Assembly (NCBI RefSeq): GCF_902652985.1
Contig: NC_047030.1
Location: forward strand, 21,514,001-21,578,000
Length of the DNA: 64,000 bases
Source of the DNA: Pecten maximus
Taxonomy: Eukaryota
Direction of reading: 5' to 3'
Shown here: positions 1 to 64,000 of the stretch, piece by piece
Layout: every line of letters starts with the position of its first letter
Position numbering within the stretch: position 1 is the first letter of the stretch
Position numbers and translations under genes: made by a program
Notes under the pieces: generated by a model
Database searches by the model: none
The model's input: only the letters and a program-made list of their open reading frames with translations
What the model was told of the DNA's origin: nothing

Positions 1-372
1 ACACTGATAGGTGTTATAAGTGTCGTCTGCTGGTCACATCACACTGATAGGTGTTATAAGTGTCGTCTGCTGGTCACATCACACTGATAGGCGTGTTAAA
101 AGTGTCGTCTGCAGGTCACATCACACGGATATGCGTGTTATAAGTGTCGTCTGCTTGTCACATCACAGTGATAGGCATGTAATAACTGTCGTCTGCTTGT
201 CACATCAAACTGATAAGCGTTTTACAAGTGTCGTCTCCTTGTCACATCACAGTGATAGCCTTGTTATATTTGTCGTCTGCTGGTCACATCTCAGTGATAG
301 GTGGTATAACTGGCGTCTGCAGGTCACATCACACTGATAGGCGCGTTATAAGTGTCGTTTGCTAGCCACACA
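1..372. repeat. ~40-42 bp minisatellite (acactgataggtgttataagtgtcgtctgctggtcacatc), runs off the window start
   Basis: About 9 visible tandem units; explains ORF 20..337. Confidence 0.95.
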
Positions 373-374
373 CA

Positions 375-1030
375 GTGATTTCACTTAGTCGTTTGTGTGA
401 TTCCACGTAGTCATCTAAGTGATTTCACTTAGTCGTTTTAGTGATACATCACTAAGTTGTTTAAATGATTTCACTTGGTCGTTTGAGTGATTTCACTTAG
501 TCGTGTGTGTTATTTCACTTAGACGTTTGATTCGTTTCACTTAGTCGTTTGTGTGCTTTTTCTTACATGTTGAAGTGCACGTGATTTCACTTAGTCGTGT
601 GAGTGATTTCACTTAGTCGTGTCAGTTATTTTACATAGACGCTTGAGTGATTTCACTTATTCGTTTGAGTGATTTCACTTAGTCGTATGAGTGATTTCAC
701 TTAGTCGTTTTGATGATTTCACTTAGTCGTTTGTGTGCTTTTTCTTACATGTTGAAGTGCACGTGATTTCACTTAGTCGTGTGAGTGATTTCACTTAGTC
801 GTGTCAGTTATTTTACATAGACGCTTGAGTGATTTCACTTATTCGTTTGAGTGATTTCACTTAGTCGTATGAGTGATTTCACTTAGTCGTTTTGATGATT
901 TCACTTAGTCGTTTAAGTGATAATACTTAGTCGTTTGACTGATTTCACTTATTCGTGTGAGTTATTTCACTTAGTCGTTTGAGGGATTTCACTTAGTCAT
1001 ATGAGTGATAACATTTAGTCACATGAGTGA
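375..1030. repeat. ~22 bp minisatellite (gtgatttcacttagtcgtttga)
   Basis: Many tandem copies, including an internal duplicated block of ~180 bp. Confidence 0.95.
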
Positions 1031-1419
1031 GAAATGTGAGAATGAGAAACCGGACCATGTAGTCAGGAAGATGACCCCATACCTTTTCACACATAGATGA
1101 AAGGCAAGTGCGTTACCACTTTGCTACCAAACCACTCGTAATACTTTTTATTTGTATGCGTTTTACACAATGTAATGTATTGTATTACATCTTCTTCATG
1201 TTAAACCATTAAATTACATTAAAGCTCAATTGAAATGGAATATTAATTGAATTGGTATTTTTCTTTATTATATAAAATGAAGACTTTAGAGATTGCATTG
1301 TGATAATATCAGAAAAAGAATTTTAAAGTTTGATATGAGGTCAATGGAACATATTTAGACCCCCTTGACTTAAACTTCCCTTAAGCAACATTTAGTATGG
1401 AATGTTGCATTAACTTACA

Positions 1420-1600
1420 TCAGTCACCATTTGTGGCCCGAATAGAAGCGCGTGAGGGTTCTTACTGTGGGAGGAACCCGGAGGAAACCGTCGTAGTCGG
1501 ACAGGTGACCCCATGCGTTTTCACGTCCGATCGGAGAATCGAACCCAGGTCCCGGTGCCTAGGTGAAAGACAAGGGTGCTAACACTTTGCCACCCGACCA
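1420..1600 (-). mobile_element. tRNA-derived SINE with V-domain-like core
   Basis: Minus strand has an A-box-like TGGCAAAGTGTTAG, a B-box-like GGTTCGATTCT and ggtttcctccgggttcctcccaca. Decayed relatives lie at ~1040-1135 and ~63815-63915. Confidence 0.75.
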
Positions 1601-2299
1601 AGATTAAAATGAATTATATGCAATATGTTCAATGTTTACTTTATTCAATTAGCTCTTGTAACACACAACTTAAAACTTGTCGGAGTGATGAATCAAATCT
1701 GAAGATCTGAATTATACAATTAACTCAACGGAGATAAACTTTCAAAACAAAAGTTTATTTCAAATTGCAGAGTAATATACGAGATAGAATAGGACCATAA
1801 CCACAATGCTATAAACAGCTACATACGTTACTCATTAACTACTTACTAAAACCATATTTTAAAATGTTGTTACCAATTTTCCAGAATCATCAGTTGTGAA
1901 ATCAGACTTACTATCAAAATATCAAAATGAATCAATATCACTTCGTTGAAACAAAACATATTGGACAGCAATTCCAATGACAGTGATAAATACAGTTATT
2001 TTACAAATACGAATGCATCATATTACACGACCCCTTTGTATGTCTAAAGGGGAGCTAACTCCGCCTCCGTCTTGTAACAACTTGTATTAATTTTGTACTG
2101 TGATACGCTATATGAAATAATTTTACATTTTCTGTAACATGTAATTTGTTTTTAGAATTCTCAGTCAAGCGTGAAATCCGCTAGAACATCAGTTGTTAAA
2201 CACTTATATACTTTATATTAAATGTATTTTATATATCTTTGACATTATCTACAAGTGTTCTGCTTAAATAGTAAATAATTACAATTAGCCAATGAGCCG

Positions 2300-2850
2300 G
2301 ACTATGGTAGGCGGTACTATCGTTATGGCTGTGGTATGTGGTACTGTAGTTAAGGCTGTGGTAGGCAGTACTGTCCTATATAGCTGTGGTAGGCAGTACT
2401 GTAGTTATGGCTGTGGTAGGCGGTACTGTCCTATATAGCTGTGGTAGGCGGTACTGTCCTTATATAGCTGTGGTAGGCGGTGGTGTAGTTATGGCTGTGG
2501 TAGGCGGTACTGTCCTATTTAGCTGTGGTAGGCGGTACTGTCCTTATATAGCTGTGGTAGGCGGTACTGTCCGATTTAGCTGTGGTAGGCAGTGCTGTAG
2601 TTATGGCTGTGGTAGGCGGTACTGTCCTTATATAGCTGTGGTAGGCGGTGGTGTAGTTATGGCTGTGGTAGGCGGTACTGTCCTATTTAGCTGTGGTAGG
2701 CAGTACTGTAGTTATGGCTGTGGTAGGCGGTACTGTCCTTATATAGCTGTGGTAGGCGGAACTGTCCTATTTAGCTGTGGTAGGCGGTACTGTCCTTATA
2801 TAGCTGTGGTATATAGTTGTATATAGTTATGGCTGTGGTAGGCGGTAATG
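2300..2850. repeat. 27-29 bp minisatellite (gctgtggtaggcggtactgtcc...) just downstream of the isomerase-like stop codon
   Basis: About 19 tandem units; explains ORF 2386..2826. Confidence 0.95.
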
Positions 2851-2888
2851 TAAATTGTTCTGTAGTCGACGACATTGTCGTTCTAGCG

Positions 2889-5800
2889 TTATGGCTGCGG
2901 TAGTTCGTACTGTCGGAACATGAGATTGTTGTACTCTATCACAGACTTAACAGATTCGAAATACACAGAGGAGCCCGCATACCACATTCCATATTTTCCT
3001 TGCATTTCGAAAATGTCCCATGTTATTCCAGATGCTATGTCGGCGACGGAGAACTGTGGAAAGTAGTCCCATACAAAAACTCGGAGAAGGTTAAGTACTT
3101 CTGCTCCTTCTCGTTGTTCAATGTGTTCTCGTAACTCGTTCTCTAGCTCGTCTTTGTCGGGATTTTCTCGGGTGAATTGATAATACACAGATGTTTGGTC
3201 GAATCTTCCATCAGCTCCGGGATACAGATTATCAGTGTAGTTCGCTCCAGTATTGTACTGGAGGCTGTTAAATGAGTCTCTTTTAACCCAAACACTCCCG
3301 TCAACCTTCGAATTTATGTTATCGGCGAAGTAGCTTTCTGGAGTAAGACCTCTCTCCGTTCCGTTTATTTCTTTGGTATCTACCAATGAGGTTGTATAAT
3401 AGTAACGGTTCATTTTCTTAAACCTACTCTTCTCCTCCTTATTAAAGTCAATGATGTCTAAATCCGACATCAGTTTCATCTCTGTTGTTAATACCACGAA
3501 GTCAAAAGGTTCCTTCTTTCTTCGCTGAGTTGGACCATCAACATATTCTATCTGAAACGCAGGTCGGTCCTTCCGTCCCTTCCGTCCCCCACCCGCCATC
3601 TTGCGTCGGTTTATCCTCATTACCGGGCTAGAAAGTCGTACGTTAAGACACTCCTGTTCTACTATTGCTTCCCATAGCGCCTGATATCCTTGACTTAGTA
3701 CCTTGATGGTCGAGATTTCGCCCGATGGCGGATTTAGAGCCTGAAAAATAAAGCTGGGAGTATTCCATGTTAAACCATACAAAGCCGGGATTTCGTCTAG
3801 GTGACCATATCCTTGTGTTGTCTGAGTCAGTAAGAAATAATTTTGTAGAATTTCGATATCATGCTCCTTCAAAAATTCTAAAAATGTCATGTTCAGCTCA
3901 TTTTCGAGTATGTCATTTGATGGACGTGGCATCAGTTCACCCTCGTATGCTCCGAACAGTTGAATATGTACTTGCATGTACTTCTGTATCGCGTTGAAGA
4001 ATGTTGTAACGATCTCACCCTGAGTGGCATTAGGCAGCAAGCTTTGGGCTGCAGGGAGGACTGAAAACATTAACGATGACAGCCTATCTGCAATGAAAAA
4101 AAAAATTTGAAGAAAGTTATCAAAACAGTTCTCTTTCCCATCTAATCTCTCTTTCCCGTCAAATCTCCTTCTTAACCGTTTTATATCTTTCCCGTCGTCT
4201 AATCTCTATCTTTCTCGTCTAGTTTCCCGCTTTCCCATCTAATCTCTCTCTTTCCCGTCTAATCTCTCTTCTCTCTGATTTCTATATTTCCCGTTGTCCA
4301 ATCTCCCCGCCTTATCTATATCTCTCTTTCCCGTTTAATGTCTTTCCCCCTTCCCCGCCTTATCTATCTCTTTCCCATCTAATCTCTCTCTTTCCCATCT
4401 AATTTATCTCTTTCCCATCTAATCTCTCTCTTTCCCGTTTAATCTATTTCTTCCTTCCCCGCCTTATCTATCTCTTTCCCATCTAATCTCTATCTTTCCC
4501 ATCTAATTTATCTCTTTCCAATCTCATCTATCTCTTTCCCATCTAATCTCTATCTTTCCCGTTTAATCTATTTCTTCCCCGCCTTATCTATCTCTTTCCC
4601 GTCTAATCTCAATCTCTCTGATTTTTATCTTTACTGTCGTCTAATCTTTTTCTTTTCCGCCTAATTTTTCTCTTTCACATCTAATCTCTCTTTCCCGTCT
4701 AATCTATCTCCTTCCCACCTTGTCTATCTCCTTCCCACCTTGTCTATCTCTTTTCCGTCTAATCTCTCTTCTCTAATTTCTATCTTTCCCGTCGTCTAAT
4801 CTTTTTCTTTCCCGTCTGTGTTTTCTCTTTCCCGTTTAATCTCTCTCTCTCTTTCCATCTAATCTATCTCTTTCTCATCTTATCTCTCTCTTTTTCGTCG
4901 AATCTCTCTCGTTCCCGCCTTGTCTATCTCTTTCCCATCTAATCTATCCCTTTCCCATGTAATCTCTCTTTCCCATCTTATCTTTCCCGTCTAATCTCTC
5001 TCTTTCCCATTATATATATATATATCTCCCCCGTCTAATCTATCTCTTTCTCATCTTATCTCTCTCTTTTTCGTCGAATCTCTCTCGTTCCCGCCTTGTC
5101 TATCTCTTTCCCATCTAATCTATCCCTTTCCCATGTAATCTCTCTTTCCCATCTTATCTTTCCCGTCTAATCTCTCTCTTTCCCATTATATATATATATA
5201 TCTCCCCCGTCTAATCTATCTTTTTCTCATCTTATCTCTCTCTTTCCCGCCTAATTTCTTCCTACTTTTATTTCTNNNNNNNNNNNNNNNNNNNNNNNNN
5301 NNNNNNNNNNNNNNNNNNNNNNNNNNNNNNNNNNNNNNNNNNNNNNNNNNNNNNNNNNNNNNNNNNNNNNNNNNNNNNNNNNNNNNNNNNNNNNNNNNNN
5401 NNNCTGATTTCTATTTTCCCGTCGTCTAATCTCTCTCATTCCCGACTAATCTCACTCTTCTCTAATTTCTATTTTTACCGTCGTCTAATCTTTTTCTTTC
5501 TCGTCTGTGTTTTCTCTTTCCCGTCTAATCTCTCTCTTTCCCGCCGAATCTCTCTCTTTCCCATCTAATCTATCTCTTTCCCATTATATATATATATATC
5601 TCCTCCGTCTAATCTATCTCTTTCTCATCTTATCTCTCTCTTTCTCGTCGAATCTCTCTCGTTCCCGCCTTGTCTATCCCTATCCCTTCTAATCTATCCC
5701 TTTCCCATCTAATCCCTCTTTCCCATCTTATCTTTCTCTTTTCCATCTAATTTCTCCCTTTCCCATCATATCTCTCCCTCCCCGTCTAATCTCTCTCTCT

Positions 5801-5896
5801 CTTTCCCGCCTTATCTATCTCTTTCCCATCTAATCTCTCTCTTTCCCATCTAATCTCTCTCTTTCCCGCCTAATTTCTTTCTACCTTTATTTCGTC

Positions 5897-5979
<83 letters not shown>

Positions 5980-6519
5980 GTCTAATCTCTCTCTACTCTG
6001 ATTTCTATTTTCCCGTCGTCTAATCTCTCTCATTCCCGACTAATCTCACTCTTCTCTAATTTCTATCTTTACCGTCGTCTAATCTTTTTCTTTCTCGTCT
6101 GTGTTTTCTCTTTTCCGTCTAATATCTCTCTTTCCCGCCGAATCTCTCTTTCCCATCTAATCTATCTCTTTCCCATCATACATATCTCTCTCTCCCCCGT
6201 CTAATCTCTCTCTTTCCCGCCTTATCTATCTCTTTCCCATCTTATCTTTCTCTTTCCCGTCTAACCTCTCTCTACTCTGATTTTTATTTTTCCTGTCGTC
6301 TAATCTTTTTCTTTCCGTCTAATCTCTCACTTTCCCATCTAATCTCTCTCTTTCCCGTCTAAACCCTCTCTTTCCCGTCTGATCTTTCTCTTCCCCGTGG
6401 AATCAGTTTCTTCCCAGCATAATCTCTTTCCCATTTGATTTCTCTATCTTTCTCGTCTAATCTCTCTCTTCTCTAATCTCTCTCTTTCCCGCCTAATTTC
6501 TTTCTACCTTTATTTCGTC

Positions 6520-6594
<75 letters not shown>

Positions 6595-9500
6595 AATCTC
6601 TCTCTACTCTGATTTCTATTTTCCCGTCGTCTAATCTCTCTCATTCCCGACTAATCTCACTCTTCTCTAATTTCTATCTTTACCGTCGTCTAATCTTTTT
6701 CTTTCTCGTCTGTGTTTTCTCTTTCCCGTCTAATCTATCTCTTTCCCATCATACATATCTCTCTCTCCCCCGTCTAATCTCTCTCTTTCCCGCCTTATCT
6801 ATCTCTTTCCCATCTAATCTTTCTCTTTCTCGTCTAATCTCTCTCTTCTCTAATTTCTATCTTTCCCGTCTGATCTTGAACTTTCTCGTCTTATCTCGCT
6901 CTTTCCCGTCTAATTTCTCTCTTTCCCGTCTAATTTCTCTCTTTCCCGTCTCATCTATATATTTCCCGTCTTATCTGTATCTTCCCGTCTTATATTTTTC
7001 TATACCGTTTATCTTTTTCTTTCCTACTTCGTCTAACTCTATCCAATCTAATATTTGCCTATAATGCCTTATCTTTATATTTCGCCTAATCTCTATATAT
7101 CCCGTCTTATCTTTATACACCCAATCTACTTACTATAAATCCCGCCCAATTTTTATATATCCCGCCTTATCTCTAAATATCATGTCTAATCTTTATATAT
7201 CCCGCCTAATTTCTAGATATCCCCCTATTCTCTATATATCCCACCTAATCTCTATATATCCCGCGTAACCTTCATATCTCTTACCCCTTGGGTCGAAATT
7301 CCCCTGTGTCACTTTCATGGTGGTGAAGGATTATTCTTTCGCCCTCGGCGAATTAATTATCGGCCGAGGGGGATCGTTTTTACAACATTACGATATTTAT
7401 TGTTGTTTATACCTACTATATTTGTGTAACTGTTCCATGTTCTATGTCTATATGTGATCGTATGTAATTTACCTGTGTCTTGATAAAGGGGCAGATTGCC
7501 TCGAAAATTCGACAATTTACTTGTCTGTACTGTCGTTATTACTACTTGACATATATATATATTTTTGTCTAGGTATCCCACCTAATCTATATATATCCCA
7601 TCTAATCTTTTTATATCCCACCTTATCTTTATACAATATATATACCGTCTAGCCTTTACCAATCTATTCTTATATATTCTGCTTGATCTTTATGTATCCC
7701 GCGTAATCTTTACATATTCCGCTTAATCTTTATATATCCCGACTTATCTTTATATATCTCGCGTTACCTTTATATATTCCGACTAATCTGTATATACCCG
7801 GCGTAACCTTTGTATACCCCGACTAATATTTATATACCCCGCGTAACCTTTGTATATCCCGACTAATCTGTATATACCCGGCGTAACCTTTGTATATCCC
7901 GACTAATATTTATATACCCGGCGTAACCTTTGTATACCCCGACTAATATTTATATACCCGGCGTAACCTTTGTATATCCCGACTAATCCTAATATACCCG
8001 GCGTAACCTTTGTTTATCCCGACTAACCTTTACATATCCCTCGTTACCTTTATATATCCCGCGTTACCTTTATATATATCCCTCGTAACCTTTATATATC
8101 CCGACTAATCTTTATATATCCCTCGTAACCTTTATATACCCCTCGTAACCTTTATATACCCCGCGTAACCTTTATATATCCCGCGTAATCTTTATATATC
8201 CCGCGTTACCTTTATATATATCCCGCGTTACCTTTATATATATCCCGCGTTACCTTTATATATCCCATGTAACCTTTATATATCCCGCGTAACCTTTATA
8301 TATCCCGCGTAACCTTTATATATCCCGACTAATCTTTATATATCCCACGTAACCTTTATATATGTTTCGCTACATTAAACAAAGAAGAATTACAAGACAT
8401 TTTGAAGAAAAAGACTCATTGAACACCTGGAAAAATACTTCAGCAACAAAACAAAAAAACAAAAAAAAACAACAACAAAATTATTCTGGCAATATTTAAA
8501 TGCCAAAGGTCAGTCTGCGTACTTTGAAAAAAAAAATCCCACCTTGACATGATTTTGACAGAGCCGTGGAAATTTTATTCATTTGTTTTAGTTGGCAATA
8601 TTACAAAACAGTTATTATCTTTTGTTTTCGGTGTACAAGAGGCTATAGGGACCTGGAAAAGAGTTTGTTCATCTCGACCTTCGGCCTCGGTGATCAAACT
8701 CTTTTCGTATAGTCTCGTGTACACCTCTACAAAAGGCAATAATTGTATGATATTAACCTCCACATGACCATGTCTTAGCCAATGAGACGAGGAAAATCAG
8801 AGCATATCTTATGTTTGAATACTGTAAACGTACTTATTTTAGCGCAATCAAATTTTAGCGCATTTGCAGATTTCAGCCAGTTAGCGCAATGATGAATTAG
8901 CGCATCCACAGAACTTTCTATAGAAATGGAACGTACAAAAAGTAATTAGCTCAATCATAATTTAGCGCAAGGCTTCCAGCGCGAATCGCGCTAAAATAAA
9001 ATTACCGCTAAAATATGTACGTTTAGAGTATATAACTGTCATTGCCACCTGTTTTGCCTACTTTGTCCTATCCACATTGTCGCTGTAGGCATTGGTAGGA
9101 GTTCCCCTGCATCGTACTTGTCGAGAAGTTGATACACTTCCGTGTAGTCCGCCTGGGTGTAACACGTCCCCATCTCGTGTGGTATATCTCGGTACGTTAA
9201 TGTCTTGGATTTTCCTCCTACTTTATCCTCCTTCTCAAACACTATAACGTTTTGGAAACCTGCCTCCTAAAAATATTAATTATTAAGATCATTTAATTTG
9301 ATATCGAGTTTTAGTACATATTCAAACCTTCAGTTTTAATTCAAAAGCGACTTAAAGGTTATATGTTTTTATCTTACTTCAAAGTTAATGTGGGGACAAA
9401 ATTGATATAAAGATTATACATTTTATTATCAGAAACCGGAATAAAGCACATACCACGTTGCCGACAAGAGAACATTATATTTTGGTAAGGCCTTTCACTG

Positions 9501-12500
9501 TTCGCTGTCGGTCGCCCCAAATCGCTTGTATGTTAATTTCTAAATAATTTGTATACAATATTCCATATTACATGTACATTAGAGAGATCATTGTACAGCC
9601 AAGTTACTCAACAATGTGAACACTTGCGTTATGTACTCGATGCCCCGAAACATCAATAAACTGGCTGACATACCTATGTACAAATAGGATCGCCTACTTT
9701 GAATATTCCAGGAAAAGGTCAACGCGATAGGTCATTATTGTCGGACTATATGCAACAATGATTGAAAGGCAATATTGAGTAAGTAGAGTTTGGTATCTAT
9801 AACTACAATGAAAATGATATAAATGACAGCTGAGACAATATATAGTGTTTCTATCAAAGATTAACGATACAAACATGATTTAAATACCGAGAAATGTCAA
9901 ACAGTTGCACCATTGGTATCAATTCGATTGAAATTCTTTTGAATGAATTCTTTAAGGAATGGGATATTGAAATAACGAACCATTTTTTTTCTCCGGTGTA
10001 TAGATATTTCAAAGTTGAAACAAAAACGGTGTTGAAAGTATATAGTCAAGAACAACCTTGACGCTTATTTTGTGAAATTGAATTCCCATGATTAAAACAG
10101 GCTCAGCGGATTAATAAATAACAAGCATGACGCCCCCCTCGTCTCTTTGTGACGTTACGAAACGTAAACGAGACGGCGCCATTTTGAAAGGTTGATCAAC
10201 GCAATTCTAGCGTTTTCTTCTGTTATCTGATGGTCTCCGTACAATTGTTTATCAATTAATTAAATAACGTAAAAGATATTAAACAAAAAAATGTTGAGTT
10301 TTTTCTTTTAATTTTGTTAACTATACTGTTGTGTTTAATTTGATTTACTGGGGCTATATTATCTTAACAGCTGCCGTAGTTACCAACGTCGCACATCTCG
10401 ACTTTTATTTTTTGCCTTCGGTATTTCAACGATTTGTTTGATATAAATATATGCATTGAACGGTGTTTTTATTGCGTTTACGCTGGTATGAACGAAATAG
10501 GATACATATTTATTCTATATATAGCGCTAACGCACAGAGACTCATACAATAACAAAAACACTATAATCCTTAAATAATCCCTATCAAAACAAACTACAAT
10601 CCATAGAAATGAAAAACTAAAAACAAGCTTTTATAGGTACACCCACTCAGATATCCCCGTGATAACGCCAACATTGAACACCTACACACGAGGCTGTTGA
10701 TGCATAATTGGTAAATAAAACGTCCGGGTTATATTGGTCGGTTAACTTCGATAGGCTTCAAGGAAGACGACGTGGTATAGCCTTTAAGATGAAAAGTTAT
10801 ATACAGGCGACGGGTGGTTGAAATGTTTGTGAAATACTAAAATATTAATATGTTTACTAACGTACATACATGTCCCTTTCATCGCGTTTTCATTAACATC
10901 AATTTAAGATTTCGTGACTGTTTTTATTGATAATATCACGTACTCCTGCCGTTATGTATATTGGGCGTTCTAGTCAAATAGATATCACTAAGTTTAATTT
11001 ACTTTTTTACAAAGTTATTCAAAGTTCATGACATTTGTATGGTTCATTGGTTTAGGCTATGACGATACTACATCAAACTCATCACAAATATCACCCACTT
11101 AACACTATATCCCATATTTACAAAGTTGTTTATTTCGTGTTTCCCCTTTTTACTTACGTCGGTTATGTTTGACCTTCTGCTTTATAAAAGTCTATAGGTT
11201 ACATCCCCACTCAATCACAGAGGTCTACTTTCCCCTTTACATTACGTTTTTATTTCGTGCTTTCCTATCTTTACAAATTTGTTTATTTCTCACCTTCCCA
11301 CGTGTAATCATACAAAGTTGCTTATGGGTTTTTAATGATACAAATTTGTATACATGTCCCAGTCATAAACAGTTGTTTATACTTCCCAGTCATACAGAGT
11401 TGTTTATTTTTTTACCTAGGTACGACATGGTACATTTGTTACACATTCCGACAGGAATATTTACATCTACTCAACTACACCAAATGGATATAAATAATTA
11501 CACTTATAAAAGTAGGATATACACTTATAAAAGTAGGATATACTGGTGGATCAAATCAATGATCATATCAATATATAGCTCCTCTGAAATGAAGAAAATT
11601 AATGTTCTACGAAGATTAGATTTTCGTTAAGTCGAAATAGTCTTTAAAAAAAAAAAATCAATCATTGATCCAGAATATGCGTATGAATTATGGGATGGTT
11701 CATCAATTTAAATCTGGAAAGTTAGAAAGAGCCCAAAGTGAAGCCACTCGTAGTATAACCGGCTTTCCTTCTTATGCAAGTATCGGACATTGTGATTTTA
11801 AACAGGGTTGGATACTTCGTTTATTCGTCTAAACAGAGAAAGCTCAAACTTTTATATAAAATATACAACCGATATTTCTACCACAATACGCCGTGTTATT
11901 CAACTCTCAGACCATCAGTTAACCATTACAGCTGTTGATTAACAATCTGTTTATACCACACGTGGTATAAACTCTGTACGCATTTCGATTGGCTAACACG
12001 GTGAACTTTGACCCAAGCTGCAATTGTTATTGACGTCATCAATAATCTAATGACGTCACATCACCGGGTCCCGGACGTCACCGGTACACTTTATTTGCAT
12101 ACGCGAAATTATACTTGGCCACGTTTCCCTTTGATTCAAGCCGATATTATTGTGGTAGAAACAGGTCACACGACTCGTGATTGTTGGATATAGAATTTAT
12201 TTCACACTCGTAACTTATTTTTTAAAAGTTGCAAAAAACACTCGCTTTATACGATTCCCTCCAGCCTACTGCAGCATAAAATTACCTTAGACTCTTAGAA
12301 ATGACAATGATTAAAGACTTCCTCCTTTTGGTCTTTCTCTTACAAATCTCTCATTCATACTTTCCAATGTTCGTTGCAGGAACTCATTAGATCTATCAGT
12401 GCGGTCGTTACCCTCCGTAAAATCATTTTAAACTCTCTTGCCTTAAATGTACAGCCATCCCTACCTATTTCTGCCCTGCAGGTAGGGCGTAAGAATTGTA

Positions 12501-15424
12501 CCTGCTGCCCCCATTGCATGATCGCAAGAGGCGACTAAATTTGGGATCTTATCTTTTCTCTTCTTTCTTAACAACTTTCTTCTTCTTATGTCTCCCTTAA
12601 CAATGCGTCACTTTTGGCCTTTAGTTGAGCGTTCGCCCCTTTGAGGAAGGCTTTGGGTTCTGTCCCCTAGCCGAGACATACCAGAGTCTTTAAAAATGGT
12701 AGTTGCTGCTCCTGATTAGCGCTCAGCATATTTGGAGTGGGACGACTGGTTCGCCCGTTGTCAGTATAATGTGACCGGGTGGGGTGTGCTGCTGGGTGTC
12801 TTCGGCAGTATGCTTCAGTGAGGTAGCACTATTAATCGGCAAAAGTTCCGGCCTATCACAAGGAGACTCAACACGAACATACCGCAGCCTTCCAAAACAA
12901 ACATACGCACTCGCCACACGCATGCATGTCGCACGCACGGGAGGCCGTCCTTAAATGACCTTAGCTGTTAATAGGACGTTAAACAAAATAAACCAAACCA
13001 AACCAAACCAAACCTATTTATTTCTGTACTGGAAAAAAATTGAACATTCTACAAACTTAACTTAGACACACATGGAGTTGCCTCAAATATGATCCTGATA
13101 GTGTGAATCTAGGGTGAATCTAGTTTAAGATCCATCTTGCTTCAGTGGGCGTCCATGTTAGAATGCCGTTCAGTTTTTCTTTTAATAACCATTCTATCGA
13201 CAATAAAAAGCCCATAATTGAAATTCGATAGGAATTGAGTTAAACTTAGAACTGATTTTGATTGGTAATTTAGATCTTTCTGTAGACATTAAAACCATTG
13301 TGTTTAGATGTGTGTACAGTTTCATTAAATCCAGCAATATATTTTTTAAAGTTTTTATGTTGTATACTTGTACCTGGTATAATATATAAAAATGTATAAT
13401 TACTCCAAGTTTATAGTTTATGTCTATTTCACTGTTATCGTGTACTTGTAAATGTATGATGGAAGAAGACTCCAATAAGTTGTAATAATTTCTGCCCAAT
13501 TCCTTGCCAAATTAATTTTGGACGCCATACTGTAAAAAAGATATTCTAGCGGTTATCTTATTCTAGCGGTTTGGGGCAAAGTATTCTTGCGCTCACGTTT
13601 TGAGTTCAATAAAGAAAAACATACAGAATGAATAGTTTATTCATGTGCATTGGTTGCGCCAATTTAAAATTGCGCTTTGTTTAAATTCTGGGAGGTTCGT
13701 TGAGAATGGTGACATTGGGGCGAGGTTGTTTTTGGGCGGTTGTTTGATACTGATGAACTTGACGAGGGGGACTGGCAGAGGATGACCTTCAGGCAGTTAG
13801 AGCTTCCTGATTTATTTCTCACCACTCTTCCGGAGTCGGAACTCAAACATGTTTTCATCGCTGATATTCGCCCAAGTTCTGTTAAGTTGTTAAGTCATAC
13901 CCAGTTTTCTACGGCATTTTTAACAAACTCTTCAGTTAATATTCCCTGCTCAAAACTGTCATTCGTTTGAAAATGAACACAGGTTAAGTTTTGACTGGAT
14001 ATTACATTTATTGTCAAAAGAAAGATAAGTACCTTCAGTTTCAAAGCCATATGTACACCGGACGGCCCCGCCCCTACTACGGCGATCTTGTCATCCAGGT
14101 TTTTAGGTCCCCTGATATATCGGAATCCTGACGACGGGTCTATAGGCAATAGATCATCATCTTCCTCCGACGATGGTGGTCCATGATTGTGGTGCTTTTT
14201 GTTTAATTCTAACTCGCCTAAGTAATAAAGAAAAAAATAGTTAAGGAATGGTAAAACGTATAATCAATTCAGTCCTAACACTGACTTCAGAAATGTAACT
14301 AATACATTACTGATTCGGATTAGTGTTAACGTATTGATTTTGGCGCACTGAAATTTTCGCGCGTTTCCAAATTATTACAAATATACGCAATGAAGAATTA
14401 GCACATTCTCATATTTTATATTGTCATGCTCCGATCCTGATAATGCACATATGTTAACGTTTTCACCGCAGTCCTGGTTTATATCTAAATACCTTGCCAT
14501 TAGATATCAAGTACTTATTAATTACACGCAATACATTAAATAGATGTATAACTTCACATGACTAGTCCGGTGATACTTTGTAAATGTGTCAGGTGATGCT
14601 ATGTTCTGACATATACAAAAGGTAGATCTACTCAATTATCGGCCGTATCCTCAAAAATAATGTCAACTTACGTTTTAGTTCCTCGATTAAATTCTGTTCG
14701 AGAGTTGGCATCCCGGTCATAACCTATAACACAGAATTATAACGACTGTAATAAAGATGTACTGGCCTATCAATGGAAATCATCCTATTGTTTAACATTG
14801 ACATATTGAACTGCATTTATTGTTTGAATAAAAATAAACGAAGTACAAATTTGTTTGTTTTAATATCACACAAAATACAAATAGAATCGGAGGTACAAGA
14901 CTTAGTGTTGGTAGTGTGTTCTACAGTACTTTATACATAACTCCAACGTAGGCTTATTGTTTGTGTGTTTTACAGAACTTTAAAGTTCGCTTGTTTTCTC
15001 TGTATTTTACACTGTTCAATGTACGAATGTTGTTTTAATATTTTACAGAAGTTCAATGTACGTTTGCTGTCTCCGTATATTACAGATCTGCAAATAACAG
15101 AAGTAAGAGATAAAAAAGTTTTTTGTGCATTTAGATAAATTTCAAAATTTAACTTGTAAATAACAAAGTACGGATAATATAGAAAAAAAACCCACAAAAA
15201 CAAAAAAACACAAAAAAAACACAAAAAAACAAACAAACAAAAAGTAGATCTATAAAAATTTTAAATGAATAAGCATTATATTTCCATTAAAACTAAATAA
15301 ACGTGATGCAATTGATATATACGATGCAATTGGAATCAAAATTGTCTACAGAAGTGGCTGTCGGTAGTCATACCTGAAAACATCCGAACAGTATCAGCAT
15401 TAACACGGGCGGAGTCCCCATCAT
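2889..15424 (-). CDS. Secreted FAD-dependent polyenoic/linoleate fatty acid isomerase-like flavoprotein (amine oxidase fold), ~563 aa, 5 coding exons
   Basis: Exons 15424-15374, 14723-14672, 14217-14033, 9266-9062 and 4087-2889, all GT-AG with matching phases (1692 nt). Signal peptide MMGTPPVLMLILFGCFQVMTG; Rossmann motif IAVVGAGPSG; FEKEDKVGGKS; HEMG. The C-terminus WDYFPQFS...MQGKYGMWYAG...FE resembles Propionibacterium PAI and red-algal PFI. The donor at 9062 is the least certain junction. Confidence 0.85.
4130..7060. repeat. Intronic CT-rich ~20-22 bp satellite (tctaatctctctctttcccg) with (CT)n tracts, ~600 bp higher-order units and an N gap at 5276-5403
   Basis: The block ctgatttctattttcccgtcgtctaatctctctcattcccgac recurs at ~5404, ~5998 and ~6609. 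Confidence 0.9.
7060..8365. repeat. ~20 bp satellite (tatatatcccgcgtaacctt) related to the adjacent CT satellite, interrupted at ~7280-7570
   Basis: Tandem units are directly visible. Confidence 0.9.
8820..9030. mobile_element. MITE with ~25 bp terminal inverted repeats and TA ends
   Basis: tactgtaaacgtacttattttagcg ... cgctaaaatatgtacgtttagagta. Decayed relatives near 14325-14400 and 30130-30250. Confidence 0.8.
11620..13230 (+). mobile_element. Decayed non-LTR retrotransposon (RT C-terminal remnant) interrupted by younger insertions
   Basis: Broken reading EYAYELWDG...KLERAQSEATRSITG...KLKLLYKIYN, typical of LINE RT C-termini. Split by an insert at ~11930-12250 and by the SINE at 12471. 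Confidence 0.6.
12471..13012 (+). mobile_element. Meta-domain-type tRNA-derived SINE with a structured 5' leader and (AAACC)n tail
   Basis: Core aaaaatggtagttgctgctcc...gcgctcagcat...gactggttcgcccgttgtcagtataatgtgaccgggtgggg; tail gtccttaaatgaccttagctgttaataggacgttaaac; possible TSD acctattt. Confidence 0.8.
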
Positions 15425-15896
15425 GCTGTTTCGTCTCGAGAAGCTGAAATAAACTGATTCAGCTTTCGTTCATACTAATATCATATCTGTACGGTGTGTA
15501 GGGGTACTCAGGGGAGGAGTTCAAACATATTCAGTCACCCTTATCATTAAAATTGTGTCTATGTCAGCACAAACACGTCGAATTCACGTTTCTCATACTT
15601 CAATCATACAAAAATGATTTATCATCTTATGTCAAAATAATATCAAGGTTTCTCTGTCACGAAGTGATTATTAAAATTCGGTCATTGGAAATGGTGACTT
15701 GCATCAAATAGTTCGTCTCGCGAAGGTTTATCATATACCGTTATAAGTACGACTCCCAATACAACTAACAAGAGAAAGTTTTTCAGCAGTAAGTCTAAAG
15801 ATTATTTTCGGGACTGTTAATATATACAAAATTTTGAAATATCTGAAAGCTGTTGGTTTATATCACATGGTTTGTGTAACAGTGGTCACTTTTTCA

Positions 15897-16128
15897 TTTT
15901 AAAGCACTCGTGAGTGTACCGATATTTATTTACATTTTAAAGCACTCGTGAGTGTACCAATATTTATTTACATTTTAAAGCACTCGTGAGTGTACCGATA
16001 TTTATTTACATTTTAAAGCACTCGTGAGTGTACCGATATTTATTTACATTTTAAAGCACTCGTGAGTGTACCGATATTTATTTACATTTTAAAGCACTCG
16101 TGAGTGTACCGATATTTATTTACATTTT
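15897..16128. repeat. 38-bp VNTR (aaagcactcgtgagtgtaccgatatttatttacatttt)
   Basis: 6 copies here; 2, 4, 1, 4 and 1 copies in units 2-6. Confidence 0.95.
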
Positions 16129-16417
16129 TACATGTTTCGTTTGTTTTATGTCGTTTCGTCTTTTGCCCACTTTCCTCATAATTTTTAGTCGTCCATTTTT
16201 TGGCCCTAATGGCCCTTATAGTGTTAAGAACTTATAACTAACTATCTCAATGTTCGCTACCTAGCCAAGACTACCAGTGTACTGGGCACAATATAACCAA
16301 TATAACACTATCCAGAATTTTATGTGACGAAGAGATGTTTAAATCACCATAGACCATCCTATATCTCCTGTCGACCGTCTTGGTTTAGTTAATTATTATT
16401 GAATGTCCTATGAATAG

Positions 16418-16830
16418 CTTACGTCGTTTAAGGACGGCCTCCTGTGCGTGCGACATGCATGCATGTGGTGAGTGTGTATGTGTCTTTTGGAAGGCATGAG
16501 TATGTTCGAAATTTTTGCCGATTTATAGTGCTACCTCACTGAAGCATACTGCCGAGGACACCAAGACGGACATCCCACCTGGTCATATTATACTGACAAC
16601 GGGCGAACCAGTCATCCCACGCCCAAAATATCATTTTTAGACTCTGATATGTCTCGATTTGGGAACAGAACCCAAAGCTAAAGCCAAAGGTGAGGCATTG
16701 TTAAGGGAGACATTAGAAAGAAGGACGCTATCAGAATAAGCTCAAGTGGTATAAGATCCCAAATTTAGTCGCATCTTACGATTACGCAATGGAGACAGCA
16801 GGTATAATTCTTACGCCCTACCTGCAGGCA
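16418..16830 (-). mobile_element. Meta-type SINE copy, present in each of the six units
   Basis: Reverse-complement match to 12471-13012. Confidence 0.85.
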
Positions 16831-19800
16831 CTACAGCTGCCTTGTTTTAAATATCTCGCCTCAACAGGAAAATATATACGTTTTATTCACACCTTTGAAA
16901 TTGTGATGTGTGCGCTAAGTTGTCATCGAATGATTGCAATCTTTATGGGGTTATTGACACACCTATCCAGGTGAAGATAATTTGTTATTGGTGCCTAAAA
17001 ACTTTCTCTTGACACCATTAAGTGCCACACGTGTTTAGTGAAGAGAAACTGTTTTCTGTAACCTGAAAACATCCGAACAGTATCAGCATTAACACAGGCG
17101 GAGTCCCCATCATGCTGTTTCGTCTCGAGAAGCTGAAATAAACTGATTCAACTTTCGTTCATACTAATATCATATCTGTACGGTGTGTAGGGGTACTCAG
17201 GGGAGGAGTTTATACAAGTTCAGTCACCCTTATCATTAAAATTTTGTCTATGCCAGCACAAACACGTCGAATTCGGGTTTCTCATACTTCAATCATACAA
17301 AAATGATTTATTATCTTATGTCAGGATAATATCAAGGTTTCTCTGTCACGGAGTGATTATTAAAATTCGGCCATTGGAAATGGTGACTTGCATCAAATAG
17401 TTCGTCTCGCGAAGGTTTATCGTATACCGTTATAAGTACGACTCCCAATACAACTAACAAGAGAGAGTTTTACAGCAGTAAGTCTAAAGATTATTTTCGG
17501 GACTGTTAATATATACAAAATTTTGAAATATCTGAAAGCTGTTGGTTTATATCACATGGTTTGTGTAACAGTGGTCACTTTTTCATGTTAAAGCACTCGT
17601 GAGTGTACCGATATTTATTTACATTTTAAAGCACTCGTGAGTGTACCGATATTTATTTACATTTTTACATGTTTCGTTTGTTTTATGTCGTTTCGTCTTT
17701 TGCCCACTTTCCTCATAATTTTTAGTCGCCATATTTTGGCCCTAATGGCCCTTATAGTGTTAAGAACTTATAACTAATTATCTCAATGTTCGCTACCTAG
17801 CAAAGACTACCAGTGTACTGGGCACAATATAACACTATCCAGAATTTCATGTGACGAAGAGATGTTTAAATCACCATAGACCATCCTATATCTCCTGTCG
17901 ACCGTCTTGGTTTAGTTAATTATTATTGAATGTCCTATGAATAGCTTACGTCGTTTAAGGACGGCCTCCTGTGCGTGCGACATGCATGCATGTGGTGAGT
18001 GTGTATGTGTCTTTTGGAAGGCATGAGTATGTTCGAAATTTTTGCCGAATTATAGTGCTACCTCACTGAAGCATACTGCCGAGGACATCCCACCTGGTCA
18101 TATTATACTGACAACGGGCGAACCAGTCATCCCACGCCCAAAATATCATTTTTAGACTCTGATATGTCTCGATTTGGGAACAGAACCCAAAGCTAAAGCC
18201 AAAGGTGAGGCATTGTTAAGGGAGACATTAGAAAGAAGGACGCTATCAGAATAAGCTCAAGTGGTATAAGATCCCAAATTTAGTCGCATCTTACAATTAC
18301 GCAATGGAGACAGCAGGTATAATTCTTACGCCCTACCTGCAGGCACTACAGCTGGCTTGTTTTAAATATCTCGCCTCAACAGGAAAATATATACGTTTTA
18401 TTTACACCTTTGAAATTGTGATGTGTGCGCTAAGTTGTCATCGAATGATTGCAATCTTTATGGGGTTATTGGAGATAATTTGTTATTTGTGCCTAAAAAC
18501 TTTCTCTTGACACCATTAAGTGTCACACGTGTTTAGTGAAGAGAAACTGTTTTCTGTAACCTGAAAACATCCGAACAGTATCAGCATTAACACGGGCGGA
18601 GTCCCCATCATGCTGTTTCGTCTCGAGAAGCTGAAATAAACTGATTCAACTTTCGTTCATACTAATATCATGTCTGTACGGTGTGTAGGGGTACTCAGGG
18701 GAGGAGTTTATACATATTCAGTCACCCTTATCATTAAAATTTTGTCTACGCCAGCACAAACACGTCGAATTCACGTTTCTCATACTTCAATCATACAAAA
18801 ATGATTTATTATCTTATGTCAGGATAATATCAAGGTTTCTCTGTCACGGAGTGATTATTAAAATTCGGCCATTGGAAATGGTGACTTGCATCAAATAGTT
18901 CGTCTCGCGAAGGTTTATCGTATACCGTTATAAGTACGACTCCCAATACAACTAACAAGAGAGAGTTTTACAGCAGTAAGTCTAAAGATTATTTTCGGGA
19001 CTGTTAATATATACAAAATTTTGAAATATCTGAAAGCTGTTGGTTTATATCACATGGTTTGTGTAACAGTGGTCACTTTTTCATTTTAAAGCACTCGTGA
19101 GTGTACCAATATTTATTTACATTTTAAAGCACTCGTGAGTGTACCGATATTTATTTACATTTTAAAGCACTCGTGAGTGTACCGATATTTATTTACATTT
19201 TAAAGCACTCGTGAGTGTACCGATATTTATTTACATTTTTACATGTTTCGTTTGTTTTATGTCGTTTCGTCTTTTGCCCACTTTCCTCATAATTTTTAGT
19301 CGCCATTTTTTGGCCCTAATGGCCCTTATAGTGTTAAGAACTTATAACTAACTATCTCAATGTTCGCTACCTAGCCAAGACTACCAGTGTACTGGGCACA
19401 ATATAACACTATCCAGAATTTCATGTGACGAAGCGATGTTTAAATCATCAAAGACCATCCTATATCTCCTGTCGACCGTCTTGGTTTAGTTAATTATTAT
19501 TGAATTTCCTATGAATAGCTTACGTCGTTTAAGGACGGCCTCCTGTGCGTGCGACATGCATGCATGTGGTGAGTGTGTATGTGTCTTTTGGAAGGCATGA
19601 GTATGTTCGAAATTTTTGCCGATTTATAGTGCTACCTCACTGAAGCATACTGCCGAGGACACCAAGACGGACATCCCACCTGGTCATATTATACTGATAA
19701 CGGGCGAACCAGTCATCCCACGCCCAAAATATCATTTTTTTAGACTCTGATATGTCTCGATTTGGGAACAGAACCCAAAGCTAAAGCCAAAGGTGAGGCA

Positions 19801-22800
19801 TTGTTAAGGGAAACATTAGAAAGAAGGACGTTATCAGAATAAGCTCAAGTGGTATAAGATCCCAAATTTAGTCGCATCTTACGATTACGCAATGGAGACA
19901 GCAGGTACAATTCTTACGCCCTACCTGCAGGCACTACAGCTGCCTTGTTTTAAATATCTCGCCTCAACAGGAAAATATATACGTTTTATTTACACCTTTG
20001 AAATTGTGATGTGTGCGCCAAGTTGTTATCGAATGATTGCAATCTTTATGGGGTTATTGACACACCTATCCAGGTGAAGATAATTTGTTATTCGTGCCTA
20101 AAAACTTTCTCTTGACACCATTAAGTGTCACACGTGTTTAGTGAAGAGAAACTGTTTTCTGTAACCTGAAAACATCCGAACAGTATCAGCATTAACACGG
20201 GCGGAGTCCCCATCATGCTGTTTCGTCTCGAGAAGCTGAAATAAACTGATTCAACTTTCGTTCATACTAATATCATGTCTGTACGGTGTGTAGGGGTACT
20301 CAGGGGAGGAGTTTATACATATTCAGTCACCCTTATCATTAAAATTTTATCTACGCCAGCACAAACACGTCGAATTCGGGTTTCGCATACTTCAATCATA
20401 CAAAAATGATTTATTATCTTATGTCAGGATAATATCAAGGTTTCTCTGTCACGGAGTGATTATTAAAATTCGGGCATTGGAAATGGTGACTTGCATCAAA
20501 TAGTTCGTCTCGCGAAGGTTTATCGTATACCGTTATAAGTACGACTCCCAATACAACTAACAAGAGAGAGTTTTACAGCAGTAAGTCTAAAGATTATTTT
20601 CGGGACTGTTAATATATACAAAATTTTGAAATATCTGAAAGCTGTTGGTTTATATCACATGGTTTGTGTAACAGTGGTCACTTTTTCATGTTAAAGCACT
20701 CGCGAGTGTACCAATATTTATTTACATTTTTACATGTTTCGTTTGTTTTATGTCGTTTCGTCTTTTGCCCACTTTCCTCATAATTTTTAGTCGCCATGTT
20801 TTGGCCCTAATGGCCCTTATAGTGTTAAGAACTTATAACTAATTATCTCAATGTTCGCTACCTAGCAAAGACTACCAGTGTACTGGGCACAATATAACAC
20901 TATCCAGAATTATATGTGACGAAGAGGTGTTTAAATCACCATAGACCATCCTATATCTCCTGTCGACCGTCTTGGTTTAGTTAATTATTATTGAATGTCC
21001 TATGAATAGCTTACGTCGTTTAAGGACGGCCTCCTGTGCGTGCGACATGCATGCATGTGGTGAGTGTGTATGTGTCTTTTGGAAGGCATGAGTATGTTCG
21101 AAATTTTTGCCGATTTATAGTGCTACCTCACTGAAGCATACTGCCGAGGACACCAAGACGGACATCCCACCTGGTCATATTATACTGATAGCGGGCGAAC
21201 CAGTCATCCCACGCCCAAAATACCATTTTTTTAGACTCTGATATGTCTCGATTTGGGAACAGAACCCAAAGCTAAAGCCAAAGGTGAGGCATTGTTAAGG
21301 GAGACATTAGAAAGAAGGACGTTATCAGAATAAGCTCAAGTGGTATAAGATTCCAAATTTAGTCGCATCTTACGATTACGCAATGGAGACAGCAGGTACA
21401 ATTCTTACGCCCTACCTGCAGGCACTACAGCTGCCTTGTTTTAAATATCTCGCCTCAACAGGAAAATATATACGTTTTATTTACACCTTTGAAATTGTGA
21501 TGTGTGCGCTAAGTTGTCATCGAATGATTGCAATCTTAATGGGGTTATTGACACACCTATCCAGGTGAAGATAATTTGTTATTCGTGCCTAAAAACTTTC
21601 TCTTGACACCATTACGTGTCACACGTGTTTAGTGAAGAGAAACTGTTTTCTGTCACCTGAAAACATCCGAACAGTATCAGCATTAACACGGGCGGAGTCC
21701 CCATCATGCTGTTTCGTCTCGAGAAGCTGAAATAAACTGATTCAACTTTCGTTCATACTAATATCATGTCTGTACGGTGTGTAGGGGTACTCAGGGGAGG
21801 AGTTTATACATATTCAGTCACCCTTATCATTGAAATTTTGTCTACGCCAGCACAAACACGTCGAATTCACGTTTCTCATACTTCAATCATACACAAATGA
21901 TTTATTATCTTATGTCAGGATAATATCAAGGTTTCTCTGTCACGGAGTGATTATTAAAATTCGGGCATTGGAAATGGTGACTTGCATCAAATAGTTCGTC
22001 TCGCGAAGGTTTATCGTATACCGTTATAAGTACGACTCCCAATACAACTAACAAGAGAGAGTTTTACAGCAGTAAGTCTAAAGATTATTTTCGGGACTGT
22101 TAATATATACAAAATTTTGAAATATCTGAAAGCTGTTGGTTTATATCACATGGTTTGTGTAACAGTGGTCACTTTTTCATTTTAAAGCACTCGTGAGTGT
22201 ACCGATATTTATTTACATTTTAAAGCACTCGTGAGTGTACCAATATTTATTTACATTTTAAAGCACTCGTGAGTGTACCGATATTTATTTACATTTTAAA
22301 GCACTCGTGAGTGTACCGATATTTATTTACATTTTTACATGTTTCGTTTGTTTTATGTCGTTTCGTCTTTTGCCCACTTTCCTCATAATTTTTAGTCGCC
22401 ATTTTTTGGCCCTAATGGCCCTTATAGTGTTAAGAACTTATAACTAACTATCTCAATGTTCGCTACCTAGCCAAGACTACCAGTGTACTGGGCACAATAT
22501 AACACTATCCAGAATTTCATGTGACGAAGAGATGTTTAAATCACCATAGACCATCCTATATCTCCTGTCGACCGTCTTGGTTTAGTTAATTATTATTGAA
22601 TGTCCTATGAATAGCTTACGTCGTTTAAGGACGGCCTCCTGTGCGTGCGACATGCATGCATGTGGTGAGTGTGTATGTGTCTTTTGGAAGGCATGAGTAT
22701 GTTCGAAATTTTTGCCGATTTATAGTGCTACCTCACTGAAGCATACTGCCGAGGACACCAAGACGGACATCCCACCTGGTCATATTATACTGACAGCGGG

Positions 22801-25179
22801 CGAACCAGTCATCCCACGCCCAAAATATCATTTTTAGACTCTGATATGTCTCGATTTGGGAACAGAACCCAAAGCTAAAGCCAAAGGTGAGGCATTGTTA
22901 AGGGAGACATTAGAAAGAAGGACGCTATCAGAATAAGCTCAAGTGGTATAAGATCCCAAATTTAGTCGCATCTTACGATTACGCAATGGAGACAGCAGGT
23001 ATAATTCTTACGCCCTACCTGCAGGCACTACAGCTGCCTTGTTTTAAATATCTCGCCTCAACAGGAAAATATATACGTTTTATTCACACCTTTGAAATTG
23101 TGATGTGTGCGCTAAGTTGTCATCGAATGATTGCAATCTTTATGGGGTTATTGACACACCTATCCAGGTGAAGATAATTTGTTATTGGTGCCTAAAAACT
23201 TTCTCTTGACACCATTAAGTGCCACACGTGTTTAGTGAAGAGAAACTGTTTTCTGTAACCTGAAAACATCCGAACAGTATCAGCATTAACACGGGCGGAG
23301 TCCCCATCATGCTGTTTCGTCTCGAGAAGCTGAAATAAACTGATTCAACTTTCGTTCATACTAATATCATATCTGTACGGTTTGTAGGGGTACTCAGGGG
23401 AGGAGTTTATACAAGTTCAGTCACCCTTATCATTAAAATTGTGTCTATGCCAGCACAAACACGTCGAATTCACTTTTCTCATACTTCAATCATACGAAGA
23501 TGATTTATTATCTTATGTCAGGATAATATCAAGGTTTCTCTGTCACGGAGTGATTATTAAAATTCGGCCATTGGAAATGGTGACTTGCATCAAATAGTTC
23601 GTCTCGCGAAGGTTTATCGTATACCGTTATAAGTACGACTCCCAATACAACTTACAAGAGAGAGTTTTTACAGCAGTAAGTCTAAAGATTATTTTCGGGA
23701 CTGTTAATATATACAAAATTTTGAAATATCTGAAAGCTGTTGGTTTATATCACATGGTTTGTGTAACAGTGGTCACTTTTTCATTTTAAAGCACTCGTGA
23801 GTGTACCGATATTTATTTACATTTTTACATGTTTCGTTTTTTTTATGTCGTTTCGTCTTTTGCCCACTTTCCTCATAATTTTTAGTCGCCATTTTTTGGC
23901 CCTAATGGCCCTGATAGTGTTAAGAACTTATAACTAATTATCTCAATGTTCGCTACCTAGCCAAGACTACCAGTGTACTGGGCACAATATAACCAATATA
24001 ACACTATCCAGAATTTTATGTGACGAAGAGATGTTTAAATCACCATAGACCATCCTATATCTCCTGTCGACCGTCTTGGTTTAGTTAATTATCATTGAAT
24101 GTCCTATGAATAGCTTACGTCGTTTAAGGACGGCCTCCTGTGCGTACGACATGCATGCATGTGGTGAGTGTGTATGTGTCTTTTGGAAGGCATGAGTATG
24201 TTCGAATTTTTTGCCGATTTATAGTGCTACCTCACTGAAGCATACTGCCGAGGACACCAAGACGGACATCCCACCTGGTCATATTATACTGACAGCGGGC
24301 GAACCAGTCATCCCACGCCCAAAATATCATTTTTTTAGACTCTGATATGTCTCGATTTGGGAACAGAACCAAAAGCTAAAGCCGAAGGCGGGGCATTGTT
24401 AAGGGAGACATTAGAAAGAAGGACGTTATCAGAATAAGCTCAGGTGGTATAAGATCCCAAATTTAGTCGCATCTTACGATTACGCAATGGAGACAGCAGG
24501 TACAATTCTTACGCCCTACCTGCAGGCACTACAGCTGCCTTGTTTAAAATATCTCGCCTCAACAGGAAAATATATACGTTTTATTTACACCTTTGAAATT
24601 GTGATGTGTGCGCCAAGTTGTCATCGAATGATACACCTATCCAGGTGAAGATAATTTGTTATTCGTGCCTAAAAACTTTCTCTTGACACCATTAAGTGCC
24701 ACACGTGTTTAGTGAAGAGAAACTGTTTGCCGTAACGACAAACTCTTAACACCTTTAACTACCTTCAGTTCCCATACAAAAATAACATGATCGGACAGAT
24801 AACTCCCACCTTCCGCCCGAGGTAAAGACTTTCAAAATTGATGAATTGCAAAAAGAAAAAAGAAAAATCAATCAATAGAAATGAACGCACTTTAAAGAAA
24901 TTTTAGGTTGACATACATTTGCTTACTTGGAAATTATAATTAGTACACATGGTGATAGTGTGTACCCGTCCTTACTGAAACATGACGATCGGCGTTAAAA
25001 GTGGCAATCAATGAATGATAAAATAATTTTGTCACAGGTGAAAGCGAAGATATTTCCATGACTAATGGCGCATTTATACTGAAAAAAACGTCCAATGATT
25101 TTGGGTCACTTCACTGAACGCTTAACACGAGAAATAAAAGAAGTCATTTTTTATGAAAAGTACTCCAGCCTTGGAATGA

Positions 25180-26480
25180 AATACAATATCGTCAAAGTAT
25201 ATAACTAAATACACCACATCGTCAAAGTATATAACTAAATACACCACAGCGTCAAAATATATAACTAAATATACCACAGCGTCAAAGTATATAACTAAAT
25301 ATACCACATCGTCAAAGTATATATAAGTAAATACACCACAGCGTCAAATTATATATAACTAAAGATATCACATCGTCAAAGTATATAACTTAATATACCA
25401 CATCGTCAAAATATATAACTAAAGATACCACATCGTCAAAGTGTATAACGAAAGATACCACATCGTCGAAGTGTATAACTAAATACACCACAGCGTCAAA
25501 GTGTATATAACTAAAGCTACCACAGTGTCAAAGTATATAACTTAATATACCACCGTGTCAAAGTATATAACTTAATATACCACATCGTCAAAGTATATAA
25601 CTAAAGTTATCATATCGTCGAAGTATATAACTAAATACACCACAGCGTCAAAGTGTATATAACTAAAGTTACCACAGTGTCAAAGTATATAACTTAATAT
25701 ACCACAGTGTCAAAGTATATAACTTAATATACCACATCGTCAAAGTGTATAACTAAAGATACCACATCGTCAAAGTATATAACTAAATACACCACAGCGT
25801 CAAAGTGTATATAACTAAAGTTACCACAGTGTCAAAGTATATAACTTAATATACCACATCGTCAAATATATAACTAAATACACCACATCGTCAAAGTGTA
25901 TAACTAAATATACCACATCGTCAAAGTGTATATAACTAAAGTTACCACATCGTCAAAATATATAACTAAATATACCATATCGTCAAAATATATAACTAAA
26001 TATACCATACCGTCAAAGTATATAACTAAATACACCACATCGTCAAAGTATATAACTAAATATACCATAACGTCAAAATATATAACTAAATATACCATAT
26101 CGTCAAAGTATATAACTAAATATACCACATCGTCAAAGTATATAACTAAATATACCATAACGTCAAAATATATAACTAAATATACCATATCGTCAAAGTA
26201 TATAACTAAATACACCACATCGTCAAAGTGTATAACTAAATATACCACAGTGTCAAAGTATATAACTAAATATACCACATCGTTAAAGTGTATAACTAAA
26301 TACACCACAGCGTCAAAGTGTATATAACTAAAGTTACCACAGTGTCAAAGTATATAACTTAATATACCACAGTGTCAAAGTATATAACTAAATATACCAC
26401 ATCGTCAAAGTATATAACTTAATATACCACAGTGTCAAAGTATATAACTAAATATACCACATCGTCAAAGTATATAAATA
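25180..26480. repeat. 30-bp minisatellite (tatataactaaatataccacatcgtcaaag)
   Basis: About 43 units; explains the ORFs at 25122-26327. Confidence 0.97.
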
Positions 26481-27693
26481 AAGATACAGAAGTCATCTTT
26501 GCTAAATTACTTATGCTACTTTTGATAGGTGGTAATAAAATGAGGTATGTTAAATTGATAATTGTTGTATTGGGTCACTTGCTTTAACTGCATGTTAAAT
26601 ATAAGTTTTCTGGTGATCTTATCATCATGTATATCTTTTAGATCGCTTTGAATGTTGATGTCAACTTATAATTATCGCGGGCAAGATGTCTGTCTGTTAT
26701 AAGCTATTAGTCTAAATTTGGAGACGTGAAAAGAAATTCAAATCATCAGCCGCATGGACAATTTACAACTAAGTTGTATGATAAGCGTGATGATTTCATT
26801 TTCGACTACCAATAGAAAACAATGTTAAAGATTATGTATTGTCCTTCACAAGGTATATACCATCAATATGATTAACAATGTTTTTGTTATTTAACGTTAA
26901 CACATCATCAATATACCGTAAAGCTCTCCACTACTTGTTCTGACAAGATTTTCAATATAATTACCCTCATATGAAAACAAAAAACAGAAGGGCACAGTTT
27001 GCTTCTGTGAGTAGGCCAATAGTCTGTTGGAATACCTGTTCTCAAGAACAAATAAAGATGTCGTTCAGAAATTCAATCATTCCCACGATTTCATGTATTT
27101 CCTAGTCGTATTTTAGTGAATAACACTCCCGTGTAGTTTACAAGAATGTCCTTAAAACGTCGTTCGCCTCTCTTAAAAAAGAAAATTTCCATCACAAGAT
27201 ATGTGAGAGCTTCTCTAAACATGGCCTTCTTGTAACGTTTTAATTCGTTTAAATAGTGCCATGATTCAGAATATACATGTCCTTTACGGACTTTTGAAAT
27301 TTGATATTGAACATTATGCAATTTTTTGAAACATTGTTCCTTAACGCCTCACCATCCAGACTGTGACATTTCTATTTGACATATTTCGAGTCTTTTATGT
27401 TGCGTCCTAGATATCTTTAGGTCTTAACCATCACTGACGGATGTTTTTTTCGGTAGAAAAATCAGTCATATTGATAGGTTTTTTGGAGCGGGGTTTATGA
27501 TCACCAAAAGCTTTTTGGAGTTTTTTTGTAAACGAACATTCCATTATTTCAACTTTTGGAGCCAGTGTTAAAACGTATATGCTAAAAAGCATATCATTAC
27601 GGGTTGGAACAAAATCAAAGATCAAAGTTATTTCATGAGATTACGTTTTATCATAAGTCATTACAGAAGAAATATAGATATTTGCCATTATAA

Positions 27694-30600
27694 TTACACA
27701 ATATTATTGAAGGTGGACAAGGCTAACATCGTAACAGCGTATGTGTATGGCTCAGATGACCAGAATGGGAAGTAGCGATCCTGGTTATTAAAACCCGGGA
27801 AGTCAATGGGGGATTTCATTTCCGTCTCTTCATGCTTGTACCAGGTTTCATTCGGAACTCCTTGCATCCCCCGGATCACAGTCCCGTAATAATGGTGTCC
27901 CGAAGGAACTTTGGTTCCGTTGAAAAACTCATGTCTGTTCGCTGGATATTCGGACCAAGATGTCTTGAAAGAAAACCAAAGATACATATCCTTTTGTAAT
28001 CCAACTGAAGTCGTTCTAATTTCGTGTAATTAATAACGATATAGGCCGTGGCCATACGCAAAAAAAAACTAAAGGGATGTGAAAATGTTTACAACGGCAC
28101 CACTGCTGTTAAATATTTTGTATAAGATTGCAGTTGTTAATATATGCATAGTACATAATTCCAGTAAACCTCTATGTACAAAATGTATTTCAAATATACA
28201 ATTGATTTGTAGTTTTTGAAAGGAAAAGCTTTGAAAGATCCCCCTTTCTCGATTAAATCTTTGAAAGGTTTGGACTTGATCTGTAAGACCTACAAATCTA
28301 CTGGTATAATAAAAATGTTCAAAGTAAGTAGACCATTTACCCCTGAACCTTTGACAGAACCGGAAAAGAATGCGTTCCATGGTTTGTAGTCCCCGGATAA
28401 TACGTAGGTATCCAAAAACTTCACAGCACGTGCTACAACGTCCTTGACCTGTTTCGGTGTTGCTGGAAAACAAGAATACCAGTTCGATAACAAAACCGTT
28501 ATTCTAACTCAAAGCCGAGAAAATTTTGGCAAAAAATTGACAAAAGATATAGATTGCATGGATACCCTTACAAAAGTACAGAAAAGATAAAAGAAATGTA
28601 GGCCAAATCTGGGTTAATTCATGTTCTCAAAATGGGAGTAAGGGTGACAACGAAACCAGAAGGCATATCGACAACCAACGAACACGTCGGTCTTTACACA
28701 AGGAAACATATTTCCAAAGGAGAGATCGAAAAAAAAATGATTAAAATTTAATGATGCCACGTCAATCTTGCAGATAACACTAAAAAGTAAGTTATGGCAA
28801 TGGTTATACATGTGTATCGGCTTCGTGTAATTGAATTTCATTTTGGATATCTCTCAGAAGTACAGTTTTTACACTTGTTGTACATCTTACTTTGATTCCA
28901 GATCAGCGTTCCGGATTTCTCCTCGAATGAAGTCCATATTGTGATAAGGGCATTAGCGGCCATAGCGGTGGTAAACAAACGATCCTCGCCGTATTTCTGT
29001 AAACAGACATCATAAGTAAAGTAAGTATTTTAGCATGCACAAACAGAAAAATAAACGGCTGTACACCTGCGTGAGAGCAGATAAAACTACAAGCTAAGCT
29101 ACGTACACGTTTGTTACATAACCTAAGCAAGCCAACGTGGGGGTTGTACGCTCTACCCATTGCAATTTAGGTGTCGTAGATCGTGAGTTCGAGGGCCGTC
29201 GTACAAAAAACCTTTGTCATTTGTGTTAATATGTTATATATCTCAAAATTGACAAAATGTATCATTCGCACCCTGTTCTTGATCACAAGGTTAAAGATTT
29301 AATTTTCCTGTCCTGATTGCACTGTTTTGAATATATCTGCAGTATATTGTATATAAAAAATTTTATCAACAACGAAAATTAACCAATGTTCTTTTTTCGA
29401 AAGGGAAGTAATATTGGCCCTAACAGGTTACCAAACCAACAAAGTCAGAAAAGAACATTCCCACTGCAGATGGCCTTGAAGCATGTACCTAGAGTAATAG
29501 TATACTATTACAATATACTTAAGTAAATATCCAATTCCGTGTCATGTTAGATTCGTTATTAGCATATTTCTCATAAGAAAAGTACAAACCACGGGTTTCC
29601 CTTCAGCGTCAGTATCCCCGTCCCCAAGAAAATCATCATAATAAACCATATCGGTTCCCATCGGCACGGCTTCCTTCAACATTATGGTTGTAGCGTTATT
29701 CTTCAGGGCGCTACCTAAAATATCCATGGCCGTTTTCATAGTCTGTGAAAAAGAAGGTTTCATTAAATGTGCAGTAGTTTATAGATGTACAAATGCCATA
29801 TTTAGATGAATTTTTAGATTTTTTTTTTTCAATTTGCCCTTTTGCAATGCATCAATATTTGCATCAGTCTATTATGTATACAGAGTACTTCCATGATATC
29901 ACTTTAGAAAAGCATGAGTTTCATTAAATGTGCTTTGTTTGACATATGGTTGCAATGGTAGATGAATGCCCCAATTCTGGTCGTACTTTATCGATACCTT
30001 AACTCAGATGTGTTAAATGACATAAGTCCGTTGGTATTGATTTGTTTTTAATACATGTAATTATTATGCTGTAAACAAACTCTTTCTGACGTATTTAAAT
30101 GTTAGCTGGTAACATAATCTAAACAAATTAGCACAATTGCGAATTCGAACACCCGCAGTACTTTACCATAGACAACAATGGACAGAAACTGTAATTAGCA
30201 CATTCATAACTTAAGCGAATTTAGTTCAGCACGAAAATTGCGAAAATAAAATAATTCCATTTGCTCAGCATTGCCTTATTTCCAAAGGAGGCAGTTTAAT
30301 GTTTAAATAACTGCTAAAATAGCTAAGTACATGTATAATAATTGCAGTACAAATTATCTAGAAAATAACACTTCGCTCGTCAAAAGAGATCTACTTGTAT
30401 CCGGAAAATTCGAGATTACAATATTCTAAGACAATGAATGAAAGCCTAAGTATCAAACTGGTTTAGTAGTAAAGTTTGACCTACGCTGGATCTTTACGAA
30501 TGAGTTCAACCAAAACAGTTCCTTGGAAACTTTTGAAACTAAGGGAGATAATTAATATATATTTGCCCTGTAAATCCTGTACATATTGTATGAACAAACT

Positions 30601-33600
30601 TTCAGTGTCGCGCTATCTATGACGTAAGCGCTATGTGGTAGCCTTAATTTGGTATACTTTCGAGACACTAGATTATTGCAGCGCCTTGTACATTTCTGGA
30701 GCGTACTTTTCCACAAAGAGCAATTTGTTTCAGAACAGGAAAAAAACCAAAAACAACAAAAAACAACAACAAAAAAACAAACAAAAAATAATGGGGACTA
30801 GCTTCTGATGAAAAGGCCGGGTAGGTATTCTATACTATTTTCTCTTGTTTCAATACAGCCAGTACAATAACAGTTCTTCGTCCCTATGAAACAATGATAT
30901 TAATATGTTCCCTTGCTGTAACCCGATATGAACAATGGCCAGTAGAACTGAATAAAGCAATGTTACACAACTTTCCAGAATATTTTAGCACGATGGCATT
31001 AAGGTTTTTAATACCCGGTCAGTATTTGATGCGATATGCCTTCTGAAATGAAAAGCTGTTACAACCGCCATCCCCCTTACCGAGCTTTGTATACATCTGT
31101 TATGAGAGAGGTTGTTTTATCACCCGATTGCAACGAAAAATATTAGAGCCGTTGTTCAAAAAGTAAAAAAGTTCAATTTTAACGAAACCGGGGGTATAGT
31201 CATAACAAGATCACATACTGGATATCTTTATTTGTGAAATATCATCCAGAATTAATTGATGGGCAGATGTCATAAAATGTCATATTTTGAGAATGAACGA
31301 GTTTTTGCTGTTTCTTTTGCAATGAATCAATATTTAGATACTTAAGTAAATATATATGCATACGGTGTACCTCTATACTATTAATCAGTTAATATTCAAA
31401 ACTGTTTTGTTCTTTCAATTGAAAAAAAAAAGAAATTCTAGAGATTTCTGAAAACTTACTACACGATTGTTGTCTACTTACGTAGTGAGGAAGGCCATTA
31501 TAGGTATAACGTCTCAGTAGTTGACTGTAGGTCCTGGCCACGAACCAGTAGAACTCTATAGCTGACGGGTAGTAGGTCAGTGCTAGGTCCGGCCGGCTGG
31601 AGAAATTGGTGTTTATCTGGTAGGCTATCATTGTTGACGTGTTCAGGTAGATTTGCTAGATTTTTTTTATATAAATGTTTATCGTAATAAATTGAATACA
31701 TTTTGAAATGTTAACCTTTCATCACTTTTTGTTCGCTTGTCATGTCAATTTATTATTATCAATAGAGGAAAATTATTATATTTTCAATTACATATTAAAG
31801 GAACACAATGTTCTTTTCCATTGTACTAGTGTGAAAGCTATGTAAACTATTTCATATTAGATATCAATGTATGTTACACAAAACAAACGTTGTTCACTAG
31901 ATAAAATACTAGTTGTATACATCTGTAACATGTTCTCGCGTTTGACATTATTTTGAATTACTTTAAACCTAAATTACATTTTAAAAGTCACGGAATCAAA
32001 CAAATTGAGATATATTATATATAAGACATTATATCATAAGATTTTAAAAAATTGACAAATTTCATTATATTGCTGACTGATATTCTTGTACATGTGCTTT
32101 TACAATGTGTCACCTGCATATCTGGATCTTCCAAGACCTCCGCCGTGACGAGACCGGTAAGTATGCTGTTGGTGATTCCAAATAAGGCATTGGCCGCCAC
32201 CGTGATGTCGACGTTATTGACGTTGCCAGGGGTTACTACTCCCTTGAAGTACTGTGTCTTAATATCCTCAAGGTCCTGTACCTGTAGTTAATACACAAAA
32301 TGATTCATAAACGTGTAATCATTGAAATGGACATCAGTTGAAGTTCAGTTGCCTGCTATTTATTTCATTGTACGGGACTTTATTTGACAAGAAAGGTGAC
32401 CGGTGTAAATACGTTTGAACATACTTGAAAGTAAATGTTTTTCATAAAACAAGTTAGGATATGTTGATTTTTAAGAAATTAAACTCCTGGTTGAGATTAA
32501 AATCTTTGTTGGGTTTGTTAGTTTGGTCATACAAGTTTGGCACACTATGGGAAAACCATATTCCCACTAAGTCATATGATAAGCGTGATGACTGATTCAA
32601 CATACTATGACTTGTTTTCAGTTTTCAATATCGTGAAAGATGTCTGCACTAACGCAAAATTTCGAGATATGCATGTTAATTGAGCTCATTATCTCATTTT
32701 CAAATGTCTGACATTCTTGTTGCTCTTTAGTTTCTAGATGGGACCGTTACTTCTACCCCAGTTCTCATTTTGGGAATGCGACATTGTTTCTGACCTAGAC
32801 TAACCGCGCGAGTGTTGTTAACAAATCATTTTACGCTTATGCTTTCTAATACCTGGTTTTATTGTACCTTTTTACGTTTAATAAACGTTATCACACAATA
32901 AGGCCAATTATATTGAAGAAATGTAGTATCGTCGTTGTAAGTTTCTCTTATTGTAACTAGTGTTTGTGGTGAGAGAGAAATACATGTCAAATTTTACAAA
33001 AATAGACAAAATACCAAATACAGCCAGTACAAACCCATGTTGTTACTAACGCAACATCTTCATTCTTTGACTTTGCCAGTTCGAGGAATTTACGCATGTA
33101 GACATATGTACGAGTGTCGATGGTATCCACGCGTTTATTCCCAGAGAGAGGTCGGTAGGCGTAGTGTTTGATAGCGCTGAATACGGAGGACAAGTTCGAG
33201 TTCCGGGACTGCCAAAGCGCATTGGATTGTGGGAAATCAATGATGCCTTCCTTCAACAGTGACCCCAGACCTAGGTTCACGGATGTGTCATCAAAGTCTG
33301 GAGGTATACGGAACACATGTTCATAACCTGATCTGAAAATAGAGATATAGGAATCAGTACTTAGTAAGCCGCCGGCAGTTGTATTTGAAACTCAAGAGAA
33401 TTTTGGGATTTTCATTTGATAATTGTTTAGTTGTGATATAGCATGGCAGTATGTATACAGACCTTTCGTCTAGACATTTGGCGTATATACTATACCAAAG
33501 TTAGCTTTTATGCAGCAGCGATAGAATGCTATATTTTCATGTCATGAATTACTCTAATGGATTTAGAAGAATATTAGTAATTCTAAATTAATGACTATGA

Positions 33601-34593
33601 AAGATAGTTGGTCGACCTTTCCTTAAACTATCGAATATTTCATTAACTCAATTCACTATCTAGTTTATATTCAATGAGAACATTTAAAAGTAACCTTTAA
33701 TTGAGAAAAAGGTAACAATCGATCAGTTTGGGGAAATGGGTCATATATATTGTTTTTAAGGTGGTTATATTTACTTGGAGGCTAGCAGCCTCTTCATAAT
33801 ATCGACGACGTCCTTTAGGCCTAGTTTTTCCATCTCGGCATAAACAGCATTCCAGTTGATAAGATCAGTGGCGTTAAACATGGACAGAAGGTTAATGGGG
33901 GTGCTGACCCAACCCTAAAATATACAAACATTGACAGTAAGTTAATGGGAGTGCTCAACCAACCCTAGAATATACAAATATTAACAGTAATTTAATGGGA
34001 GTGATGACCCAACCCTAGAATATACAAATATTAACAGTAATTTAATGGGAATGCTCAACCAACCCTGAAATATTTTATCATTGACAGTTAATTTAAGGGT
34101 GTAATGACTCCACCTTCACCCACTTTCCCTCCCAATGACTTACTTGATAGGCTTCGTCGTACTCCTGAGGCCAAAATGCCATAATTGAGTTCGTATAGTT
34201 GCTGTTCTTTTCGTTGTGATTGTCCATTAAAATCTGTATTGACATACTAATCTGCTCTTCGGAGGGCTTCGGTGCTTTTCCGTAACGATAAGCTTCCAAA
34301 AGACATGATGTAATCCAAGCAGTTGCAAACATATTATTGTCAAATACTTCGAACTCGTAACGAAGAGCGCTCATGTCGGGGTTTCCATGAAAGTACTGCC
34401 TGACATCACTTTCATAGATTCCACGAAATTTTCCCCAGAACACTGGCGGTATTGAAGGAACCGTTCTTTGTACCTGCATCAACTTTATTCTTTTGAATAA
34501 TTCTGTAACTGTCGATCCCACGTCACCATTAGCGGGATTTAAAACAGCAATGCATCCCAACAGCACCACAAACAACATGACGTTTCTCTCCAT
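27694..34593 (-). CDS. Uncharacterised secreted ~626-aa protein with DxDDT motif, putative (alpha/alpha)6 class II terpene-cyclase-like fold; paralog A
   Basis: Exons 34593-34144, 33914-33775, 33332-33035, 32281-32114, 31655-31482, 29742-29590, 28996-28891, 28462-28341 and 27963-27694, all GT-AG, 1881 nt in frame. Signal peptide MERNVMLFVVLLGCIAVLNPANG. Motifs PPDFDDTS, NNVDITVAAN and TYYPSAIEFYWF. The gene structure is solid; the function is inferred. Confidence 0.85.
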
Positions 34594-34670
34594 GGCTAAA
34601 GACCAACAACCAACGACAAACAACACCGACACTCACGCGTGTATGTGACCACGTCCTGTTGGCAGACGGG

Positions 34671-34677
34671 TTATATA
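34671..34677 (-). promoter_or_regulatory. TATA box of paralog A
   Basis: TATATAA ~80 nt upstream of the ATG; identical in paralog B (42648-42654). Confidence 0.65.
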
Positions 34678-34977
34678 GAGTTCTTATCTTGGGCACAATC
34701 AACACCTTATCATGTACCAATCACAGTGTTAACATGGGATTCCGATCCAGGTCGTCTATGAATGTAATTTGTGTATTATATTCCTTGGTAATTGTATTTT
34801 TTCTTTTTTAGAGCTTATATCGTTAATTTTTTTCTTTGTCTATTTACGTATTTCCTTATTTCATTTTATATGTATTTTTAGATATTCAATTATTTCAATA
34901 CAAAATGTCGTTATGATATGTATTCATTTCCTAAGAAAGCAAGCCATATAAATTCACAATGCAATGCATTTAGATCC

Positions 34978-35308
34978 TTTACTGAAGCATACTGGACAAC
35001 AGCAGGACACCCCATTAAACATTAGACTGACCACAGACGAACCAGTCGTCCCATTCTTAAAATGCTGAGCTTTAAGCAGAAGTAGAAACTATAAGTTTGA
35101 AAAACCACTGGTAAGTCTCGGCCTAAGGACGGAACCCAAATCTATCCACAGAGGGACCGAACGCTCAACTAGAAGTAGAAGTAATTAGTCAGTGTCAATG
35201 AAGAAGAAAGATGTTTAGAAAAAATAAAAAAGATAAGATTCCAAATGTAGTCGCCTTTTCCGATCATGCAACAGGAGCAGCAGAGAAAAGATCTTACCCC
35301 AGGGCACT
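34978..35308 (-). mobile_element. Decayed Meta-type SINE copy including the 5' leader
   Basis: Matches the reverse complement of ~12471-12820; a more decayed copy lies at ~45950-46210. Confidence 0.7.
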
Positions 35309-35517
35309 TGAATTCAGGAAGTTAAATTTTAAAATGTATTGTTGCTTTCAAAAATATTCGACATTTTGTGTGTTTCTATTATTACTATCAATTAGACTTG
35401 TTCACTGCCTGTTAGTATGGAGTAAGCTTTTGGGCTTAATGTTTAGTTTGTGAAGTTGTTGCTTATCTATCAGTTTAGTTTATTGATGGTACAAGTGCAA
35501 CGCTTAAGGAATGTTTC

Positions 35518-35835
35518 GCCAGTTTGTATCTAATGACTTCCTTCTCCAGTTTGTATCTAACGGCTTCCTTCTCAAGTTTGTATCTAACGGCTTCCTTCTC
35601 TAGTTTGTATCTAATGGCTTCCTTCTCAAGTTTGCATCCAACGGCTTCCTTCTCCAGTTTGTATATAACGGCTTACTTCTCCATTTTGTATCTAACGGCT
35701 TCCTTACCCCAGTTTGTATCTAACGGCTTACTTCTCCATTTTGTATCTAACGACTTCCTTCTCTAGTTTGTCCCTCATGGCTTCCTTCTCCACTTTGTGT
35801 CTGACGTCTTCCCTCTCAATTAGTACCTAACGGTT
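35518..35835. repeat. 27-bp minisatellite (agtttgtatctaacggcttccttctcc)
   Basis: About 11 tandem units. Confidence 0.95.
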
Positions 35836-36428
35836 TGTTTCTTTACATTAAGTTTCAGATATGTTGGCGAGTGCTGCTTCAACGCTACATTAAATTCGAT
35901 TGGTCAGTATGATAGCTTAACAGTCTGTCTGTTGGAATTCTGTTGATTACGTCAATAACTTCTTAGTTTCCTCCCTTTTATGATTTTATTCCCATACATT
36001 CTTGAATTATTTACCAGCCACGATTCTCTATCTATATCTCCGCCTATCAAATCCATTCTTCCCTTTCTCTGTCATTTGCCACATAAGCTTTGCATCTGCC
36101 GCAGTTTCGAGTCTATTCACTTTCTTATCACAGTTTTGGTATCTGACTTTCCGTAAGTTTGTTTCACCATTCACTCTTGTGGCTGCCAGTACATATTGTA
36201 TTCTAAGACTTGGACATAAACATGTTTTGGACTGTTATAAACCTAACAAACAGTCATCTCTTGCTAAAATATCACAATAAAGTCATTATTGATGCCGTCA
36301 CATTATGTAAAATAACATAATTGATTAGTAGAGAGTTTTATATTGATTTATTTATGTTTTTCGTTGTTCATATATTTACAAAATATTTTAATTCAATACA
36401 GAGAAAATACCTATATTTGCGATTATAA

Positions 36429-39400
36429 TCAAACAATATTATTGAAAGTAGACAGGGCTAACATCGTAACAGCGTATGTGTATGGCTCAGATGACCAGAA
36501 TGGGAAATAGTTTTTCTGATTATTAAAACCCGGGAAGTCAATGGGAGATCTAATTGCCGCCTCCTCTTCCTTGTACCAGGTTTCATTCGGAACTCCTTGC
36601 ATCCCCCGGATCACAGTCCCGTAATAATGGTGTCCCGAAGGAACTTTGGTCCCGTTGAAAAACTCATGTCGATTCGCTGGATATTCGGACCAAGATGTCT
36701 TGAAAGAAAAAATACATATTTTTATGTAATCTAGCTGATGAAGTTCGGTTGTTATATATATATATTGATTTATTGATTGACATTTATTTATTAAGATGAA
36801 ATCATTTAATTATGACAACTGATAAATATATGAGGTTATGACATAGGTATTTATCCCTATATAAGATAACCTATGTATATGATGCAATGAGAATGCAATG
36901 AAAAGTTCACTGTCTACAATGAATTTTGAAATTTTATAATCTCCAGTTAGATATTTGGCCCTGGATACAGATATCATTATCGTTTGTAGATTATTTACCC
37001 CTGAACCTTTGAAGGAACCAGAAAAGAAAGCATTCCATGGTTTGTAATCCCCAGATAATATGTAGGTATCCAAAAACTTCACAGCACGTGTTACAACGTC
37101 CTTGACTTGTTTTGGTGTAGCTGAAATTACATGTTATTGTTATATAAAGCATACCTCCAAGTCAGACATCGGTTTTAATTGAACGACACAGACCAATACA
37201 TGCTTTTATAAGACATAACTTGGTTATGCATTGCTATCCAAAAAACCTATACACACTAATTTGACTTATCTAAAATTATAGGTGAAGCAGAAGTGTTACA
37301 ATGCCTTGAAGATTACTAATTTGTCGGTGACAATGGCAAATTTTCAAAAAAATAATTCATCCCGATAAAGATCAGGGGGTCAACAAGGGAGGGACCAATT
37401 TTCCAAACATTCCAAAAATACATCAGAAACAGTTTTTAACGGTGTATCATAACAATACTCTCCACGAATTATCCCTAAAATATACAACTTTTATAGTATT
37501 TTGTGAAAATATGCTTTCAATTCAACAACATTTCTAAAAAGGTAAATTATTTCAAAAATGTTGCATTTTGAGGATTGCTATATCAATAACTAGACCGACT
37601 ATCAATAGACTAAAAAAGCATTACTGTAAGAAGCTATCATAGAAAATATACATCACACAATATTTTATTTTTATACCGAATTTCAACTTTTTTCTGCCAA
37701 ATGGATTTATGGGTGATAGTGTATTTATTCAATTAGCATACAAATACCAGTTGGATATTGGCAAAAAATAAATCTAAAATTAACTTCATTAAGAAGATTG
37801 AACATTGAATTACAACATTGACGAAGACACGTTAATCTTACAACCCAAGATTGTATACAATACTAGTAATACCCGAGGAAATGAATTCCTCTTCGGATAT
37901 GTATCGTTGTACTTCATCTTACTTTGATTCCAGATCAGCGTTCCGGATTTCTCCTCGAATGACGTCCATATTGTGATAAGGGCATTAGCGGCCATAGCGG
38001 TGGTAAACAAACGATCCTCGCCGTATTTCTGTCAACAGACATCAGTAGTAAAGTAAGTATTTTAGCATGGACAAAGTCAAGATAAACAAAAGAACAAAAT
38101 GCATAGATAAAATACGTTCATATTTGTGTTGCCTAAAGCAAGCTATTATGGGAATGGAACGCTTTGCCAATTATCCTACTCCTTTAATCACTAGATTGGT
38201 ACTCAAGTACACCTATATTTGGAGTATAGTGTATGTAAAAATGTAATGCTAACAAAGAAAGACTAATATTTTTTCTCGCAGGTTGAAGTGATATTGGAAT
38301 TTGACCCGTTACCATAGCCATGAAAGTCAGCAAAGAACATTTCCACTGCAGATTGCCTTGAAGCTTGTACCTAGAGTAAAAGTATACTATTACGATATAC
38401 TTAAGTAAATATCCAATTCCGTCTTATGTTAGGTTCGTTATGAGCATATTTTTCATAAGAAAAGTACAAACCACGGGTTTCCCTTCAGCGTCAGTATCCC
38501 CGTCCCCAAGAAAATCATCATAATAAACCATATCGGTTCCCATCGGCACGGCTTCCTTCAACATTATGGTTGTAGCGTTATTCTTCAGGGCGCTACCTAA
38601 AATATCCATGGCCGTTTTCATAGTCTGTGAAAAAAGAAGGTTTCATTAAATGAGCTATATTACATAGATCTATGAGTACCATATTAAGATGAGTGATTTC
38701 AATTTGCCTTTTTTGCAATGCATCAATATTTGCACCAGTCTATTATGAATACATGGCGCTTCCACTTTATTCATATGGATGCTTGTTTTATCTAAAAATG
38801 TTATTGATTTTTTTTAAAGATTGCTTAAAACTTTCTATATTGACGAAGCAGGACGGGCAAGACATCTACTACACGATTGTTTTCTGCTTACGTAGTGAGG
38901 AAGGCCATTATAGGTATAACGCCTCAGTAGTTGAGTGTAGGTCCTGGCCACGAACCAGTAGAACTCTATAGCTGACGGGTAGTAGGTCAGTGCTAGGTCC
39001 GGCCGGCTGGAGAAATTGGTGTTTATCTGGTAGGCTATCATTGTTGACGTGTTCAGGTAGATTTGCTAGATTTTTTATATAAATGTTTATCGCAATGAAT
39101 TCAATTTCGAAGTATATTTTAAACTGCTAGCATCTCATCAGTTTTTTGTTTTGTTTTTGTTTTTGTTTTTTAGTTTTAGTTTTTATCGCTCGTCATGTCA
39201 GTGTTGTTAGGGACTGCTAAGACCTTGACAACAACTTGCATGTATTGTTATCAGTAGAGGAAAATTATTATAATATTATTTCCATTTGCTTATTTCAATA
39301 AGACAATATTCAGTTTCATTAACATCTTCTAGTCTGTAAATCTTGTGAGCTGTTTCAGATCAGTAATTGTTACACAAAACCAACATAGTATAATTCACTT

Positions 39401-42400
39401 GATAAAATAGTTTACAAATGTTACAAAGTTCTCACGTTTGACCGTGAGTTGAATATCTTTTAACACTTGAATCATATCTTAAAATTCATGAAATCAAACA
39501 AATCAAGGATAATAATTGATATATTTTATAATATTACTGACTGATATTTTTGATTTTGAAAATGTGCCACCTGCATATCTGGATCTTCCAAGACCTCTGC
39601 CGTAACGAGACCGGTCAGTATGCTGTTGGTGATTCCAAATAAGGCATTGGCCGCCACCGTGATGTCGAACGTTATTGACGTTGCCAGGGGTAACTACTCC
39701 CTTGTAGTACTGTGTCTTAATATCATCAAGGTCCTGTACCTGTAGTTAATACACAAAATTATTCATAAATGTGTAATCACTGAAATGGACATAATGACGA
39801 TCAGCTTTATGCTATAAAACCATTTCACTTTTCCACTATGTACATAGAGCTAAAGGAAGTGTCTTCTTTCTCCTATATTTAGAGCTTTATTTCTCAAGAA
39901 AGGCATCCGGCAATACAAGCGTGAATTCGGCGTTAATAAGTTTGGACATGAAATATACTTCAGACATACCAAGGTTTGTTTTCAATATCACGATGTCCGT
40001 GACAGATGTCTACTAACGCAAAATATCTTACAAAAGATATTTTCGAGAGGTCTACCTTTATTGAGAAAATGGAGTTTCATTATCGTCATCATGACTTCAT
40101 TTGTAAATGTTTGACATAGTTGATGCTCTTAATTTCGACGGCCATCTTGCCACTGCCAATAGCCGACCAATGAAATCACGGTTTACAAAACTTGAACAGC
40201 AAGTAGCAAGATGGCCGTCGACTTGACACTGATACCTGTCGATGCAGAAAACAACCATGGGGAGCACGAGAGGAGAAATGGAATGAAGAGTTAGACAAGT
40301 AAATAAGTTTGTTTTGACCTCATATTTGTTAACACCAAACTCTGTGATTGTAGACCGTCACGTTTATCTGTGTAGCGAATAGACATTTTCATTTGAAAAA
40401 AATGGTCTCGATCGTGTCCGACTAAAGAAAATTCATCACTTTTCAGAGTTTCGAAGCTGCGTGTGAAAGAAATAGACTATTTATGTATGATTTCTTGGTG
40501 TCATGTTAAAGGTTACTATCTTAACTTTTGATTAAGACTATCGCCATTGAAAAATCTTTTCTGGTAAAATTTTGACGACACTTTGAGTGAAATTGACCCA
40601 TTTTTGCCGGACGGAGGAGTTCCAGACCTTTCTCCATATATCAGTCTATAATCGGTCTTGGACTTATAAACGTGCTTAGCACCTATGGTCTCGTAAACGA
40701 TTTTTGGAAATCTGTACATGTATTATTTTTGTTTAATTTCAATTGGATGCTTTTTAACTTGCACTGTCAGCTTTAAGATAAAAAGTTATAACGTCTTCAG
40801 AATGCTTATGAAATCAGTCGCGCAGTAAGACAGTTTATGGTAATTATATTGAATCATTGTGGTTTCGTCATTCATAGTTTCTATTGTTATAACTAGTGTT
40901 CATGTTGAGAGCTACAAAGTTGACAAAAGATACAGTCAGTACGAACCCATGTTGTAACTAACGCAACATCTTCATTCTTTGACTTTGCCAGTTCGAGGAA
41001 TCTACGCATGTAGACATATGTACGAGTGTCGATGGTATCCACGCGTTTATTCCCGGATAGAGGTCGGTAGGCGTAGTGTTTGATCGCGCTGAATACAGAG
41101 GACAAGTTCGAGTTCCGGGACTGCCAAAGCGCATTGGATTGTGGGAAATCAACGATGCCTTCTTTCAACAGCGACCCCAGACCTAGATTTACGGATGTGT
41201 CGTCAAAGTCTGGAGGTATATGGAACACATGTTCATAACCTGATCTGAAAATAAAAACATACATGTATGTAACAGTACTAAGTTAGGCAGGACGGTGTCG
41301 TGTTAGGAACTTTTGGATTTTAATCAATAATTGTTAACTGAAGAGCGTTAAGAGCATGCCAATATATATATATGTTGATCAATGTACATTCTACATTTCT
41401 ACATATATCTTATATATATATTTAATACATGGGACGTGTATACTATACCAATAATTGCTTTGCAGCAGTATTAACATAATGATATTTTTGTCGTGGATAA
41501 CATATGATTGAAGAAACAGTTTTTGAGTCTACTATTTATGTCTGCCAACAAATATAAAAGATATGATTTATAGAATACTGCAGTCATATTCAATTTGATT
41601 TGCATAAAAGATTGGTGGTCAACAGGGACCTTACCTTGAACCACCAGTATTAGATTTTGATTAATTCAATATGCTACCTAGTTGGAATTAGCTTTGTTTG
41701 AGGGGAGGAGGGGATTACTATTAAACGAATATAGAAAATAGGCTATTTCAAAAGGCAGATTTACTTGGTGGCCAGCAGTCTTTTCATAATATCGACGACG
41801 TCCTTTAGGCCTAGTTTTTCCATCTCAGCATAAACAGCATTCCAGTTGATGAGATCAGTGGCGTTAAACATGGACAGAAGGTTAATAGGAGTGCTGACCC
41901 AACTCTAGAATATACAATCATTGACAGTAAGTTAATGCGCGTGTTGATCCAACTATTGAATATACAAATAATAACAGTAAGTTAATAGGAGTGCTGACCC
42001 AACCCTAGAATATACAGACATCGACAGTAATTTAATGGGAGTGCTCAACCAACCCTGAAATATTTTATCATTGACAGTTAATTTATGGGTGTGAACCTAC
42101 TTCTCTTCCCAATGACTTACTTGATAGGCTTCGTCGTACTCCTGAGGCCAAAATGCCATAATTGAGTTCGTATAGTTGCTGTTCTTTTCGTTGTGATTGT
42201 CCATTAAAATCTGTATTGACATATTTATTTGCTCTTCGGAGGGTTTCGGTGCTTTTCCGTAACGATAAGCTTCCAAAAGACATGATGTAATCCAAGCAGT
42301 TGCAAACATATTATTGTCAAATACTTCGAACTCGTAACGAAGAGCGCTCATGTCGGGGTTTCCATGAAAGTACTGCCTGACATCACTTTCATAGATTCCA

Positions 42401-42570
42401 CGAAATTTCCCCCAGAACACTGGCGGTATTGATGGAACCGTTCTTTGTACCTGCATCAATTTTATTCTTTTGAATAATTCTGTAACTGTCGCTTCCACGT
42501 CACCATTAACTGGATTTAAAACAGCAATGCATCCCAACAGCACCACAAACAACATGACGTTCCTCTCCAT
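36429..42570 (-). CDS. Paralog B of the secreted DxDDT protein, with a 1-nt insertion in exon 4 (sequencing error or young pseudogene)
   Basis: Exons 42570-42121, 41904-41765, 41244-40947, 39739-39571 (169 nt versus 168 in A), 39065-38892, 38624-38472, 38028-37923, 37120-36999 and 36698-36429. All other exon lengths equal paralog A. Confidence 0.8.
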
Positions 42571-44387
42571 GGCTAGAGACCAACAACCAACGACAAACAA
42601 CGCCGGCACTCACGCGTGTATGTGACCACGTCCTGTTGGCAGACGGGTTATATAGAGTTCTTATCTTGGGCACAATCAACACCTTATCATGTACAAAGAG
42701 TCAACATGAGATTTCGATCCATGTTGCCTATTCTTTTCTTTGGTGATTGGTTTTCGGGGTTTTTTTCATTCTTGTTTTATACTTCATATTTCCTATTTTC
42801 TATCAATTTCTCTTTTATTTCATTTGATGTATGTGCTTAAGGTGAAATTGCATTGTATTCATTTCATCAAGAAATCAAGGCATAGAAAGATATAAATCGA
42901 ATGCTGAGACATTTACAAGATATTTATGAGTTGATCTTCGGTCAATCAACAATCGTATGACGTGATTTCCTGGCTGAAATGAATACTAAATCATAACGCT
43001 TAAACTGAATAATTTAGGTCATTTATAATTAAAACTTTCTTAAGACGAACAAGTTTTAACCCAAAATTCGGCCTCCTTATACAGTTTTAAAGCCCTATAA
43101 CGAATTTCCGATATAATGAAAATAAAACGTCACCTGTCACATAGAAATCGTTATAAACAAATTTTTATAAATGAATAATTTTAATATTTTAATATAAATA
43201 CATAATACTTTATACTGAAATTAATGTTTAGACGGCAGGAATGAGTTTAGCCTTGCCTTACATGTTTTCATAATTGGAAGGAAGGTCATAATTGATATGA
43301 CTCATGTAAACGTGGACATCTACTGCGAGAACCTTTCGAAAAATAGATGTTTATCGTACTATACTGCTATCGCGCTAAACATGTCAGGGATTTCTTTCTC
43401 CTTGTGAGTCTTATCATAGAGTTCACCAGGACATTCAGTTCATCCGAACGCAGAATAAAGCCGAGTAGCTTAACGCTTTGATAACATATTTAGCATTTAA
43501 ACTGTACTGAAAAGGCATCACATTTATCAGACCAGCATACTATGAAATATAAGCTTATTGTTTTAGGAGAATATATATGACGTGACTTTGTTTTTCATGA
43601 AAATGCTGTTAAGGTTTAAATATTTTTTTGTTATTAAATCTACCAGCGGTAGTTAAACAGGACTTTGAATATGATTAGATAAAATAACATGCATTTATTA
43701 TAACTATATTTTACAAAAATCTTTAAAAACAACGTTTGATTGCTGTCATGTCTAGTTGCTTGACCATTTTTTCAAACGCCATACTGTGGTTGTTAAACTA
43801 TCAAATCAGGATTACAGTCGTATTGTTGTGCTTCTCTGCTGATGATATAAAAGAACTCCAATGAGCTTTTGATACTTAGCAAAAAACAAACATGTCACAA
43901 ATACATTTCAATATGAAAGATGTTCCTTTCTCAAAGGATACAAGCGGAATGCATATATAAATATATGTACCAAATATTATACCAACTATAACTTTTGACA
44001 ATCTCTAAATTTCTTAAAGATCTTGGTATTGCTAAATTAACCATATGTGAGTATTCCGTCCGTCCTAGTACTTCTTTTTAATGTAAATATTTTTCTTCTT
44101 GTTTTTAATATATTCTCAACCATTAGCCTGGTTTCTTCTTAAAGTTTCCTCAGCCATTGGACGAATTTCTTCTTCTAAATATGTCCTCAACCATTAGTCT
44201 GATTTATTCTTGCTGTTAATGTTTTCTCAACAATTAGACTCGTGTAGTTAATATTTCCTCTTCTATCGGCCTGATTCTTGTTGTTAATGATTTTTCAACT
44301 ATTAAACTGATTTCTTGTTAATGAATCTTCAACATGAGACTGATATCTTGCTATTAATGTTGCCTCAACTATTAGACAGATTTCTTG

Positions 44388-44746
44388 TTATTCAAGGATT
44401 AACATCAATTATTTTTTCTGTTATACAGTCATAACAGAAAAAACTGGAGTGTACTCTAAATAAACCGCGAAGCGGTTTATGAAGAGAGTACACTCCAGTT
44501 TTTTTATGTTATGACTGTATAACAGAAAAAATAATTAATGTTAATTCTTATAATTTAATTTCGTCTTATACACACCAAGATATTTCACTTTCTTTGGCGA
44601 ACTCTTTTCTGTGATAAATTATTACGCAACGTCATCAGCCAATCAAAAATGACGTTACCTTTCGCAACGTCAAAAATTTTGTTATGGAGGTATAACAAAA
44701 TTATTTCAGCCAATGAAAATGCGTGTTTCATACAAAATTAAATTAT
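44388..44746. mobile_element. Non-autonomous element with a ~70-bp-arm palindrome centred on GCGAAGC, inserted in a decayed ~33 bp tandem array
   Basis: Inverted arms at 44399-44468 and 44472-44544; flanking direct repeat at 44322-44387 and 44747-44812. Confidence 0.7.
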
Positions 44747-45513
44747 TGAATCTTCAACATGAGACTGATTTCTTGCTATTAATGTTGCCTCAACTATAAA
44801 ACTGATTTCTTGCTGTTTATATGTCCTCAATCATTAAACAGACTTCTTCGCTATCGAGCACATCAAATGAATGAAATCGACAAAAGCAAGATAAATCCAT
44901 AAAACTTCTTAAACACAAAAATTTAGAACAGATAAAAAATATAGAACTTGCTCCCTTAAATAGTGCTTTGCTTAACAATGCGCAAAAACCCGTCAAATTA
45001 GAGTGTTGTTTTTATTACTCAGGGGAAATATATTTAATTTTGGATGTAGCTTTGCTGCAACAAAAATAAAAAATATGTGTCTAATAATTATACAAAAGAC
45101 ATCTACTTCCACCTTGGAAGATGAATTTAATGATATAGATACCGGTTTTTCGTCAGAGATACTAAAATTGTGAAAAACCAGTAGATAGACTATGGAAATC
45201 AATACAAAGGTACAGTTATTTTTATAATCAATATTACAAATGTTGCAAAGTTTCAAAAGATCATGAAATGTATGTATTTTGAATCAATTTCCACTGCTCA
45301 TAAGAATTGTAGTCTGTAGAATTTAATATGCAGAGTTACGGCAAATTATTGGGGCTTCGAATCCGACAGCGAAACTTACCATCAAAAACAAATTCTGAAA
45401 TTATTTCAGTACTTTATTGATCTTTTTGTTATGTCAGGTCTTTATTAGCGAGACATTTTGATAAAGCACTGTACTGGCCAGTCCAATGTTATTTCTTTAG
45501 CTGGTCGGTCAAG

Positions 45514-48448
<2,935 letters not shown>

Positions 48449-49822
48449 TAGAATCTGATTAGAGATAGACAGATATAAAACATTTAAGGAATTGAAACAA
48501 AATAAGACATAAAAGTAGCATTTTACGGAATTCCTTCATTGTATTAAATGTTCATCGCTAATATGTTTAATGTATAACCAACACGCATTACTATGCCGTA
48601 TAGCATTCTATCAATCTCCCGATTTTAAATGAAACTTTTAATATACACTACAAGTAAGATAGCAATTATGATAACACAAAATTCAGACATTGAAAGCAAT
48701 AATGCTTCCGAAAATTAGCACAAATATAGATATTTTAAACAATCAAAAAACCGTCTCCAATGATTGTTGGAGTTTGGAGACAATATGGGAATCCAGCATG
48801 AAATTGCGGGCAGAACAAATAAAGGAATTTAAAAAATCAATTTAAGATATCTAAAAAAAAAATTCCATTCCAGTGATTGTTGGAGCTTGGAGCCAATGTG
48901 GAAATCCAGTAGAAAATTACAACCGAAACAACTAATGAAGGCTTGATGTACAGACTACATAATTCTTATCAGCTCGATAAACTTGGAAACTGGGTTACTA
49001 TTCCAGAAATCAGTAAATTAAAACCTTTGTCACTATGCATAAGAATGTATGTGTTATTTGCACGGTTACCGTGAAACCCTGTAACTAAAATTCAATTTAA
49101 GAATGAACTCAAAGTTTACTCCTCTTTGGCATAATCCTCAAAGTATTGCACAAAAGGCACATGAATGGCGGCTTTAGATATAGACTTGGTGAAATATACA
49201 TTTAAAGTCGCATAAAAAATCCAGCATTGCTCATAAGGCGCCATGATTCAAAAATCCAGAGATGCTAGGAAAGTTGAAATATACCTATAGATATATATAT
49301 ATATGAAAACAATAGGAGAGAAAGTATATTGTTTATATTATAATTACATCGTTGTATTGTTATATTAATTTATACCGTGGGAGTTCTATTATTTTAACAG
49401 AAATATCCGGATATTGATTTTTTTAATGTTTTCAATTGTCATTTATATTTACGTTATATATATTACAGATATATAGTGTCTGCTTTCATCAACAATGATT
49501 TTATTGGTCGATTATATCCTGTGATTTGATAGATGTTATGAACGAATTCAACACCCTAAAAACTCGGAAATAAGACGTGGTTTATTTTCTTCATTAATGA
49601 TGCACTTCGGGCTTATTTTTTAGACTGATTTTAAAATAAGATAGCCAATTGCGACAGGCGGCCATTTTTTTGTCAGTGAAAGGTTGTTAATAAAAACTAT
49701 TTCTCAGAAAAGTTTTCAATATATATGATTATGATCTATATCAAACAATTCTTAATCTATTGTTTCACTTCTATTGTACACCCTTAAGAAGTAAAACTTT
49801 CAGATATGCAATTAAAACTTAC

Positions 49823-49922
49823 CCGTGTATAAACAGGATGAGGGGAGCACTTCCACTAGATGCGCTGGCCTGGAGAAGTCGGTACTGAGCAGTTTTACAA
49901 TGACAGTCTTCACCTTTATATA
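49823..49922 (-). promoter_or_regulatory. Core promoter and non-coding first exon of the collagen-like gene
   Basis: TATATAAAG at 49922-49914, Inr TCAGT at 49888-49884, then an ATG-free ~64 nt exon ending G|gtaagt at 49823. A matching acceptor lies at 48455. Confidence 0.7.
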
Positions 49923-52371
49923 GATAGACAACAAACCCGAACCCGTCATATGGCGCACCGAAACCACGCATCTGTTTCTTAGGGCCATGGGCACCGACCG
50001 CTGGAGACGGGGGTTTATATTCTGGGAAGCATAGCTCCTTACTGCATGTTTGGAGCCGAGTCTGGGGAATCACGCCACCTAAACCAAGGGCGATCTCTGT
50101 GTGGCCCACTATAGCTTGATGGCCGTTTTTCCATTGTATTTGTATAATGAACATTAAATTGGGATCCATTTCAATATTTTTCTTCTTTTTATTTCTTTTT
50201 TTTTTTACTCATTTTCGGGAAATGTGTGCTTTACAAGCCTTTGGTTGATGACCAATTAAAACTTATAACATTGACATCGTTGATACTTTCCTGCAATTAG
50301 ATACACTTTGTTTACTAAGAGTCTTGTGTTTGTTTGTGTTTTGATTACATCATAAAATTGGTACGGTGGTATTACAGGCGTGTACTTATAGAAACAAAAA
50401 TATTAGCCTCTACTCTTCGTAAGAGTAAAGGGCTATTTTTCTGTTTATACAGACCAGAAGTGAACGCCTGCTGTGGTGTTTTATGTATGTATGTTTTTCT
50501 TCTCTCTGATTTTTGTGTATAAAGTGTAGACAGATTCGTTTGAAGTGTTAGGTTTTGTCAATGCATTAGAAACATAAGAGGTTGGGAAGATATATAACGC
50601 TACTGATAAAAATGTCGATTGTCATAGATAAATTGATTAATTTGTCTGTAAAACTCTTGATGTTATATTTAATGAATAAAGACTTTTGATAAGCGAAACG
50701 TTTTAATGGTATTTTTTTTTCTAATTTCCTGGCCATTGACTTTCTTTTTTTAATAAATACTCTCCTAATAACTTTAATAACAAATCAACGGAAAATTGTT
50801 TAGTCCAGTTTAATTTTATAATTTACGTATCTAGGAATTACATTTTGCTAAGTATGTACTTTTAAAATACAAGGGATGTGTTATTAGCCTGTTCGTCTAC
50901 ATGTGGTAACTGAAGATCCACCGCAAGCGGCTACACTGGCGTCCTGACGCCTTCTGGGATATCTTGACACGCCAAAGTCTTGGGAAGTGGTTTACCGCTT
51001 AATTACCGCAAGGGCGGCGTGGAGGGGAGGGCGGCATACCCCAGTATGTTCTATACATTTCACCAAGCGGGTTCGATTACACTGCCATAAATAAAAGAAC
51101 TATACACAATCGATTGACTTGTTGAAATATTAGAAGTGCATCAATTATTTATAAATTTCAACTTTGCAATTTCTTGAAGATCATTAATTTGTCATTGAGC
51201 TTTTTTTTTTTTTTTAGATAAATAACCGACCTCGATGAAGTTTCCGGGAGTTTTATGGGAGGAACCGATTTCCAAAGATGTTCCGAAAATGCATAAAAAA
51301 CTTTTTGAAGATGAACCATAACATTACACTATGAACAACCCCTTCCAAAATTTTTGTTATTTTGTGAAAATGTTCTCTCTGTTTAACAAAAATTCTAAAA
51401 AGACATACACACCAAAAAATGCACGAGAACAAGTCGATCATAATGAAGTAAGCTCACAGTATCTGAAAGTGCCTTGAAAACAAACGTGGCCAGCGTTTTA
51501 ACCGACTGACCTATCGCGGCCAATTTTAATGTGGTACTCGGTTAACTCGAATACTCGGATAACTCGAAGTTTTTTTCACGATCCCGATGACTTCGAGTTA
51601 ACGAGGTTTGACCGTATAAGAAAACCGTGGGTATCCGACGATGAGTAAAACGGTGCCTTTTCATAAGCTGGTTTTTTTATTTCATAAAATGGGCAGATTT
51701 GTATTTTTCACATCAAAATTTTAAAATAGTAAAACTTCGCCTCACATCCCCAACAAAAACCGTCCTAATAAAGATTGTTTTTATGATTTATAAACATTTC
51801 AATCAGTAGTTGTTTATCTCCGTCGTGGTAATATACACGCGTCGTTACGAATGTAATTAAACGTTACTGAGAAATACATAATATTATGTTTTTACATTCT
51901 CGATGTCCCCACCAGACCGTCCCAGTGAAAGGTTTTGAGCAATAAAAACCATTTTAATCTCATTCGGGATGCTAACTGTCCAAATAAAAGATGCCTTTTA
52001 GGATTTATAACAATTTCAAGCAGTATAGCTTTTATTTCTTTGCCGTGTATATGATTAAATTAGAAATAAATAACAAAATCACTTGACACCACTAGGAAGT
52101 CACATACAAGGGTGAATATTGTATCCTTAGTATTCACTTGACATCACTAATGAGTATTGTTCTTATGGCAAGCCAATTTAAGCTATCATTTATTCATGGA
52201 GCAATGCTGATCCAATAATCAATCAAATTATATAATCATGCCTATATATAAGATATCTTATAAAATATATAGAGGATATCTAACAGTAGATTCAGTAGAT
52301 TCTAATACCAAAGATATTTCATGAGTGGGACTATTTTTTTCAATTTAATGTGACAGTCCTGGTGGGAAACT

Positions 52372-52567
52372 AGCCCCCGAAGGCACGTGGTAATACATTT
52401 ACCAATCTGTGCGCATGTTTTATTAATATGTGCATACGTGCACAGCTAGATTGCTAAAACGAGCGCACAGATTACGAAAACGTGCGCACAGATTGACAAT
52501 CTGTGTGCACAGATTACTAAGACGTGCTCACAGATTGGTAAATATGTTACCATGTCCCTTCGGAGGG
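52372..52567. mobile_element. MITE with ~35-40 bp terminal inverted repeats and internal ~21 bp tandem repeats
   Basis: ccgaaggcacgtggtaatacatttaccaatctgtg ... cacagattggtaaatatgttaccatgtcccttcgg. Confidence 0.7.
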
Positions 52568-52939
52568 AAACGGTTAAAATCAGGAAATATTTTGTCCTAT
52601 TTAATTAATGTATAATGATCTATAACCACAGGGACATTGAGACGGATCACATATTAACCTTCAGTACTGATGTGGTCACTATATTTTTCTACATCTAATT
52701 AACTATCATATTTAGATATGTATGTAATAGTACACTTCTTTTCCTACTATCGTTTTTAACAGGAGCACTTTGTTGTAGACTCGTCAGTGTCAAAATGATA
52801 AAGCGCAATAAGGGAAGTAAACCAAATCAGCCGCTTTACCAGGGGAGACAATCCCAATGATTACAAATCGATGAACACGACCAGCTTTGGCAGCTAGGCC
52901 TATAGTATCGAACTTGAAATGTAGTGTTTATGGCCCCAA

Positions 52940-54144
52940 ATGGCCGATATCACATTTGATGATTTCATTTTTGAAATTATGGAAGCCGGAGGAGATTTAA
53001 GAGAAGCCGTCAACAATTTCGAGATCGAAAAGGTTGAGGTTTTGTTGGAATCTGGACAATATAATGTGAACGAGCAAGACGGAAGTGGTCGGACTGTTCT
53101 GTTTATACCGGTGTGTCGAGGACAGGCCATCCTTGTAAGGTTGTTGATCGAACATGGAGCTGATGTGCGTGTCCTTGACAGCAATGATAACTCGCCTTTA
53201 CACTGGTGTGGGAATGCCGACGTCCTGGAATTATTGGTCGCCTATGGCGGAGACGTTACTCAGCGGTCTGTATCATTTAATTATTGAACAATGTATCCTA
53301 TTTTGACGGATACACTACAGATACTCGCCTCGTCTGTCAATAAATACCCTTGCTATTATGATTATATATTAAGTGTGTCTATCTTTGTTACATTTTTACC
53401 AGTGAAATATCGAAAATTATTCATTCTATAAAAGTGATATTTTCACTAGTGAAAAATGTCAGTTTTTCTGATATTTACAAATATCACTTTTTCTTATTTG
53501 ACCAATCTAAACACTGCTTAAGAAGACAATGGGAAAAACTTAAAGCTGATCCGGTAAATTTTGCTATAAAATGTAATAAAATGAATATCTAACAGTATCT
53601 TCAGTAATACCACATTATATTTTACCCGTGAAAAATATCAAAATATTAGCCCCACTCGTGAAATATATTTGGTATTACAAGTCTCTGGTATTACTGAAGG
53701 CACTGTTAGACATCCTCAGTTGTCAGTTTGAAATTTAATATGTAGAAAATGAAATTAATTAACTTTGTTCCTCATAAATTAGCATCCTGCTCCACCCCTT
53801 CACTACTGAAACGGTCCATGGTTGATCTATCCATGTTTGATAATATCATTATTTCTTTTTGCAGAAACAAGCTGGGATTAACACCAAGAGATATGGCTTC
53901 AAGGCGTGGAGTAGCTCCATACATCCTCGATACATTTTCACACATGGAGAAGCAAACCCAAAAAAAGGAAAAGACTGAATCTAGCGTTTCCGTTTTTCAG
54001 GAATTCAGCAATGATATTGGTCTTCGCAATCTCTGTCTGCTAGTTGCAGGAATTTTCTTCTTGTCACTGCAGTTTGCCTATATAATCACAGGTGCTTCAA
54101 GACAGTTGGAAATAATGGAGCCATTAACATTCTCTAGTGGATGA
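52940..54144 (+). CDS. ANKRD46: Ankyrin repeat domain-containing protein 46, ~201 aa, 2 coding exons
   Basis: Exons 52940-53265 and 53865-54144. LLESG..N..D..GRT, LHWCG, TP..MASRRGV, QEFSNDIG plus a C-terminal transmembrane segment mirror human ANKRD46. Confidence 0.88.
53385..53718. mobile_element. Decayed palindromic non-autonomous DNA element in the ANKRD46 intron
   Basis: Inverted pair atatctaacagtatcttcagtaatacc / ggtattactgaaggcactgttagacatcc; related fragment at ~52270-52330. Confidence 0.55.
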
Positions 54145-54854
54145 CCAGCTGGAATCTGGAATCTTGAAGGGAATGCATACATTTTTTGCTTGCAGTCAAT
54201 GAAAGTGGTTGAAGAGCCATGTGATTGTGTTTGAACATCTAGTCATGTGATAAAGAGGGAATGTCACTTCTACTTGCATTCAGATCGTGTTCTAGTAAAG
54301 CCAACTTTTGATGAGTCATTCAATTTGTAACACAGTTAGCTAAGACTAAAAGTTGTGACTATATCGTTCCAGCATTGTGGTAAAAAGATAATGCTGTACT
54401 GACATTAGCATTGTTGAATAAATCTGTACATACAAAAAAAATTCAACACAGCAACTGATGATATACATTGTATAGTGAAAGTTAAGTTTTTGACAACTTT
54501 AACAGAAATTTGTAATCTTACAAATGCAATATACATATTAGTACAAACTTACTCCAGATTTTAAGAAACTTAAAAACAATTTATAAATACCTGAACTAGG
54601 ACTGAATTTGTAACCAAGAGTCAGTGATTCAAGGCAAAAAACTTTGTTATATTACTTATTCATATTTGATATAACTGGGCATTGAAGCTTTTCAGGAAAT
54701 GTGAATTATTTTGCTAAAGCTTTATATAGATTTATCAATTTAATGGGTAATGAAACTCATTTGTAAATAAATAAAGTTATAGTAGATGTGTTTTTCAATG
54801 GTTTTAGACGCTCCCTACCCATGTCGGTTTGTGTTTCCCAGGAAGCTGAGAAAC

Positions 54855-55035
54855 TGGCAAGTCTGTGCTGTCGTGCTTGTGTCCTTGGGCAAGACACTTT
54901 ACCCTAATTACTCTGGATGGCATGTGATGGGCCTCCCGTATGTTGTTAAGTGAGGTAGTCACTAACTACTACAAGAGAGCGCTGCCTCAAATGACCCTGG
55001 CTGTTCACGGGGGATAAAACCAGCAACAAACAAGA
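54855..55035 (+). mobile_element. 5'-truncated CORE-type SINE
   Basis: CORE-like tgtgtccttgggcaagacactttaccct; tail aaatgaccctggctgtt...aacaaacaa. Confidence 0.7.
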
Positions 55036-55347
55036 CATAACCTTTCTCAACTGGTTCACTGCTTATAGAAACAAGTACACAACAAACAAAATACAGCTGG
55101 GATGTCATCTATTTCTAATCGTGTCCCTTACCAAGCAGAAACTGAGGCATCACCTGTAGCCATCCAATAAGCAGAACCTGTAGGTGTCCAATAAGCAGAA
55201 CCTGTAGGTGTCCAATAAGCAGAACCTGTAGGTGTCCAATAAGCACACAATGCATGCACTTATATGACAGCTACAGGTATTAAACTCATTGGATGGCTAT
55301 AGGGAAGATTTTGAATGGCCACACATGCTAGACCACATGGAAAACAA

Positions 55348-55567
55348 GGGGCCGAGTGGTTAAGGTGTCCCGACACTAAAACACTAGCCCTCCACCTCTG
55401 GGTTGCGAGTTCGAAACCAACGTGGGGCAGTTGCCAGGTACTGACTGTAGGCCGGTGGTTTTTCTCCGGGTACTCCGGCTTTCCTCCACCTCCAAAAAAC
55501 CAGGCACGTCCTTAAATGACCCTGGCTGTTAATAGGACGTTAAACAAAAACAAACCAAACAAACCAA
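55348..55567 (+). mobile_element. V-type tRNA-derived SINE with 13-bp target-site duplication
   Basis: A box GGCCGAGTGG; B box GAGTTCGAAACC; ttctccgggtactccggctttcctcc; TSD acatggaaaacaa at 55335-55347 and 55568-55580. Confidence 0.9.
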
Positions 55568-55878
55568 ACATGGAAAACAAAGCAAAATTTGGCAATAGAA
55601 CAGTATGTAAACAAAGGATAATTTAATGTGAAGATATGCTAGCTGCTTCAGACTATCAAATATTTCACATAATAGACTGTTTTCATCTCGTGTCCTTTAC
55701 TTAACTGGCTGACGGGCAACCATCTTTGATTGAAGCAGTTAAGTTTATTGATATTTCTCGAGAAGTACTGGAAGTGTATTTGACAAAATTTGATGTGTAG
55801 GTTTCCCTCAGTCCCTAGTTGTGCCTGTTCAGTTTTTAGGCTAATTGAGAAATCAAAATGGCCAACAGACAGCCATCT

Positions 55879-57669
55879 TTTTAGCCCACCATCATCAGAT
55901 GGTGGGCTATTCAAATCGCCCTGCGTCCGTGGTCCGTCCGTCCGTCCGTCCGTAAACAATTCTTGTTATCGCTATTTCTCAGAAAGTACTGAAGGGATCT
56001 TTCTCAAATTTCATATGTAGGTTCCCCTTGGTGCCTAGTTATGCATATTGCTATTTGAGACCAATCAGAAAACAACATGGCCGACAGGCAGCCATCTTGG
56101 ATTTTGACAATTGAAGTTTGTTATTGCAATATCTCAGAAAGTACTGAAGGGATCTTTCTCAAATTTCATATGTAGGTTCCTCTTGGTGCCTAGTTATGCA
56201 TATTGCTTTTTGAGACCAATCAGAAAACAACATGGCCGACAGGCAGCCATCTTGGATTTTGACAATTGAATTTTGGTATCGCTATTTCTCAGAAAGTACT
56301 GAAGGGATCATTCTCAAATTTCATATGAAGGTTCCCCTTGGTGCCTAGTTATGCATATTGCGTTTTGAGACCAATCGGATAACAACATGGCCGACAGGCA
56401 GCCATCTTGGATTTTGACAATTGAAGTTTGTTATCGCTATTTCTCAGAAAGTACTGAAGGGATCATTCTCAAATTTCATATGAAGGTTCCCCTTGGTGCC
56501 TAGTTATGCATATTGCGTTTTGAGACCAATCGGATAACAACATGGCCGACAGGCAGCCATCTTGGATTTTGACAATTGAAGTTTGTTATCGCTATTTCTC
56601 AGAAAGTACTGAAGGGATCATTCTCAAATTTCATATGAAGGTTCCCCTTGGTGCCTAGTTATGCATATTGCGTTTTGAGACCAATCGGATAACAACATGG
56701 CCGACAGGCAGCCATCTTGGATTTTGGCAATTGAAGTTTGTTATCGCTATTTCTGAGAAAGTACTGAATGGATCTTTCTCAAATTTCATATGTAGGTTCC
56801 CCTTGGTAACATGTTATACATATTGCTTTTTGAGACCAATCAGAAAACAACATGGCCGACAGGCAGCCATCTTGGATTTTGACAATTGAAGTTTGTTATC
56901 GCTATTTCTGAGAAAGAACTGAATGGATCTTTCTCAAATTTCATATGTAAGTTTCCCTTGGTGCCTAGTTATACATATTGCGTTTTGAGACCAATCTGAA
57001 AACAACATGGCCGACAGGCAGCCATCTTGGATTTTGACAATTGAAGTTTGTTATCACTATTTCTCAGAAAGTACTGAATGGATCTTTCTCAAATTTCATA
57101 TGTAAGTTTCCCTTGGTGCCTAGTTATGCATATTGCATTTTGAGACCAATCTGAAAATAACATAACCGACAGGCAGCCATCTTGGATTTTGACAATTGAA
57201 GTTTGTTATCGCTATTTCTGAGAAAGTACTGAAGGGATCTTTCTCAAATTTCATATGGAAGTTCCCCTTGGTGCCTCGTTATGCTTATTGCATTTTGAGA
57301 TCAATTGGAAAACAATATGGCCGACAGACCACCATCTTGGATTTTGACAATTGAAGTTTGTTATCTCTATTTCTCAAAGTACTGAATGGATCTTTCTCAA
57401 CTTTCATAAGTAGGTTCCCCTTGGTCCATTGTATTGCATTTTTGGACCAGTCTGTCCTGAAAACAACCTGGCAAACAAACAGCCATTATCGTTAAATCTC
57501 AAATTTCTTATATAGCTAGGATTCCCTTGTTTGAAAAGTACTGGAGGGATGTCTCAATTTGCACAGATTAGTAAAATGAAGGGAAAAGTAGAGAAAAGAT
57601 CAATCTGACATGGAACCTATGAAGATCATTCAATGGTGGGCGCCAAGATCCCTCTGGGATCTCTTGTTA
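55879..57669 (+). mobile_element. HINE/DINE-1/pearl-like (Helentron-related) non-autonomous element carrying ~10 x 155-bp satellite units
   Basis: 5' tttagcccaccatc...gatggtgggcta hairpin and (GTCC)n; 155-bp period (55965, 56120, 56275...57360); 3' atggtgggcg followed by the gatccctctgggatc hairpin and ttgtt. Confidence 0.88.
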
Positions 57670-58209
57670 TGGATATTTCTTGTATTTTGTATGTAGGTTC
57701 TACTTGGTCTCTAGTTGTGTATAGTTAATTCTGAGACTGACTGGAAAACAAGATGGTCAATAGGCAGCCATTAGGAATGGTGACAGTTGAAGTTTGTAAT
57801 GGAAGTTTTCCCTGGATCTTTCTCAAATTTCAGAAGTAGGTTCTTTTGCATCAGTTATAATTTGTTTAATTTTTTATCCTTATTTCACCGAGTTTTTGAT
57901 GGAACTTTCTCAGATTTTATAGGTGTAGGCTTCCCTTGTTTTCAAATGTTATGACAAAGATGAGAAAAGTAGATAAAAGATCAGTCTTACAGAGATCCAA
58001 TAAAGGTCATCCATTGGTGGGTGCCAAGATCCTTATGGGATGTCTTGTTGTAGAATGAAACAAATTTGTTGTACTTGCTTGTTTCTAGTGCTTGTACATA
58101 TAAGGAGTGTTTCTCATAAACAAGAGGCCCAGATGGCCTGTATCACTCACCTGGTTGGATTTGACCAAACATCAAAGTAATGTTCAATTCATAGCTTTAT
58201 TTGTTGATG

Positions 58210-58384
58210 GCTATTCCATTAAAATATCTACCTGACCCCAGGACTCCAAAATAAATCACTTCTATCCATGTTTGGGTTTCCTTCCTATTACTTCTATGTA
58301 ATTGATCAAATAAATGCTATGGGTAGTATCCCTTAACGAAACCTGGAGTCCTGGGGGTGGATAGATGTTTTACTGGAATAGCCC
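58210..58384. mobile_element. MITE
   Basis: Terminal inverted repeats ggctattccattaaaatatcta...ccccaggactcca / tggagtcctgggg...tagatgttttactggaatagcc. Confidence 0.75.
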
Positions 58385-59754
58385 AAAGGAGTGTTCTAAT
58401 AATTAATGGAGAAAAGCTATTGGTAGAAATAAGATAAAGATAATATCTTTTGTATTACATATTTACTGTACAGTACAACAGAAATTAATACACAAGTATT
58501 AACAAGTCAGCTGTGTATGTAGTTAGACAATTTTACAGTTTGACAAATGATAGTAAAGACTTGGGTTACTCGACATATAAAAACTGTTAAAAGATGCATA
58601 TAAACTGGGGTTACCGTTTTCCCAAAATATCATGTGTAAAAGAAATAAAATTTATTAATCAAGCACAGGTTCAACACCTCTTGACTTCATGGTATAATTC
58701 AACATATTCAGCACTAAACAGTGTCATACTTCAAATTAAAATCATCCATTCATAATAATGAACAAGTGTTTGTGAAAATATGTGGAAATCATTGACCAAT
58801 CGGAAGACAGTATGATATGCGAATAAGTTAGGCAGTCAGCTCAGCTTTAGCATAATATATATTTTAATAGCCCAGCTATCTTAAAAGGAAAAGTCCAGAA
58901 GGCTGGAGCAACACTTTATCATAAAACTGCATATCTATGTAGATAACAGACTGAATACTATCATACATTGTTAAAATTATGATGAACATACACAAAATGT
59001 AAAGAACTTATGATGTAACAAAACACAACCAAACATAATGAAAGTCTTCAGAAAGATCTGCCAATATCAGAGAGGACATCTCTGGACAAAATTAAAATAC
59101 TGAACTATTAAAATAAGGGATAGGTGTCTCGGAAACAAGAACTGCAGATAAACCAATTGTTCTGTTCGATTCTTTCCTCTTCACCATACATGTAAATAAT
59201 CAATTCAATATACCATACCAAAGGTCCAACACCAGTGCCGAAAGTTGTGATGCTATAACATTGACATGCATTAGCAATGCTTAACTGTATCCTAATCAAA
59301 AACTTCTCGCACAGACAGACAAGCTGATTACAGTGTAATATTCTCATTCATTGGATATAAATATGAAGGATTTCAAGCTGATCATTCTTCGTATAATTGT
59401 GCCAAATTGAAACTTGAAACAAAAACAGCAATATCTAGAACTCAAAACGATCCCTCTAACCCAACACAATCATACCTAATTTTACATATGTACACTTTCA
59501 TAAATAGAGCAGTACCTAGTTTAACTCATTTAGGTCAGTACATGGATATGCCAGTATCTTGATAATATTATCTATATTTAAAGTATTCATTTATTATTTT
59601 ATTTCACAATGAAACACATTTCATCACAAGATCATTTTCGAGTTATTTTATTAATTGAATTACTTGGAAATAGATATTTGTTAGCTAATCACAGTATTAG
59701 TCTGACTTTAAAAGATAAAATACCACTGGGCTAGTATAAATTAGAAGGAATCTG

Positions 59755-62700
59755 TCACTGCGTTTTACACGCCTCCGTATTGTCCGTTTCCTCGCACGGC
59801 TTTATCACTTTGGTCATCCTCTGTCCTTTTGGTTTTGAAGAAGCAGATTCCTTCATTAATTTTGTCTTACTTTCACGGTCACAGTTTGACGAGAGTTTGT
59901 CTGTCCGTTTTCCCTCCGTCACAATCTACTACCATCACACTGTCAGCTATAGACACAGATCTCACTTTGGATGTCTCACATTTCTTTGGAATATCATTCT
60001 TCAATGATTTGTCTGACTGGTTATGGTTTGGAGGTGGTTTATTTTCATCTGTCGTTGGACGTAATTGGTCTTCTTTACTTTTCGTGGTCTGTTCAGGCAC
60101 TTGGCGTGTAGGGGCCCCGGTACGACTCATATTAATAGTCTGCTCAGGAAGTACATCAACTTGTAATTTCTCGACGATATATCTTTTCTTTTGAGCACCT
60201 TTGTTTTTCGCAGATTCTGAAATAAAGACATCACATGATAATTCATCATCCAATTGCCAGGTTAGAAATGAGGGATAGAACATGGACATACTCTACCTAG
60301 GTAAATGAGACAATGAAATATTCAAACTACGAAAAAGAGACGGGATCAAATTCTAAATTGAAACCAGAAATGTCATGGATGTCTGCACTAACATGATGAA
60401 AGTGTCATTATTTGTTGATTTTCTATGAATTGTTAAAGTGACATTGACCTTGTGACAGAAAGGACCAGACATGGATAACCCTAAATCTCCCTCCCCCACA
60501 TAAAATCATTTTGATGATGTTCACCAGTACTGGGTAGTTATGTTAACCTGAATCCTGCTATTTCAGCCAATTTGATCCTTTTTTGACCGGCCCCCAATCA
60601 GCCTTTTTGCCCTCTAGAGGTTAGTAAGGAGTAATATTGTGTACATACCATTAAACCAAGTTTAAATCATTTCCAATGGAAATTCAACAAATGATGCTCA
60701 AATGTAATTTTCCTATATAAATTACATTAATTTTACCCCATCCTCAGGGAGAAAAGTGATATATTGGTATATATATTGGAATTTTGGTAAAGCATCTGAA
60801 GACCCTTCCATATAAGAAGAGTATTTGTTTCCACCACATCTTGGTCTTGAAAAGAAGATTTTTATGTCCACTACACCTACAGCCATCAGTTTTCATCCCT
60901 TGTTGTCATCGTGTGCCATTCATAAACTTTTCACATTTCAAATTTCCAAAAGTTTTACCTGTGGGATCCTGCTCAAACTTGCCTGAAATGATCCTTACAA
61001 GGTGTTGTTATTTTTAAAACTGTTCCAAATTGCCGTATACCTCTATACTACGAGTGAGTATGAATGTTACATTAGTACTAGAGTATTAAGATGTCTTAAG
61101 GCCCGGGGCATGGAAGGTTTCTGCAAAACATTGTAATTGGTTCAGGATTTTCTGAGAAGTTGAAAATGTAAACTGTTTATGAATGGAGGATGACAGACAA
61201 ATTCAGCGATTGCAATAGGTCACTTGAGACTTAGTCTCAGGCGACGGGAAAAAAAAGGAGAAAATATAACATGATAATTATGAACCAACGAGTAAGCTTG
61301 ACACCTATGCTGTAATGAGATCATCTCTGACTTCAGATGGAGACTGGAGCCCAGGACTTACCTGGACTAATGAACTTGTTACTTATTCCTCTTCTGAAGA
61401 TTGGGACTCGGGACTTACCTGGACTAATGTACAAGTTACTTATTACTCTTCTGAAGATTGGGACTAGGGACTTACCTGGATCATACTTTTGTAGAAGGTT
61501 GTCATATTTCAGCTGCATCCGGAGACATTTATTGTGAATTTTTTCTCTTTCACTTTCAGCATTATATAACTTTCTTTCCAACTTTGATTTCTCATTCTTC
61601 GTGTCGAGGAGTTGTAAGTCTGCATCGCGCAGCTCACTCTGCAAGTTTTCATTTTCTTGACTACAAAAGAAATGAAGACAATGAATCATGAAGTAGGTAG
61701 AATTATAAAACCTACTATGATGACAAACTATATATTCAACATAAACACTTCACATAAACAACCCTAACATATCACATTAAGTGTTGAATTGCTATGCTAT
61801 CAGACATCACTTTTTAGGGCCATTTCATAATTATCCATGTGAAAGGAGTGGGAGGGATTTTTAAGGCTGTACCAAAATTATCCGTGTGGAAGGGGTGGGA
61901 GGCATTTTAAGGCTGTACCAAAATTATCCACGTGGAAGGGGTGCGAGGCATTTTTAGAGCTGTACCAAAATCATCCATGTGGAAGGGGTAGGGGGTATTT
62001 CAGGGCTGTACCAAAATTAGCCATATGGTAGGGGTGGGATGCATTTTAAGGGATGTACCAAAATTACCCATGTGGAAGGGGTAGGAGGTATTATTTTAGA
62101 GACCCTACTATCATCAAATAATAAAACATCTTTAGTATAATGAAATCTAGAAGACAGGGATTTACCTCCGCCATCCATCCAGTTTTAATACAAGTGCCTT
62201 CCACCCTCCCATTTATTTTGGAATATCCCTAATACTTATATTACACAACATGGTTCATTAAATTTTTGTCAAACTCTGCCATAGCCGGTGTTGAGAAAGG
62301 AGGAGGGGAGCACCAACTGACAACATCTAACAGTCAGCCCGAACTAATGTTCTAACCTAGAGTCGTGAGTAGAGGTTGTAACCTAAATCGAGACTTTAAA
62401 CCTGCAACATCAACATCATCATCATTAAATTTTAGAATGGTAACACAAACTCTTTTATGTGGATGACTTACTCCTTTGATTTTACCATGGCGATGAGATA
62501 ATTTGTGAAGGCTTTGTCACCACCTGTCTGGTCACCAGTTTCTTTTGTTTCCATGCCTAAAATGCAAGGATACAACATCTTAGAATTACAACACTATTCC
62601 ATACAAATAGGTATGTCGGAAGAATGCCGACTACCTGGATATTATCACCTGCTCTCGCATGAACAAGAGATTCGAGAGGGATTACCAAGCCAACCATCCA

Positions 62701-63543
62701 TGGTCATAAAAACAAACCACAGTAAGATCATGCTTGTTATCATTAAGAGGGTTTAATCATGTACAGAAGTCGTACTGTGAGTTATTGGGTATAGATGTTC
62801 ACCAGAGTTAAATGGAGTTATATTTACTTACCCGCAAATTGATCAAAGAAGTTTTCGGTCTGGTTTTTCTATAACAAAAATTGTCGTATTAAAAAAAGAA
62901 CTTGTTGTCTGACAGATATAATGAACACAGAAGCTAGTGACTAAAGATTACGTAGTGTTAGAATGTTAGAATATCAAAATATCCATCAATTTACAAAAAA
63001 CAAAGTTTCAGTTCTGTGATCCTTGATATTTAGTCATGTGATTTCAAAGTTCTTTATTTATTCTATCTGATAATGACCTAGGGGTCAGATGACTGGGGGT
63101 CAGGAGTCAAATGACTGGGTCAGAGTTCAGAAGACTGGAAGTCAGATGACTGAAATGTAAACAGTGAACATTTCCAGGATATTTCTGTTTTTACATCTAT
63201 ACAAGATTTCATCAAAACGTGTCATCAAATATGCCCTATAAATCAATGTCAACCAATTTTTCACAGATAGATACAGACAATTCCTTTACCAAGTGTAAAA
63301 GACAGATACTTGTAGACAGGTTTGTCTTTGCTACTTAATATAATGTTTCCCCCCTAAAATATCTATCAATAAATTTGATGCTTTATTTCAAATTGACCAT
63401 ACCACTTTGCTCTCCAGTGTGTACTTTTCTTCGTTGAGACGAGTGATTTTTGCGCGAGCCTGTGAGAGCTGTGACTCGAGCTGTTTGATCCGGTCGCCAT
63501 CTGCTTCCCCTCGACTTGAGTGAAGGAGAATCATCATCTGGCT
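59755..63543 (-). CDS. SPDL1: Protein Spindly, 3' exons (the 5' part lies beyond the window); 1-nt frameshift in the last exon
   Basis: Exons 63543-63403, 62868-62832, 62556-62472, 61660-61476 and 60216-59755, phases consistent. Coiled coil with ERKLYNAE...KYDPE...KKR...EKLQVD, matching human ERKLFANE...KYEPE...KKRREVLPVD as recalled. The shifted frame ends in the CaaX motif CKTQ*. Confidence 0.85.
61825..62100. repeat. ~45-46 bp intronic minisatellite (ggctgtaccaaaattatccatgtggaaggggtgggagg...)
   Basis: About 6 units. Confidence 0.85.
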
Positions 63544-64000
63544 CTGGGAAAATTTTATAAAATGCAGAATAGAGTCATTTTAAGCATTACTGCAGAGTGT
63601 GAACAAAAAAAAACTTCAGTTTAAAAGCAGCAAGTATACTACAATTTTTAGCCATGGATGTGTCCTCTGTACGATCAAAATTATTGAGACTATGAAAAAA
63701 CAACTTTTTGTGTGGAAGGCTAAAAGCAGATATATTGATTTAATAAAGTGTCAATTTGACTTTTGTTTTTCATGCCTAGATTGCAGTTCTTAATACAGTA
63801 CCCAGAGAAAATCTGTGTGTTTGAGCAGGTGATCCCATACTTTTTCTCATCCAATCGGGAAATCAAACCCAAACAGCCTATTTGAAAGGCAATTGTGTTA
63901 CCACAGTGCCACTCGATAATATGACAGTGAAACCTTTTGGTTAGTGGCAGCCTTTCTGGACACCAAGCAACTGATGACTGCCGCTGACAAAGATTGCTAA

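What the first reader, a model, noticed from the sequence alone, without database searches (positions are those of the whole stretch)
27694..42570. Tandem pair of secreted animal proteins with a class II terpene-cyclase-like DxDDT motif
Seen: two 9-exon genes encode a ~626-aa protein with a signal peptide and IPPDFDDTS (DFDD at 33298-33287 in A), plus spaced motifs DNNMFATAWITSCLLEA, NNVDITVAANALFG, TYYPSAIEFYWFVAR, TTAMAANAL and FWSSEPYTYAVTMLAL. Known: DxDDT is the catalytic acid motif of squalene-hopene cyclases and copalyl-diphosphate synthases, whereas animal oxidosqualene cyclase uses DCTAE and is not secreted. The order PD.D.T...VD..V..N...YYPS...F also recalls the beta domain of fungal AstC-type drimane cyclases. 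Inference: a stand-alone, extracellular, protonation-initiated cyclase, hydratase or isomerase in a mollusc, which would be an unassigned animal enzyme.
Basis: partly seen in the sequence, partly recalled or inferred. Interest (0 to 1): 0.85.

Follow-up and report, generated by a model that had tools for sequence, protein, structure and literature searches.

The report
Secreted terpene-cyclase-like enzymes in scallop
Two neighbouring, expressed scallop genes encode secreted proteins from an unnamed, widespread eukaryotic family that is predicted to have the fold and acid motif of class II terpene cyclases, so animals may have an unrecognised enzyme of this type.

Summary
Two tandem minus-strand genes of nine exons each encode 626-aa proteins (A 34593-27697, B 42570-36432). 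The proteins are 96.5% identical, with dN/dS 0.13. Each has an N-terminal signal-like sequence and carries IPPDFDDT.

Gene B is spliced and present in RNA contigs from four studies. These contigs lack the single extra base that breaks its frame in the assembly.

The proteins belong to an unnamed family of about 630 aa with no Pfam match. It occurs in molluscs, a starfish, amphioxus, rotifers, a sponge and several protists. It was not found in the 156 bacterial genomes sampled.

A naturally truncated member places the central Asp of DFDD on the published general acid of six cyclases. D-x-D is invariant in 135 members, and the rare variants (DxDC, DxDT) match variants known in cyclases.

There is no detectable sequence homology to cyclases, no QW motifs, and the substrate is unknown.

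Verdict: a new secreted, single-domain class II cyclase-like family, probably acid-initiated enzymes. The same scan noted a paralogue 1.6 Mb upstream.

The parts
27694..34593 (-). Gene A, nine exons, 626 codons plus a TAA stop at 27696-27694. Exons: 34593-34144, 33914-33775, 33332-33035, 32281-32114, 31655-31482, 29742-29590, 28996-28891, 28462-28341, 27963-27697.
   Evidence: The exons were placed by aligning the RNA-supported gene B exons onto gene A. All have AG acceptors and GT donors and no internal stops. They are collinear with P0168, P0167 and P0033.
36432..42570 (-). Gene B, nine exons, 626 codons once the extra assembly base is removed. Exons: 42570-42121, 41904-41765, 41244-40947, 39739-39571, 39065-38892, 38624-38472, 38028-37923, 37120-36999, 36698-36432.
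   Evidence: Spliced RNA contigs from four studies bridge all eight introns; seven are printed with GT..AG ends, and the intron 7 junction fits after a 2-base adjustment. The gene matches the public Pecten maximus protein P0168 (LOC117345375) at 92-100% identity in seven of the nine exons. Exon 1 is not resolved because its tblastn match also spans intron 1, and the exon 6 match runs into the flanking introns.
33287..33298 (-). DFDD codons of gene A (protein residues 209-212). D211 is the proposed general acid.
   Evidence: Read directly from ORF 32987-33316. D209 and D211 are conserved in 135 of 135 members.
41199..41210 (-). DFDD codons of gene B.
   Evidence: Read from ORF 40893-41264.
34525..34593 (-). 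Signal-peptide-like N-terminus of gene A (about 23 residues with a hydrophobic core, ending ...NPANG).
   Evidence: Translation. Hydrophobicity heuristic across the family. In the model of the gene-B-like protein P0168 the corresponding segment is a separate helix (residues 2-17) followed by a low-confidence linker at 18-21.
42502..42570 (-). Signal-peptide-like N-terminus of gene B.
39667..39668 (-). One extra base (a T on the coding strand) in gene B exon 4 of the assembly. It shifts the frame inside the NNVDITV motif.
   Evidence: DNA alignment of exon 4 from A and B. The base is missing from RNA contigs in X1, X5, X9 and X10 (table 4).

Best explanation
Both genes encode proteins of the secretory pathway. 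Each protein is a single (alpha/alpha)6 barrel of the class II terpene-cyclase beta-domain type, about 300 core residues, carrying roughly 300 further residues of loop, beta-hairpin and helical insertions. By topology, these insertions sit on the face where the inner helices begin. They would cap the active site, as the gamma domain or long loops do in known cyclases. DFDD sits at the N-terminus of the barrel helix that carries DxDD in known cyclases. The most likely mechanism is that the central Asp (D211), held in its acid form by D209, D212/T213 and a nearby invariant Tyr or Arg, protonates a C=C bond or an epoxide of a lipophilic, probably isoprenoid, substrate. The resulting carbocation is then cyclised, hydrated or isomerised. 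Shown here: gene structure, expression, purifying selection, family range, predicted fold, motif invariance and motif position. Inferred: secretion, the capping role of the insertions, the acid role of D211, and the nature of the substrate.
Against: No sequence-level link to cyclases was found. Pfam gave nothing for the exons, for 10 homologues or for 53 members. A PDB profile search found nothing relevant. hhalign against 75 bacterial SHCs gave probabilities of 0.4% and 1.6%. There are no QW motifs. Many invariant residues are polar (R78, D85, D269, R271, D321, R373, D375, R393, D466, R467, K534), which is unusual for a purely hydrophobic cyclase cavity and would fit a sugar or an anionic head group. 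A signal peptide places the protein away from the cytosolic prenyl diphosphate and squalene pools. The motif mapping rests on the first aligned residues and assumes no gap over the next 4-13 residues, because I had no coordinates.
Confidence: 0.6

Rival explanations
1. It is a carbohydrate-active enzyme, such as an unsaturated-uronyl hydrolase, another glycosidase, a lyase or an epimerase, built on a six-hairpin toroid. It would be used for digestion by particle feeders and phagotrophs, with the Asp cluster acting on a sugar.
Against: All ten top matches are cyclases, with a gap of 4-9 Z units and higher identity (11-15% against 5-11%). DxDD[TS] sits exactly at the cyclase acid position, and its natural variants copy cyclase variants. 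No glycosidase Pfam or PDB sequence signal was found.
Confidence: 0.2
2. It is a non-catalytic secreted binding or carrier protein, for example a lipid or isoprenoid carrier or an immune recognition protein, comparable to the toroids of transcobalamin or thioester domains.
Against: About a dozen charged and aromatic residues are fully invariant from amoebae to amphioxus, including D209 and D211. There is no conserved Cys and therefore no thioester motif. dN/dS of 0.13 shows purifying selection on the tandem pair but does not separate a binder from an enzyme.
Confidence: 0.12
3. Gene B is a dead copy, or the whole locus is bacterial contamination or a recent transfer without function.
For: There is a frameshift in exon 4 of gene B in the assembly. 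NCBI labels the corresponding protein LOW QUALITY.
Against: RNA contigs from four studies lack the extra base and are correctly spliced. There are nine exons, with canonical intron ends at seven RNA-supported junctions of gene B and at all AG/GT borders of gene A, and dN/dS is 0.13. Homologues occur across molluscs and other eukaryotes. None was found in the 156 bacterial genomes sampled.
Confidence: 0.03

Closest known systems
Beta domain of HAD-fused drimenol synthase AsDMS (PDB 9mhs; AstC-type cyclases)
   Different: The scallop protein has no HAD phosphatase domain, carries a signal peptide, has about 300 extra residues of insertions and has no detectable sequence similarity. AsDMS is bacterial and cytosolic and acts on FPP.
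MstE, monodomain class II meroterpenoid cyclase (PDB 6sbb), and the 342-aa Archangium cyclase (8paj)
   Different: They are bacterial, about half the size and have no secretion signal. MstE uses a DxD variant (PMC12414744). They are unrelated in sequence.
Squalene-hopene cyclase and oxidosqualene cyclase
   Different: The family has no gamma domain, no QW motifs (0 against 3.3 per SHC), no Pfam SQHop_cyclase match and no profile-profile signal. It looks secreted rather than being a cytosol-facing monotopic membrane protein.
Bacterial class II diterpene cyclases (PtmT2, Tpn2, Rv3377c) and SsDMS
   Different: Those enzymes have beta-gamma didomains, bind prenyl diphosphate with Mg2+ and are cytosolic.
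GH88/GH105 unsaturated uronyl hydrolases and other six-hairpin glycosidases
   Same: An (alpha/alpha)6 toroid, secreted, and using Asp-driven protonation chemistry.
   Different: Clearly lower structural scores (18 or below for the full model), different catalytic motifs, and no sequence signal.

Membership tests
Class II terpene cyclase superfamily (beta domain) | (alpha/alpha)6 beta-domain barrel | tested here: met
Class II terpene cyclase superfamily (beta domain) | DxDD-type motif whose central Asp is the general acid, at the N-terminus of the same barrel helix | tested here: met
   D209 and D211 are conserved in 135 of 135 members and D212 in 131 of 135. The motif starts helix 210-225. 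Alignment ranges place the central Asp on the known acid in six structures. The acid function itself was not tested.
Class II terpene cyclase superfamily (beta domain) | Hydrophobic or aromatic cavity next to the acid | not testable with these tools
   No model coordinates were available to me. Many invariant aromatic residues exist, but so do many invariant polar ones.
Class II terpene cyclase superfamily (beta domain) | Protonation-initiated cyclisation of an isoprenoid | not testable with these tools
   This needs an enzyme assay.
Squalene-hopene / oxidosqualene cyclase family (Pfam PF13243, PF13249) | Significant match to the family profiles | tested here: not met
   No Pfam hit at E up to 10 in 53 members. 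hhalign against 75 SHCs gave probabilities of 1.6% or less.
Squalene-hopene / oxidosqualene cyclase family (Pfam PF13243, PF13249) | QW repeats and a beta-gamma didomain | tested here: not met
   0 QW motifs per member against 3.3 per bacterial SHC. The model matches single-domain cyclases almost end to end.
AstC-like_C (Pfam PF28380) | Match to the family profile | tested here: inconclusive
   The genome search' Pfam library lacks PF28380, so absence of a hit does not test it. Language-model similarity to such clusters is only 0.83, a range where chance hits are common. The structural match to AsDMS is the best of all.
Six-hairpin glycoside hydrolases | Closest fold relatives and family profile match | tested here: not met
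Thioester-containing domain (C3 / alpha-2-macroglobulin) | Conserved Cys-Gly-Glu-Gln thioester motif | tested here: not met

The most novel reading that the evidence does not exclude
This family could be the missing non-sterol class II terpene cyclase of animals and phagotrophic protists. It would work in the secretory pathway or outside the cell, cyclising or hydrating isoprenoids such as farnesyl or geranylgeranyl derivatives, squalene, prenylquinones or dietary polyprenoids. Its gastropod members would then be the enzymes behind the drimane- and labdane-type terpenoids that dorid nudibranchs are known to make de novo.
Probability: 0.3. Interest if true: 0.92.

Novelty: new variant of a known kind. 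Interest (0 to 1): 0.8.

Why it matters
Apart from oxidosqualene cyclase, no class II (protonation-initiated) terpene cyclase is known from animals. Recent surveys that screen by the SHC/OSC signature would miss this family (PMC13483135; PMC12414744).

Molluscs and sponges are rich in terpenoids whose skeletons require class II chemistry. De novo synthesis of drimanes has been shown in nudibranchs, but no enzyme has been assigned (PMC7143877).

This work gives a concrete and easily testable candidate family. It has the cyclase beta fold, an invariant DxD in the right place, spliced transcripts, and homologues from amoebae to amphioxus. It also has a signal peptide, which would make it the first secreted enzyme of this kind.

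Even if the substrate turns out not to be a terpenoid, the family would show a cyclase scaffold recruited to a new extracellular acid-catalysed reaction. It also deserves its own family model in the protein databases.

Tried and rejected
**Sequence searches that found nothing**
- Pfam on the eight largest exon ORFs of gene A, on 10 full-length homologues and on 53 members gave only chance hits.
- A profile search of PDB sequences returned only weak EF-hand matches (E about 0.1) to the DDFLGDGD loop.
- Foldseek against the PDB gave no match with E of 0.001 or better, and a mixed list of GH9, GH48, MstE and AsDMS. The exhaustive aligner was needed to separate them.
- hhalign of the family profile against 75 bacterial SHCs, taken from loci found with a YPDVDDTA DNA pattern, gave no signal, whether full length or restricted to the C-terminal part. 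The best local alignment paired the SHC DxDD helix with a different family helix, at 1.6% probability.

- The search for related loci with the 135-sequence alignment failed because no stretch was conserved enough.
- The genome search for PF28380 failed because that family is not in its library.
- PF13243 found nothing in the scallop genome when searched exon by exon.

**Other negatives**
- The family profile found nothing in 5 bacterial genomes plus 151 Myxococcota genomes. This is a sample, not proof of absence.
- A literature search on six family locus names returned no papers.
- The gene B pseudogene idea was rejected on the RNA evidence.
- LanC-like or prenyltransferase-like zinc sites were rejected for lack of any conserved Cys; His conservation was not tabulated.

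The exons were analysed one by one. The public protein P0168 stood in for the gene products; it has the same length, matches gene B at 92-100% in most exons, and matches gene A at about 90-100% in most exons.
Full report
**What is in the window**

The minus strand between 27694 and 42570 carries two copies of the same gene. blastn of the two halves shows 86-97% identity in nine blocks.

tblastn with full-length homologues gives nine collinear blocks per copy. For gene B, spliced RNA contigs bridge all eight introns. Seven are printed with GT..AG ends; the intron 7 junction carries two unplaced letters and fits after moving the exon 8 start by two bases, and intron 3 after a 2-base shift the tool notes.
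- Gene B exons: 42570-42121, 41904-41765, 41244-40947, 39739-39571, 39065-38892, 38624-38472, 38028-37923, 37120-36999, 36698-36432.
- Gene A exons, placed by mapping the gene B exons: 34593-34144, 33914-33775, 33332-33035, 32281-32114, 31655-31482, 29742-29590, 28996-28891, 28462-28341, 27963-27697.

Every gene A exon has AG/GT borders and no internal stop, and the total is 626 codons. Counted exon by exon, the two proteins differ at 22 of 624 codons. dS is 0.134 and dN/dS is 0.13, so both copies have been kept under purifying selection.

**The frameshift in gene B**

The assembly has one extra T in exon 4 of gene B, at 39667/39668. This breaks the frame and probably explains NCBI's "LOW QUALITY PROTEIN" label on the matching Pecten maximus entry, P0168. 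RNA contigs from four separate studies all lack that base (table 4). The gene is therefore intact in transcripts, and the extra base is an assembly error or a private allele.

The genome is 918 Mb in 3983 contigs. Its proteins match Pecten maximus entries at 92-100% in most gene B exons.

**The family**

No exon and no homologue matches any Pfam family.

A search of 1.84 billion representative proteins with exon 1 found 154 relatives, many of them 600-680 aa long. A second search with the Haliotis member found over 130.

Named members come from:
- all major mollusc classes;
- a starfish, three amphioxus species, bdelloid and seisonid rotifers, and a sponge;
- the protists Tieghemostelium, Flabellula, Anaeramoeba and Ancoracysta.

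All are labelled uncharacterised, and none of six locus names appears in the literature library. The family profile found nothing in 156 sampled bacterial genomes. The scallop has further copies on the same chromosome at 19.92 Mb and 24.00 Mb, and on an unplaced scaffold.

Of 135 full-length members, 114 have a strongly hydrophobic 10-residue stretch starting within their first 30 residues. There is no conserved cysteine. P0168 has ten N-glycosylation sequons.

**Fold**

Instead I modelled the public protein P0168 with an alignment of 135 members. P0168 has the same length as both gene products and is nearly identical to that of gene B. The model is very confident (pLDDT 95.7, pTM 0.93).

Foldseek alone was indecisive. 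An exhaustive alignment against 48,161 PDB representatives put ten class II terpene cyclases in ranks 1-10:

|---|---|
| Drimenol synthase beta domain (9mhs; rmsd 2.7 A, 299 residues, 15% identity) | 27.3 |
| PtmT2 | 25.3 |
| Rv3377c | 24.0 |
| Archangium monodomain cyclase (8paj) | 24.0 |
| Tpn2 | 23.8 |
| 6ij1 (an unnamed Actinoplanes protein; counted as a cyclase from its rank, not checked) | 23.7 |
| SHC | 23.5 |
| MstE | 23.4 |
| Human OSC | 22.6 |
| SsDMS | 22.2 |

The next entries are cellobiose 2-epimerase (18.2), GH9 (17.9) and GH76 (17.9). Thioester domains and transcobalamin score about 16-17.

**Position of DFDD**

No coordinates were available to me, so I used a natural experiment. 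P0248 is a Solemya gene model that lacks the first 170 residues and has DFDD at residues 45-48. I modelled it (pLDDT 93.8) and searched again.

In six cyclases the alignment begins just before the motif:

| Structure | First aligned pair (model / chain) | Chain residue opposite Asp47 |
|---|---|---|
| PtmT2 | 42 / 308 | D313 |
| AsDMS | 34 / 310 | D323 |
| Rv3377c | 38 / 286 | D295 |
| Tpn2 | 42 / 291 | D296 |
| SsDMS | 38 / 294 | D303 |
| OSC | 43 / 451 | D455 |

Counting forward without gaps gives the residues in the last column. These are the published general acids (OSC from my own knowledge of Thoma et al. 2004). Six agreements out of six cannot be chance, although each assumes an ungapped start.

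**Conservation**

- In 135 members, D209 and D211 are invariant, D212 is present in 131, and residue 213 is always Thr or Ser.
- The exceptions are three DxDCT proteins and one DxDTS. These are the same substitutions seen in OSC (DCT) and in AsDMS and Rv3377c (DxDT).
- Other invariant residues are R78, D85, F89, Y256, D269, R271, T295, Y380 and Y381.
- Most conserved positions lie at the N-terminal ends of the inner helices or in the loops leading into them. By topology this is the face that carries DFDD.
- Y256 and R257 lie 45-46 residues after the acid, the same spacing as the activating His of Tpn2 and Rv3377c. This is an inference from spacing alone.

**What does not fit a textbook cyclase**

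- There is no profile-level similarity to SHCs.
- There are no QW motifs and no gamma domain.
- The conserved set includes many charged residues.
- A signal peptide keeps the protein away from cytosolic prenyl diphosphates.
- The family occurs in many animals not known for terpenoid chemistry.

These points keep two rivals alive: a carbohydrate-active enzyme and a non-catalytic binder. The structural ranking and the motif evidence weigh against both.

**Conclusion**

The locus encodes two expressed members of an unnamed, eukaryote-wide family of secretory-pathway proteins. They have a class II terpene-cyclase beta fold and a conserved general-acid motif.

I put 0.6 on an acid-initiated enzyme acting on an alkene or epoxide, probably an isoprenoid, and 0.3 on a true terpene cyclase. 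The same scan noted the paralogue 1.6 Mb upstream (finding s1-792168). I confirmed that this copy exists and carries IPPDFDDTF.

Noticed in passing
window 39667-39668: The assembly carries one extra base in exon 4 of gene B. RNA contigs from four studies lack it. It is likely an assembly error and the reason for the 'LOW QUALITY PROTEIN' label on the public entry.
   Followed up: yes
G000:C16:24006650-24007010 (L152): A paralogue 2.45 Mb downstream reads DPPDFGSTF where the family has IPPDFDDTF. The central acid Asp and the next Asp are replaced by Gly and Ser. It may be a non-catalytic paralogue or a decaying copy.
   Followed up: partly
G000:C16:19918621-19925134 (L151) and G000:C1706:9456-9884: A further paralogue 1.6 Mb upstream has an intact IPPDFDDTF. 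A copy of exon 1 also lies on a small unplaced scaffold, possibly a haplotig.
   Followed up: partly
family members P0035, P0155 (Elysia crispata), P0117, P0042: Three members have DTDCT and one has DQDTS in place of DxDDT. This copies the OSC-type and DxDT-type variants of class II cyclases. These members are candidates for a changed substrate, for example epoxides.
   Followed up: partly
protein residues about 396-466, encoded by exons 5 and 6 (gene A 31655-31482 and 29742-29590): The conserved YxDDFLGDGD loop gives weak EF-hand (calmodulin, troponin C) matches at E about 0.1 in the PDB profile search. It may be a calcium site.
   Followed up: no
window 38000-38502: One RNA-Seq contig (run X5) runs unspliced from exon 7 across intron 6 of gene B into exon 6. 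This could be intron retention, pre-mRNA or DNA carry-over.
   Followed up: no
window 2889-4070 (minus strand): This is a 393-aa terminal ORF of the neighbouring gene, which another finding reads as a PUFA double-bond isomerase homologue. It has no Pfam match at E of 0.01 or better. Its position next to the cyclase-like pair could be coincidence.
   Followed up: partly
window 25904-26327 and 35524-35766: Coding-looking tandem repeats flank or separate the genes (units such as YLVIYFDD/KYITKYT and SFSSLYLTA). They are probably minisatellites, not genes.
   Followed up: no
window 5276-5403: A run of 128 N (assembly gap or masked).
   Followed up: no
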